Under the pieces are notes generated by a model. The model did not search any database, was not told the origin of the DNA, and saw only the letters and a program-made list of their open reading frames with translations. Both the position numbers and the translations under genes were made by a program. Of a stretch of 64,000 nt of DNA, positions 1 through 64,000 are shown piece after piece. This DNA comes from Lytechinus pictus (lineage: Eukaryota): NCBI RefSeq assembly GCF_037042905.1, contig NC_087245.1, forward strand, positions 5,582,001 to 5,646,000. The letters run 5' to 3'. Position 1 is the stretch's first letter. Every line of letters starts with the position of its first letter.

Positions 1-89
1 TAAACCGAACCCATCAAAAGGGCTGAAAGAATGACATTTACTTACGTTAACCAAAGAATTGAGGAAATTGCAATTTTAATCGTGAACTG

Positions 90-454
90 TTATACTAATT
101 TTGATAAACCAGAGTATGACAAATCCACATCTAAATATCCATTTTCGCGGAGTACTTTCGAAGTTGATTTCACATGCATGTCAATTATTGCTTTGTGTTT
201 GTTCGTATAAGGGTCAAAAGTCCTATTACTTTCCACTTTCTGACGATGAAAATTTCCTTCTGGATGTGCCACCATGCAGTCTAGTCTGTGATCGTCGATG
301 GGAACGTGTAAGAATTGGAGGATTCTCACTATCTCCTGACGGAGGTGGGATTGAAGTCGTTCGAAGTATACGACCATGACGTTGGTACGGGTAACCCAAG
401 TTACGATGCGTTCTTCCCACGCGATGGATGCACTCTCGACAAATGCGTCCCAAT
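90..454 (-). CDS. WSCD-family-like sulfotransferase last coding exon
   Basis: DWDAFV...VVYFERL...RLDCMVAHPEGNFHR...FDPYT matches the WSCD C-terminus. acag| acceptor in phase 1; stop at 92-90. Confidence 0.85.
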
Positions 455-1196
455 CTGTTTTGGATGTGAAAGAAAGAGGGATGAAAAAATTAAGGATGGG
501 GGGGGGGGTTGAAATGATGTAAGTTTGTGCATACGCGGATCCGGGGAGGGGTGGCGGTCCCCTATTGACTGCGCACAAAAAATAAGAACAAACTAAAACA
601 AATTAAATGACAGGATAAAAAGAAAGAAAAAAAGATAAGAGGAATAAAATTAAGTGAATGAAATTAGGGAATTGGAATGATTGGAAAATATAAAAAACTT
701 TAAGATAACTAAAAATATCACTCGTGCTTTTGGCTCCTATTACCCATAAAACATGTAGCCTATTCGCTGAATATATACGTGAATATATAGGCCTAACGTT
801 TACAAGTCAAAGTACCAAAAATTGTCTGCTCGTGATTCGATATTTCATTTATCAAGCGAGATTCACATACTGTTCATGCGATTGCAGCGGTGCTGAATAA
901 AATTATTTCAGCTCGCGCTTCGCGCTCGCATTATTTGATTAGATAGATACCTATCCTCTTCCTGATGAAATACAAGGGCGGTGCCTGAGTATTTTGACAT
1001 TGGACATGATCGATGAATTATAGTGTCTCTTTTTTTATTATTGTATTTATTCTTTCTCCTAGTTTACACCGTTTTTATATATTATTTTACATAGTATTTT
1101 GATTTCATATACTTAAAACATAACGAGGTATAGTTGTCCCCTGTCACACTCTCTTCGACCCTGTTATCAAATATCAAGTTCGTTTATTGTACTCAC

Positions 1197-1400
1197 CAGA
1201 AGAAAAGAAGTATTGATGAGATGCCAATCCCGTATGACCAGCGCTCACTAAGTTTGCGTAAGCAAGTAAAGTATCATATGGGTTTCGGACTATGAGAACT
1301 GCTCCCTCAAATAGATTCGTTGTCGGTGATGATCCCATATCATGTGTTTTAACTATGATTGTCTTCCCACTCGTATAACGCGCGTACTCTCCTTTAAAAC
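1197..1400 (-). CDS. WSCD-family-like sulfotransferase internal exon
   Basis: GFKGE...IIVKTH...AVLIVRNPYDTLLA contains the VKTH and 3'-PB RNPY motifs. ctag| acceptor and G|GTGAGT donor; phases consistent. Confidence 0.85.
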
Positions 1401-1845
1401 CTAGTGATATCACAAAAAATGAAATTGAAGCATGCAGTTTATATTTGGATAAAGGATAGTTAGAATGTTCATTTTTATGAAATTCATTTTTAAAATTCAA
1501 ATTCAATTAATGTATATGCAGTCAGTCACGACAAGACCTGGCAAGATCATAATTAAAGTCACATAATTATTTTGATAAAGTAGTTACACCATAAAGTTCT
1601 TTCTTCTTCTCTCGCTCAGCTCGCTTGCAAAATATACACATACATGTATGTATGTTTTTTAAGGTATGTGCATGCAGCGAGAAAGGTTAAATTATAGTAT
1701 AGGCGTACACCATGTACACACTTTGTTCGTTCTATGCTCTCGCTCGTATATAATCACAGAAAAAATAAAATCCATCTAGCGAGGTGATTAAAGAGTACAC
1801 GATAGTAATTCCATTTTATTTCATTGAATAATGTAGGCCTGTAGG

Positions 1846-2633
1846 CAGGGGTGTCGATCCATTTTTCAGATGGGGGGGGGGGGCAAAATCATGAATCAAC
1901 GTTCCAAAGGTGCTCGATCACACAAAACAAACAAACCCACCCACACACACACATCTCACCAACAAATTAATGCGAGCGCGAGCTGAAAACTGGAAAAACG
2001 TACCTGTTTAGGACTGTTCGTAGTAACTCATGAGGAGGATACATATCTCACTACGCAGATAATCCGAGAGCGAGCTTAAATTTCTTTATATTCTGACCTG
2101 AAAGCTTGATATTCTAAGCATTTTTGGTACCAGTGATTAAGACGGGTATCTAAAAGAACAATAGATGCGAGCGCGAAGCGCGAGCTGAAAATTTTGATAT
2201 TTCGATCTGAAAAAAATGACAGTTTAATGGACGTTTTTAATAAAAGAATAAGATATATATCCAACAAAAGATTATTGCAAATCGAAGCGGGAGATCTTTT
2301 GAGGTTTAGAACTGAAAACGGGACATTCTTTTCACCTATTTAATCATGAAAAGGTTTTTTTTTTGGTTTTTGCTCAAGAAATCATGCGAGCGCGAAGCGC
2401 GAGCTGAAAATTTTTACATTCCAATTGGAAAAGCGGACATTTTAAGCACGATTTTAAATAAAGAACGAGTTGTGTATCTCAATCTCGCTTGCTGATTTCT
2501 GTGTAACATCACAATCTTATTTAATTTTTGCACATGCGGAATTATGGGGGGGGGGGGGCAAAACGATATGTTTGCCCCCCCAGAGTTTTTAATTGGTGGG
2601 GCGATCGCCCCCCCCCCAGGATCGACGCCTCTG
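1846..2633. mobile_element. Non-autonomous hAT-like MITE
   Basis: TIRs CAGGGGTGTCGATCC / GGATCGACGCCTCTG with a perfect 8-bp TSD CCTGTAGG (1838-1845 and 2634-2641); internal GCGAGCGCGAAGCGCGAGC motifs. Confidence 0.85.
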
Positions 2634-3842
2634 CCTGTAGGCCTACTTCTATTTAAAAGATGGATATATTTAAAAGATGGATATTTTTTCTCGCTCATGT
2701 ATTCGCTCGTATTTCTTTCAATACAAGATGGTAATGAAACAAAAACATTTGGAAACCAATTAAAAAAAAGTTTTACGTCGATACCGTGGTATATATCACT
2801 ACAGAGACTGCTTTTCTCGCTCGCTCTGTTCGTCAGTATAAAGGGAAACTAGTGTGATGTGAAGTAAATACAGGCCTACAACATGATTTTAGGGGATTTT
2901 CGAAAGCAAACAACTTCGATGATCTTGATGGACGGCTATACAAATACTTGTAATTATCTTTCTGTAAAGATAAATGGTTGTGACCAACTCTTTCTCAAAA
3001 AAATTTTCACGACCCGAAGGGAAATAAAATAAGGAAAGGAATAAGGGTGCATGAAATATGATATTATTTTCTGAATATTATGTCGAAATCTATCACAAAC
3101 TTGGATTGTTGTAGTAAAAATGTCGGAATTTTTGCTCACTTGCGGCTCGCTCCTTTTTATTAATAGTAACGCGATACGCCATATAGAGCCCCGTCAAAAT
3201 ATTTGGCTCATTACGCCACTGATAGGTGTCAAAACAAAGGCACATTTTGCAAGATAAGTGGTCGTGACCAACTTAAGTGTTATTCTAAGAGAACATACTT
3301 TTTCTTTCTAAACACATACCCTACTCTGATAACATTAAATTTGACTATTTTGGCTTTCTTGCAAAAAAGAAAATTGCAAATTTCATGACAGCAAGTTGCC
3401 AACTTGAAATGAAGATTTGCTGGGGGATTTTTTGGTGGTTTCAAATTCGAGTTCCTGTATGCTCGAAATAAACTTCTGTAAACCCTGTTGTATTATTCGC
3501 CTCTCCATGAAAGTGCCGGGGCATGGCATCGAGGCCCGCATCGAAGCTGCCAGATCGACTAGTCATATCAGGTGCTTTGGGAGGGGGGGGGGGGGGGCTT
3601 TGGGACAGTTTCATTTCTCATTTTGCGCAAAAGAGTATATTCTTTATTCTGGAAAGAGGGATGGGAGGCTTTTAAGGACCCCCTAACCCCAACTTTACTC
3701 CAAGTTATACGATGGATTAACTTTACCCAGCTGTCCCAGTCACGGAACCGCATTTATCTCACACCCCTCCACACACACCCCCACACACACCCTAGGGTCA
3801 CACATCCTCCAACGTACCCGCGCACACATACAATCTACTGAC

Positions 3843-4022
3843 CTCCTCCAAAAAGCTTTTTGTCTAGATAAACACTGCCAGTGTAGAATCCAGAGGCTCT
3901 CTCGAGTAGATATCGTGTCCATGTATTCCCAGATCCAGGCACACCGGTAAGAGCTATCAACGGATAGGTGCGGGGATTGGCGAAATGGGCGTTCTTACAC
4001 ACATCAAAAGACACAGCTGGGA
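3843..4022 (-). CDS. WSCD-family-like sulfotransferase exon containing the 5'-PAPS-binding loop
   Basis: [31 protein letters not shown] matches the WSCD1/2-type motif (SFPGSGNTWxRxLxExATGxYTGSxY). Bounded by tag| acceptor and G|GTCAGT donor. Confidence 0.85.
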
Positions 4023-4184
4023 CTAGACTCAAACAAATATATTGTATAAAAGAAAATATGAAAGATTAAAATGGTGACGAAGATCATGATTAATAATAAG
4101 AATAGTCATGATATAGTCCATGATGGTGATGGTGCTAATAATGATGATAAAATAACAATTAAGGGTAGCAATAATACTTATTAT

Positions 4185-4365
4185 ATAATAAGGGTAGTAA
4201 TCACGATAATAATGATAATAATGATGATAATGATAATAATAATAATAATGATAATAATAATAATAATGATGATAATAATAATAATAATGATAATAATAAT
4301 AATAATAATAGTAAAAATGATAATAATATTAATGATGATGATGATGATGATGATAATCACCATAT
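4185..4365. repeat. (ATA/ATG)n microsatellite
   Basis: Trinucleotide run visible directly. Confidence 0.95.
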
Positions 4366-4501
4366 AACCTTAACATTGTTAAGATGCAATTCTGATGATC
4401 AACTGAGGAGTCATTGCACAGCTAGGCACCTAAATTATCCTTCAAAAATCCAGTTTAAAAGTTGTATTCTTGCCAATCCATACTTTGGATATAGGCCTCA
4501 T

Positions 4502-7500
4502 GAGAATCAGAGGTGTGCGCTTAGCTGGCGACTCTCTGTTGCTCTGTCTTTGCATTAAGATTAATTGTGTTATTTGTTTATGCTACCTTATTTTTTGTAT
4601 ATATATGAGTCTTTGTATGTCATAGAAGCTCATGCTAGACAAGTTTTGAGTGATTTTGATATATTGTATTGTCAGTGATTGACTTAGATTTTTTTTTGCA
4701 TATACCTATGCTGTACATGTTTAGGTGAGTTTGTACTTGCTGCCATACTGTGTTTCTTTCAATGTACTTGACTATTCAATGTCAACCATCCGTGTCATTC
4801 TTTCTTTATTTGTCCTTGAATGTGATTTGGTTTAACAATGGATATTATCAGGGTTGTCACCTTTGTTATGGTTCTTACACTGGCCAGTGTACATGTTGTT
4901 GATTGTCATGTAGTATTACAGTATAGACCTTGTAGTGTAATATCACCATCTAGAGTGAAAGTTATTGGATCATATATGTTGTACTATTCCAACTCGAATG
5001 CCACTTTTAGGTTGAGAATACTTATATCTGGTGATGTCAGTCCAAATCCTGGACCTCTGTTCTCTGAGAATTGTACACAAGCACTCACAGATGACAGACA
5101 TATTGTTCATGATGTAGTTGGTAAATCTTACACTAGACTTGATCTTTTCCGATGTAATGTTTTACCCATTAAACTACAACACCATTTCCTCCATCCTGAT
5201 GTTTTGATAAATATTAAGAGGTAAGGAATAAATCGTAAACTAAAAAAGAAAGCTCATCGTGGGAAACGGGGAGGTTGTAGAAAGCAACGTAGAATCCCAG
5301 TACTTACTGGTATCTCTCAGTTTAGTCTGAACAACAAATCTTCTGTGCAGGGAATTAATCATCATAACTTGATTGTTGTTGATACCAATAATAAAAAGGT
5401 TCATGAGTCCTGTTTAAAGATATGTTTATGGAATGCTCACTCTGTACGTAATAAGACATTCCTACTCAATGATTATATTTCTGAACACAATATTGATGTA
5501 ATGATTATAACAGAAACATGGCTTCGAGCAGAAGATCCAGTCATCATCGCAGAATGCCTACCAGCTGGATATGCGGTTGTGAATGCTCCAAGACCAACAG
5601 ATCCTCATGGCGGCATCGCGGTTATTTTTAAGTCTCCACTTCAACTACAGCTGAAAATGGATGACTCTCTGACTTATTCTACATTTGAGCTAGCACACGT
5701 TGTTAGCAATGGAGGTCAATTGCATTTCTTGGTAGTCTACCGACCACCACCTTCTGTGCAGAATCAGCTCCGTACAGCAGACTTTCTTCAAGAATTTGAT
5801 GATCTTACTGCTGAGATATCACGATTGGCTGGGCGAGTTCTTCTTCTTGGGGACTTTAACATTCACGTCGATAAACCTTCAAAGTCTGATGTAGCTCAGT
5901 TCCTATCCATCATAGAATCTGCTAGCTTGGTTCAACATGTCACCGGAGCTACCCATAACATGGGTCACACTTTGGACCTTGTAATGACCAGAGATGAGAG
6001 TAATCATCAAGGACAATCCTCTGCAGACATCTGTCCTACCCGTCATGGCTGCATCATTGAAGATATTGTCATTTATCATAGTCTCATGTCTGATCATCAC
6101 TGCATCCGATTTGTACTCAGGTATCCTCGGCCGGTGGTGAAGAAAGTTAGGCGGACTTTTAGGAACTTCAAGGAAATGGACACAGAGGGATTTAGTGAGG
6201 CACTGATTGACAAACTTAATGACTTGTCCTCGGCTGGTGATGTTGATTCAGTTCTTACTGCGTATAACACATCTGTAGCAGCCTGCGTTAATGAGTTTGC
6301 TCCTCAGAAATCATGTCTCCGCTCCACAAGGGTTCGCAATCCTTGGTTCAACGAGGAAATCCTTACTGCGCGTCGAGAAAGAAGACGGATTGAACGGAAA
6401 TGGATCAAACGTTCTTCAGACACTGATCACACATCTTTTAAGCTAGCTAACAAGCATGTTAATGACCTCATAGTTAAGGCTAAGCAAAAATACTATACGG
6501 AGTTACTCTGTAAAGCCAATGTCAAAACAGTTTTTAATGTTGTTAATAATCTGCTCCACAAGAATGTTAAATTTCTCCCTGTGTATGATAATCCTCTTGA
6601 TCTAGCAAATCGTTTTTCTTTGTTCTTTGTCAAGAAGATAAGTGATATCCGCAACAATGTCACAAATACACCTGAACCAAGAAGTGTAGACAGTCAGGAA
6701 GTCAGTTCTTTTCATGAAAGTATGTTGAATTGTTTTGAGGTTGTCAGTGAGGATAATATCAAACGCATTGTGAGCAATATGTCTAATGCCACTTCTTTAA
6801 CAGATTCTCAACCTACTTGGCTTTTGAAAAAATTTGTCAATAGCAATATTCCTGCTCTGACCTCTATTGTAAACAGCTCATTATTATCGGGTACATTTCC
6901 AGATGGTGTTCATCAGGCTATAGTTACACCAATAATCAAGAAAAACAATCTGAATAAAGACACATTATGTAATTATAGGCCTGTTAGTAATATTTCACAT
7001 ATTGCTAAAGTGATAGAAAAGGTAGTATCAATTCAACTAACAGAACACGTAAATGATAATGGTTTATACGATCCAATGCAGTCAGCATATAGATCCTATT
7101 TCAGCACTGAGACAGCCCTTTTGAAATTGCAGAATGATGTTCTGTCATATTTTGATCAGCATAAGTGTGTTTTCTTAGTCTCATTAGACCTAAGTGCAGC
7201 TTTTGACACTGTGGATCATACCATACTACTGAATCGCTTAAAATCTCGATTTCGCATATCTGGTCTAGCTCTTAAATGGTTTAAGTCTTACCTGACTGGT
7301 TGGTCATCTAGGGTAAGCATAGCCGGAGAGTTGTCTGACCCGTGGGTCACTGAGTTTGGGGTACCCCAAGGGTCAGTTCTCGGGCCGATTCTGTTTAGTT
7401 TGTATATCACTCCCATCTCTGACATTATCAATAAACATGGTCTACAGTATATTTGTTATGCATATGATGTACAACTGTATTGTTCCTTTGACCCGCGCTC

Positions 7501-8435
7501 TTTTGATAACATAAATAAAACACTTGAGAAAACCTCTCTTTGTATTTCAGAAATAAGTAGGTGAATGTCATCTAATTATCTCCAGCTGAATAATAGCAAA
7601 ACTGAATTCATAGCTCTCTGTTCTTCTGCCCGCCATCTGCAATCAATATCACATATTCAGCTTAATGTGAATGGTCAATGCATCCCCATCTCCACTAAAA
7701 CTACTGTTCTTGGAGTATGCATTGATAACATGTTCACACTGTCTGCTCAAGTAAATCAGGTTGTCCGTAATTGTAATTATCATCTCAGCAATTTGTGGAG
7801 GATTCGTAGATTCATTGATCTTAAGACATGTCACCATGCTGTGCGAGCACTTATTCTTTCTCGGTTAGATTACTGTAATAGTTTATATACTGTTTTGTCA
7901 GCTAGAGATAGACGAAAACTTGAGGTTATTTAGAATCGTGCCGCTCGATTAATTTTTGGCTTTGGATCCCGAACTCAAACTACACCCCTACTTAAGGAAC
8001 TCCACTGGCTACCTCTATTCCAACGTATTCAGTTTATAGTCTGTTTATATGTATACAAAACTCTAAATCATCTAGCACCTGAATATCTTAATAATACCAT
8101 CAAATTATACACACCCTCTCGTAATCTTCGTTCAATCACTGACACATGCAGACTTTGCATTCCCTTGTCAAAACTCTCCTCTGCCGAAAAACGGTTTGCT
8201 GTAGCAGCTGCCAAGACTTGGAATACTATCCCTCTTTCAATAAGAAATGCTTCCAGTGTTCTTGGCTTCAAATCTTCCCTTAAGACAAACCTTTTTCCTC
8301 AATGATTAATTTCCCTTTTTATCTTGAATATTGTAGTAATTATTGCAAATGTTAAATTGTTATTCCTACATTGTACGTGCTATGGTACTTTTTGTTTTTA
8401 GCGCCTCTAAATACCCATTATTATTATCATTATTA
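4502..8435 (+). mobile_element. Apparently full-length L2/CR1-group non-LTR retrotransposon, copy 1
   Basis: One reading frame 4838-8305 with APE (WNAHS, ITETWL, GDFNIH, SDH) and RT (DLSAAFDTVDH, GVPQGSVLGP, YAYD in place of YADD); (ATT)n 3' tail; near-identical to 26406-30340. Confidence 0.95.
4838..8305 (+). pseudogene. Disrupted single ORF of the L2/CR1 element (leader, 2A-like motif, APE, RT; about 1155 codons)
   Basis: ORFs at 4838, 5345 and 7565 share one frame. Stops at 5222, 7562 and 7931 are sense codons (TTA, TGG, CAG) in copy 2. Confidence 0.9.
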
Positions 8436-10489
8436 CAATGTTCTTTAAAAGTAAAAAAAACAAAAAACATCTATAATATTCATATGAATTAGCAATTATT
8501 TTAGTTTATCGCCCGGTATTGTATTTTTTGTCATGTATAGAAGTTTAACCATCAGATCATTGAGTCATTAGACCACATCACAACAACGATTTGCGCAGGT
8601 ATGGCCAATTTGAAATTTGCGCGCTGTAGGAAAAATTTTGTCAGAAATCACTAGAAACTTTGACATCCAGTGCCACATGTAATTCAACAAACAGAAAACT
8701 TTAGAAATGACAGGGGTATGAATTACTATACATAATGCACACACGCAAACCCATGTACCCGATATATGATTTATTTCTATTTATTTGTCACGTGATGTAT
8801 CGTGAAACGTTTGTGTCGAGTCACGTGATGATCTCCAATCCAAGGCGTGACGTGACTGTATAGCGGTTTCTTCAACCAATCGGGTTGCACTAAACTTTTG
8901 CCATAGCTATGTGGTTAAATGCACGTCCGGGTCGCGAAATTATTTTCCCCACGATAGTTGTGGACCAAAATACGAACTAATTTGCATACAGCCAATCAGA
9001 GACGATTATTTTTTTTCCCTTGATCTTTTTTCCAACCACAGTTCCGGACCCCAATATGAATATTCATGACTTGCGTCATGAACATATTGAAGAGTGCGCG
9101 CGTGGACATAATTACACAATCACATACTAAATCATGACTGACGATAATTTGTTTTTGTCTATTTTCTTCATATTTTTATTGTCAAAATCATTTTTATCTA
9201 AAAGATTTCTATGTTGACTGTTAATGCAGTATTAGTTCAGTTTTTATAATAACAATAGCGCAGAATGCTATGACCATTAAACTTGTATGATAAAAATTTG
9301 AATATTTAAATATGTCAATTTCTTTATTCAACTTCTAACACTTATGTTACTTTATTGGTAAAAATCAGAGTTAATTTTTCTCATTCATCTTGTACAAGGA
9401 CCTTCAGTCAAAATCTAAATCTTTAGATAATATTTGGTGTTTCTTCTCTATTTTTTGTTATGCCTGGTGGCTGCTCATGATAATACATGACCCGTCATTA
9501 TGGACCATTAGACAGCTTCTGGAAGACTTTAGGGGTATTTACCTTTCCCCCTTCTCTTTCTCAATTTTCTTTCCCTTCCATTTAGTCGATTTGACATTTT
9601 CCGAACCTAGAAATGTTCTTTCCGATGAAGTTTTTTTCTTGATTCGTGTTCCTATGGGGTCCTAGAACAAATTCAGCTTGGTTGCCCAAAGTTGCCGTTT
9701 GGGCAATTTTGCTAATTTGCATAAATCCAAAATGGCCGCCAGATGCCATCTTAAAACTTAACTTTTGAACCCCTTGCCCTAAAATGATAAGTAATGACTC
9801 TTTTTAGGGGTTTAGGAACTTCTATTATCCTTTTTGCAATATAACGTCATCTTCAGGTCAAATCCAAGATGGCCGCCAGATGCCGTCTTGAAAAATTGAC
9901 TTTTGATTCCCTTGCCCCAGAATGACGAGTAATACCTCTGTTTAGGGGTTTTGGGGTGTGTAGAATCTCTTTCTGCTATCTATTTTGCAATATACGGTCA
10001 TCTTCAGGTCAAATCCAAGATGGCCGCCAGATGACGCCATCTTGAAATATTAACTTTTGAACCCTTTGCCCCAGAATCATGAATAATAACTTTATTCGTG
10101 AGTCATTTGGTATGTTGATTAAATTTCTGATGTAATTTTGCTATAAAGGATAATCTTCAGATCAAATCCAAGCTGGCCGCCAAGCGCCATCTTGAAAAAT
10201 TACTTTCCGAGGCTTACAGTGTAAGAGCTTATGTAAGGGGATTTCAGTAAGAATACTAATTTCTTTTATTAATTCTTAATTTTTAGTTCAAGGGGAAGTC
10301 AGATCTGAGATGTCAGACGTTCGACATTTACTGCTCACCTAAAAGAGATCCTCTTTAGGTTTCGGCTATGATCAATTTTGTATTTGTATTTCTTTAAATG
10401 TCCATCCGTACTTTTGTACTGAAGAGGCTTTAAAGTCTTATTTGAATTTGAAAAAGTGTTTTTCCATATTTTTCATAAATCAAAGTGTC

Positions 10490-11663
10490 CAATGATAGGT
10501 ACGCATCAGTACGTCTCAAAAGACGATGGTGTAGCGCGCTATAGGTATTACATATTCGAGAGTGGCTGTAGAGCTCCGCTCTAGAGTGGCAGTCTCTAAG
10601 CAAATTTTGTACAGATGAAGGAGGATGGCACTGAGACAGGTTCAGATAGAGATGCTGCCCTAGCCTTCCTCCTTGGTCTTTGGCCTGCCAATGTAGCATT
10701 CCGATTATTTTCTGACGTCTTGACCCCTGTACTTAGTAGCTCTCCATAGATGGCGACTATCATCTACATCTTCACAAGCATGACAAGTGTTAGTGTTTAT
10801 GCCGGCAAGTTTTATGTCACGTTTGCAGGTGTGTTTATAACGGAGATGATCTATCTGGGGACTAATCACACAGCTCACCTTACATTGGCGAATCCCTTCT
10901 AGGATTTGCCAAAGTTTCATCCGGCGAACATGAGTCACCTAAGGAGCAAAAATAAGCTGGGGATGCCAGCATGCACGTACGCTGAAGGGCCTTATATTTT
11001 CACTCTGTCCTGCCATTTAATGTGTAGCATACGTCCGAGGCATCTGACATTGAAGGTGTTTAGTCGCTTTTCTTGATCGGTGTACGTTTTCCATGACTTA
11101 TTTCCGTTCAGGGGCTTGGCCATGGCTGTGACAGAGTTTCCTATCCTGGTGCTTATCTCATTGTCCAGTGAAAGGGAATTAGAGACAGATAGTCAATGCA
11201 AGGTAGGTGAGGAGACCACCACAACCAAACGAGTGCGTGCTGTTGATAGAGATATCTGGAGGACAGTCAGTGTCTTGAGTCGATCAGGTTTTCTGTCTTA
11301 CAGGGTCATCCAAACTCCTTACATCATGTAGGTCTTGTAGGCCTACTCCAGCTTCTTTATGAAAGGCAGGGGCGACATCTCACGAATGAGAACCATCCTG
11401 ACCATTGTTTTGGCACGTAGCCGGTCGATGTTGAAGACTTTCCCATCTGCTCTGGTACGGATATGTAGATGCATTCTGTGCATTCGCCAAGAGCATACTG
11501 GGGAAGCATGGAGAATAAGATCCTGAGTGTCAGGGCCAGGTCCAGCCTAATTGCTTCACACCACTGCTCACAGGAACTGAGGGAAGCTACCAGATGTTCC
11601 AGCCAGTGGCGTACCTAGGATTTTTCACAGGGGGGGCAAAATTGGCCGCCCAAAAATTTGACA

Positions 11664-11698
<35 letters not shown>

Positions 11699-11975
11699 TC
11701 ATCAATACAAAATAAAGATTTTCGTACCAGAAAAAATTTGACAAGCAAAAAAAAAAAAAAAAAAAAAAAGGTCTTCAAAATCTCGTCAGGGGGGGGGGGG
11801 GCAGAGTGCCCCCCCTGCCCCCCCCCGTAGGTACGCTAGTGGTTCCAGCATTGTAGCAAACTGTTCACATGGAATGATATGGCCATGGATCAGTCTTGGG
11901 GAGCCTATTTTCTACAGGAGGGTAAAAAGTGTACTCGTGCTGACCAAGTCAAAGGCTTTTGTCAGGACGGAAAGT
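10490..11975 (-). mobile_element. Degenerate 3' fragment of an RTE-clade LINE inside the Academ-like element
   Basis: Minus-strand remnants LTKAFDLVS, RTRADGKVFNIDRLRAKT, LRYKHTCKRDIK and C-terminal RDCHSRAELYSHSRIC are typical of RTE/BovB-like ORFs. Confidence 0.8.
11604..11841. mobile_element. Small hAT-like MITE inserted in the RTE fragment
   Basis: TIRs CAGTGGCGTACCTA / TAGGTACGCTAGTG with a perfect 8-bp TSD GTTCCAGC; internal poly-A duplications. Confidence 0.85.
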
Positions 11976-13657
11976 CCAATGATAATTATAAAGGAAGGTA
12001 ATAAGTCAACAGATTTTCTGAAAAATATGGAGAACTCACTTTTTAGTTAAAAAATAATACTTTAAAGTCCTTTCACTAGAAAAATATGGCTGGACATAAA
12101 AAAAAATTATGAGCACTCCCGAAATAGGTCATAGCCCAAACCTTGAATTGTTTAATTCCAAGGTGAGCGGTTAATGACGAAATATATCAACCATCTGACC
12201 ATCTGAGACCTTACTTGACCACTAAAAATTGAGAAATTAAAAGAAATGAATCATTCTTACTGAAATACCCTTACATGAGCTCCTACACATAATAGTAAAT
12301 CTCTTCAGGACAGCGTTTACGATTTTTGGGAGAGTACTTCTTCAAGGTTCAAGGTTCAATAGTCTCGGGGGTAGTTTTTTTTTTTATATGGCGTTTACCG
12401 GCCATCTTTTGTTTTTTATCTGAATGATCCTTTATTGCAAAATTATCAACAGAAATGGAATCAACATATCAAATAACTCACGAAAAGAGGTATTATTCAT
12501 GATTCTTGGACAAAGGGTTCATTTTAAGTAAATTTTTCAAAATGGTATCATCGTGGTATCATCAGGCAGCCATCTTGGATTTGACCTGAAGATGACATTA
12601 TATTGCAAAATAGATAGCAGAAAGAGATTCTACACACCCTAAAACCCCTAAACAGAGGTATTACTCGTCATTCTGGGGCAAGGGGATCAAAAGTCAATTT
12701 TTCAAGATGGCATCTGGCGGCCATCTTGGATTTGACCTGAAGATGACGTTATATTGCAAAAATGATTATAGAAATGGATTCTACACACTCCTTAACCCCT
12801 AAGAAGAGTCATTACTCATCATTTTAGGGCAAGGGGTTCAAAAGTTAAGTTTTAAGATGGCATCTGGCGGCCATTTTGGATTTATGCAAATTAGCAAAAT
12901 TGCCCAAACGGCAACTTTGGGCAACCAAGCTGAATTTGTTCTAGGACCCCATAGGAACACGAATCAAGAAAAAAACTTCATCGGAAAGAACATTTCTAGG
13001 TTGGTGTATTGAGCCTATGGGACTGTCAAATCGACTAATTTGCTATTAGGGCGAGACTGTTACGTAATGTCTCTACGGAGGGGGAGAATGACTTGCACCT
13101 AGACTCCAGAATTGTATATCAGATATTAAGACAGTGGATGATAGTGAATAAGCTAAAACTAAATGACAAAAAAATGAATTTTTGTTGCAGCCTCTACTTA
13201 TAACTTGCGCAATCTTCCAAATGTTCAACTTGATGTTGATGGTACACTCATTAGACCATCAGAAAAATACGAAACCTTGGTGTCATATTTGATTCCCGCA
13301 TGTCAATGTCGTACCATATCTCTCATATCTGTAGCACAGTCACTTTTTATTTAAGGAACATTTCTAGAATCAGAAGGTTTATTGACCAGTCTGCCTGTCA
13401 CAATGCTGTTCGTTGATTGGTTCTGTCTCGTATCGATTATTGCAATTGGCTCATTTCTACAAATCCCTCTAATCAACTTATCCGTATTCAACGACTACAA
13501 AATTGGGCAGCACGATTAATTTTACAGGTTTCCCGAGATCATCCTTCCCAACCACTCTTTAATTATCTTCACTGACTTCCTTTTAAACAGAGAATTACGT
13601 TCAAATTACTCTTGATTGTCTACAAAACACTGAATAAACAGGCTCCACAGTATTTAA

Positions 13658-14284
13658 AGGGGAATCCAGCCTTGGCCATAAAATGTTGTGTTGGGAAGAA
13701 GAAAAATAAATTAAACAGAATGGTGAAAGTTTGAAAGAAATCGGACAAGCAATAAGAAAGTTATAGCTGCTTTAAAATTGAGATCACTATAATACTATGT
13801 AGATTTCAAATTGGCAACTGAGTAAGTAAATTATGACAAGGGGCAAGGACAACTTTCCCATAGGCCATGTACTTTATTATCAGGGATTTGTGGTTTTCTC
13901 CTAAGTACCCATTTCCCTGGGGCAGTAATCTAACTACAACCCAGATAGTATATTGTTTTATGTCCTCATGAAAGAAAAATATAATTTGAAATAAAACTTT
14001 TGGAAAAAATGACATTTTAGCCATAATGTGTATTGGAGTACATGGAAGAGTAGTCCTTGCCCATAGAGATATACATCTCTATGTCCTTGCCTTACATCAC
14101 TATGACATCCCATATGCGGCCAATTTGAAGTCTTCATGGGTATAGTGATTACCAATATTTATAATTTTTAAGAATTCAAAACTTTCTTGTTGTTTGTCCA
14201 ATATTGTTAAAACTTTCACCTATCAACTTGTCTGATTTTTCTTTTCCTTATAAAAACAAGTTTTTATTTGGGTTGTATTCCCCT
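13658..14284. mobile_element. TTAA-flanked non-autonomous DNA transposon, Kolobok-like
   Basis: TTAA-AGGGGAATCCAGCC ... GGTTGTATTCCCCT-TTAA splits the L2 fragment cleanly. Confidence 0.75.
14062..14083. mobile_element. 22-bp palindromic insertion with 8-bp TSD (P-element-like footprint)
   Basis: TCCTTGCC-CATAGAGATATACATCTCTATG-TCCTTGCC. Confidence 0.7.
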
Positions 14285-14369
14285 TTAAGTAACTGCTTGA
14301 ATCTGTATACACCAACTAGAGCACTTAGGTCGGCCATTGATCACCTTCGCCTCACATATTCACTACCTC

Positions 14370-14413
14370 CATAGAGATGTATACTAATTACGTTATTAGT
14401 ATATATCTCTATG
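14370..14413. mobile_element. 44-bp palindromic insertion with the same CATAGAG/CTCTATG ends
   Basis: 19-bp arms with one mismatch; flanks ACTACCTC / ATTAACTC (6 of 8 match); interrupts the L2 reading frame. Confidence 0.6.
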
Positions 14414-16967
14414 ATTAACTCGTACATTAGCTGGTGACAGAACTTTTACGGTGTCGGCTTCAAAATCCTGGAACGACCTGCCACTAATAATAATAGACAG
14501 TCTCCAACATTAGCAATTTTCAAAAAGTCATTAAAAACTCATCTCTTTCGTACTTTGTAGTTTTTAAAATATTACATTTAATTAATTTATTGTAAGCGCT
14601 TTGGGCCTAATGGGAAAAGCGCAGTACAAATAATAACTAATAATAATAATAATAGACTCAGTGCATCCCCAATCTATACGCCCTTGTGATAATGGTTACA
14701 AATTGAAGTTCTGATAATGTCAAGTTTTCATATCAGAATATCAAATCTTTTCAGATTGCGCTTTGCGCTCGCATTTTTTTGGCTGATTTGATTTTTATTA
14801 TTGTCATACTATCATGCTACTGCACAGAGTCCTTAACAAGTCCCTTTTTGGGTCACTATAAATTTTATTCAGCTCGCGCTTTGAGCTCGCATTAATTGTT
14901 TAATTTGATACGCATCATGCCAAAATTGTTCAGAATGTTCAAATTTTAGGTCTAAATACATGAACATCCAAAAATTTCAGCTCGCTCTTCGCGCTCGCAT
15001 TATTGAAACAGTCCTTACCAACGTATACTTATAACTGCAGTCTTAAGGACGACATCGCCTTCCAAACACACACCCATCTTGAGGGGCTTGAGGCCATGAA
15101 TTCCAAAAAATTTAACGATCAAGAGAGAAGAAGAAATTAAATGTCTTTTTAAATATCATGTCAAATTTCATCACAAATTTTCTGTAATGAAAAGGACAAA
15201 ACTTTTACTCGCCTGCATTTTTTAACAATAAATTTTGCCCTTTACGCCACGTTTGCCCCCCCTGGGACCCTTCCCCTGAAACTCGTTACGAAAAGAATCC
15301 CCCATCAAAACACCTGTAAATGTTAGAGAACAATATTTGTGTCAGTCATCCACCAATTCCCAACTATGAACACCGATCAACACCAATAGGTACGGAACTG
15401 ATAATAAACTAGATAGGTCAACCTTTAGGTCAAAATTAAGACCCCTAAAGAAACATACATGTGTATAAAAGTACGAAATAATCGTGATTTCATAACGTAA
15501 AAAAAGGAAAGTGGGAACATAACATCATTAGTCCAACTAATGCATATTCGTAACGGCTTGTGTATAACTTTTCTTAAAATATTGCTAATATTTAGAATTA
15601 ATCAAATAATTCAGTAAGTTATTTGTTATCAGATTTTGATGAAATTCTCAGCGTTGTGATTAATGAGTTCTATTCTTATCTTTAGATATAATTTTCTTTT
15701 GGCCCGAATAACTCCTTTAACCTCAAAAGGGTTTAATGAAATTTACCTCCCCCCCCCCCCCGACATTTTTGGGAAACGCGAAAAGCTAGCAACGCGTCGT
15801 TCCGTGACCTTTTGAACAAATTTACGCGGTCCTAAAATTCTGTAACATTACGTAAGTGTATGTCAGGCCATAATTTGCTCAAAAACGTGAATTCATATAC
15901 AATTAAATCCCATGCAAATTGTGTTTCCATAGTAATAATTCATGATATATCATTATTTCTACTTTTAATGAATAAACTCTATTGAATTTGTTTTGTATAT
16001 GATCGAATTTAAAAGTCGCCGACGATTTCTATCGAGAAAAAAAACCCAGTAAAAAACAAAAGTAAAAACAAAAATGTGTTACATTTTGATGAGAATCCTA
16101 CAAAAAGTCTATGAATAGGAAATTAGCAGTTTGGGGCTGTATTCAATAGAGCAAATCGTTGGATTTACGCGTAAATTATTAGCGTATTGAAATTATTGGC
16201 TATTTTAAAACAATATAACAAAATTCCGAGATTCGATAATACGTATCGCAGAGGACATCCTATACGCGATATATAAGCTTATGTCGAATTTTGTGGCTGC
16301 CAATGGCCTAGATATGAGAGAAGGGGTGGAATCTGCCGTTTGTCGGTATCTCAGACTTGTAAATTGAAAACTAACTTCAGGTGGAATTTCGTGAAAATTT
16401 GCAATGAAAAGATACTTGTATTCAAAATAAAAAATAAAAAATTGTGAGAGGATGCTCTTGTCATGTGGCCCACCCTTATCTGCCACAAGGTTATGATTAA
16501 ACCTTTAGAATGGAGTCATCTTGACATCTCTAATGGGGTCACTAGATGCAACCCACGCTACTAGACGTGTTGTCATGGTAACTACAACTTCAAGCTGGAT
16601 GCGTGCTGTGTTCATATTCTATTGCTATACCGACAGATTAGTCAGCGAAATTGGATAAAAAATATATATGTCTTGCCCTTGATGCCCTACAGTGTGACAA
16701 CCAAGATAAAATATATACTGAAAATGCTGATAGTGCAAAATACTGTAAAGACGTTTCATTTGTAGGCCAGTTTTTATACATGTTTATTAAAACCAAATGT
16801 AAGAAGCTTTTGTTACTTCACTGCATCGGACTTACGTTTGAAATCTTGACATGCACATCTTTTAAGTTACTTAGTGACGTTGGTGTTATTCTTAATGCAT
16901 CAATAAACTTAAATCTAGTTTACTAAAAACCGTTCTCATGGGGACAATCTACCCATCGAAAGTACAG

Positions 16968-17232
16968 TGGAGCGTTGTGGCCCAGTGGGTTAGTCTCCGG
17001 ACTTTTGAAACAGAGGGTCATGGGTTCAAATCCCAGCCATGGCGTAATTTCCTTCAGCAAGAAAGTGTGCTGCACTCGACCCAGGTGAGGTAATGGGTAC
17101 CGGCAGGAAGTAATTCCTCAAAAAGCTGTGTGCACCTGAATAGGTAGCCTAGCTTAGCCGGGTAATAATAATAGCAGGGCCCGCTGGGAGAACAGTTTTC
17201 GGAACTGAAGTGGCTACCCTGGGTAAATATAC
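16968..17232 (+). mobile_element. tRNA-derived SINE
   Basis: A box TGGCCCAGTGG, B box GGTTCAAATCC, core ACCCAGGTGAGGTAATGGGTACC, (TTA) tail; same family as 63235-63494. Confidence 0.85.
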
Positions 17233-18642
17233 CGTTTTATTACTATCATTATTACATTTTCAATCAAGTCATTAGTTTTGTTATTAAAATGGCCCTCCCC
17301 ATGAAATATTACTAATTTGAAATGAAAATATTGAATCATTCAAGATAGGATTGTCGACTAAAATTCACGTTTGTCTCTAGTTAAAAAGTAATCCGGGGTT
17401 GAATATAGGAAGGGGGGGGGGGTGTTCGAGGTTAATTTTTGTGATTTATGTTCATGCGTTATTGGTCGATGGCTATTGAAAATCATTCTGAATCCCCGTT
17501 CTCGGGGATGAACAGGCTTTCGAAACCCAGGTAGAATCTTCTTACATCAATCCCACAAGGAGAGATCCCGGGGGAGAGATAATGTGGTTCCTTAGTGACT
17601 TCAGGTACCAGACTGATCGAGAATGAATATCCCATCCAACATAAATTCAGTGTCATAAACCCTCACGTACGAGATAACATGTTGTAATTTATTGAATTAC
17701 GTGTCCCATTGATACCGTTGCATCCTGGTCAGGTGAACAGCATGGTCACAGTCATCATGGTCTTCTATATATGTAATATGGTGAGAGTAGGAGTATCACA
17801 CAAGATGGAGTCGATGGCTCTGTTATAGGATCCCAAATGAAAGTTTCATCTGTATGTGCTGCCTAATATGGCATGGACGGACGCAGATTTTTTATTCTGG
17901 GGGTGGGGGCAAGACGCTGAATTTTTTTCGAAGAAACCTGGAAGAGAGAGAGCGAAGCTACCGAGCTTGTCATGGGCGCATGTTTGCATTTTGTAAAGTG
18001 AAATCGAAAGCTTCTGCGCATACTTTTGGTAAAGTGTGTGAAAATTTTCAATAAAAATATTTGTTTTTAACTCGTAATTTGTTATTTGAATTAATATTCT
18101 GAATGTTTTCATATGATTTTAATCAGTTTCACCAAAGTAACAATTAAGCTTAGCTCTGGGCTGACTAAAATGGAAGAGGCGATTTTTTTTTTTTACGCAG
18201 CCAGAGGGGAGAGAGTAGCCCTCTCTACCTCCCTTCACACCAAAAATTAATAATCCATCCAATTCATCTCTCATTCCCAGATAAGTCCAAGAGACTGTAC
18301 TTTCACCCATGTATATGGGATTTCCCACTTTCTTTGTGGAAATAATCCAGTTCACGGATAGCTCAACAACATTTAAATTCTAAAAAAGACAGGCATGGCA
18401 TAAACAGGTAACTGGATAGTATGTCAGTCAAGTTTAGAAACACGTTTTGTATTGTCCACTAATGCTTAGGTCACACGGCCACTTATGGTAGCTGCGGATG
18501 CTTACGGATAAAAATCCGTAAGCATCCGCAAGGATCCTTTTTATCCGTTAGCATCCGTAACTCAATCGGCAGGATCCGCCGACATACGCAGATCCACAGC
18601 GGGAATTTAAAAATCTCAAAATTTTGCTGCGGGTGAAATATA

Positions 18643-20440
18643 CAGTGCGTCCCAAAAAAAACTATACACTTTTGAAATGGCTGCCAAACAAAAAATATAG
18701 CACTTTGGGGGAAATAACTTATAGATATGAAAAGCCAATAAAGTCAACTTTCAAGTGACACCAAAAAGTTGGAAAACTATTCATGCTTGAGCGAGCACTG
18801 CCCACTGAAACAAAGGGTATGAAAATTAGGGTGGGCCGGAATTAGCCTTCCAATTTCTTTCAGGTTTTTTGTTTGGTACTTGCAAAGTTGAGGGTTATTT
18901 GGTGAATTAAAGATCAGTTGTGATCAGTTTGTTGTTTGTGAAAATTTATTGCGTTATTAAATTGAATTTATTACATTGAAATTTAATGCATGAGTGATCG
19001 TGAATTGCAATTTTTAGTGCAGCATTTTGTCTTTTTTCATGTGGATCTCAACAATGTGTTTATGAAAGTCAGGAGAAAAGGGGGTAATATGACTTAGGTA
19101 GGTGAAGAACGTTGATGGGAGAAAGGTCAACAGAACATTTAGCAACCCCTCCCTCCATCTCAACCCCCCCCCCCGCTTCTCTCCTCCTCAGACACTAAGC
19201 TCGGCTAGGCTGGGCAGGAATTAGCCTTACAATTTTTTGAGTGGTTAGTCCTTTGGAACTTGCTAAGCTAAATTAATGAGTGAGATAAGTTTTGGTTTCT
19301 TAGGCAAATTTCATGAGTTACTAAATTGAAATTTAATGCATGAGTGAACAGGAATTGTAATTTTAGTGTAGCATATTCATCTTGTTGACCTCAGAAATGT
19401 GTTCGTGAGAGTCAGAGTAATGTGATGGTACCTGTTACAAGCAAGAGGGCGAGATATGCTAAGACTTGGTTAAAAGGGCATTCCTCTTCTTTTTGTCCTT
19501 TTACAAATTAAAAGTCATATGTACCCTCCCCTCTCCACCTCCATTTCCCAGCCCCCCTCCCTGTCTCCCTTCCTGGATTGTAGCCTATTCAAAACTTAGC
19601 TGCCAAGTGACCGGTGGCTGATGGTCATTTTTTATTGAATTATTACCAAGAAATTTAATGATTATGATGATTAATGAAATAATTTATAGAAGAAAAAAAC
19701 ATGAATGTTTGATTGATCACATTGCACATTGAATGAGTTGATTTACTGATAAATTGTTGATGAAATGATTGATAGGAAAAAGTTGATGCCCCAATTCAGA
19801 ATTAATCATTAAATCAACATTCCGCTCTGGACTTCACGCGTACATGACAATAGCCACCAGTCTCTCAACAGGAGGGGAGGGCAGGAAAGAGGGAGGGGGC
19901 GGGGGCTGAATGTTCTGTTGACCCTTATTCGATCAACCTACTTCTCCCACTTAAGGCCTATCTCACCCCCTATTCTCCCGACTCCTATGAACACACTGCT
20001 GAGATCCACATGATAAAGTTGAAATGCTGCCCAAAAAGAGATCCAAATGATAAAGTTGAAATGCTGCCCCAAAAGTGTAATTTGTGTTGACTCATGCATT
20101 AAAGTTCAATTTAATAATTTAGAAAATTTGCATAAGCAACCAAAACTGGTCACGGTTGATCATTAATTCATCACAACGCCCTTAACTTTGCAAGTTCGTA
20201 AGGATTTGCCTCTTAAAAACTGACATAAATTGGAAGGCTAATTCCAGCCCACCCTAATTTTCATACCCATTGTTTCAGTGGGCAGTGCTCGCTCAAGCAT
20301 GAACAGTTTTCCAACTTTTGGTGTCATTTGAAAGTTGACTTTATTGGCTTTCCATATATGTAAGTCTTTTTCCCCAAACTGCTATATTTTTTATTTGGCA
20401 GCCATTTCAAAAGTGTATAGTTTTTTTTCGGGACGCACTG
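18643..20440. mobile_element. Tc1/mariner-type non-autonomous element
   Basis: TA-CAGTGCGTCCC ... GGGACGCACTG-TA with highly similar TIRs over about 200 bp and weaker internal inverted similarity. Confidence 0.88.
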
Positions 20441-21425
20441 TATAGACTAGAGCCATTCTGGAAAAAGAGGCCTGTATAAACTTTAAGAAGCATTTTGGGG
20501 TAAAAGTTGGGAACCGAACTATTTCACACAATTCGAATATGCTGAATCTGATAGGATCGGTTCCCAAGCTAATTTCTCATGTTTTGACCACCTAATTTGC
20601 ATAAACAAAATGGCTGCCAAATTGACAATTCAGAATATTATTTCGACAATGTTCTTTAATTATATTCGCTTTCACAGACATGAATACTGCAAAATCCTGC
20701 ATACATACGTGTACTTTTCGGGAAAATTTGTTATTTTTGTTTCCGGCTAATTAATTGTGCAAATTTATGCTTATTTTGGATCATTATGCTTTAATTTGAT
20801 AATTTCAGCTCAAATGTTTATATTTTTGGTACAAATAGCATTTGCATAATTGTACGGCCCTTAGAATATAAGATCACAGTGAATGTTAATGTATTTTATT
20901 GTTTTTGAATTTCTTATGTATTTCTTTGTATTTTTACCTTTTGTTTCGTGCATGTTTTGTTATGGGATCTGTCAAAGTATTGATTATCAATGGCAGACAA
21001 TAATTAGTTTCAATGATTTTTACAGGTTTGTATTCGTATATATCCATGGGCATTAACAGATGCACCGACTCCCACACTCACATCTGCATACAAAGGTAAA
21101 TTCCTGCAGGGAGGGCCTTCCCATTTAAAAGCACACTGGTGGTGATCCAACGAATTTCATGAACCTATCTGTATTCAAGCGAATGTCACTATTAATTGCT
21201 TAAATTTTCATTATAATTTTTTTTTTTTGAATTATGATATCAATCAATTCATTCATATTTACAATTTTAGATGATGGATTATTAAATTTGAATCATGACA
21301 GTACTGTAAATCTCAACTCCTAATAGTCAATCAGTTGCATTTAATATCCTTTGGAGTAGTTATGTTCCCCGACCAACAGAATTTGATCACATATAATATA
21401 TATATATTTAGTCCGTTTTTCTTTA

Positions 21426-24152
21426 TAGTCAGGCAGCATATGTCATGATTTACCGGCTACTTCGACAAATTGGCTAAGTCTGATTTTTCACTTTTATGTA
21501 ATTGGTGACATCACAAGGAACAACTTCCAACTTGGTGACAAATTTCTCATGGTTATCTTGACCATGTTAGGGGTCAAAATGTGGTCAATAGGGGTCATTT
21601 TTTGAAATTGCTCCAATTCTGTCGAGTGACACATTAAATTGTTTGTCTTGTTATATTGAACAAGAAAGTGTACACAATCATATAATATTGACCTCCCGTT
21701 AAAAAGTTATGACCGGAAATGTCAAAAGGTCAACAAACTTTCGGTGAACATGGTAAATGGCAAATTACACTGAAAGGGTTAAGAAAGCTCTTTTTCCGTG
21801 TTTTCATGCATGTGTGTACTTTTTTATTTTCGATTTTGATAATTCCATCGTCAGAAGTCCTTATCCAGAAGATACAAAGGGTCAAGACAAGGTCAGGGAT
21901 AGTTCAAAAGGTCAATTAACAAACTTTCATTGGAAGCCAAAATACATTAAAACGGTTAGAATTTTAGAAGTCTTTATTTTTCGTGGGTTCTTTATTTTGA
22001 AAAGTCTCTATCTAAGCAGACGTTATATATAAAGGGGTCACTGATTTAGGAACAAAATAGATAAACAGAGATAGACGTCGAATACATTCAGTGTGGTATC
22101 ATGGTATTGCATAATACCTTGAAACGACTTGACAAACCCTAATGCCCTTAAAATCATCGTCATGATGTGATAAGTGCAACCAGCTCTTTCCTAGTTTTTT
22201 TTTATTTAGGAATTCAATTCAAGTTCAGTTCATTTTCAATTTACTAGTTTTTGATATGTAAAGAAGTATTTCCTTCATTTGCTTTGTACAGAATGTTTTA
22301 ATTAACAGAAATTATTGTAATGTATTAACGTATAAGTATACGTTAACAGAATAATCATATCGATTGATCAGTGCTCCCAGTTCCTAAGAAAGGTGCCTAA
22401 CATTTCATTTGGATTAACTTGCGAATAAGAATAATGAGGTTAGGATTGAAGATGATAAGTTGGGCTCCTATTGCTCCTCAATTAATTATAATGTGTGACG
22501 GTTATATTATTTCTGTCAAAGAGGCAACATCGTGCAAGCTCATTGTAGTCATGTGTGTCCATTATGCTGTTATGATATATTCTGACCGTTTCTGGCGCAT
22601 GTGCTGTTCTGAGCTTATCATTGGGGCCCTTTTGCATTTTGTAAAGTGAAATTTTATGCATACTTTTGTTCAACTATATTTATTTTTCAGTAAAAATGCA
22701 AGTCTTCACTATTTCTGGGGGCAGCTGCCCCCCCCCCCCCCCCCGCTGCGGTATGACCGTGGTTTACTTGACATATGTGATTATTCTTTCTAGCAACATC
22801 CAGGTAGTTCAGCAAGCAGGAAAAAAACAACGACAAAAGAACAAAATCAAAATCTGCATCTACATCTACATGCACATCACTATCGTGAGAACTGGTATTA
22901 AGTTTATTTTGTATGCTCTGGAAAAAACACACTTGATAAAATAGTACAAGCCGTGTTAATGGCTTCACATAATCAGAAATGTATAGTCCTTCTTGGTTCC
23001 AGAGATCGAGTAATGGTCAGAATATATCACATCAGCATGGACACCCATGACTGACTACAATGAGCATGCCTGCACGATATTGCCTCTTTTTCAGAAATAA
23101 TATAACCGTCATACACTAGAATCAATTAAGGAGCAATTTGAGCCAAACTTATTATCATCCTCAATCCTAACGTCATTATCTTATTCGTAAGTTAATCCAA
23201 ATAAGATGTTAGGCCTCTTTCTTAGGAGCTGGCAGCACTGATCAATCGATGTGTTTATTATGTTAACATAATATTACACATATACCCCAATGCATTACAA
23301 TAATTTCTGTTGATTAAAATATTCTGTACAAAGCAAATGGATGAAATGTTTCTTTACATATCAAAGACTAGTAAATTGAAAATGAATTGAACTTGAATTG
23401 AATTCCTAAATCAAGAAACTCGGAAAGAGCTGGTTGCACTTAAAACATCATAAAGATGATACGATTTTAAGGGCATAAGGGTTTGTCTAATTGTTTCAAG
23501 GCATTCCTGCAATACAATGATACCACACTGAATGTATTCGACGTCTATCTCTGTTTATCTATTTTGTTACTAAGTGAGCACATTTGACCCCTTTTTTATC
23601 TAATGGATAATGTCTTCTTAAAAAGAGACTTTTCAAAATAAAGAACCAACATCTAAGATTTAACCCCTTTTAGTGTATTTTGGCTACCAATGAAAGTTTG
23701 TTGACCTTTTGACCTTTCTCTGACCTTGTCTTGACCCTTTATATACAAAATAGAAATTAAAAAAGTACACTCATGCAAACATAAAAGATTAAAAAAAGAA
23801 AAATTTAGCTTTCTTAACACCTTCAGTGTAATTTGCCATTCAACGAAAGTTTGTTGACCTTTTGACATTTCCGGTCATAACTTCTTACATGGAGGTCACA
23901 GGTATATAATTGTGTACACTTCCTTTATCAGTATAACAAGACAAACAATTTGATGTATGACTCGACACAATCGGGGCAATTAAAAAAATTGACCCCTATT
24001 GTAACCCATTTTGACCCCTCACATGGTCAAGATGACCATTAAAAATTTGTCACCAAGTTGAAAGTTGTTCCTTGTGATGTCACCAATCACATAAAAGTGA
24101 AAAATCAGAATTAGCCAATTTTTCGAAGTAGATGACATATGCTGCCTGACTA
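21426..24152. mobile_element. Foldback-type element with imperfect arms of about 1.15 kb
   Basis: TAGTCAGGCAGCATATGTCAT ... ATGACATATGCTGCCTGACTA; 21426-22575 is the diverged reverse complement of 23030-24152; flanked by TA on both sides. Confidence 0.8.
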
Positions 24153-25327
24153 TATTAGCAAAATGAAGAGAAAACAGTCTGCTGAAAATGAGATGTCTTG
24201 TGTGTTCTCCATTATGCTTGTCAAATTGTCCCAATTTTGAAAAAAAAATTCTCAGAACTGAACCCACATATAAATAAACCATCTAATGTCTAATTTTGCC
24301 TATCAATTAGACCGTTTTCCATGTTTTAAAAGCCAGACTCTGGTGTTCTAAAGTTCCACAACGAATAAGTCACTGCATGTCCTTTTAATAACAAATTTTG
24401 ATAATTGGACTTCATTAACTGATTACATGTGCATCTCCATAATATATATTTTCCAATGCAGTACTACACCTGTCCTATCAAGGATTGCCGCTTCATCCAA
24501 CTTAGAGGCATCCAGCTTCCCCCAGCTTGATATACACTTTTACCTTCGGGGTGTTGAATGATCAATGTCAGTTATCATCGTGCTGGTGTTCCATTGGATG
24601 GCTTGATTGATAGGGCAGCCTCATATTATAAAAGTGATCTCTAATTGTTGAAATCAAATCAATTTAGTACAAGTATTCTGCGGAGGCAGTTCGGATCGAA
24701 GTCATCGTGTTTGTGTTCTTGAGATATGACCGATTCTCATGTCACAGATCCATAGAGAAAACCTAAACTTTTGTCTTGAGAGAGAATCTGCTATATATCT
24801 GACCAGATCTTGTTTCAGGTGTTAAAATGCTCGGAGTGCACCTTTCAATACCGCAGTGAACTGTGTAATGTCCCCTTGGCCATTTATCGAACTTATAATA
24901 TTCACACATCTTCATATCTTCATAAGATAGACTATTTATAATTGATAACGAAGATATCTTTCAGAGGATGGTGGGTTCCTGACATTTTTGGTGTTCCTGT
25001 AGGTTATTATTAATCCACTTCTTTTGATCGGTATTAAACCCAACAGCATCCAATAGCTTACCCAGCTCTGATAGGCTGCATGCGAGTCTGAGATATCACC
25101 ATCAAAGTCTAGGTCGAGAATTTCTTAGATTGTAGAGCCAGGAGATCTCTTTCTATGAAGAAAGCAGTTGCCTAAGTTATGTTTGACTTGTCAACCGGTT
25201 TTGATACCACTGAACATGTCATTCTTCTTGGGAGACTGACAGTCTGTTTTGGAATTGATGATTAGGCACTCCAAAGGCTTTCCCTTTACCTTTCCAACAG
25301 ATGACAAGCTGTATTCATCACTGGCAT

Positions 25328-25900
25328 GCAGTCTCCTGTGACTACCCTTTGCTATGGAGTTCCTTGGGAGGTTGTCCTTGGTCCCGTGTTTTTCAAACTG
25401 TACATCACTCCTCTTGGCTCTATAATGTGGCAACATGGTCTTGGTATACACTTCTATGCTGATGACATCCAGCTGTATACCTCACTTTTGATCCAAAAGT
25501 TAAAGATACAGAGGTTCGTGCAGCTGCTGTTGTTGGTGCTGCCATTGAGGATTCGATGTTGGATCATGGTCAACTTCCTGGAGCTTAACGATTAAAAGCG
25601 AAGTATCTTGTTCTGTCATCTCCATATGCGTAATTATTATGACTACAACTCCAGTCTTAATAGGTGAGGAAGATGTATATCTCCAGTATGCAATGCTAGA
25701 TATCTTGGCGTAGTCTTTTCATAGAACAATGAGCATGAAGAAACACACATCACATGTCTGCCAATCTGCATATTACCAGCTTCACAGAATTGCTGAGATC
25801 AGACATTGTCTTACATGAGGTGGTGCGGAAAATATCATCCATGACCAGATAACCTCTAGACTGGACTTCTGCAAACTGTCTCCATGCTGGATTACCTTCC
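25328..25900 (+). mobile_element. Old L2/CR1-group RT fragment
   Basis: YGVPWEVVLGPVFFKLYITPL...HFYADDIQLY and downstream ITSRLDFC remnants with frameshifts. Confidence 0.8.
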
Positions 25901-26405
25901 TCAGGCATCCCTAGCACTTTTTAACCATAGGACGCAGTGTGAAAATTTGTTCTGCATTGGGCAGTGACTGGGCTGGAAACCTTCTTGTTTTGTCCATGTT
26001 TTTTACCATAGATCTAATCTATGTTTAGCCCCCTATTTTTATCATTCCCTCTTCTGTATTCAGTATCGTTCGGCAAATAATCTTCAATGGCAAGGATTGG
26101 ATAGAAGCTGTGGTATTCAGTTATTACTTTGATGGTTGACTCAGGGGAAAAAAATAAATCGGTAATGACCAAAAAAATTAGTAAGTGATCCGGTAGTACA
26201 GACCCTTTGCCTTTATTACAAATTGTTCTTTTGTTAACTGTCATGATTGCCGTTCTGATGGAGCCAAATCATAGATATAATTTTGCTACAAGGATGTTAA
26301 CAATGTACTGATACTTATATCCGATTGATAAACTACACTGCATAAATCATACGTTTAATTGATTATTGGGTCTGTTATCTAATTATAAAGGATATATAAG
26401 ACATT

Positions 26406-29400
26406 AATAATAATAATGGGTATTTAGAGGCGCTAAAAACAAAACGTACCATAGCGCGTACAATGTAGGAATAACAATTCAACATTTGCAATAATTACTA
26501 CAATATTCAACATAAGAAGGGAAATTAATTATTGAGGAAAAAGGTATGTCTTAAGGGAAGATTTGAAGCCAAGAACACTGGAAGCATTTCTTATTGAAAG
26601 AGTGATAGTATTCCAAGTCTTGGCAGCTGCTACAGCAAACCGTTTTTCGGCAGAGGAGAGTTTTGACAAGGGAATGCAAAGTCTGCATGTGTCAGTGATT
26701 GAACGAAGATTACGAGAGGGTGTGTATAATTTGATGGTATTATTAAGATATTTAGGTGCTAGATGATTTAGAGTTTTGTATACATATAAACAGACTTTAA
26801 ACTGAATACGTTGGAATAGAGGTAGCCAGTGGAGTTCCTTAAGTAGGGGTGTAGTGTGAGTTCGGGATCCAAAGCCAAAAATTAATCGAGCGGCACGATT
26901 CTGAATAACCTCAAGTTTTCTTCTATCTCTAGCTGACAAAACAATATATAAACTATTACAGTAATCTAACCGAGAAAGAATAAGTGCTCGCACAGCATGG
27001 TGACATGTCTTAAGATCAATGAATCTACGAATCCTCCACAAATTGCTGAGATGATAATTACAATTACGGACAACCTGATTTACTTGAGCAGACAGTGTGA
27101 ACATGTTATCAATGCATACTCCAAGAACAGTAGTTTTAGTGGAGATGGGGATGCATTGACCATTAACATTAAGCTGAATATGTGATATTGATTGCAGATG
27201 GCGGGCAGAAGAACAGAGAGCTATGAATTCAGTTTTGCTATTATTCAGCTGGAGATAATTAGATGACATCCACCTACTTATTTCTGAAATACAAAGAGAG
27301 GTTTTCTCAAGTGTTTTATTTATGTTATCAAAAGAGCGCGGGTCAAAGGAACAATACAGTTGTACATCATCTGCATAACAAATATACTGTAGACCATGTT
27401 TATTGATAATGTCAGAGATGGGAGTGATATACAAACTAAACAGAATCGGCCCGAGAACTGACCCTTGGGGTACCCCAAACTCAGTGACCCACGGGTCAGA
27501 CAACTCTCCGGCTATGCTTACCCTAGATGACCAACCAGTCAGGTAAGACTTAAACCATTTAAGAGCTAGACCAGATATGCGAAATCGAGATTTTAAGCGA
27601 TTCAGTAGTATGGTATGATCCATAGTGTCAAAAGCTGCACTTAGGTCCAATGAGACTAAGAAAACACACTTATGCTGATCAAAATATGACAGAACATCAT
27701 TCTGCAATTTCAAAAGGGCTGTCTCAGTGCTGAAATAGGATCTATATGCTGACTGCATTGGATCGTATAAACCATTATCATTTACGTGTTCTGTTAGTTG
27801 AATTGATACTACCTTTTCTATCACTTTAGCAATATGTGAAATATTACTAACAGGCCTATAATTACATAATGTGTCTTTATTCAGGTTGTTTTTCTTGATT
27901 ATTGGTGTAACTATAGCCTGATGAACACCATCTGGAAATGTACCCGATGATAATGAGCTGTTTACAATAGAGGTCAGAGCAGGAATATTGCTATTGACAA
28001 GTTTTTTCAAAAGCCAAGTAGGTTGAGAATCTGTTAAAGAAGTGGCATTAGACATATTGCTCACAATGCGTTTGATATTATCCTCACTGACAACCTCAAA
28101 ACAATTCAACATACTTTCATGAAAAGAACTGACTTCCTGACTATCTACACTTCTTGGTTCAGGTGTATTTGTGACATTGTTGCGGATATCACTTATCTTC
28201 TTGACAAAGAACAAAGAAAAACGATTTGCTAGATCAAGAGGATTATCATACACAGGGAGAAATTTAACATTCTTGTGGAGCAGATTATTAACAACATTAA
28301 AAACTGTTTTGACATTGGCTTTACAGAGTAACTCCGTATAGTATTTTTGCTTAGCCTTAACTATGAGGTCGTTAACATGCTTGTTAGCTAGCCTAAAAGA
28401 TGTGTGATCAGTGTCTGAAGAACTTTTGATCCATTTCCGTTCAATCCGTCTTCTTTCTCGACGCGCAGTAAGGATTTCCTCGTTGAACCAAGGATTGCGA
28501 ACCCTTGTGGAGCGGAGACATGATTTCTGAGGAGCAAACTCATTAACGCAGGCTGCTACAGATGTGTTATATGCAGTAAGAACTGAATCAACATCACCAG
28601 CCGAGGACAAGTCATTAAGTTTGTCAATCAGTGCCTCACTAAATCCTTCGATGTCCATTTCCTTGAAGTTCCTGAAAGTCCGCTTAACTTTCTTCACCGC
28701 CGGCTGAGGATACCTGAGTACAAATCGGATGCAGTGATGATCAGACAAGAGACTATGATGAATGACAATGTCTTCAATGATGCAGCCATGACGGGTAGGA
28801 CAGATGTCTGCAGAGGATTGTCCTTGATGATAACTACTATCTCTGGTCATTACAAGGTCCAAAGTGTGACCCATGTTCTGGGTAGCTGTAACATGCTGTA
28901 ACATGTTGAACCAAGCTTGCAGATTCTATGATGGATAGGAACTGAGCTACATCAGACTTTGACGGTTTATCGACGTGAATGTTAAAGTCCCCAAGAAGAA
29001 GAACTCGCCCAGCCAATCGTGATATCTCAGCAGTAAGATCATCAAATTCTTGAAGATCAAGTCTGCTGTACGGAGCTGATTCTGCACAGAAGGTGGTGGT
29101 CGGTAGACTACCAAGAAATGCAATTGACCTCCATTGCTAACAACGTGTGCTAGCTCAAATGTAGAATAAGTCAGAGAGTCATCCATTTTCAGCTGTAGTT
29201 GAAGTGGAGACTTAAAAATAACCGCGATGCCGCCATGAGGATCTGTTGGTCTTGGAGCATTCACAACCGCATATCCAGCTGGTAGGCATTCTGCGATGAC
29301 GACTGGATCTTCTGCTCGAAGCCATGTTTCTGTTATAATCATTACATCAATATTGTGTTCAGAAATATAATCATTGAGTAGGAATGTCTTATTACGTACA

Positions 29401-30340
29401 GAGTGAGCATTCCATAAACATATCTTTAAACAGGACTCATGAACCTTTTTATTATTGGTATCAATTAACAACAATCAAGTTATGATGATTAATTCCCTGC
29501 ACAGAAGATTTGTTTATCAGACTAAACTGAGAGATACCAGTAAGTACTGGGATTCTACGTTGCTTTCTACAACCTCCCCGTTTCCCACGATGAGCTTTCC
29601 TTTTTAGTTTACGATTTATTCCTAACCTCTTAATATTTATCAAAACATCAGGATGGAGGAAATGGTGTTGTAGTTTAATGGGTAAAACATTACATTGGAA
29701 AAGATCAAGTCTAGTGTAAGATTTACCAACTACATCATGAACAATATGTCTGTCATCTGTGAGTGCTTGTGTACAATTCTTAGAGAACAGAGGTCCAGGA
29801 TTTGGACTGACATCACCAGATATAAGTATTCTCAACCTAAAAGTGGCATTCGAGTTGGAATAGTACAACATATGTGATCCAATAACTTTCACTTTGGATG
29901 GTGATATTACACTACAAGGTCTATACTGTAATACTACATGACAATCAACAACATGTACACTGGCCAGTGTAAGAACCATAACAAAGGTGACAACCCTGAT
30001 AATCTCCATTGTTAAACCAAATCACATTCATGGACAGATAAAGAAAGAATGACACGGATGGTTGACATTGAATAGTCAAGTACATTGAAAGAAACACAGT
30101 ATGGCAGCAAGTACAAACTCACCTAACATGTACAGCATAGGTATATGCAAAAAATCAAAGTCAATCACTGACAATACAATATATCAAAATCACTCAAAAC
30201 TTGTCTAGCAGCTTCTATGACATACAAAGACTCATTTATATACAAAAGATAAGGTAACATAAATAAATAACACAATTAATCTTAATGCAAAGACAGAGCA
30301 AAAGAGAGTCGCCAGCTAAGCGCACACCTCTGATTCTCTG
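26406..30340 (-). mobile_element. Apparently full-length L2/CR1-group retrotransposon, copy 2
   Basis: Reverse complement of copy 1; open 791-aa RT-containing ORF (28904-26529, YADD intact); three small indels at about 29465, 29058 and 28895; 7-bp TSD AGACATT (26399-26405 and 30341-30347). Confidence 0.95.
26529..28904 (-). CDS. Retrotransposon reverse transcriptase ORF (APE C-terminal part plus RT)
   Basis: HTLDLV, SDH, NYRPVSN, DLSAAFD, GVPQGSVLGP, YADD, LHWLP motifs. Confidence 0.85.
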   Translation of the reverse strand: MLQHVTATQNMGHTLDLVMTRDSSYHQGQSSADICPTRHGCIIEDIVIHHSLLSDHHCIRFVLRYPQPAVKKVKRTFRNFKEMDIEGFSEALIDKLNDLSSAGDVDSVLTAYNTSVAACVNEFAPQKSCLRSTRVRNPWFNEEILTARRERRRIERKWIKSSSDTDHTSFRLANKHVNDLIVKAKQKYYTELLCKANVKTVFNVVNNLLHKNVKFLPVYDNPLDLANRFSLFFVKKISDIRNNVTNTPEPRSVDSQEVSSFHESMLNCFEVVSEDNIKRIVSNMSNATSLTDSQPTWLLKKLVNSNIPALTSIVNSSLSSGTFPDGVHQAIVTPIIKKNNLNKDTLCNYRPVSNISHIAKVIEKVVSIQLTEHVNDNGLYDPMQSAYRSYFSTETALLKLQNDVLSYFDQHKCVFLVSLDLSAAFDTMDHTILLNRLKSRFRISGLALKWFKSYLTGWSSRVSIAGELSDPWVTEFGVPQGSVLGPILFSLYITPISDIINKHGLQYICYADDVQLYCSFDPRSFDNINKTLEKTSLCISEISRWMSSNYLQLNNSKTEFIALCSSARHLQSISHIQLNVNGQCIPISTKTTVLGVCIDNMFTLSAQVNQVVRNCNYHLSNLWRIRRFIDLKTCHHAVRALILSRLDYCNSLYIVLSARDRRKLEVIQNRAARLIFGFGSRTHTTPLLKELHWLPLFQRIQFKVCLYVYKTLNHLAPKYLNNTIKLYTPSRNLRSITDTCRLCIPLSKLSSAEKRFAVAAAKTWNTITLSIRNASSVLGFKSSLKTYLFPQ

Positions 30341-30929
30341 AGACATTTTAACATAAATTTTTCAAGAAATTTAATTCTAACATGATTACAGATTTTCTAA
30401 CTTCAAAATTCTTCTTTTCTTACGGGTTCATTGAATTTGGTAATTGTCATGATTATAGGATCAGCATCAATTTGTTTTTTATTGGGCATGTATAATATAC
30501 CTTGCAAGTATATTACTTTCTATATACAGGTGTGGGTGTGGGAGCATGTGCGTGTGTTTGTTCCTGAGTACAATTAACAGTTGTGGCAAAAGAAGTTTAT
30601 CAAATGATTCAATGATTAAAGCTTACTATTTGTCTACCATTGATATTATATTTTTAAAGGTCATATCAAACATATACAAAGAAGATGGTTAAAAATACAA
30701 GAACATAAAAAAATATCAAAGAATAATGAAATACATTTAAAAATTGACTTAAATATTAAATTTAAGGGCCAAACATTTATCATAATGATACAAATGCTAT
30801 TTGTACCCAGAATAATATTTTTTAGGAGCAATTATGAAATTATAGCACATTTTTGCAAAATATGCATAAATTTGCATAATTAATTAGCCGCAAACAGAGA
30901 TAACAAATTTTCCTGAATGGTATATGTTA

Positions 30930-32616
30930 GGTGCCAGGTAAAATTGGCAGAGGTAATAATGGCAGAGGTAAAAATGGCAGAGGTGAAAATGGCAGAGGTA
31001 AAAATGGCAGAAGTAAAAATGGCAGAGGTAATATTGGCAGAGGTAAAAATGGCAGAGGTAAAAATGGCAGGGGTAAAAATGGCAGATGTAAAAATGGCAG
31101 AGGTAATAATGGCAGAGGTGAAATGGCAGGGGTTATAACGGGAGAGGTAAAAATGACAGCTCTAGGTAAAATATGGCCAGTCTTAAACCCCCATGCAATG
31201 AATTGTCAAAAAGCCCCCGCGTGTAAAATCCTGAAGATTTTTCCACATTTTAACATTGGTACAGATCCATTTAAGCAAATGACGACATAACTGTCGAAAA
31301 ATATTTACGCTTGAGTGAGCACCACTTACTTTTGAAAAGTTATTGAAAAATGGGGTGCTGGTTTGTTAAAAAGCCGAGAAAAAAAGTTTTCAATCCAAAA
31401 TTAAAGGGGATTTGGTTAAGGGGGAAAATGACACAAAAATTCTTTCAACTAAATGAAGTTCTTTTAGGTCAGAAAACGAATTACAACAAAAATAATAACA
31501 ATTAGATAATAAACAATGTTTTTTCTTCTGTTTGAAAAATAAGAGATTTGTATCAAATCTATACATTTTAGCATACCAAGCTAATTACCAAGAGGGTGCT
31601 GCTTATGGTGTACAAAATACCCAACAGTACTTCCGCTTCCAAGGGTTATGACCATCAAGGCGTTTATATCATATTGGATGCAGTGGTTAAGGTTCAGGGT
31701 CTTCTTTTATGCAAAGAATCTGAACCAGACGGTCCCCCTCGATCGACCCCAAATTGGTTTACCAGTCAAAACAGGATTATTATTGATTTTCATAATCAGT
31801 TACATATTCAGTGCCAAGCCTGGGAACGCATGCTTATTGTCATTCAAATATTTAAAAAGAATAGTACAGATGACATTACAAATAAGGACATAATATTTAA
31901 CCACAATCATCCGTGACAATTTCAACGTCTAAGCTTTCCCCGCTATGTTCTCTGTGTTTTTCTCCGCCCCCGTAACCCTCTCTGTCTCACCACCTCTCTT
32001 ATGTATACTCTTCCTCCTTTTTGCATCGGTAAACCTGGCAAAACTTTAGATATAAAAAACCAGCCAGACAAAAAGGAATGTTATGAAATGATGAATGAGA
32101 ATAGTGCAGTTTCATTTTTCTCCTGATAAATTGAATGAAAAAAATCTGTCGTTTGATTTCTTTTTAAAAAGCGTTCACGGTACACCTCCAACGAATTCGT
32201 AAATAGCATTGTTAGGCCGATGAAGACATAATGATGATGAAATGCCTAACCGTGACATGCACTTCTTATTTAATGTATGTACATGCGGGGGCTTTTTGAC
32301 AATTTATTGCATGGGGGTTTAAGACTGGCCATATTTTACCTAGAGCTGTCATTTTTACCTCTCCCATTATAACCCCTGCCATTTTACCTCTGGCATTATT
32401 ACCTCTGCCATTTTTTTTACCTTTGCCATTTTTACCTCTGCCATTATTACCTCTGCCATTTTTACTTCTGCCATTTTTGCCTCTGCCATTTTTACCTCTG
32501 CCATTTTTACCTCTACCATTTTTACCTCTGCCATTTTTTTTAACCTCTGCATGCCATTTTTACCTCTGCCATTATTGCCTCTGCCATGTTTACCTCTGCC
32601 ATTTTTACACCGAGCC
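30930..32616. mobile_element. Non-autonomous MULE/Foldback-like element with 15-bp tandem arrays in its TIRs
   Basis: 8-bp TSD ATATGTTA (30922-30929 and 32617-32624); GG..CC ends; (AGGTAAAAATGGCAG)n on the left and its reverse complement on the right; inserted into the right TIR of 20443-32878. Confidence 0.8.
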
Positions 32617-32989
32617 ATATGTTATGTATGCAGGATTTTGCAGTATCCATATCGGTGAAAGCGAATATTATAAAAGAATATTGTAGAAATAAGATTATAA
32701 ATAGTCAATTTGGCAGCCATTTTGTTTATGCAAATTAGGTGGTAAAAACATGAAAAATTGGCTTGGGAACCGGTCTCATCAGATTCAGCACATTCAAATT
32801 AGGTGAAAAAGACCGGTTCCCAACTTTTACCCCAAAATGCTTCTTTAACTCAAATTTTCCCCATATTGGTCTTGTCTAATACGTAAGCACGCGCAGAATA
32901 TAGATACGTACACCCATCCGAACTATACGTAACTGATCCGCACACTTAATTATCATTAAGTAATATTAAAGTTTTGATATATTCAAATG

Positions 32990-33870
32990 GGCTTAATAAC
33001 TTTTTTTTACAAGTTTATAGCCGCTTTTGTCACTTTCGAAGGATACTACCGAAACAAATATTCATTGTAACTTTCTTGGTTATTATTCTATCACAATCTG
33101 CTATAATAGCTGTCGAATTGAAAAAAGATGTTTTGCAAAAATCCTTAAAAGATTTTCAGATTTTCATTGTCAAGAGGAAACTGGCATGAATTACAAGGTA
33201 ACGAAAGGATGTACATTTATTTATGAAATATGTGTTGAGAAAAGCTTAAAAGCTCATATTTCACAAAATAAATGGAGGAACATTTTTTCAAAACCAGTTG
33301 TTACTTTGGAAAAAAATTATATGGTTCCTTTTAAATGTTCTTTGTCAAGAACATTAATGTATTAACAATATAAAATTATTCATAATATCCTTGGTGTTAA
33401 CAAGTATCTAAAAACTGTAGGTATATTACATTCTGATTTGTGCTTCTTTTGTTCAAAACAGTCTGAATCTATTGCCCATTTATTTTGGGAATGCCCATTC
33501 ACTCGTCGATTTTTAAATGATTATGAAAAATTCACTCTCAAAAGCGGAATAATGTTTTTGTATTTGGTACACCATGTGGAGATTATTCTTCTTTTAGTTT
33601 TGATATTTTATATGATAAATTTTCAACTAGGTATTTAAATGGTTATTTCTCGTTTTCATCATTTTCAAAGAAATTAAAATATCAGCATGAGCATGAGAAC
33701 GCATTATGAACACGCAACAAAATAAGTTTATTGTTCATCTTGATGGGTCGAGGCATTTAATCTTTTTTTCCCTATATTTTGTTTGCTATACATGTATAAT
33801 ATTGTTTGTAATGCACTTTGCACTTGGTTTTTATGATTCGTGGAGATATACTGAATAAAGACTTTCTTTG
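32990..33870 (+). mobile_element. Degenerate 3' end of an L1/Tx1-type LINE
   Basis: QYKIIHNILGVNKYL...CFFCSKQSESIAHLFWECP is a zf-RVT-like motif; AATAAA near 33854. Confidence 0.65.
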
Positions 33871-34809
33871 ACCCCCCCAGCAAGCACATTAAGGTAAACA
33901 TTTAATTATAAAAACAAAACATTCTAGCTCTCAGACTTGATGAAATGCGACTGAAGCAAATTCCGATCCACGTGGGTTTATATATACGGATGGTGCGGAC
34001 GCCAGAGGACGCCGACACGGCGCAGACACGAGCGTAAATTATCCGTATCGTCCGTAAGTCATCCGTTGCATCCGCAAGTCGTCGGTTACATGTGTCAGAG
34101 GGTTAGCAGCGGATGGGCTTATCCACAGGTTTTACCCGTAATATCCGTAATTCATACGTAACATCCATAACTAATCCGTATCGACCGCAGAAAATAGGTA
34201 ACTTTTGCACAAATTTCCGTTATTGGGGGAAAAAATTACGCATTTTCATTACCCAAATATACGCAAGCATCCGCAGGTCCGTAACACGGCCGTGCATGTG
34301 ACCTAAGCATTAATATAGCACATTGACTATTGTTTGGGCTAGTGTCAAATGCCAATGGTTATGAACGCTTAGTACTCTTCAGCTTGGATATGATCAAAAG
34401 AATATTTAAAAAGGAATATATAAATAATCATCAATAAGAAATGCTTATGTCAGTGAATATGAAAACCACCTAGATCGTGGTTTATCTCAAATGACCTTTT
34501 ACTGCTCACACAAGTGCACGGGAAAGATGGGCTGAAATATTGTTAAGTCAAAAGAAACTGGGATCAATTACCGGAATATCACTCTATTGTATTTCCTTAT
34601 TCTGGTGCATATGCAGATTTTCATTTGCTAACCTCACAATGCCCTCAACATTAACCAACATCCCGATCATCTTTATTTTTATTATCAAGCATGAAATATG
34701 ATCCAACTACAAATGTCATCTCTTCTAATGACCAGATTCACGGTTGAATTTAGATTGCAATATAATGAATCTAAATTATCGCACGAATTAAGTTGTATTG
34801 ATCTTTTAC

Positions 34810-35017
34810 CTTTTTGGTTGGAGCGCTCCGTTTGGTTATTGTAAGGATACTCAATCGCATCAACACTGTCGTCACTTTTCAAAAGTCTGCTCCCTTTCTG
34901 AGAAAAATGTGTCCTGATCGGAGTGTTAATATTGAAAAGTAAAAGGAAGATTGTCATGGCTGCCATAGATGCCAATCCACAGAGTTTTCTCTTCCAATGC
35001 CGCATTATTACCTTCAT
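34810..35017 (-). CDS. Predicted first coding exon of WSCD-family-like sulfotransferase (basic N-terminus, type II transmembrane anchor, stem)
   Basis: MKVIMRHWKRKLCGLASMAAMTIFLLLFNIN... is a Golgi type II anchor pattern. It ends at the donor AAAG|GTAAAA in phase 1, matching the phase-1 acceptor at 4022. The link across 30.8 kb is inferred. Confidence 0.6.
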
Positions 35018-36032
35018 GAACAAATGAATATATGTTTAGCGATTACAATACAGTGCCCCTCCAACGCTTTGTCTCCTCGGGTCACGGTCCGCCACTACGG
35101 ATAGCCGAAGAATGGTTTCAAGTTTGAACTTGCCATATGTGGGCATGCATTCAGTATTCTGCTGATGTAAGGTTAAATATAGGCCAAATGCTATTACAGA
35201 GAGCAGTCATATTTATGGATTATGAATACGAATGGTGCTGCAAAAATGTGATATTTATGGAACTCAGTTAATAAAATCAAAGGAAAAAAATGCTATGTGG
35301 GGAGGATAAACAAATGATAAGGTTGTTTATGATTTTAATTAGTAACATATATTCATGAGCCACATGAGATTGATAAAATCATTATTATTGTTATTATCAT
35401 TATTATTATATGATTCACAAAAAATGACAACGGATCCATTTGCACAAAAAGGGTATAAACATGAAGGACCAAAAGAAGAAAATAGGTCCATAATGATAAC
35501 TATTGATAATAAAAAAAACAAAAAAAACACTTAATAGTCATAATTATACATGAGGCCCAATCAACTAACATGGACTTACAATTAAGATTAACAAAAAAGT
35601 TATGGTGTATGAGATGGGGGTCTTGAGTGAAAAATCACCGTACCAAAATGCAACTTTTTGAGAATTTGTATTAAATGATATATACTGGTATATAGCAGAA
35701 AATCAAAGTGACTGTGAGATTTTGAATTGATTAAAGTATCGAAGTCACCAAATAATAATAATAATAAGAGATACACAAAGAGTAACAATTTCAAACGGCA
35801 GAATAAACTCTTCCATGGAAACAGAAAGAAATTCTTTCGTGAGCTGGATTCAAAGATGACTGAGGCGAAAGATGTTCCATCGGCAGGTGATATGAAGAAC
35901 TACTGGAAAGAACATTGGGATAATGATATCACTCACGAAGAAACTCCCTGGATTCAGTCGGAAGCAGACAAAATTAATGGTCCAATGTGCCAGCTCAGCA
36001 GCCAGTAGACCTGACCTTACCTGAGCTATAAG

Positions 36033-38237
36033 CAGGGGCGGATCCAGCCTTTGCCAATAGGGGGGCCCGGAATTTTTTTTCAGCCACATTTTCCCCGATC
36101 GGTCCCTCGAAGTTAATTTTTGTTTGTTTATATAAATATATATATGATTTCTCTTATTGTTTTGTTTTTGCTTTAATTTGCTATTATTTACATTGTTTGT
36201 TCTGTTGCTTATTCTATGATTTGCTTTATTTGTTTTGTTTAGCAAATAAAAACTGAAGAAGGCCAGGGCTGAAAGCTTTACAACATAGTGTATACTTTGC
36301 TTCATCCTTGATTCTTCTCTACTCTTCGCACATAAATTTATATTATAAACAATTATCAAAGCGATTGGTACATATATCCACGCCTCCCTCGTTATATAGA
36401 TATATCATAAACCTTATTTAAAAAGTGCAATCGAGCTTTTTTTATTTTATGTATTTTGTCTTAAAATTTAAAATTTTAGGGCAATGTTTATGATCCTAAA
36501 CGAGATGTGTATCCAACTAAATAATTGCTGCGAGCGCGAAGCGCGAGCAGAAAATTTTAATTTACGTTTTGATCTGTTAACGGCACCTTGTTAGCCATGA
36601 AGACGTTACATATTTCAACTATCAAATAATGCGAGCAAGAAGCGCGAGCTGAAAATTTCAATCTTTTTCACCTAAAGAATGGAAAAGGAAAAGTTTAACT
36701 AAATAATTGATGCGAGCGCGAAGCGTGAGCTGAAAAAAAATCGAGATTTAAACTCGAGATATTTTGTAAATCATGAAAAGGATGAGTTATTGGAAATCTT
36801 CCTACATTAATAATGCGAGCGCAAAGCGCGAGCAGAAAAAAAATTTATTTATTTTTAATATACGTTTTGATCTGATCAAAAAAAGGATCTGTTAACAGCT
36901 GCTTGTTAGCCGTGAAGACGTTACATATTTTAACTATCAAATAGTGTGAGCGCGAAGCGCGAGCTGAAAATTTTGACATTTCTACCTGAAGAATGGAAAT
37001 TCTAAGCACTTTTTGTAATCGTGAAAAGGACAAGTATATAACTAAACGATTGATGCGAGCGCGAAGTGCGAGCAAAAAATTCTTGACATCGCGTATTGTA
37101 AATCATGAAAAGGATGAGTAATTGGAAATTTCCCTACGTTAATAATGCGAGCGCAAAGCGCGAGCAGACAATTCTTTATATTGTGATCTGAAACTGGATA
37201 ATGATTTAAATAGAGAACATTCTGCGGATCTGAATAAACGCGTGTTTCAGATTTCGACCTGGTATTTGGGTATTCTAAATACCTTTCTTATCATGAAAAT
37301 CAATAAAGCGAGTGCAAAGCGCGAACTAAAAATATATGATATTCCCATCTAAAAAAGGGTCAATTTAAGCTCTGTATTTCAAGCACTTTGTGGGTAAATT
37401 GTGAGGTGGATATGGATCACAGTGAAAAAAGAGCTGATATGTTTCATTAATATTACTTTGAGTTTTTATATAGGACCGGGATATTCTATAGGGACATTGT
37501 CATCATATGAAAATGATGACTATCTTCCTATTTCTCTTCTTAAACATGATAGCGCGAAATCTGTTAATATTATGGCCTGAAAACTGGACGTTTAAAGCAC
37601 TTTTGTAATTATGAATAAGATGCATGAGTTGAATATCTTTCAACAATCAATGTGAGCGGAAATCGCGACCCGAAATTTTTGATAAACTGTTATCAAAATT
37701 GGGGATGTTCATAACTCACCCATCAAAGTGCGAGCGTGCAGCGCTAGCTGATAAATTTTGACAATCTGACCCGAATAGGGATATTTTGATAACGTATTAT
37801 GGAATACAGGAAAATAATAGGTACCTGAAAAATCGAATTTTGCGAGCGCGCAGCGCAAGCAGAAAATGTCAATATTTAGACCATAAAACATATATTTTTT
37901 ACAGAGCATATTTTAGAAATCAATTTGTAAATCAAACAAAATAATGAAAGTTCAATTTCCGAGCTGAAATATGTTTTGTATATTGACTTCAAAATTTGAT
38001 ATTTTAAGCTCCACATTGAGTAAGATATGTAAATCACCTATAAAATGCGAGAGCGAAAATTTTATATCCAGACATGAAAGATTTTTAAAATAATTTTCCA
38101 AGTCTTCCCCTCATCTTATTATTTTCACTCGTCTTCCTCCTCTTATGTTTCCCTTTTTTCTTTTTTTTTTCTTTCTTTCCCCCTTTTTTTTTGTTCCGCC
38201 AATATTGGGGGTCCGGGCCCCCCTGGATCCGCCTATG
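36033..38237. mobile_element. Non-autonomous TIR element with 5-bp TSD (hAT-like) containing degenerate tandem repeats
   Basis: ATAAG-CAGGGGCGGATCCAG ... CTGGATCCGCCTATG-ATAAG. Removing it rejoins the R4/Dong coding sequence. Confidence 0.8.
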
Positions 38238-38386
38238 ATAAGGAACACTCATAACTGGAAAAGCCCTGGACCAGATGGTGTACAAAACTTCTGGATAAAG
38301 AGGTTTGGTAGCATCCATACTAATCTAATGAAAATCATCAATGACATTATCAGAGGGAACAGGACTATTGAGAAATGGCTGCCAAT

Positions 38387-38833
38387 AGACCAGCTCGTAG
38401 TTACTTCTGGGACAATTTTGGTCAAATGACCTTTCATTTCTTTCATTAAGATAGGTAGATTTCAAAGCAAGATATTACGTATGCATGCCTTACATAGCGG
38501 GATGAAGAAATTGAATAAACCAGGTGACTAGAATAGCACATCAATGAACACTCTATGAAGTTATTTGTTGCATTTCTACTTTGAATGCATACTAGAGGAT
38601 GTTGTACAATGTACTTGGCAAACTGTGAAATATACCAGTCATTCGTGGACGCATTTTTTTGTGTATGTGACTGAAAAACACAATTCAAAAGAATATATGA
38701 ATAATCAAGACATCGAATTTGGTGCTTATCTCATTAAATTTTAAACCACCATGTCACTTTAGTACAAATGACCTTCCTTTGATCATGCGCAGAATCTTCT
38801 GATCATGCGCAGAGTGGAACTACGAACTGGCTT
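38387..38833. mobile_element. Small TIR element with probable AT TSD
   Basis: AGACCAGCTCGTAGTT ... AACTACGAACTGGCTT. Removing it restores EKWLPIGRTYLL in the R4/Dong ORF. Confidence 0.7.
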
Positions 38834-41800
38834 ATTGGAAGGACCTATCTACTATACAAAGGCAAAGACCCAAAACAACCTAAGAACTATGGTCCAATCA
38901 CTTGCCTCAATACTATGTATAAGCTGTTGACATCAACGCTTGCCATGCACATCGAACGACACATCGATGATCATGACATAATGGAGGTCACTCAGAAAGG
39001 TTGTCGGAAAGGAAAGAAGGGTTGTAAAGATCACCTAATGACAAACAAAGCAATAATAGGTAATGCTCGCCAAATATCTATCCATGGCTTGGATAGACTA
39101 CAGGAAGGAATTTGACAGCGTACCACATAGTTGGATCATCAAAGTTCTAGAGATGTATCACATCAATCCACACATAGTCAAGTGCATCAGCAGGTATGAA
39201 ACAATGGAGCACTACTCTTTCGCTTACGATAGGGACCCGTTCGATGAGTGGAGGGGGTCCGAATCAAGAGAGGAATATTTCAAGGAGATTCACTATCTCC
39301 TCTTTTATTCTGCTTAGCTCTCAATCCAGTATGCTCTCTCTTACACGCTACGAGTTATGGCTACAGATACAAAGGGCACGATGTATCTACGACAATAAAT
39401 CATCTGATATATATGGATGATATCAAACTCTGCAAAAAATGACGATGAACTTCACAAGATGATAGCAGTAGTTAAACACATCAGTGATGACATCAAGATT
39501 TCGTTTGGTATAGACAAGTGTGCCAAAGTTACATTTTATACGAAGAAGGAGGGTAAAAACAGGCGACATGTTTGTGCAAGATGAGGAAACATCAATCAAG
39601 GAACTGACTAATGATTCGACATATAAATATCTAGGCATAGCTGAGAATGATGTCATTAGTCATAACACAATGGAGAAGGCAACATCAGAATACAAAAGAA
39701 GACTCAGGCTGATTCTCAAATCCGAACTGAATGCCAAAAACAAGATTGAAGCGATCAACACTCTAGCCATTCCTGTGCTTAGATACAGTTTTGGTATTGT
39801 TAACTGGAGACTAGCTGATATATGTGGCCTAGATGTTATGACCAGAAAGCAATTAACGATGCACAGATTACATCACACAAAGGCCGCAATCGAAAGGTTG
39901 TACCTACCCCGTGATCTTGGAGGAAGAGGTCTACAACAAATTGAGATGGTCTGGAACATGGAAGCAACGAACCTCGCCAACTACCTATCCAATCCACCTG
40001 ATATACTGACGAGTATATCCCTCGATTATGATAAAAGTCAAGCAATATACTCCATTAACAAGCAAGCATCTATCTTATTGGCACAACATCGACTGACACT
40101 ACCCTACGGTGAAAAAGAGAAGGCAAGACTTAGATGCTCCTTTCACAAGAAACTTCAAGAGCAACTTAAATCCAAGCGACTTCATGGCCACCATGAAAAA
40201 CAGACGCATCGGGAGTTCGTAGACCAGAAAGACTCCCATCAATGGCTTAAGTCGGCGGGACTAAGAGGTGGTGAGGACCCGTGCCTACGAAAAATCTATC
40301 CTCAGAACAGACACAGACGACACTTGCAGGAAGTGTGGAAAAGAGACCGAAACAATCATGCATTTGGTATCAGCATGTTCGACTCTTGCTGGAACTGAGT
40401 ACATCACAAGACATGACAATATTGGCAACTACTGAAGGATCGCGGTAAAATGACATGTGATCACGCTTGGGAACATCAGCCACAAACGATCACCACGATC
40501 AATAACAGCACCATATATTGACACTGTGGCATACTATTACTAACGGATAGAACCATCAACTGCAACAAGCCGGACATCATCGTCAGAGACAACAACGTAG
40601 TAAATATCATTGAGGTCTCTGTTCCCCATGATATCAACATTGCTGTAAAGGAAAGAGACAAACGGCTCAAGTATCAAGACATAAGGTTTGAGATCGAGAG
40701 GATGTGGAACGTGAAGGCAGAGGTCACACCAGTCATCATTGGTCACTCAGGAATGGTGAAGAAGGGAATGGAAGCCTGCATAACCAAGATCTCTCCTCAC
40801 CTTCGGATGTACGACATTCAGAAGGCAGCTATCTTGGGTACAACCAGATTGATAAGACTCTCGGACATTAGTAGTGTTAAGTTCCTAGTTGCACTTGAAA
40901 TTAATTGGTGCTTTTTGTTAGAGCAAAGTTATTCAAGAAAAATACGGACTTGATCCTGTTTAGAGGAGTAATAATAATAATAATAGTAATAATAATTATA
41001 ATAATAATGATATTAATGAAAACATACATTATGAAAATGATGATGATAATAATAATAAAAAATAGTAACTAATATTAATAATACTGAAAAATAAAATAAT
41101 GATTATAATAATAATAATGATAATCATAACAGTCAAGGCATTCCTCTGAAATGGTTGAAAGGTTAAATCTTATTCATCCACTCACTCACTATTACCTGCC
41201 TTCAACATCCATCTCTTCTTTCTTCCTCATATTATCTTTGACATCAACAATTCACCCCTCATATTCTCTGATATCACTCCTCCTTCTACCCCTCCCAACA
41301 TTCTCTTTGCTACGTTTACTACCCCTCCCCCATATTAGTGCCTATCTTTTTTCTGCTCATAACTAGTTCCCAATCCTTCCCTCAGTGAAGGTAAATATAC
41401 AATAATGCATACATAAATCATATTGTGAACAATGTGACATCGTATTTAGCAATAAGCACACAAATTTATTTCCTATGTTCTATGCAGCACAAAAAGTCTT
41501 GAGCACAGCAAATTATTTTTATCATGGAAAAAAATAATAAAAAAACAAAAATACTGTGAGGAAATATTCCTAATGGCATGTCAACACAATACAACATTTC
41601 ACAATTTAAGTACATGTATGCAGAAAATATAATAGGAATGTGACAACTGAATATGACAATAACTTTAGTCAAGAATGCATATACAGGTAAAATAATACTA
41701 ACTTCCACAAATAAAATTTAGATGAGGATTGTGTTGCCAACCAACGTTACTTTGTGTGAACAGCACCAGGAAAGTACAGAACATGGAGAGAAGTAGGCCT

Positions 41801-42220
41801 ATGTTGATGCTTGCATGGAAGGAGAATCAATTTGATCAATCATTCTTTTTCTTTCAAACTGAATCATATTGTAATACTTGGCCTTCTCAAGAAAGATCCC
41901 ATCCTGTAACATAAAACTCTTAATCAGCCATAGATACAGAACTTCAAATCAATTATCAATTCATGGGCAAATTAAATATTTACTAACATATACAGGATAA
42001 TAACTAGACCAGAAACCAAAAGATAAAATCAACAACTCAAGATAGACAAATTATTATTCTTTTTATGGTTGAAACATCAAAGATAATATTGTCTGTGATG
42101 TGCCCTTTTCTGTTTCAGACATCAAATGTTTCCATTGATATACTATAGGCAACAGTGTTTGATGATAGTAAGAAGCTCTCCTTCAGCTGTGCTGTTATTC
42201 AGCACAGCTGAATATATTTA

Positions 42221-42850
42221 CAGTTGAGGCCAGAAGTTTACATACACCCAGGAAATTCGTTGACACTTGCTAAACATAAAATTTTTGGTATCTTCTAAAT
42301 ATTTGTGCTATCATGACAAATTTGATATCAAACAAATTAGTATATCATGCTCCTTCATCACGTTGCTTTGTCATCAGGAGCTGAAAAATATTTAGGTGTC
42401 ATTTTTCCCCAAAACTCTTCATATTTTAGACAAATTAAAAATAAAAACTTGACAAAAACACTTCATATTTGTGCTAGTTACTTCTCAACACAAACATTTC
42501 AGATTACACTTTTTGTTTAGTGGTGACATATCATGATAGAAAATATAATATAAATCATAGATTTGGCATTTATATATTTCTGTGAAAACGATGTTTGAAA
42601 ATATAATAACAAACGATAGAATACATTTGGCACAAGTATTACTTGTTTTAAAGAAAATTCCACCTGAAATATACTTTAATCCCAACTTCATCCCAATCAT
42701 GTGAAAGAACTTAATATGCTCTTTCATTTGATACCACATTCATCATGGTAATATTTATATTTCTGAAGATATAGTAAATTTTTCAATGTTTGACAAGCGA
42801 ATAAATTTCACTGAATTCCATGGGTGTATGTAAACTTTTGGCCTCAACTG
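42221..42850. mobile_element. Tc1-family MITE
   Basis: TA-CAGTTGAGGCCAGAAGTTTACATACACCCA ... TGGGTGTATGTAAACTTTTGGCCTCAACTG-TA. Confidence 0.88.
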
Positions 42851-44380
42851 TACATTGTGTAAAATATATGCTACACACAAAGCTATTATGCTTAATAATA
42901 TAATTACCATGAGGACTGGAAATTACACGAATAAGCACAGCTTATTCTACAACTTCGCAGTTTGAATACATGGCATATATATGTATCATTGAAATATGTT
43001 TCATTATTTGGGACGAATGTCTGTTAATGAATGTAATGATAAATTTGAATATTTTTTTTTTATTACACATGATCTTCAGCCTTTGGTCTAAAAACAGAAT
43101 GTCACTTAATTGTGCTATAAACATAGAAGTGATTACAATAATAAAGCTCTATGGTTATACCTAATAACTTCAAATTTTAAGCCTCTCAAGTTTTGGTCAC
43201 CTCCAAAAAAAGTGAAAGTGTTAAACACTATTCCAGTTCAACGGGCCTTAAAAGAGAGGGAGAACAAAAATCATGATAAATGTCTTCACAAATAAAATTT
43301 TAATTAAAAAAAGAATCAATGGGCAAAACAGTCACTACAGATTTGCAAGATTGTAATGTCAGATAATACACAAAATATATTTCATATAATTGAACATTTA
43401 CAAATTTAAAGCTTTTACTCAGCCTTAAAGATGCCATCATTTTAAGACAATTTATGAATCAGACATCAATGCAGAGGTTATAAGTGATAAATAAAATAAT
43501 AAATAGCAGTAAAGGACGTTTTAACCTGGCAATTGTTCACTAGTCCTGTATTGATTGCACAGAAACATTGTTAGTGCTAACAGAGGCCCTGTTACAATCA
43601 TTAATGTGGCAGCAATGCCTAATGTTACGACTATGCATTACTTACATTTTGAATTAAATATTTTAACTTCACAATCCAATAGATGTGACTGGGCTTACTA
43701 TCATCGCTTTGTTTATAGGCTAACAACATTTCTGTGTGGCCGGCAATGAAAAGCAGTACAAAGTTTACTTGGTCCATTTTCTCTTTTATACTGCTTTTGC
43801 AAATATGAGCAAACCCAATAATAGTTCCATGACCGTCTGCTCTACAAAAGTCAGGTTTAGCAAAGCAAACAAAGGCATGACTGCTTGAATGGGATTAAAG
43901 TTATAATTTTACAAAATTAAAGATAAACAAAAGGATAGTATGTAGATCATAATAAGTGGCTAACAAAACCAAGTAGGAAAGGCATACAGTAAATAAATTC
44001 TTCAAATCTTTGATGGAGGTTAACAGCTCTTTTAAAGATTTTTACAAAATTGTTTCAAAATGAGAATGTTATTACACGATACAGCATCGATGACATCACA
44101 TAGTTACAAAGATTTTGCATTCAAGAGATCAGATCAGACAAACAGGAGCAACACACTACATGTATCAGTGCATAATTTTATTTGGAGTAGAAGTAAATCG
44201 CTGGAATATGCACCACACAAACATAATCCTGTTATCATAAATAATAAAGTAAGTGACCAGAAAGCCTGACCACCCCCCGACTGCTATTTTATACTAAGAC
44301 ACAATAGTAAGGCAAAACAATTGCTAACCTTACATTCATCATATACAAAACAATAGGGAATGTGAGGATGCCACTGTTAA

Positions 44381-46391
44381 AGGACAAGTCCACCCCAACA
44401 AAACGCTGATTTGAATAGAAAGAGAAAAATCAAACAAGCATAACACTGAAAATTTCATCAAAATCGGATGTAAAATAAGAAAGTTATAACATTTTGAAGT
44501 TTTGCTTAATTTTTCAAAACAGTTATATGCACATCCTGGTCTGTATGCAAATGAGGGAACCGATGACGTCACCCACTTACTATTTCTTTTGTATTTTATT
44601 ATATGAAATATTTTGATTCTCTCGTCATTGTCATGTGAAACAAAGTTTCATTCCTCCCTGAACACATGTAATTCCATTATTTTAACATTTTGTGGATCAA
44701 GCAAGGGGGTCATAATTATCAAATTTGTAAAAATTGAAATATTGTATAATTCAAACAATAAACTAGCACATCAATGATGTGGAGCTCATCCGGCATCTCG
44801 CAACAAAATTTAACAATTTTAATTTCAGCCCAGTTGAAACTGTAGTGAATTACATTGGTGACATAAATTGAGGATATAGAATTTAAATTGATGAAGAAAT
44901 GACATAGAAGCATTTTTTGTGATCTATGAATAAATTTCATATAAATTAAGCATAAATAATTTTCTAATCAAAATTTCTAAACTCTGTGTAGAACCTTGGT
45001 GAACCTCATGTAGCTCTCAGATGGAACAAATATAATCAAAATCAATCAACAAATAAATAAGCATTTTTTGTGAGTTTTGAAAATATATGAATAAATTAGC
45101 ATATTTAATGAGTTTCAAAAATCTGCGTTGAAATTTTGTATCTCCACCTCGAGCTATCATATAAAGCAAACAAAATTGAAATTGATCAATAAATGAAGAA
45201 GAAAAAAATGTTTTTTGTGATTTATGAATAAACTTTGCATAAATAATTTTCTAGACATAATTTTGTGTACAAGTTTGGTGAACCTCATGCAGCTCTACCA
45301 GATGGAAGGAAAAAAAAAAATCAAAATCGGTCAACAAATAAAGAAGAGGCATTTTCTGTGATTTATGAATACATTTCGCAAAATTAGCATAAATAATTTT
45401 CTACTGAAAATTTCAAAATTCTGTGTAGAAGTTTGGTGAACCTCATTAAGTTCTACCAGATGGAAGAAAAAAAAATCAAAACCGGTCAACAATTAAAGAA
45501 GCACTTTATGTGAATTTTCAAAAATATGCATAAATTAGCATATCTAATGAGTTTCAAAATTCTGTGTAGAAGTTTTGAATCCCCCACCTAATGCTATCAT
45601 ATAAAGCAAACAGAATTGAAATCAGACTTGAAATGACGAAGAAGAAGCATTTTGAAATTCAGTCAACAAATAAAGAGGCATTTTCTGTGATTTATGAATT
45701 TTGCATAAATTAGCATAAATAATTTTCTACTCCAAATTTAAAAATTCTGTGTGGAGTTTGGTGAACCTCATGAAGCTCAACCAGATGGAAGAAAAAAAAA
45801 AAATCGGTCAACAAATAAAGAAGAAAAAGCATTTTATGTGAATTTTTAAAAATATGCATAATTCATTTCGCATAAATTAGCATAAAATTTGTTCTAGTCA
45901 AAATTTCAAAATTCTGTGTAGAAGCAAAAAATTCAAAATCGGTCTGTAAATAAAGAAGCATTTTTTTTTAATTTTGAAAAATGCGCATAAATTAGCATAT
46001 TAAATGAGTTTCAAAATTCTGTATAGAAGTTTTGAATCCCCCACCTAGTGCTATCATATAAAGCAAACAGAATTGAAATCAGACTTGAAATGGCGAAGAA
46101 GAAGCATTTTGAAATTGTGGACAGACCACGGACGCCACGGCAAAAGCTCATCTGGCCCTTCGGGCTGGATGAGCTAAAAACAAAAGAAATAGTGAGTGAG
46201 TGACATCATCGACTCTGTCATTTGCATATCACTGAGTTGACCATAGAACTGTTTTGTGAAAAATAAGCGAAACTTTAAAATGTCATAACTTTCTTATTTC
46301 ACATCCAATTTTGATGAAGTTTTCAGCGTTATTCATGTTTGATTTTTTCTCTATTTATCCAACTCAACTTTTTATGGGATGGACTTGACCT
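44381..46391. mobile_element. TTAA-flanked Kolobok-like non-autonomous element with a nested satellite-bearing element
   Basis: TTAA-AGGACAAGTCCACCCC ... GGGATGGACTTGACCT-TTAA; related fragments at about 15480-15720, 51590-51787 and 63770-64000. Confidence 0.75.
44760..46180. mobile_element. Helentron-associated-like element with internal tandem repeats
   Basis: GAGCTCATCC near the left end; terminal hairpin AGCTCATCTGGCCCTTCGGGCTGGATGAGCT before an A-run; internal degenerate repeats of GCATAAATTAGCATA..AAAATTCTGTGTAGAAGTTT. Confidence 0.6.
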
Positions 46392-49300
46392 TTAAAGATA
46401 ATTGGTACCTGGTGGTATATTTGGTCATACATGCATTCATGCACAACCGATTAGGTATTTTGGTGTTCCTTACTATTCAGTCAATAATATATTGTTTTCT
46501 CTGCATTTACTTTGGCATTGATATTTCTATCTGATCAATTCTTATAAAATGCAACAATAAGCTTGTTTGTTCAATATGCATTCCATTGAATAACAAAGCA
46601 TATTGTATTAAATTAATTTTTGTCTCTATAATGAAAAACATTCTGATATATTATCTTCCAATACGGATGAAAGTGAAAGATCTGTGCGGTTGGAATAGTA
46701 TAATCGCTACATCCATTTCACTTGTGAACAAAAATATATTGTTCAGGATTTTAAGACAAAGTGATGTCTTAAAAAGTTATGTGCATAATACAACAATATA
46801 CAGATCAATTTTTCATATGTATTGCCATTACCCTCAACCAAATACCCGCACGGCACATCACTTTAAAAGATGCACTTAAGTACAAAATACAAACATTTTC
46901 AGTAGAACCAGCTACATGACAGATGATAAAACACACTATGCTTCACTAGGCACTTATGATTTTACACATCATAATTGTGAAACCATGGCTCCTTATATTA
47001 GATTTAATATAAAACAACTTTTGACAAGCTTTTCTTCCTAGCAAGTGCCATTCCAATATACATATACATCACAATTAACATTTGGTGACATCTGGAATGG
47101 CCATTCATAAATATATGTAAACAGATAACACGTTGAAGTAAGAGTAAACTTTTGTATAAAAAAAAAGGAATGAAAAGGAAAGGAGATATGGATTCTTATT
47201 GCATTAGGTCAACATTTTTCCTTGTAAACAGAGAACACAATTTTAAATATAGTGTTAAATTCACGATATGTTAAATATTCCAGTCAAACAGGTCAATCTT
47301 TGCAATCAATACATGTAGTATTGACCAATCCCCTCTTGTAATCACAAAAATATTTGCAGGCTTAATCATGATGTGCAAACAAACATACAAATAAAATAAA
47401 AATGAATTGCTAACTCCTTTACGGGCCCCAATGCCTTTTGCAGGACTTCATGTAGTTTGTGAGTTCAACGCGAATCAGTAGATCCATCAGATTTTATTCA
47501 GGCAAGCTTCATACACAGGGTACATATCTGTACTACATTTACAAACTAACATTTTTATTCCTTTTTAGGAATCAAAGAATATTTGCAATCTATTAAGACA
47601 GCCATATATGATAATCCACACACTCACAACAAACAGTGAATAAGGTGCAATATAAAAACAATTATCATTCAAGTGTTATCAAGACAGCTTCAATTTAAAT
47701 TCTGTTTATTTTCTACATTCTGTATATATACTATGAGATTCAGGAAAATTCACTTTCAAAAGCCCATCACCTATTGCTAAGTTATTCATCTTATTGCTGT
47801 ACAATAGTCATATTCTCTTTCTGCAATAAATCAAATTTGGCATTTTCCTGCATTGTCCAATCAGACAAGGTTCTATCTTTTTGAATAAATTAATTCCTCT
47901 CAAGAAACAAAAAATCCTGTAGATGGCACTTATTTATTTCATATCAACTTCATAATGCATATTAATGATAACTATTAAAAAAAGAACCCTTAAACCATAA
48001 TTTGGGATAAACAGATGATTCTGTTCAAATGCATGAAAATCAATTCACTTATTTGCAGGCTCGATTTACACACACACAAAAAACCAACCCTGATATCACT
48101 ACAACAAACAAGTTAAAAAAAAATAGCAACAAATAATTTGGAGTTTGAAGGCAAGTCAGTTAAACCTTGTAATGGAACTGCAAATATACTGACAGGTATA
48201 ACATAAGATGCAAGAGAGAATGGAGACAAGCAAAACATTATTGGATTTGGACAAGAAAAAATGAGAGATATGAATTTGTGAATGTGTGTAATCAAATTTA
48301 GAATTCAATTGAAGCCGTGAAATGAAGATAAAGTGCTGTACAGTTGTCCACACACACAAAAGTATGAAATGTAATGTTTTTCAACATGACTCAAGCAAAT
48401 TTTCAATATTATTACATCATGAACAATATTCAGGGAATATTGGATGGCCTTGAGTGGGATGCAAAGAAATATTGTTCTTCAGCGAGTAACAATATTTCTA
48501 CGCATCCCACGAAAATTGGTCATCCAATATTATTATTATTATTTAGATACCCCCAAAAAGCTAGAAGTAATGAAGCAAAAAAAATTGTTTTAGTAACGAG
48601 CATTTATGGCAATCCTGTAAATCATGAGCATGCATGGCATCTGAGTATTGTCATTTTTTAAAAAGAAATCTCTGTAATGAGCTGAGATAAAGAAAGATGC
48701 GCTAGCGTATTATAGTGCAAGCGAATTTGAATTCAATGAATTGACGCTCCTTTACCACACCTCCTGACAACTAATACGCAATGCAATTTCTTTGTGACGT
48801 AACAATAGCATCATGCATCATTTATTGACCAATGATTATCTTGCGGGCGGGGCAAAATATTCATTTCGTCCAATATTTTCAATATTGGATGGTTTTCTTA
48901 GGCATGCACTTTAAAATCAGTTTTAATATTTTGTCTCTTTGAAACAACCTCGTCAGACGTCAAAAAATATCTGCACCTCTAAAAACCTTACATCTAAATA
49001 ATAATCCACAATATACTGTGACATATGTCTTTATGTATACAAGTTTCTGATATGACAAACAAGAGTGCATTGGCAAATTCACAAATTTCACCTGATTTAA
49101 ATAAGGCAAATACCAAGAAAAAAAATGTTGTCCTAATTTACAGAGCATATGTAATTACCACCATTTTCCACTCTGCACTTACAAACTTGATGGAGTTAAG
49201 ACAAGTTTAAATTGCATTCTAACAGCTGACGTATTAAATTCACATACTGATATGAATGAATATATTTTCAAGGTGATGAGTTCAAGAGATACTTTGGTCT

Positions 49301-49795
49301 CATACATGTAGTGAATGGAAATTATCAGTATACTCACAATCTTATCCTGTCGTGGTAAAAAGTTCATAAATCATAAAATTGAGAAAAAAATACAGTTCTG
49401 GACCATCTGCAACTTTCATACAACATTTAAATTAAATGTACATGTGTTATATCTATTGTAAGGCAATAAATAAATAAATAAATAAATACCAGAATTTCAG
49501 TTCACACTTCAAAATGTAATTTGTGAAACATTTCTAACAACAAACTCATTCATCACACACACTTTGTATGTTGACTGACTTGACTCCTGTCATGTAACAA
49601 TATAAATTGAATAAACTCAATAATTCAATATTTATTGGAATTTCTAAACGTAAGAAAGGCAACAAGCCAACACTGAAATATGATGGTGCTAGAGGTAATG
49701 AATGATATATGTTATAATAAATGCAAGCAGTCGTTGAAATCTCTAGAAATAAGGATACCATTCTCATTCAGGTTGTACAATATCATATCAAAGAC

Positions 49796-49980
49796 TCATA
49801 TACTTGCATTAAATCCTCTTAATCTAACCCCATCCTGGTAATCTTCATCAAGGGCAAGACATTTCTCAAACTCTCTTCTAAGTTGGTCTGCTTCAGCCGA
49901 TCCTCCAGAGTCTTCCAAGATGTTACCAGAGTCTTCAATCACATTGGGAAAGTCTGGGCCATCATCATCATCCCGGGGTC
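49796..49980 (-). CDS. PASK: PASK distal terminal coding exon
   Basis: cag| acceptor in phase with the 52866 donor; GPRDDDDGPDFPNVIED...LRREFEKCLAL...stop. Confidence 0.6.
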
Positions 49981-50139
49981 CTGTGATTATGACCAAACAA
50001 ATCCAAATGTGGATGTTACTACATTTGTAATAATACTACTACTACTACTAATAATAATACTAATAATAATACTACTGCTACTACTACTAATAATAATAAT
50101 AGTAACAATAATAATAATAATAATAATAGCTGGATTCAT

Positions 50140-50388
50140 ATAGTGCTTTTTGCCTGCGAATACAAAGCGCTTGCTATCATTACCCCGGCTTTGCTCGAGT
50201 TACCATCACCGGCACTCAGTGCATTCAAGAAATTAATCCTGCCCGGCACCCATTCACCTCACCTGGGTAGAGTGCAGCAAAGTGTGGATAAATTTCTTGC
50301 TGAAGGAAAACGCCCCATGGTCAGGATTTGAACCCATGTCTCTCTGTTTGAAAGGAGAGAGTAAGAACCACTATACCACAACATGCCC
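50140..50388 (-). mobile_element. tRNA-derived SINE related to the 16968 family
   Basis: Minus strand has GGTTCAAATCC and the core CTCTACCCAGGTGAGGTGAATGGGTGCC; followed by an (ATT/AGT)n tail. Confidence 0.75.
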
Positions 50389-52211
50389 ATGAAGGAGATT
50401 CTTTCAAATTGCAAGCCCATTTTGCAAGACAATTTCTCTGCATTGTTGGAATGTCTATCTCCACCCTACTGTTCATAAAGGACATAAATTAGTAATATTG
50501 TTTTTTTACTGTCTGGAATACTCTTTAGGGTAAGAGAGAGTTTAAAAGCAATGTATGTGAGTAAATCTGATGGCCTTATTACCAGTCACTGGCAAACTGG
50601 CCAGGTTTCGTTTGCCCCCATCCAACAATAATATCAAAATAATTAAAAAAGTAATGACGATGATGAAGAATGAAGATGATGATTATAATAATGTAAATAA
50701 TTTACAAAATGTCTATATCAATTAAAAAAAAAAATATTTGAATTTAAAATGATATTAATGGTAAACAAATAATAAATACGTGAAAATAAAATAAAAATTA
50801 TTTTATGAGAAAACCGTACTTGCATTGTATTTTCCAACATGATTATTTCTGTACAGAAATATTTTGGATATTTGCCTTTTTCACATTATCAAATCTATGA
50901 TAAGAAAAAAAAATGATTTGACTTATTCATCCACTTGTTTTATAGGTTATCAGATACCTTCTTTAATTAGTATGTAGTAGTTTGTGTTTTATGTCTTAAT
51001 ATTATCAAAAAAGAGTAATGTTATCATCACAAAGCAGTATATTTTGTTTAAGGCTGATTAGCCCCACTGCAATGTGTCCTATCCAAAACTTGGCAACCTC
51101 AATATAGTGCCTGATCATTGTCTATGATTCTAAAGGAATTACCCTTCCAATTACAGTCACATAAAATACTGATCAATAATCCTCATGCAACACCATCACA
51201 ATTACTACAAACATAGAAATAACTGCTTTAATAAACCAATATTCGACATGCCATATTTTCACAATGTAGAAAGTGCAATCTACTACATTGCATTTGATTG
51301 CATTCCAATATACGCTTAGTTTATAAAGACAGAAACTTTTCTTGAGGTTATATGTTACAAAACAATGCACAAGGCGATATCCAAAAGACGGAGGGGGAGT
51401 TGCTGATAAGATCTTGCCAATTGAAAGTTGAAAGATGACAAAAATTGTTGTGCACATTACCCACAAATATTAAAATCATATATTTTATGATAACAAATTT
51501 TCTAATTCAATAAGCTGCCATCGTTATAAGCTGGGTTTTTTTTTCTTCAAAGAGTTGACTTATTGTCATATCTACAAAAATTGAAATATTCTATCTCCTA
51601 AAATAAAATACAAAAGGAACAGTGAGTCACACCATCCGATCTCTCATTTTCATGTCACCCATAAAAAACCCCTGACAAATGTCAAAACTTTATTATTACT
51701 TGTGATTTTTTAATGAATATTTCAGTGTTATGCTTGCCTTTATTTTGATATTTAATCACATTGTTGTTGGGGTAGATTTGATCTTAAAAGAATATTACTG
51801 GAAGCTCCATGAATTGCCAATTGAGAGTTACATATGTATGCAAGACAACTTCCACCCCTTCTTTATACATGTACATGTTATGATGGACTAAAATACACTT
51901 CATTCAAGAAGGCACATTAATATACTTCAGTTCATTACAAGACAAGTTGTTCTATGGTGTATATACTGTACATGCATGCCATATTCAATAGTGGAAATTG
52001 ACAGAAAAATGGGTCTGAGTGAGAGCAGCAAGAATAATCTATAGTTCTATGTTATGTACATGTTGGAATGTTTGCTGAAACAAGGTGACATGCTTTTTAA
52101 TAGAAATGACCGACTCCCATAGAGGAACAACACATTCTGCATGTAACCGTTTAACAAAATTTCATGCTGATATTGACTGATGTAAACAGCATGCATAGAG
52201 AATGTCTTACT

Positions 52212-52351
52212 TCAAGCAGTGATAGACAACTGTTTCTCATATTCTCTTCTACAGAGTTTCTCCAATACATCATCTTCTTCTATATCACTCCATTCCTCAT
52301 GCTCACTTGGAGGTGGGCTGGGATCAAAATTAGCCACACCCACTCCTTTGT
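52212..52351 (-). CDS. PASK: PASK alternative proximal C-terminal exon
   Basis: tag| acceptor in phase 1; DKGVGVANFDP...LCRREYEKQLSITA-stop, then A|GTAAGA donor. Confidence 0.6.
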
Positions 52352-52865
52352 CTAGGCATAGGTAGATGGAGGAGAAAGGCAATGCTATTCTTAAATGTTT
52401 TATACTTAAAATTATCGTCACTGGTAAAGCCATTTGGTGAATTCAAAAGACTGATGGCTTAATGTCCACTACAAGACAATTAGTAATGAGGAGTCACTTA
52501 CTTTATCTTTACTTTTAAAGGGGAAGTTCACCCTCACCCCCACCCCAAAATGGATTACATTATTTCAATTTTTTTTTTTGTTCTTCTTAAAGCTCAAAAG
52601 CCTGCTTCAATTCTGAAGATTCTTGCACTATTGTAGTATATCTGGGACTGGCAAGTGCAATATACCAGATGAACACCCTACTCTTTGACGAATAGTGTAT
52701 AGATTTTAATGTGCATAGGTTGTTTCATATGATGAAGAAAACAGATAATGTATGTGAAATGTCAAATGTATGGATATTTTCAAAAATTTAGACAATATCA
52801 AACCCCTTAATAATTAGTATGTTCTAGCTACCACTATGCTAATTCTATAACTAACAATGCTTTAC

Positions 52866-53006
52866 CTTCAGGTGGCATGACTTCATTCCATTTGTAGATG
52901 TTAATATCAATAGGTTGTTGAAGCCATGCACTGGAATGGAGCTGTGCAAGGTTACATCTAAACTCTGGCTCGGGATGAAGAAGCCAAGAGATAAGCTGCA
53001 TCAGGG
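52866..53006 (-). CDS. PASK: PASK exon, kinase subdomain XI
   Basis: LMQLISWLLHPEPEFRCNLAQL...WLQQPIDINIYKWNEV; canonical splice sites. Confidence 0.85.
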
Positions 53007-53479
53007 CTGAACAAAACAAACAAACAAACATTGTTTGAAAAGTCACATTTATTATTAAAGCTGTACCATACATAGATAAATTTCCACTATGCATGTCCAG
53101 TTTCCAGACTTAATAATTAGACCACAAGAAAAAAAAAAACACTGCACCATCCATTGTAGGAGTTACGTTGGCAATTATCTATTCAGTTAAAGGGGTTGAT
53201 AGTCTAGAATTTGACATCAAAATCAGAGTGGGTCGGTCATGCTGTGACAGATTACTTTTACTACTCAGCTTGTAGAGCCATTGTAGGTTATTTAAAGAAG
53301 TCCAAACTAATTTCAGTTTGGTCATAATCATACCGATCATAATAACAATAATAATTTAAATAATAATAATAATAATAACAATAATAATAATAATAATGAT
53401 AATAGATAATAATAATTATCATTATAATAATAATAATAATAGTAATAAATATAATAATTATAATAGTAATAATAACAAC

Positions 53480-54414
53480 AACAAGTGGAATGCCTCTGGC
53501 GGTCTCACCTGCATCACGCGATTCAATATAGCAGCAGTGCTGACTTTGAAAACTACTATAACTCGCACAAGATGTTCAGTGATACTTGGTTACTCTTATG
53601 TCCACGTTTTATGAACTAGACCAATACACTTACAGAGATATAATGGTAATTCAACAAATACCCCCAAGGTGACCAAAGTTCATTGACCTTACATGACCTT
53701 TGACCTTGATCATGTGACCTGAAAGGATGTTCAGTGATACTTGATTACTCTTTTGTCCAAGTTTCACGAGTCTGATCCATAAACTTTCAAAGTAATGATG
53801 GTAATTCAACATATACCCCCATTATGGCCAAAGTTCATTGACCTTTGACCTTGGTCATGTGACCTAAAATGCACACAGGATGTTCAGTGATACTTGATTA
53901 CTATTATGTCCAAGTTTCATGAATCAGATCCATAAACTTTCAAAGTTATGATGGTAATTCAACAGATACCCCCAATTCGGCCAAAGTTCATTGACCCTAA
54001 ATGACCTTTGACCTTGGTCATGTGATGTGAAACTCATGCAGGATGTTCAGTGATACTTGATTAACCTTATGTCCAAGTTTCATGAACTAGGTCCATATAT
54101 TTTCTAAGTTATGATGACATTTCAAAAACTTAACCTTAGGTTAAGATTTTGATGTTGATTCCCCCAACATGGTCTAAGTTCATTGACCCTAAATGACCTT
54201 TGACCTTGGTCATGTGACATGAAACTCAGGCAGGATGTTCAGTAATACTTGATTAACCTTATGGCCAAGTTTCATGAACTAGGTCCATATACTTTCTAAG
54301 TTATGCTGTCATTTCAAAAACTTAACCTTCGGTTAAGATTTGGTGTTGACGCCGCCGCCGCCGTCGGAAAAGCGGCGCCTATAGTCTCACTCTGCTATGC
54401 AGGTGAGACAAAAA
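53480..54414. mobile_element. Helentron-associated-like element with TGACCTTTGACC-rich tandem units
   Basis: Subterminal GTCTCACCTGCAT; 3' hairpin GTCTCACTCTGCTATGCAGGTGAGAC plus A-run; (GCC)n; five units of about 130-180 bp. Confidence 0.7.
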
Positions 54415-54639
54415 CAATAAGCATGATTGCAAGTGATGTACCAAAATCAAAACCTTGAAAATTCATTGGTCTATTATTCTTTGGTGGATTTGCACAAAGC
54501 CTTCATTTATATTTTTAACCTACATGTATTTTCTCTGCTTTTATTAAAAGAAAATCAACATCCAGGGAGACTTCCTTTATAAATCAAGCTTGATCTGAGT
54601 TTGGCCTTCCATTTATAGTGACTTTTAGGTGACTTCTCA

Positions 54640-54795
<156 letters not shown>

Positions 54796-55264
54796 TTATC
54801 AGAAATATATACAAATGGGGATAGGAAGAAAGGGGGGGAGCAGACAAATGTGAAATCAAAAGGGCGAGAGAGAGAGAGGCAGATAGACATACAATACAAG
54901 AGAGAAAAAAAAGATTAAAAGCCTTGAATCAGAACCACTACAACACAATGCCTTCTATTATCCCTTTTTGTCAATCAGATTGCTCAAAAGATACATGAAG
55001 TGCTATATTAAATAAAATCTGTTATTTATCATTCCTTCTAACTACCTTGACAGTTACATGATTCCATTTCTATACATTTGGTATCTGATTTCTTTGCATT
55101 ATACCACATCCATTCAATGCTGCATATATAATTTTCCAATGCATACACTGTTCAAACAAAATCTACCACGGTAACGATAACGACTGCAACAATCAATATT
55201 AAAGGAAATGGCAGCAATTGCAATAATGATAACTCTGATTAAAGCATTACTCATTAATATTCTA

Positions 55265-55537
<273 letters not shown>

Positions 55538-56021
55538 TCATTTTATGTCAATATTTCATGTAACTTGGGAGCAATGGGACAGTGTGAGAGCCTTAGTTTT
55601 GAAGGTACAAAATCAACTAAATGCCATGATTGGTTAGGCATTGCAATGTCCCTCAGTCAGTCAGTCAGTAGTCCAAAGATTGTAATCCAGATTTATCCTC
55701 CATCCTCAACTCAACCCTCCTCCAGAATGTGGTATATTCCTACTCTCCTCCACCCACTTGCATCTCCCTGTCTTCTCCATATATATATATAACTATGGCA
55801 TCTTATTGGAAAAAAAAACTATTCCAATATTTTTATCCTAGATAGCACACACAGCAAGAGTGAATGTACAAAATTTCAAAAATATCTATTTGAACAATAC
55901 CAGGAAAACTGTTCATTTGTAATCACTTGCAGAAACAAGGTGATTAATGCAGGATGTGGAGTACACTGCTGTTGACCAATCTATGAAATGCACAGATTGT
56001 TGAAAGAGAAAAGCAAGGTCA

Positions 56022-56291
<270 letters not shown>

Positions 56292-56337
56292 TTAACATTT
56301 GTGATAGTTCTGATAATAAACTTGTATTTGCACTAGT

Positions 56338-56525
56338 GTGCTTATTCAGTTGGTAGAGCATCCGTCTCACAACCCGGGAGGTCGGGAGTTCAAATCCTGG
56401 CCATGTCAGAACAAAGGACATTAGAAGATGGAAGTTCCGGCTACCCTGTTTAGTGTTCAACAATACAAGTGATAGAGCTACATTGATCTGGTGCTGCAGT
56501 GGCTGCCGGACCCACGATTAATTAG
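56338..56525 (+). mobile_element. tRNA-derived SINE, second family
   Basis: TCAGTTGGTAGAGC A box and GAGTTCAAATCC B box followed by a non-tRNA body. Confidence 0.65.
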
Positions 56526-57121
56526 ACAAAACAAATTTTTGGAGGATTTTTGTTTCGAATTAAATATGGAATTACGGGACATTTTAAATAGACAAAAAAA
56601 AATTATCTCACCTAAACAGTGACTATTGAAAATCAAACAACCTCCAACATTTGTAAGTTTTTTACATTGGTACAAATATGTATGTTTGCAAGTTAAAAGC
56701 TTGTGTAGTGACACGTAAAAGGGGAAACTGTAACAAATTGTATTTAATTCTTGAACTGGAAATGCAATGTAACAAAATATTTGTGCAATACACAGCAAAA
56801 TATTCTAGCAAGGAAAGTATGCGGCTTCATTTGAATTGTCTTCCCAAAATACAAAGAGAGCCCATAAAATTTATAAAAAGGAAATTAAATAAAATCTTTT
56901 TCATATTCTTGTACATTGTGTAAGGATGTATTTAAAAATTATACATAGCAGTCTTCTCTAAAGAATTAGTTTGATTATAAGAGGAAAGTATAAAGTGTAA
57001 ATAAATAGATGTGTAGATAAATTAATATAGTTTGTTGATGAAAGTACATGTAGTTACACAGTGTTCCCTGTAGCTGAAAATTGAAAAGTGAGAAGTATTA
57101 TAGATTTGACAATATCCTCAC

Positions 57122-57247
57122 CTTGACAATATTTGGATGCTCCAATTTAGTGAGAAATGCTACTTCAAGAGGAATACAGCCAAGCTTGGCATCATCAACC
57201 CAGTTCTCCTTTAATACCTTCGCTCTGCGGATGAACTTTACGACAAC
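57122..57247 (-). CDS. PASK: PASK kinase exon, subdomains II-IV
   Basis: VVVKFIRRAKVLKENWVDDAKLGCIPLEVAFLTKLEHPNIVK. Confidence 0.92.
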
Positions 57248-57299
57248 CTACAACAAAAAACATAAATGGACTCACATTTATCATCACAATCATAAATCT

Positions 57300-57740
57300 T
57301 ATCACTTCATGATTTTATAATCATCATCAATATCCTCAATATCATGGAGGCATCATCATCCTTTTCAATAAATATCACCATTATCATCATCACAATAATC
57401 ATCACAATAATCATCATCATCACCATCATCATCACCACCACCACCACCATCATCATCATGGAGGCATCATCATCCTTTTCAATAAATATCACCATTATCA
57501 TCATCACAATAATCATCATCACCATCATCATCACCACCACCACCACCATCATCATCATGGAGGCATCATCATCCTTTTCAATAAATATCACAATAATCAT
57601 CATCATCATCACCATCACCATCACCATCACCATCACCACCACCACCACCACCACCACCATCATCATCATCACCATCACCATCATCATGATCATCATGATG
57701 ATCATCATCATCATGATCATCATCATCACCACCACCACCA
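57300..57740. repeat. Compound (ATC/ACC)n microsatellite with three higher-order units
   Basis: ATGGAGGCATCATCATCCTTTTCAATAAATATCAC recurs at about 57344, 57458 and 57558. Confidence 0.9.
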
Positions 57741-57992
57741 CAAAGCATATCTCTATCTTCTATTTTATTTGTTGTTTGCCTATAATCCCTTACCAGTTCT
57801 TAGTATTATAAACCAAGATGTTTCATTGTCTGATTGAACAGTCATCAAAATCACATTCATCAAAAGATATTGCATATTTACAGGCATTGTCGTGCCTAAT
57901 ATTTAACTTCCAACATCTCCCACTGCCTTCTATACATCCCTTCCATCATTCATTTTTCAATCCTTATGACTGCCTCTCTACTGAGAACTCAC

Positions 57993-58169
57993 CATTTTAT
58001 TATCAGTTATACTCATAGCCATCTTAACAAAACCGAATGCCCCCTTGCCTATGGATTGGAGGGTCTTGTAGAGTCTCTGGTACTCGCCTAAACCTAATCT
58101 CTGATCATCTTGTTCCATAGAGAGTGATGAGTCAAGGTTCACGTTCTGAGCACCATTGTTTGCTACGAT
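57993..58169 (-). CDS. PASK: PASK exon with the glycine-rich loop
   Basis: GEYQRLYKTLQSIGKGAFGFVKMA; tag| and ATG|GTGAGT splice sites. Confidence 0.92.
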
Positions 58170-58721
58170 CTAAAGACATGAAAAGGAACATAAGCAAGGA
58201 ATTATTAAAATATTAATTTGGAGTTGTAGCAGAGCCTTTTCCCAATCTTGACATGGATAATACGACCATCCATATGATGAAGGCTAGCCAACAACTGACA
58301 TTAATCTCTCTTCTGCACAATCAGGATGTTAAATGAAACATCCTCCAGGACCCCCCCCCCCACCCCAACTGAAGCTTAAAGCTTTCATTGGCAAAAAGGC
58401 TGTAGCAGTCAATTACACATCCCATCAGCAAGAGCTGCTTTTTAGGATAAAAACTCGCCATTCACAGATCATATTTAATGCAAAATCAGTAAGACCAATC
58501 TCAATTTGAAGAATGTAATCAGAAAATAGGAAACCAAATAAGCAAAAATAATCATGTATGTGCGGCTCTCCCTGACAATCAGGTAATGTTGGCAGTCTTG
58601 CGATTATTGTTTTATTTTTTTCAAGTTGGACCTTACAGGTATGTTAAGGATTTGGCTATCCCTTTGACAGCACCGAAGGTGCCAGCAAGATTTTATAACA
58701 ATCTTCACAATAAATCTTCAC

Positions 58722-58900
58722 CTCTGCCATGCTCTGTGTGTGGTTTGATTGGTTGAAGGTACTGTCAATACTTGATGGATTGGCCATACTTGAAGTCATG
58801 TGACCAAAGTCTGTAGGTTCCGCTGGGTCACGTGACATCCAGATACAATATAGTGTCTCTCCATCATCTAAGTCTACCCTCTTTACTTGGAACAAGATGC
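58722..58900 (-). CDS. PASK: PASK exon, C-terminal half of the split PAS-C region
   Basis: ILFQVKRVDLDDGETLYCIWMSRD. Confidence 0.85.
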
Positions 58901-59415
58901 CTTGAGTGTGAAGAGAAATCAAAAGATCCGGTCATAAAGGCTGAAAATTAATCAAGCTAGAATCACAACTACTTATATTTGTTCTTAATGCAAAATACAC
59001 GATAAGATTATCACACATGTACATGTAGTATGGAATTTACAGCTTGTCTTTCCAGCTTTGAGTAGATTCCTGCTAGAAGTAAACTAAAACAATATCATTC
59101 ATGAGACCAAGGGAAAGACATGTGCTATGTACAGCATTATTCTTTGTAATATTGATTAACTTTCTTGATGTCATGTTCATACCAAGAATTCTGAATTTTA
59201 ATAAGTAACCCAGTCCTATTTCATTTTGAAATCTACAAGAACTACAACTCACTCTAAACAAAAAAGTCCATTCACAAACAAGTCTGAATGTAATACAATT
59301 AAATTAAAATCCTTCCAGTGACTGAAAAGGCATATAAATAGCAAAGATGAAATCACACATAAGTTAAAAGACAGGGTATGTGAAAAAAAAAAGAAAAGTA
59401 AACTTTGATTCTCAC

Positions 59416-60617
59416 CAAGCAGGTTGCCATCCCGATGCTTTGCCAAACCAACAAATCCTCCTTCTGGTAAAGGTCCCGATGATAACAAAGAGAACTGTTT
59501 ACCAACCTTCCTATTGGCTGCTGGGGTTGATGTATATAAAACCTTACCAGAATGCACTCCATCATCAATCTCAGGTGTAATGTCAGAACTCTTCACCGTT
59601 GAGTCATCGCTCTTACCTTGAAGAACCATATCACTTGCTTTATCAACAGGGATATTGTTATTGGCTTCTAGAGCCGCCGGAGAAACCCTGGATTGTTCAG
59701 AAGCTTGAATGTCCTCTGTCCAACAAGTCTGCCTAACATTGTCATTGCTTTCTCCTGTCTTATCCTTACAAGACCTCTCCACCTCAGTGTTCTGAGTGAC
59801 CTTTCTTGCAGTTACTACTTCATTCTCTTCACTATCAACAGAATTCAGATCCAGCTGGATTCTATCTTTCATTGATTCTCCTTGATTTCCATCTTCATTT
59901 ACAAGCATCACTCCAGCAAGTTTTTCTTGTTTCTCATTATCCACTTTGTTATTTTTACCAGAATCATTCTTTGTCAAGTTAATCTCAGTCCTTGGGGATC
60001 TAGCTGAACTGTCTCCATCACCGCCTAAAGAAAGTCTTTCTAATCGGGCGACTTCCTCCTTCACACTCCTGATGCTACTTGTGCTCTCGCTCAGTTTTCC
60101 TTCATCCATGTGTGCATCCATGGAAATCTGTTCAACCTCAACAATCTCTCTCTGGATACCTCCTGCACTACTACTACTACTCCTACTTTCAATCAAGTCT
60201 GTATTGGATCTGCAAGAGTTGGAATCAAATCCTAACTCACTGACCCTTCCTAGTTCGCTCTCATTGCCAATTTGAACTTCAGTGCTCATATGCCGACAGG
60301 AGAGCGGTAGTCCAAGGAGATTGGAAGACCCTTCTTCCGGAAGCTTCCCACCATCAATGACTGTAGACCTCTGGGACATCAGGGAATCCTCCATTCCCAC
60401 AGTGTTGGCATTACCAATCATGACTTCTTTGCTCTCATCATGACTGATAGGTTCAATGGATGGGACATTAAGGAGATCAGATGGTATGTCTGTTCTTCCC
60501 GCTGAGGATTGCAAGAGTTCATCGGTGGTGGTGCTCTCTGGACGAAGTAGATAGTCTGGAGTTTCCAATCCTGAAGCGATCTCATTGGCTGCTTCAATCA
60601 GATCTGCAGTATCAGGC
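59416..60617 (-). CDS. PASK: PASK large linker exon
   Basis: Open 400-codon Ser/Glu-rich frame ending TSTP...EGGFVGLAKHRDGNLL; phases fit both neighbours. Confidence 0.85.
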
Positions 60618-61047
60618 CTTTTGGACATTAAAATAAAGCTTGTTTTAATGAAGAGACTGGGAGTTAGGAGTTACAGGTGGTTTGAAATACATGGTTTTGA
60701 GAGCATGATTTGAGATGCTGATTCTAGTACCAACATTTCTATTAGGGTTTATTCAAATATACTTATTATTATATCATTGATAGCTTAACACGTAGAAATA
60801 TTAATCCAAGCATCAGCTTCATTCTAGTTTGGTGCTAGTTTCGTCACAGCTCTCACCAATCATCACTTTCAACACTGGGAATCATTTAATGATAATAGTT
60901 CATTGTTATAATCATCATTTCAAAAACACTTTTTGTTTCTTAATAGAATAAAAAAATCTTTCATGATAGCATATAAGACGTATACATTTAGCGATCATAA
61001 TACTTTACGTGTGTAAATTTCCCTTTCTCTACAAGTTCCATACCTAC

Positions 61048-61298
61048 CTTTCTGCTCTACTTGCTAGAGACCTTACAGCATCATGAATGGCAACATCACT
61101 GCTGCCATCATGGAGGATTTCCTGCTTGGCTAAGGAATGGTCTGGTGCCCTTGAAGCCGGTCTGCTGGTAGGAAAGTTGAAAGACTCCTCTTCAGAATCC
61201 TCTTCAATGCTATCATCATCAAGGGGTGGGAGAGGCATGGAACTATCATCAAGCATGTCAAGATTCTCATAGAAGTCAGGAACAATGGTGGTGATGTG
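61048..61298 (-). CDS. PASK: PASK exon
   Basis: HITTIVPDFYENLDMLDDSSMPLPPL... Confidence 0.85.
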
Positions 61299-61369
61299 CT
61301 GAATGTAGGGATATTCAATCATGAATGTTAACTTTCAACACATACAGTTTACATACAGATGGACGGTAA

Positions 61370-61646
61370 ACTTGAGATCTACCGACCTTGCCTGTAAGAT
61401 GTACATGACCAAAGAGCATGACATGAAAGATGGATGGTAACTTGTGATCTTTTGACCTTGCCTATAAGATCACCATGTACATGACCAAAGAGCATGATAT
61501 GAAAGATGAATGGAAGCTTGTGATCTGACCTTGCCTATATAAGATCATCATGTACATGACCAAAGAGCATGATATGAAAGATGGATGGAAGCTTGTGAAT
61601 TACTGACCTTGCCTATAAGATCATCATGTACATGACCAAAGAGCAT
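61370..61646. repeat. Four tandem copies (about 72-80 bp) of a PASK exon end plus splice donor
   Basis: GACCTTGCCT..AAGAT..GTACATGACCAAAGAGCAT recurs at about 61384, 61454, 61527 and 61605. Confidence 0.9.
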
Positions 61647-61768
61647 AATTGAGAATGTTGAGTTGATACTATGGATGGTACCATCGGGTAGAATGCTTAG
61701 CATACCACTGATATTAGCAAAGACCCAAACACTTGCACAAAACAGCTGGTCTCCAAGGCTAACAGCAC
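61608..61768 (-). CDS. PASK: PASK exon, PAS region
   Basis: FCASVWVFANISGMLSILPDGTIHSINSTFSIMLFG. Confidence 0.9.
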
Positions 61769-62277
61769 CTGATAATACAAAGTGAAAGAGTTGAACCAAG
61801 ATAAATCATAAATGAGATTATTTGGGAATAATTCAAATGATTACGTATGATGATTTAATTGGACATTGTGGTATGAGCCTGCATGAGCCAGATGCAAGTC
61901 AAAGTGATGAATTGATTCAGACATCTGTAGAATGGAACAAACCATAGATCACAATTTTGGATGGTGATGTTAAGCTTGGTCCCATACATTAAATAATCAT
62001 ATCTTACTTGAAAAAAAATCTGTAAAAACATAAATACACATAAAAATACACACATAAATGTATAAGAGAAAAATGATTCACTATATTCTTTGATAGTAAT
62101 ACAAATGTTAGGAACATTCCCCAAAATAATGTCAATGGGAACTACCTACAACAGGGAGGGTAGTAAAAGTATTCAAACCATTGTAAGGCACAAGTAACCC
62201 ACAAACTTTTATGCAAAGGATACCCATCCCTCCAAAAAAAAAAAAATCTGTATATCCGGCTTATTTCTAGTACATAC

Positions 62278-62397
62278 CATCTTGGTTTTCATTTGGAGGA
62301 CAGAGTTCATAATCCGCCGATGAGCCGGCAGTCGATAACATATCAAGAGTGTCAGCATTATTAGCAGTAGAAAAATTAGATGTAGAAATATTCGAGG
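62278..62397 (-). CDS. PASK: Probable PASK linker exon (120 nt, phase 1-1)
   Basis: Strong ttgtttttccag acceptor and G|GTATGT donor; open frame SNISTSNFSTANNADTLDML...; no conserved motif. Confidence 0.55.
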
Positions 62398-62984
62398 CTG
62401 GAAAAACAAATTGTGATTCAAATAATGTTAGATAAGCCTATAAGGATGAAAAAGGGACAATGAAAGGGTTGATATATTTATTGTACTTTACCTATTTATT
62501 GTACTTCACCCGCGTCAGGAGTTATCAATGAATAAACAAATGGAAGAGCAGTGTTCTAGTGATCCAGTGAACCAGGTTCCAAAAACAAGTTCGTATTGCT
62601 AGTGGCTCTTTGTGAGGAACTTGTACTTGTTACCAGGTCCATTGAAAGTACCTAAAGCTATCAATCCTCTTATATCTAACTAACCAATCTCAAGAGTCAG
62701 GTAAACCAACCAACAACAAGTGTTACAGTGCCATAGCAAAAGTCAAGCATGCAAACTTACAAATCTTCATTCATTATACAGAATATTTCTATAAAGACTA
62801 TCTTCAGTGACAACCCATGATCGAGGCAAGGTTTCGTGGGGGCTTTCAACACTTTCTGATTTTAATTCAATGACATTTTAAGTCGAATCCTTCTTTTTTG
62901 GATTGGCTAAGACACATTTACTGTAAATGTGGAATGGTCAAAGAATGACACACTGACAACAACTTTAGTTCTCAAGCTTCTCAC

Positions 62985-63105
62985 CTTGTCCTGTATCGTT
63001 GAGTGATGAAAGTAGTTCTTGAGGTTTAACAGATCTGATGTGAACACTTGCAGGAAATGAAGAACCATCTTTCGTTCTGCCAGTCACCTGTTGTTTCTTC
63101 ACAGA
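62985..63105 (-). CDS. PASK: PASK exon in a PAS domain; the gene continues upstream beyond this exon
   Basis: VKKQQVTGRTKDGSSFPASVHIR; cag| and G|GTGAGA splice sites. Confidence 0.85.
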
Positions 63106-63234
63106 CTGAATAAGAAAAAACAGGATAATAATATATCGAACATAGGTACAAATACTGAAACATGATTGCAATGTCTGATGTATCTTATGAAATTAAATTA
63201 ATCTCTATGATGTTTATGACTTAATATTAATATA

Positions 63235-63494
63235 GGGTATTTATATTGCGCACATATCCACCTTGTTAGGTGCTCAAGGCGCTCCTATATTACCCGGCTA
63301 AGCTAGGCGTTCATAGCGCACACAGCTGTTTAAGGAATTACTTCCTACCGGTACCCATTTACCTCACCTGGGTTGAGTGCAGCACATTGTGGATCAGTTT
63401 CCTGCTGAAGGAAATTACGCCATGGCTGGGATTCGAACCCACGACCCTCTGTTTCAAAGTCCGAAGACTAATCCACTGGGCCACAACGCTCCAC
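63235..63494 (-). mobile_element. tRNA-derived SINE, same family as 16968-17232
   Basis: Reverse complement begins GTGGAGCGTTGTGGCCCAGTGG with GGTTCGAATCC and the same core. Confidence 0.85.
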
Positions 63495-64000
63495 GTTAAG
63501 AAGAGTGACTGATAACTATCTTTTTAACACAATTAAAATGGAAATAACAAAATACAAATGTTGATATTGACTTTTTATAGCATTCATACTGAAAATATTA
63601 AGAAGAGTATTAAGACTAATACACTTTTGCCCAATTTAAAGCTGTTCTTAGTGAGTTAGAGCAAAGTATGATTTCATAAATAAATTAGCAAAATCAGTAT
63701 TATCAAGAAAATCACTGTACATTATTTTTGGAAAATATAACTCCTAAATATGTTGTCATGGAAATATCAAACGTCAAGTTCACCCAAGAATATTATTGAT
63801 TTGAATCGATACTGGTAAGTCAAACAAGAATAATGCTGAAAATTTCATTAAAATCGGATGGAAAATAAGAAATTTATGACGTTTTAAAGTTTCGCTTATT
63901 TTCACAAAACATTTATATGCACAACTCATTGATATGCAAATGAGAGAGTCGATGATGTCCCTCACAATATTTCAATTTTTACAGATTTAACAATAAGAAC

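Follow-up and report, generated by a model that had tools for sequence, protein, structure and literature searches.

Among the systems described so far, the closest to the present element are single-ORF echinoderm LINEs, in which 2A-like motifs 40-80 aa into the frame have already been published (Odon 2013, PMC3708506; Luke 2013, PMC3894237). The elements of these reports, from S. purpuratus, Branchiostoma and Nematostella, share with ours a 2A-like motif at this depth in one ORF, the lack of ORF1 and the frequent replacement of E, as well as a tract of 90-115 aa between 2A and APE (STR-51, STR-61, STR-142 and STR-197) and a spread over L2, Rex1 and CR1. The report of Odon states that the tract has 'no motifs suggesting a function' and makes no mention of a 'signal peptide', whereas in the present study a signal-like segment, a 33-aa block and an eIF4E-binding-like motif were found.

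Dual targeting by signal/2A sequences is known from sea-urchin NLR proteins (Roulston 2016, PMC4981915). These proteins resemble the element of the window (the whole stretch of 64,000 nucleotides of Lytechinus pictus DNA that was analysed) in coupling a signal function to 2A, with secretory or cytosolic fates, in the same phylum. They differ in that one N-terminal stretch of 26 aa is both signal and 2A, the canonical E is present and the carriers are immune genes. In our element signal and 2A are 50-81 aa apart, a spacing that leaves SRP time to act while the ribosome is still short of G|P. The HR2 of XBP1u with its arrest peptide (PMC6624018), like the SecM-type monitors of bacteria, also combines a hydrophobic targeting segment with a tunnel-acting peptide at a fixed distance; there is no sequence relation to the window leader, and XBP1u pauses without chain release. 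Likewise, for Ty1 a retrotransposon RNA is reported to be taken co-translationally to the ER in an SRP-dependent way (Doh 2014, PMC3945221). There, the Gag of an LTR element enters the lumen and returns, with loss of cis preference, whereas the window element is a LINE in which the signal is explicit and a release site is proposed.

For the region after the 2A, the comparable systems are the binding regions of eIF4G and the 4E-BPs (PDB 5T47, 4UEC, 3HXG, 4UED), with R-I-x-Y-D-R-x-x-L-L-x-L in disordered sequence, as here, and a second hydrophobic element behind it, of which the helix downstream of our motif is a candidate counterpart. Unlike these, our motif is carried on a retrotransposon enzyme, H, Y or C frequently stand at its phi position, and its binding is predicted. 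The YxxxxL(phi) of cardiovirus 2A (PMC8777194) is not structurally 4E-BP-like.

The element and its two copies

The window holds two full-length copies of one single-ORF APE-RT LINE with 97.8% identity (Table 1), and these are independent insertions. Segmental duplication as the source of both was rejected, the flanks of the two copies being different. Neither copy is intact; in copy 1 the stops lie at 5222, 7562 and 7931, and the RT reads YAYD in place of YADD. A natural copy elsewhere (G000:C12) has a single open frame of 1159 codons, and the members of this family are 91-100% identical, with mostly neutral decay.

Table 1. Coordinates of the features discussed, in positions of the window
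Feature	Position	Strand	Remarks
Copy 1, full-length single-ORF APE-RT LINE (L2-type)	4497..8436 (ends approximate)	+	(ATT)n tail; broken by three stops
5' UTR	4497..4837	+	~340 nt, without ORF1; start context ACAATGG
Signal-peptide-like segment, residues 1-23	4838..4906	+	Core 6-18 without charge; -3/-1 sites following residues 16, 17 or 23; AlphaFold helix 2-19
Variable leader spacer	4907..4957	+	Median identity 17% between families
Conserved 33-residue block	4958..5056	+	Family consensus pattern K-[YF]-x-G-x-R-I-x-Y-Y-x-N-S-x-A-T-F-Q-x-x-L-L-x-x-G-D-[VI]-x-P-N-P-G-P
2A-like core DVSPNPG|P	5033..5056	+	S at canonical E position; copy 2 at 29814-29791 (-)
YTRLDLF, YxxxxL(phi) eIF4E-binding-like motif, residues 98-104	5129..5149	+
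Second conserved amphipathic helix	5198..5230	+	Family pattern VWxxIxxLGI; stop within it in copy 1
Basic tract	5231..5290	+	With RGKRGG (5258-5275)
APE endonuclease domain	5429..6106	+	Pfam PF03372, PF14529
Reverse transcriptase domain	6938..7528	+	Pfam PF00078; portion matched ahead of stop
Copy 2, full-length, separate insertion	26406..30342	-	Flanked by 7-bp AATGTCT duplication; three frameshifting insertions
Copy 2 YTRLDLF	29698..29718	-	Position computed from Met 30009
Copy 2 leader	29791..30009	-	Met 30009 (ME..) to NPGP 29791

The preliminary description, made from the letters of this DNA, had proposed an element without a separate ORF1 in which RGKRGG, APE and RT follow the leader in one frame, and both points were borne out. 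The ORFs upstream in the 5' UTR do not exceed 46 codons, and in 6/6 multi-copy families the 5' end is common within the family, 517-605 nt above the 2A end, on which ground a truncated two-ORF element was rejected. RGKRGG lies in the frame of the leader, as do Exo_endo_phos (Pfam, E 6.7e-14) and RVT_1 (E 4.3e-26). The features of the L2 clade, APE and RT in one ORF and a microsatellite 3' tail, are present. The RT motifs QSAYR and DLSAAFD agree with the L2 element STR-51_SP and not with the Rex1 element STR-197_SP, in a comparison made by eye with the Odon supplement. The element is probably an L2-type single-ORF LINE.

At a depth of about 6%, the reads of three raw RNA runs fell on 3' parts, with none on 4400-5245, a stretch that includes the leader, and with no splice joints; GTGAGT at 4725 is thus unsupported as a splice donor. 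The contig run X1 may be DNA. Among the listed holders of the element sequence, none is on record as RNA.

The leader and the 2A-like block

The Met at 4838 opens MDIIRVVTFVMVLTLASVHVVDC...YYSNSNATFRLRILISGDVSPNPGP, with 73 codons to 5056, and the hydrophobic start and the 2A-like motif were confirmed in both copies. For comparison, families were collected by similarity to the window leader, NPGP being required in the genome set. Taking as hydrophobic a 10-residue Kyte-Doolittle window >=2.0 within the first 30 aa, the segment is hydrophobic in 26/27 divergent families of the genome, against 3/81 internal-Met and 6/26 UTR controls; +1 frames gave 13/26 and Met-start database leaders 104/121, and the segment is also kept in other echinoderms. 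The sole non-hydrophobic family (L069, probably a damaged copy) is counted in the 26/27 and was left out of the alignment A1 and of the hydropathy and codon tests; L081 and L095 were left out of the codon test, and L056, a family without Met, was also dropped. T is enriched at codon position 2 only (0.55 vs 0.31 and 0.39) and is flat in the UTR. The N-terminal 25 aa have 20% identity between families; judged from these alignments, it is the property that is kept and not the sequence. The start reads ACAATG in 22/27 families.

By a heuristic reading the layout is that of a cleavable ER signal (n-h-c, 7-20 uncharged residues, -3/-1 site), with h-regions like those of ordinary cleavable signals and -3/-1 sites in 25/26 families. 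The proposal of a signal-peptide-like N-terminus therefore gained support, with frame-specific constraint at the protein level, and we predict with high confidence that the segment engages SRP. Pfam gave nothing meaningful on the leader and the ESM Atlas no usable match (best 0.76, under the threshold for a lead), while word-indexed homolog searches, a nearly blind method, gave 0 and 3 matches.

The routing problem posed in the preliminary description also stands, since a stop-transfer segment is lacking and the stretch from G|P to APE contains no AUG. The 19-residue hydropathy near 2A is <=1.02 in 26 families, and a type I membrane topology was rejected for want of a stop-transfer segment there. 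A downstream AUG after 2A was rejected too: the in-frame Met are residues 1, 11 and 47, and the next, 222, is inside APE. Met47 has no counterpart in L058, L041 and L068.

The suggested N-A-T sequon is real, at N54, and does not fall on the family-conserved Asn, N52. A sequon is present in only 19/27 families and 86/146 proteins, and conserved glycosylation was rejected on these counts. A functional secreted peptide from the leader is unlikely. The second option of the preliminary description, in which the retrotransposon would encode a glycopeptide that works after secretion, is favoured by the signal-like start and by a sequon near -21 or -19 in 19/27 families; we consider it highly improbable. 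The middle region of the leader is poorly conserved (Table 1) and free in length, there is no conserved cysteine pattern, the Asn is kept without the sequon in 8/27 families and 60/146 proteins, the conserved part has the length of the tunnel, and no fold is predicted.

NPGP occurs only twice in the six frames of the window, once per copy. Conservation of the leader is confined to the 33 residues before G|P and begins abruptly at -32, a block that would correspond in length to about one ribosome tunnel. Within it, G-8 and D-7 are found in 27/27 families, as is L or I at -12; NPGP is found in 148/152 profile matches, and the Pro that follows NPG never varies in the sets analysed. D12 and N16, essential according to the F2A structure paper, are invariant as well. 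pN was below pS in 276/276 pairs, which are non-independent, with all codons used at G and P, in agreement with purifying selection on the motif. With clustering at 50% identity, as many as 1471 protein clusters have the block, and it stands on L2-, Rex1- and CR1-type enzymes, in urchins as well as in one sea star and one brittle star; 6/32 rows were left out of the APE tree.

DVSPNPGP departs from the canonical core (D/G/C/N)(V/I)ExNPGP. Its S at the position of the conserved E, recognised from the start, is not among the E-position variants found in viruses, and E is rare in the relatives too (4/27 families, 24/148 proteins). In reticulocyte lysate, two LINE 2As with the E-to-S change showed no activity (Odon 2013, PMC3708506), and in human cells 24/27 20-mers of the [AS][TS]F type were non-skipping, with skipping in 0/13 of those bearing E (Snell and Matreyek 2026; 1/28 rows left out as another motif class). 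The non-skipping 20-mers include one identical to family L035; the 20-mer of the window is absent from that table. The earlier claim of ribosome skipping at G|P is weakened by these results, and an S-to-E comparison on a short peptide is likely uninformative, since no E-bearing 20-mer of the class skipped. We lean slightly towards the prediction that the chain is separated at G|P when translated in the host. From the h-region end to G|P there are 50-81 aa in 26 families, and 55-75 aa between the 5th and 95th percentiles of 108 database proteins. According to de Felipe 2010, the tunnel holds 30-40 aa, and ribosome and translocon together hold 65-70 aa. The read-through product of signal-2A fusions enters the ER, and the translocon can inhibit 2A instead of helping it.

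The linker and its candidate eIF4E-binding motif

The account of the leader had missed the YxxxxL(phi) motif after G|P. In 53/128 proteins Yx4L[LMF] is present, against 3.3 in shuffles, and Y[DSTN]xxxL in 94/128; the phi position is canonical in 12/27 families, and CR1-type members are without the motif. A profile of the linker, from the 22/27 families having Y[DSTN]xxxL (alignment A4), had 8 matches among 177,635 PDB sequences, including Drosophila eIF4G (5T47, 4UEC; E 0.004) and four 4E-BP1 peptides. Six of the 8 are named eIF4G or 4E-BP1, and one is an unnamed chain, 5WB5. The linker of the window alone had no match in the PDB at E 10, and the leader-centred profile A1 found no 4E-binding peptide there. 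We take 5WB5 to be an eIF4E partner; counting it, 7/8 of the matches are, by sequence, short peptides of the eIF4E-binding type. Pfam eIF_4EBP matched one family member at E 0.11.

The motif lies in a disordered region, with no globular fold and isolated helices at 100-107 and 120-135 (AlphaFold). A conserved helix follows it at a median of 22 aa in 69/105, against 1.6 in shuffles, which does not imply equivalence to known non-canonical motifs. A complex prediction of sea-urchin eIF4E (P0166, 38-227) with residues 88-140 scored 0.00; it was made without alignments, by a method unproven on peptides, and is counted neither way. No viral eIF4E relatives for a deeper alignment were found. Only 1/22 genome families and 9/99 database proteins have a Met in the stretch from G|P to the motif. 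Among 13 loci selected by APE, 7 families are without 2A, and in each of them an in-frame AUG precedes the motif by 2-11 codons (L104 by eye). Overall, the motif probably binds a member of the eIF4E family.

Proposed mechanism and its alternatives

Our best reading, put forward tentatively, is docking at the ER, shedding of the leader at G|P and an enzyme holding its own mRNA through eIF4E. As part of this reading only, the first 150 residues would be a cassette of short linear motifs controlling the translation and RNP formation of the element itself. SRP would bind the signal and take both ribosome and element mRNA to the ER, and when G|P is in the active site, the leader of 71-96 aa would just fill tunnel and translocon. 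The extended 2A-like block would then release the leader, conditionally and probably only in a long native context; the leader would be discarded in the ER, and the ribosome would continue to a cytosolic APE-RT starting with Pro. The new N-terminus would bind the cap-bound eIF4E of the mRNA that encodes it, in the fashion of 4E-BP or eIF4G, and the basic tract would bind RNA; together they would capture the RNA in cis and shut down its translation in an element that has no ORF1p. A read-through product would end in the ER lumen as a dead end. The non-skipping 20-mers and the rarity of E in relatives were counted against this reading as far as skipping is concerned, as was the inhibition that a translocon can exert on 2A. 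Also counted against it were the lack of RNA reads on the leader, the collection of families by likeness to this leader and, for the eIF4E step, the PDB results of the window linker alone and of A1, the choice of families for A4, the phi position and the CR1-type members.

These same peptides, indifferent to E, would suit a stall without skipping, in which the block pauses the ribosome, SRP binds the hydrophobic segment and carries the mRNA to the ER, Sec61 is not gated and the full-length protein stays cytosolic or membrane-attached. The conserved tunnel length also fits, and there are precedents in XBP1u (PMC6624018) and in Ty1 RNA, reported to be translated with SRP at the ER (PMC3945221). 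We consider this unlikely: the Pro after NPG is kept as skipping needs, the h-regions with their -3/-1 sites look like those of cleavable signals, and 2A-less relatives start at the downstream motif. Self-restraint only is slightly more doubtful. Here the signal would send most product to the ER for destruction, rare skipping or mistargeting would give the little enzyme needed, and neither binding to eIF4E nor placement of the mRNA at the ER would have a positive role. It leaves the YxxxxL module unexplained, and a weak start would damp more cheaply, whereas the families keep a strong one. In its favour, Odon and Luke proposed a role in down-regulation, read-through enters the ER as noted, and 59% of tested ORF2p 2A-like peptides lowered protein abundance; only 1/27 of the [AS][TS]F type are in this reduction class.

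It is very improbable that a protease or retro-translocation frees APE-RT, with the 33-aa block as recognition site. The block ends in an exact GD[VI]xxNPGP that fits 2A geometry, and retro-translocation, for which Ty1 Gag is the precedent (PMC3945221), would lose cis preference; the lack of skipping in reporters (24/27) speaks for such a separation. A once-active 2A now decayed, behind an N-terminus hydrophobic merely through T-rich sequence, is already largely refuted and has the smallest chance of all. This was the 'simplest explanation' of Odon for inactive LINE 2As, and the UTR and +1-frame counts agree with it; pN is below pS throughout, the motif is kept on three enzyme types across urchins, sea star and brittle star, and the T bias is specific to codon position.

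We found no published account of the signal-like segment kept across families, the tunnel-length block or the YxxxxL motif after G|P. Although the block shows no activity as a 20-mer, it is under selection, and it may be an arrest peptide or a StopGo dependent on context, coupled to SRP or Sec61; if true, this would extend the known 2A mechanism and explain many 'inactive' LINE 2As. Luke 2013 (PMC3894237) raised the question of how LINEs without ORF1 take hold of their RNA and keep their enzyme in check. The YxxxxL motif may explain self-copying without the usual RNA-packaging gene, and a host-factor mimic on ORF2p that binds eIF4E, if true, would answer the question of RNA capture and is testable with two point mutants. 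It is a more speculative and, in our view, doubtful extension that many ORF1-less LINEs swap ORF1p for a translation-control cassette, the N-terminus of ORF2p being an eIF4G/4E-BP mimic that grips its own cap complex; in echinoderm lineages, a signal and a new E-independent, translocon-conditional StopGo class would unmask this N-terminus, with the ribosome docked at the nuclear envelope or the ER by the same two parts. Many vertebrate L2 elements are also without ORF1.

Single-ORF elements and their signal-like leader

In the present analysis, the two broken LINE copies in the window were 97.8% identical and lay in unrelated flanks. As described in the preliminary description, the frame from Met 4838 contains in succession a hydrophobic start, YYSNSNATF, DVSPNPGP, RGKRGG, APE and RT. 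A natural copy on contig C12 of the 812-Mb genome searched (G000:C12) has a single open frame of 1159 codons. Independent insertions shared a common 5' end, 517-605 nt upstream of the 2A motif end, in 6/6 multi-copy families, two of which were represented by one pair each; about 290-370 nt of UTR remained above the ORF. Since the 5' ends coincide among independent insertions and leave only a short UTR, these LINEs are full-length single-ORF elements, and the proposed layout without ORF1 is confirmed. About seven near-full 5' copies of the window family were found in the genome, two being the window copies, which lie tail to tail with 18 kb between them, possibly through local hopping. Leader reads were sought in three RNA runs read at 6%, and none was found.

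Features of the window with their positions
Feature	Position	Strand	Remarks
LINE copy 1	4497-8436	+	Broken; target duplication sought, none found
LINE copy 2	30342-26406	-	Broken; 7-bp target duplication
5'-terminal word GGTGTGCGC	4497-4520		Common to the distant L035 family; candidate internal promoter element
GTGAGT	4725-4730		In 5' UTR; splice-donor-like; no joint in the RNA runs, whose reads lay outside this site
DVSPNPGP	5033-5056		2A-like motif
Second non-LTR element	38094-40953	+	Broken, in fragments; presumably RT plus restriction-like endonuclease type; three pieces scanned against Pfam at E 0.01, no match
Sulfotransferase-like host gene exon	93-602	-	Pfam Sulfotransfer_1, E 7.1e-5
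15-bp unit arrays, opposite orientation	30931-31290; 32300-32686		May be the termini of a DNA transposon or foldback element

The genome was searched with the first 182 residues, which gave 153 matches, and the fetched loci were grouped into 27 families with leader identity below 70% (median 33%) and leaders of 71-100 aa. Signal peptides follow an n-h-c layout and the -3/-1 rules. A hydropathy window (10 residues, at least 2.0, within the first 30 aa) was present in 26/27 families versus 3/81 internal-Met controls, and the start context was ACAATG in 22/27. The hydrophobicity is a protein-level property, because T was enriched at codon position 2 alone (0.55) in the signal-like segment, the UTR was flat, and stops interrupted the two alternative frames in 25/26 and 26/26 families; T-rich sequence by itself yields hydrophobic stretches in 6/26 UTRs and 13/26 +1 frames. 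In addition, when 1.84 billion representatives were searched with a profile, 1471 clusters were returned at E 0.001, and among the best 150 of these a hydrophobic start was seen in 104/121 Met-start leaders of 60-110 aa. Sea urchins, a sea star and a brittle star are the sources of the named relatives. The leader is common to L2-, Rex1- and CR1-type enzymes, clade labels which we assume from the RT motifs, as judged from those motifs and from an APE tree built without reference elements. In the CR1-type database proteins P0100, P0147, P0176 and P0177 and locus L087, the signal and 2A-like block are joined straight to APE or a PHD finger, and the YxxxxL linker motif was sought and is absent; the leader cassette is modular.

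Conservation of the 2A-like block

Between families, the first 25 aa of the leader were 20% identical and its middle 17%, against 53% over the final 32 aa, and conservation began at -32 from the final Pro of NPGP. This block has the length of the ribosomal exit tunnel in the available part of de Felipe 2010, which gives 30-40 aa, or 65-70 aa including the translocon. Purifying selection was evident as pN below pS in 276/276 pairs among 24 families, with pS saturated and the pairs non-independent. The canonical E of the 2A motif is not selected, the residues in the best 150 of 1471 clusters being N 51, E 24, H 23, S 22, Q 14, D 12 and other 2 (n=148). As to the N-A-T sequon noted earlier, Asn at -21 is kept in 26/27 families, and a complete sequon at -21 or -19 occurs only in 19/27 families and in 86/146 database proteins from the same best 150 of 1471 clusters. 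A stop-transfer segment was sought in the leader families and none was found; read-through would therefore place the enzyme in the lumen if the signal worked. The leader cassette is real and under selection; the element frame is of a known kind, and the three-part cassette is a form of it that we did not find in the literature searched.

A linker motif after the putative skip site

The preliminary description overlooked a motif, Y-[DSTN]-x-x-x-L, at a median of 22 aa past G|P (range 8-34; best 150 of 1471 clusters), followed by a helix, VWxxIxxLGI, and a basic tract. Within the same best 150 of 1471 clusters, Yx4L[LMF] occurred in 53/128 versus 3.3 in shuffles, with R favoured at -3 and +2. 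A linker profile from the 22/27 families carrying the motif, searched against 177,635 PDB sequences, gave 8 matches at E 10. Two were eIF4G peptides from Drosophila (E 0.004) and four came from 4E-BP1; the remaining two were a subunit of RNA polymerase III and chain 5WB5_B, which we take to be a Leishmania eIF4E partner. The only non-APE PDB matches of the wider profile A2 were eIF4G (E 0.34) and the HIV Tat basic region. Against the resemblance to eIF4E-binding peptides, profile A1 matched no 4E-binding peptide in PDB, the window element's linker alone had no match there, Pfam eIF_4EBP gave a best E of only 0.11, on 1/26 members, and the motif is absent from CR1-type members. AlphaFold predicted isolated helices with no fold (pTM 0.24). 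The closest 4E-BP match, RIVYDRxFLLxCNP, is found in the L062, L068, L069 and L078 subfamily, which has a 20-aa extra insert before the second helix.

Thirteen loci of the genome were picked by APE similarity alone; a 2A-like motif was present in 4 and absent from 9, representing 7 families. The YxxxxL-like motif was retained in 7/7 of the 2A-less families (L replaces Y in one, and it is weaker in two), with an in-frame AUG 2-11 codons upstream in 7/7. 2A-bearing elements seldom have a Met in the stretch from G|P to the motif (1/22 families; 9/99 database proteins among matches listed), so the G|P position corresponds to the start codon position of these relatives. This correspondence is the best argument, on sequence grounds, that the working protein would begin at G|P. 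Farther upstream, 6/7 of the 2A-less families carry a Met-led, in-frame hydrophobic stretch, which may represent T-rich UTR or else another solution that pairs a signal with leaky scanning. These single-ORF-like LINEs (L099-L102, L104, L105, L107, L108 and L110) keep YxxxxL, the helix and the basic module.

Skipping, leader release and alternative readings

Published data, for short peptides only, lean against skipping by this motif class. In the available part of Odon 2013 (PMC3708506), two LINE 2As with E-to-S were inactive, and E-to-Q/D/N LINE 2As had low-level activity. In the accessible portion of Snell and Matreyek 2026 (PMC13405545), of 27 20-mers of the [AS][TS]F class, 2 skipped, 23 did not, 1 did not skip and showed reduction, and 1 gave fall-off, and E-bearing ones, some being the authors' motif-restored versions, skipped in 0/13; none of the published 20-mers includes the conserved stretch from -32 to -21 or the signal, and none was translated by host ribosomes. 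The 20-mer of the L035 family is identical to one non-skipping peptide, and the window peptide had no exact match in the part of the table available. S at the E position is not fatal as such, because 4/16 S-bearing peptides there skipped, all of the leucine-rich kind. Among the rivals to the reading favoured below, a ribosome stall without skipping, which the tunnel-like length of the block would suit, is unlikely, and damping only is slightly less likely still; that just one peptide of this class showed reduction counts against damping.

In the available parts of earlier reports, 2A-like motifs in single-ORF echinoderm LINEs (Odon 2013, PMC3708506) and dual signal/2A targeting in urchin NLRs (Roulston 2016, PMC4981915) are already described. 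A literature search for NPGP, retrotransposon, signal peptide and endoplasmic reticulum found none, with subscription papers, theses and Repbase reports thinly covered; that for a signal peptide in 2A-bearing L2-clade ORF2 found only Odon 2013 (PMC3708506), whose available text does not use the term 'signal peptide'; and that for eIF4E, YXXXXL and retrotransposon found only papers unrelated by title or listing. The terms 'signal', 'signal peptide' and 'eIF4' are absent from the accessible text of PMC4120745 and PMC13343379. In the literature searched, we found no report of a signal, 2A and eIF4E-binding-like motif together in one LINE.

From the anatomy, conservation and spacing that the sequence shows, we tentatively favour, at somewhat below even chances, a joint reading in which SRP-dependent docking at the ER would lead to conditional leader release at G|P, and the released enzyme would capture its capped mRNA in cis via eIF4E and the basic tract. 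Separation by a non-ribosomal route would also free the enzyme and is very improbable. That the leader is a secreted peptide would suit the signal-like start and the sequon of 19/27 families, and is hardly to be expected with 17% identity in the leader middle and the sequon missing from 8/27 families. Least probable of all is a vestigial leader and 2A; the pN and pS values speak against it.

As for the eIF4E step of the favoured reading, candidate host partners are an eIF4E1-type gene at G000:C18:23044218-23052083 and a gene at G000:C16:10333333-10334471, which we take from its motifs to be of 4EHP type.
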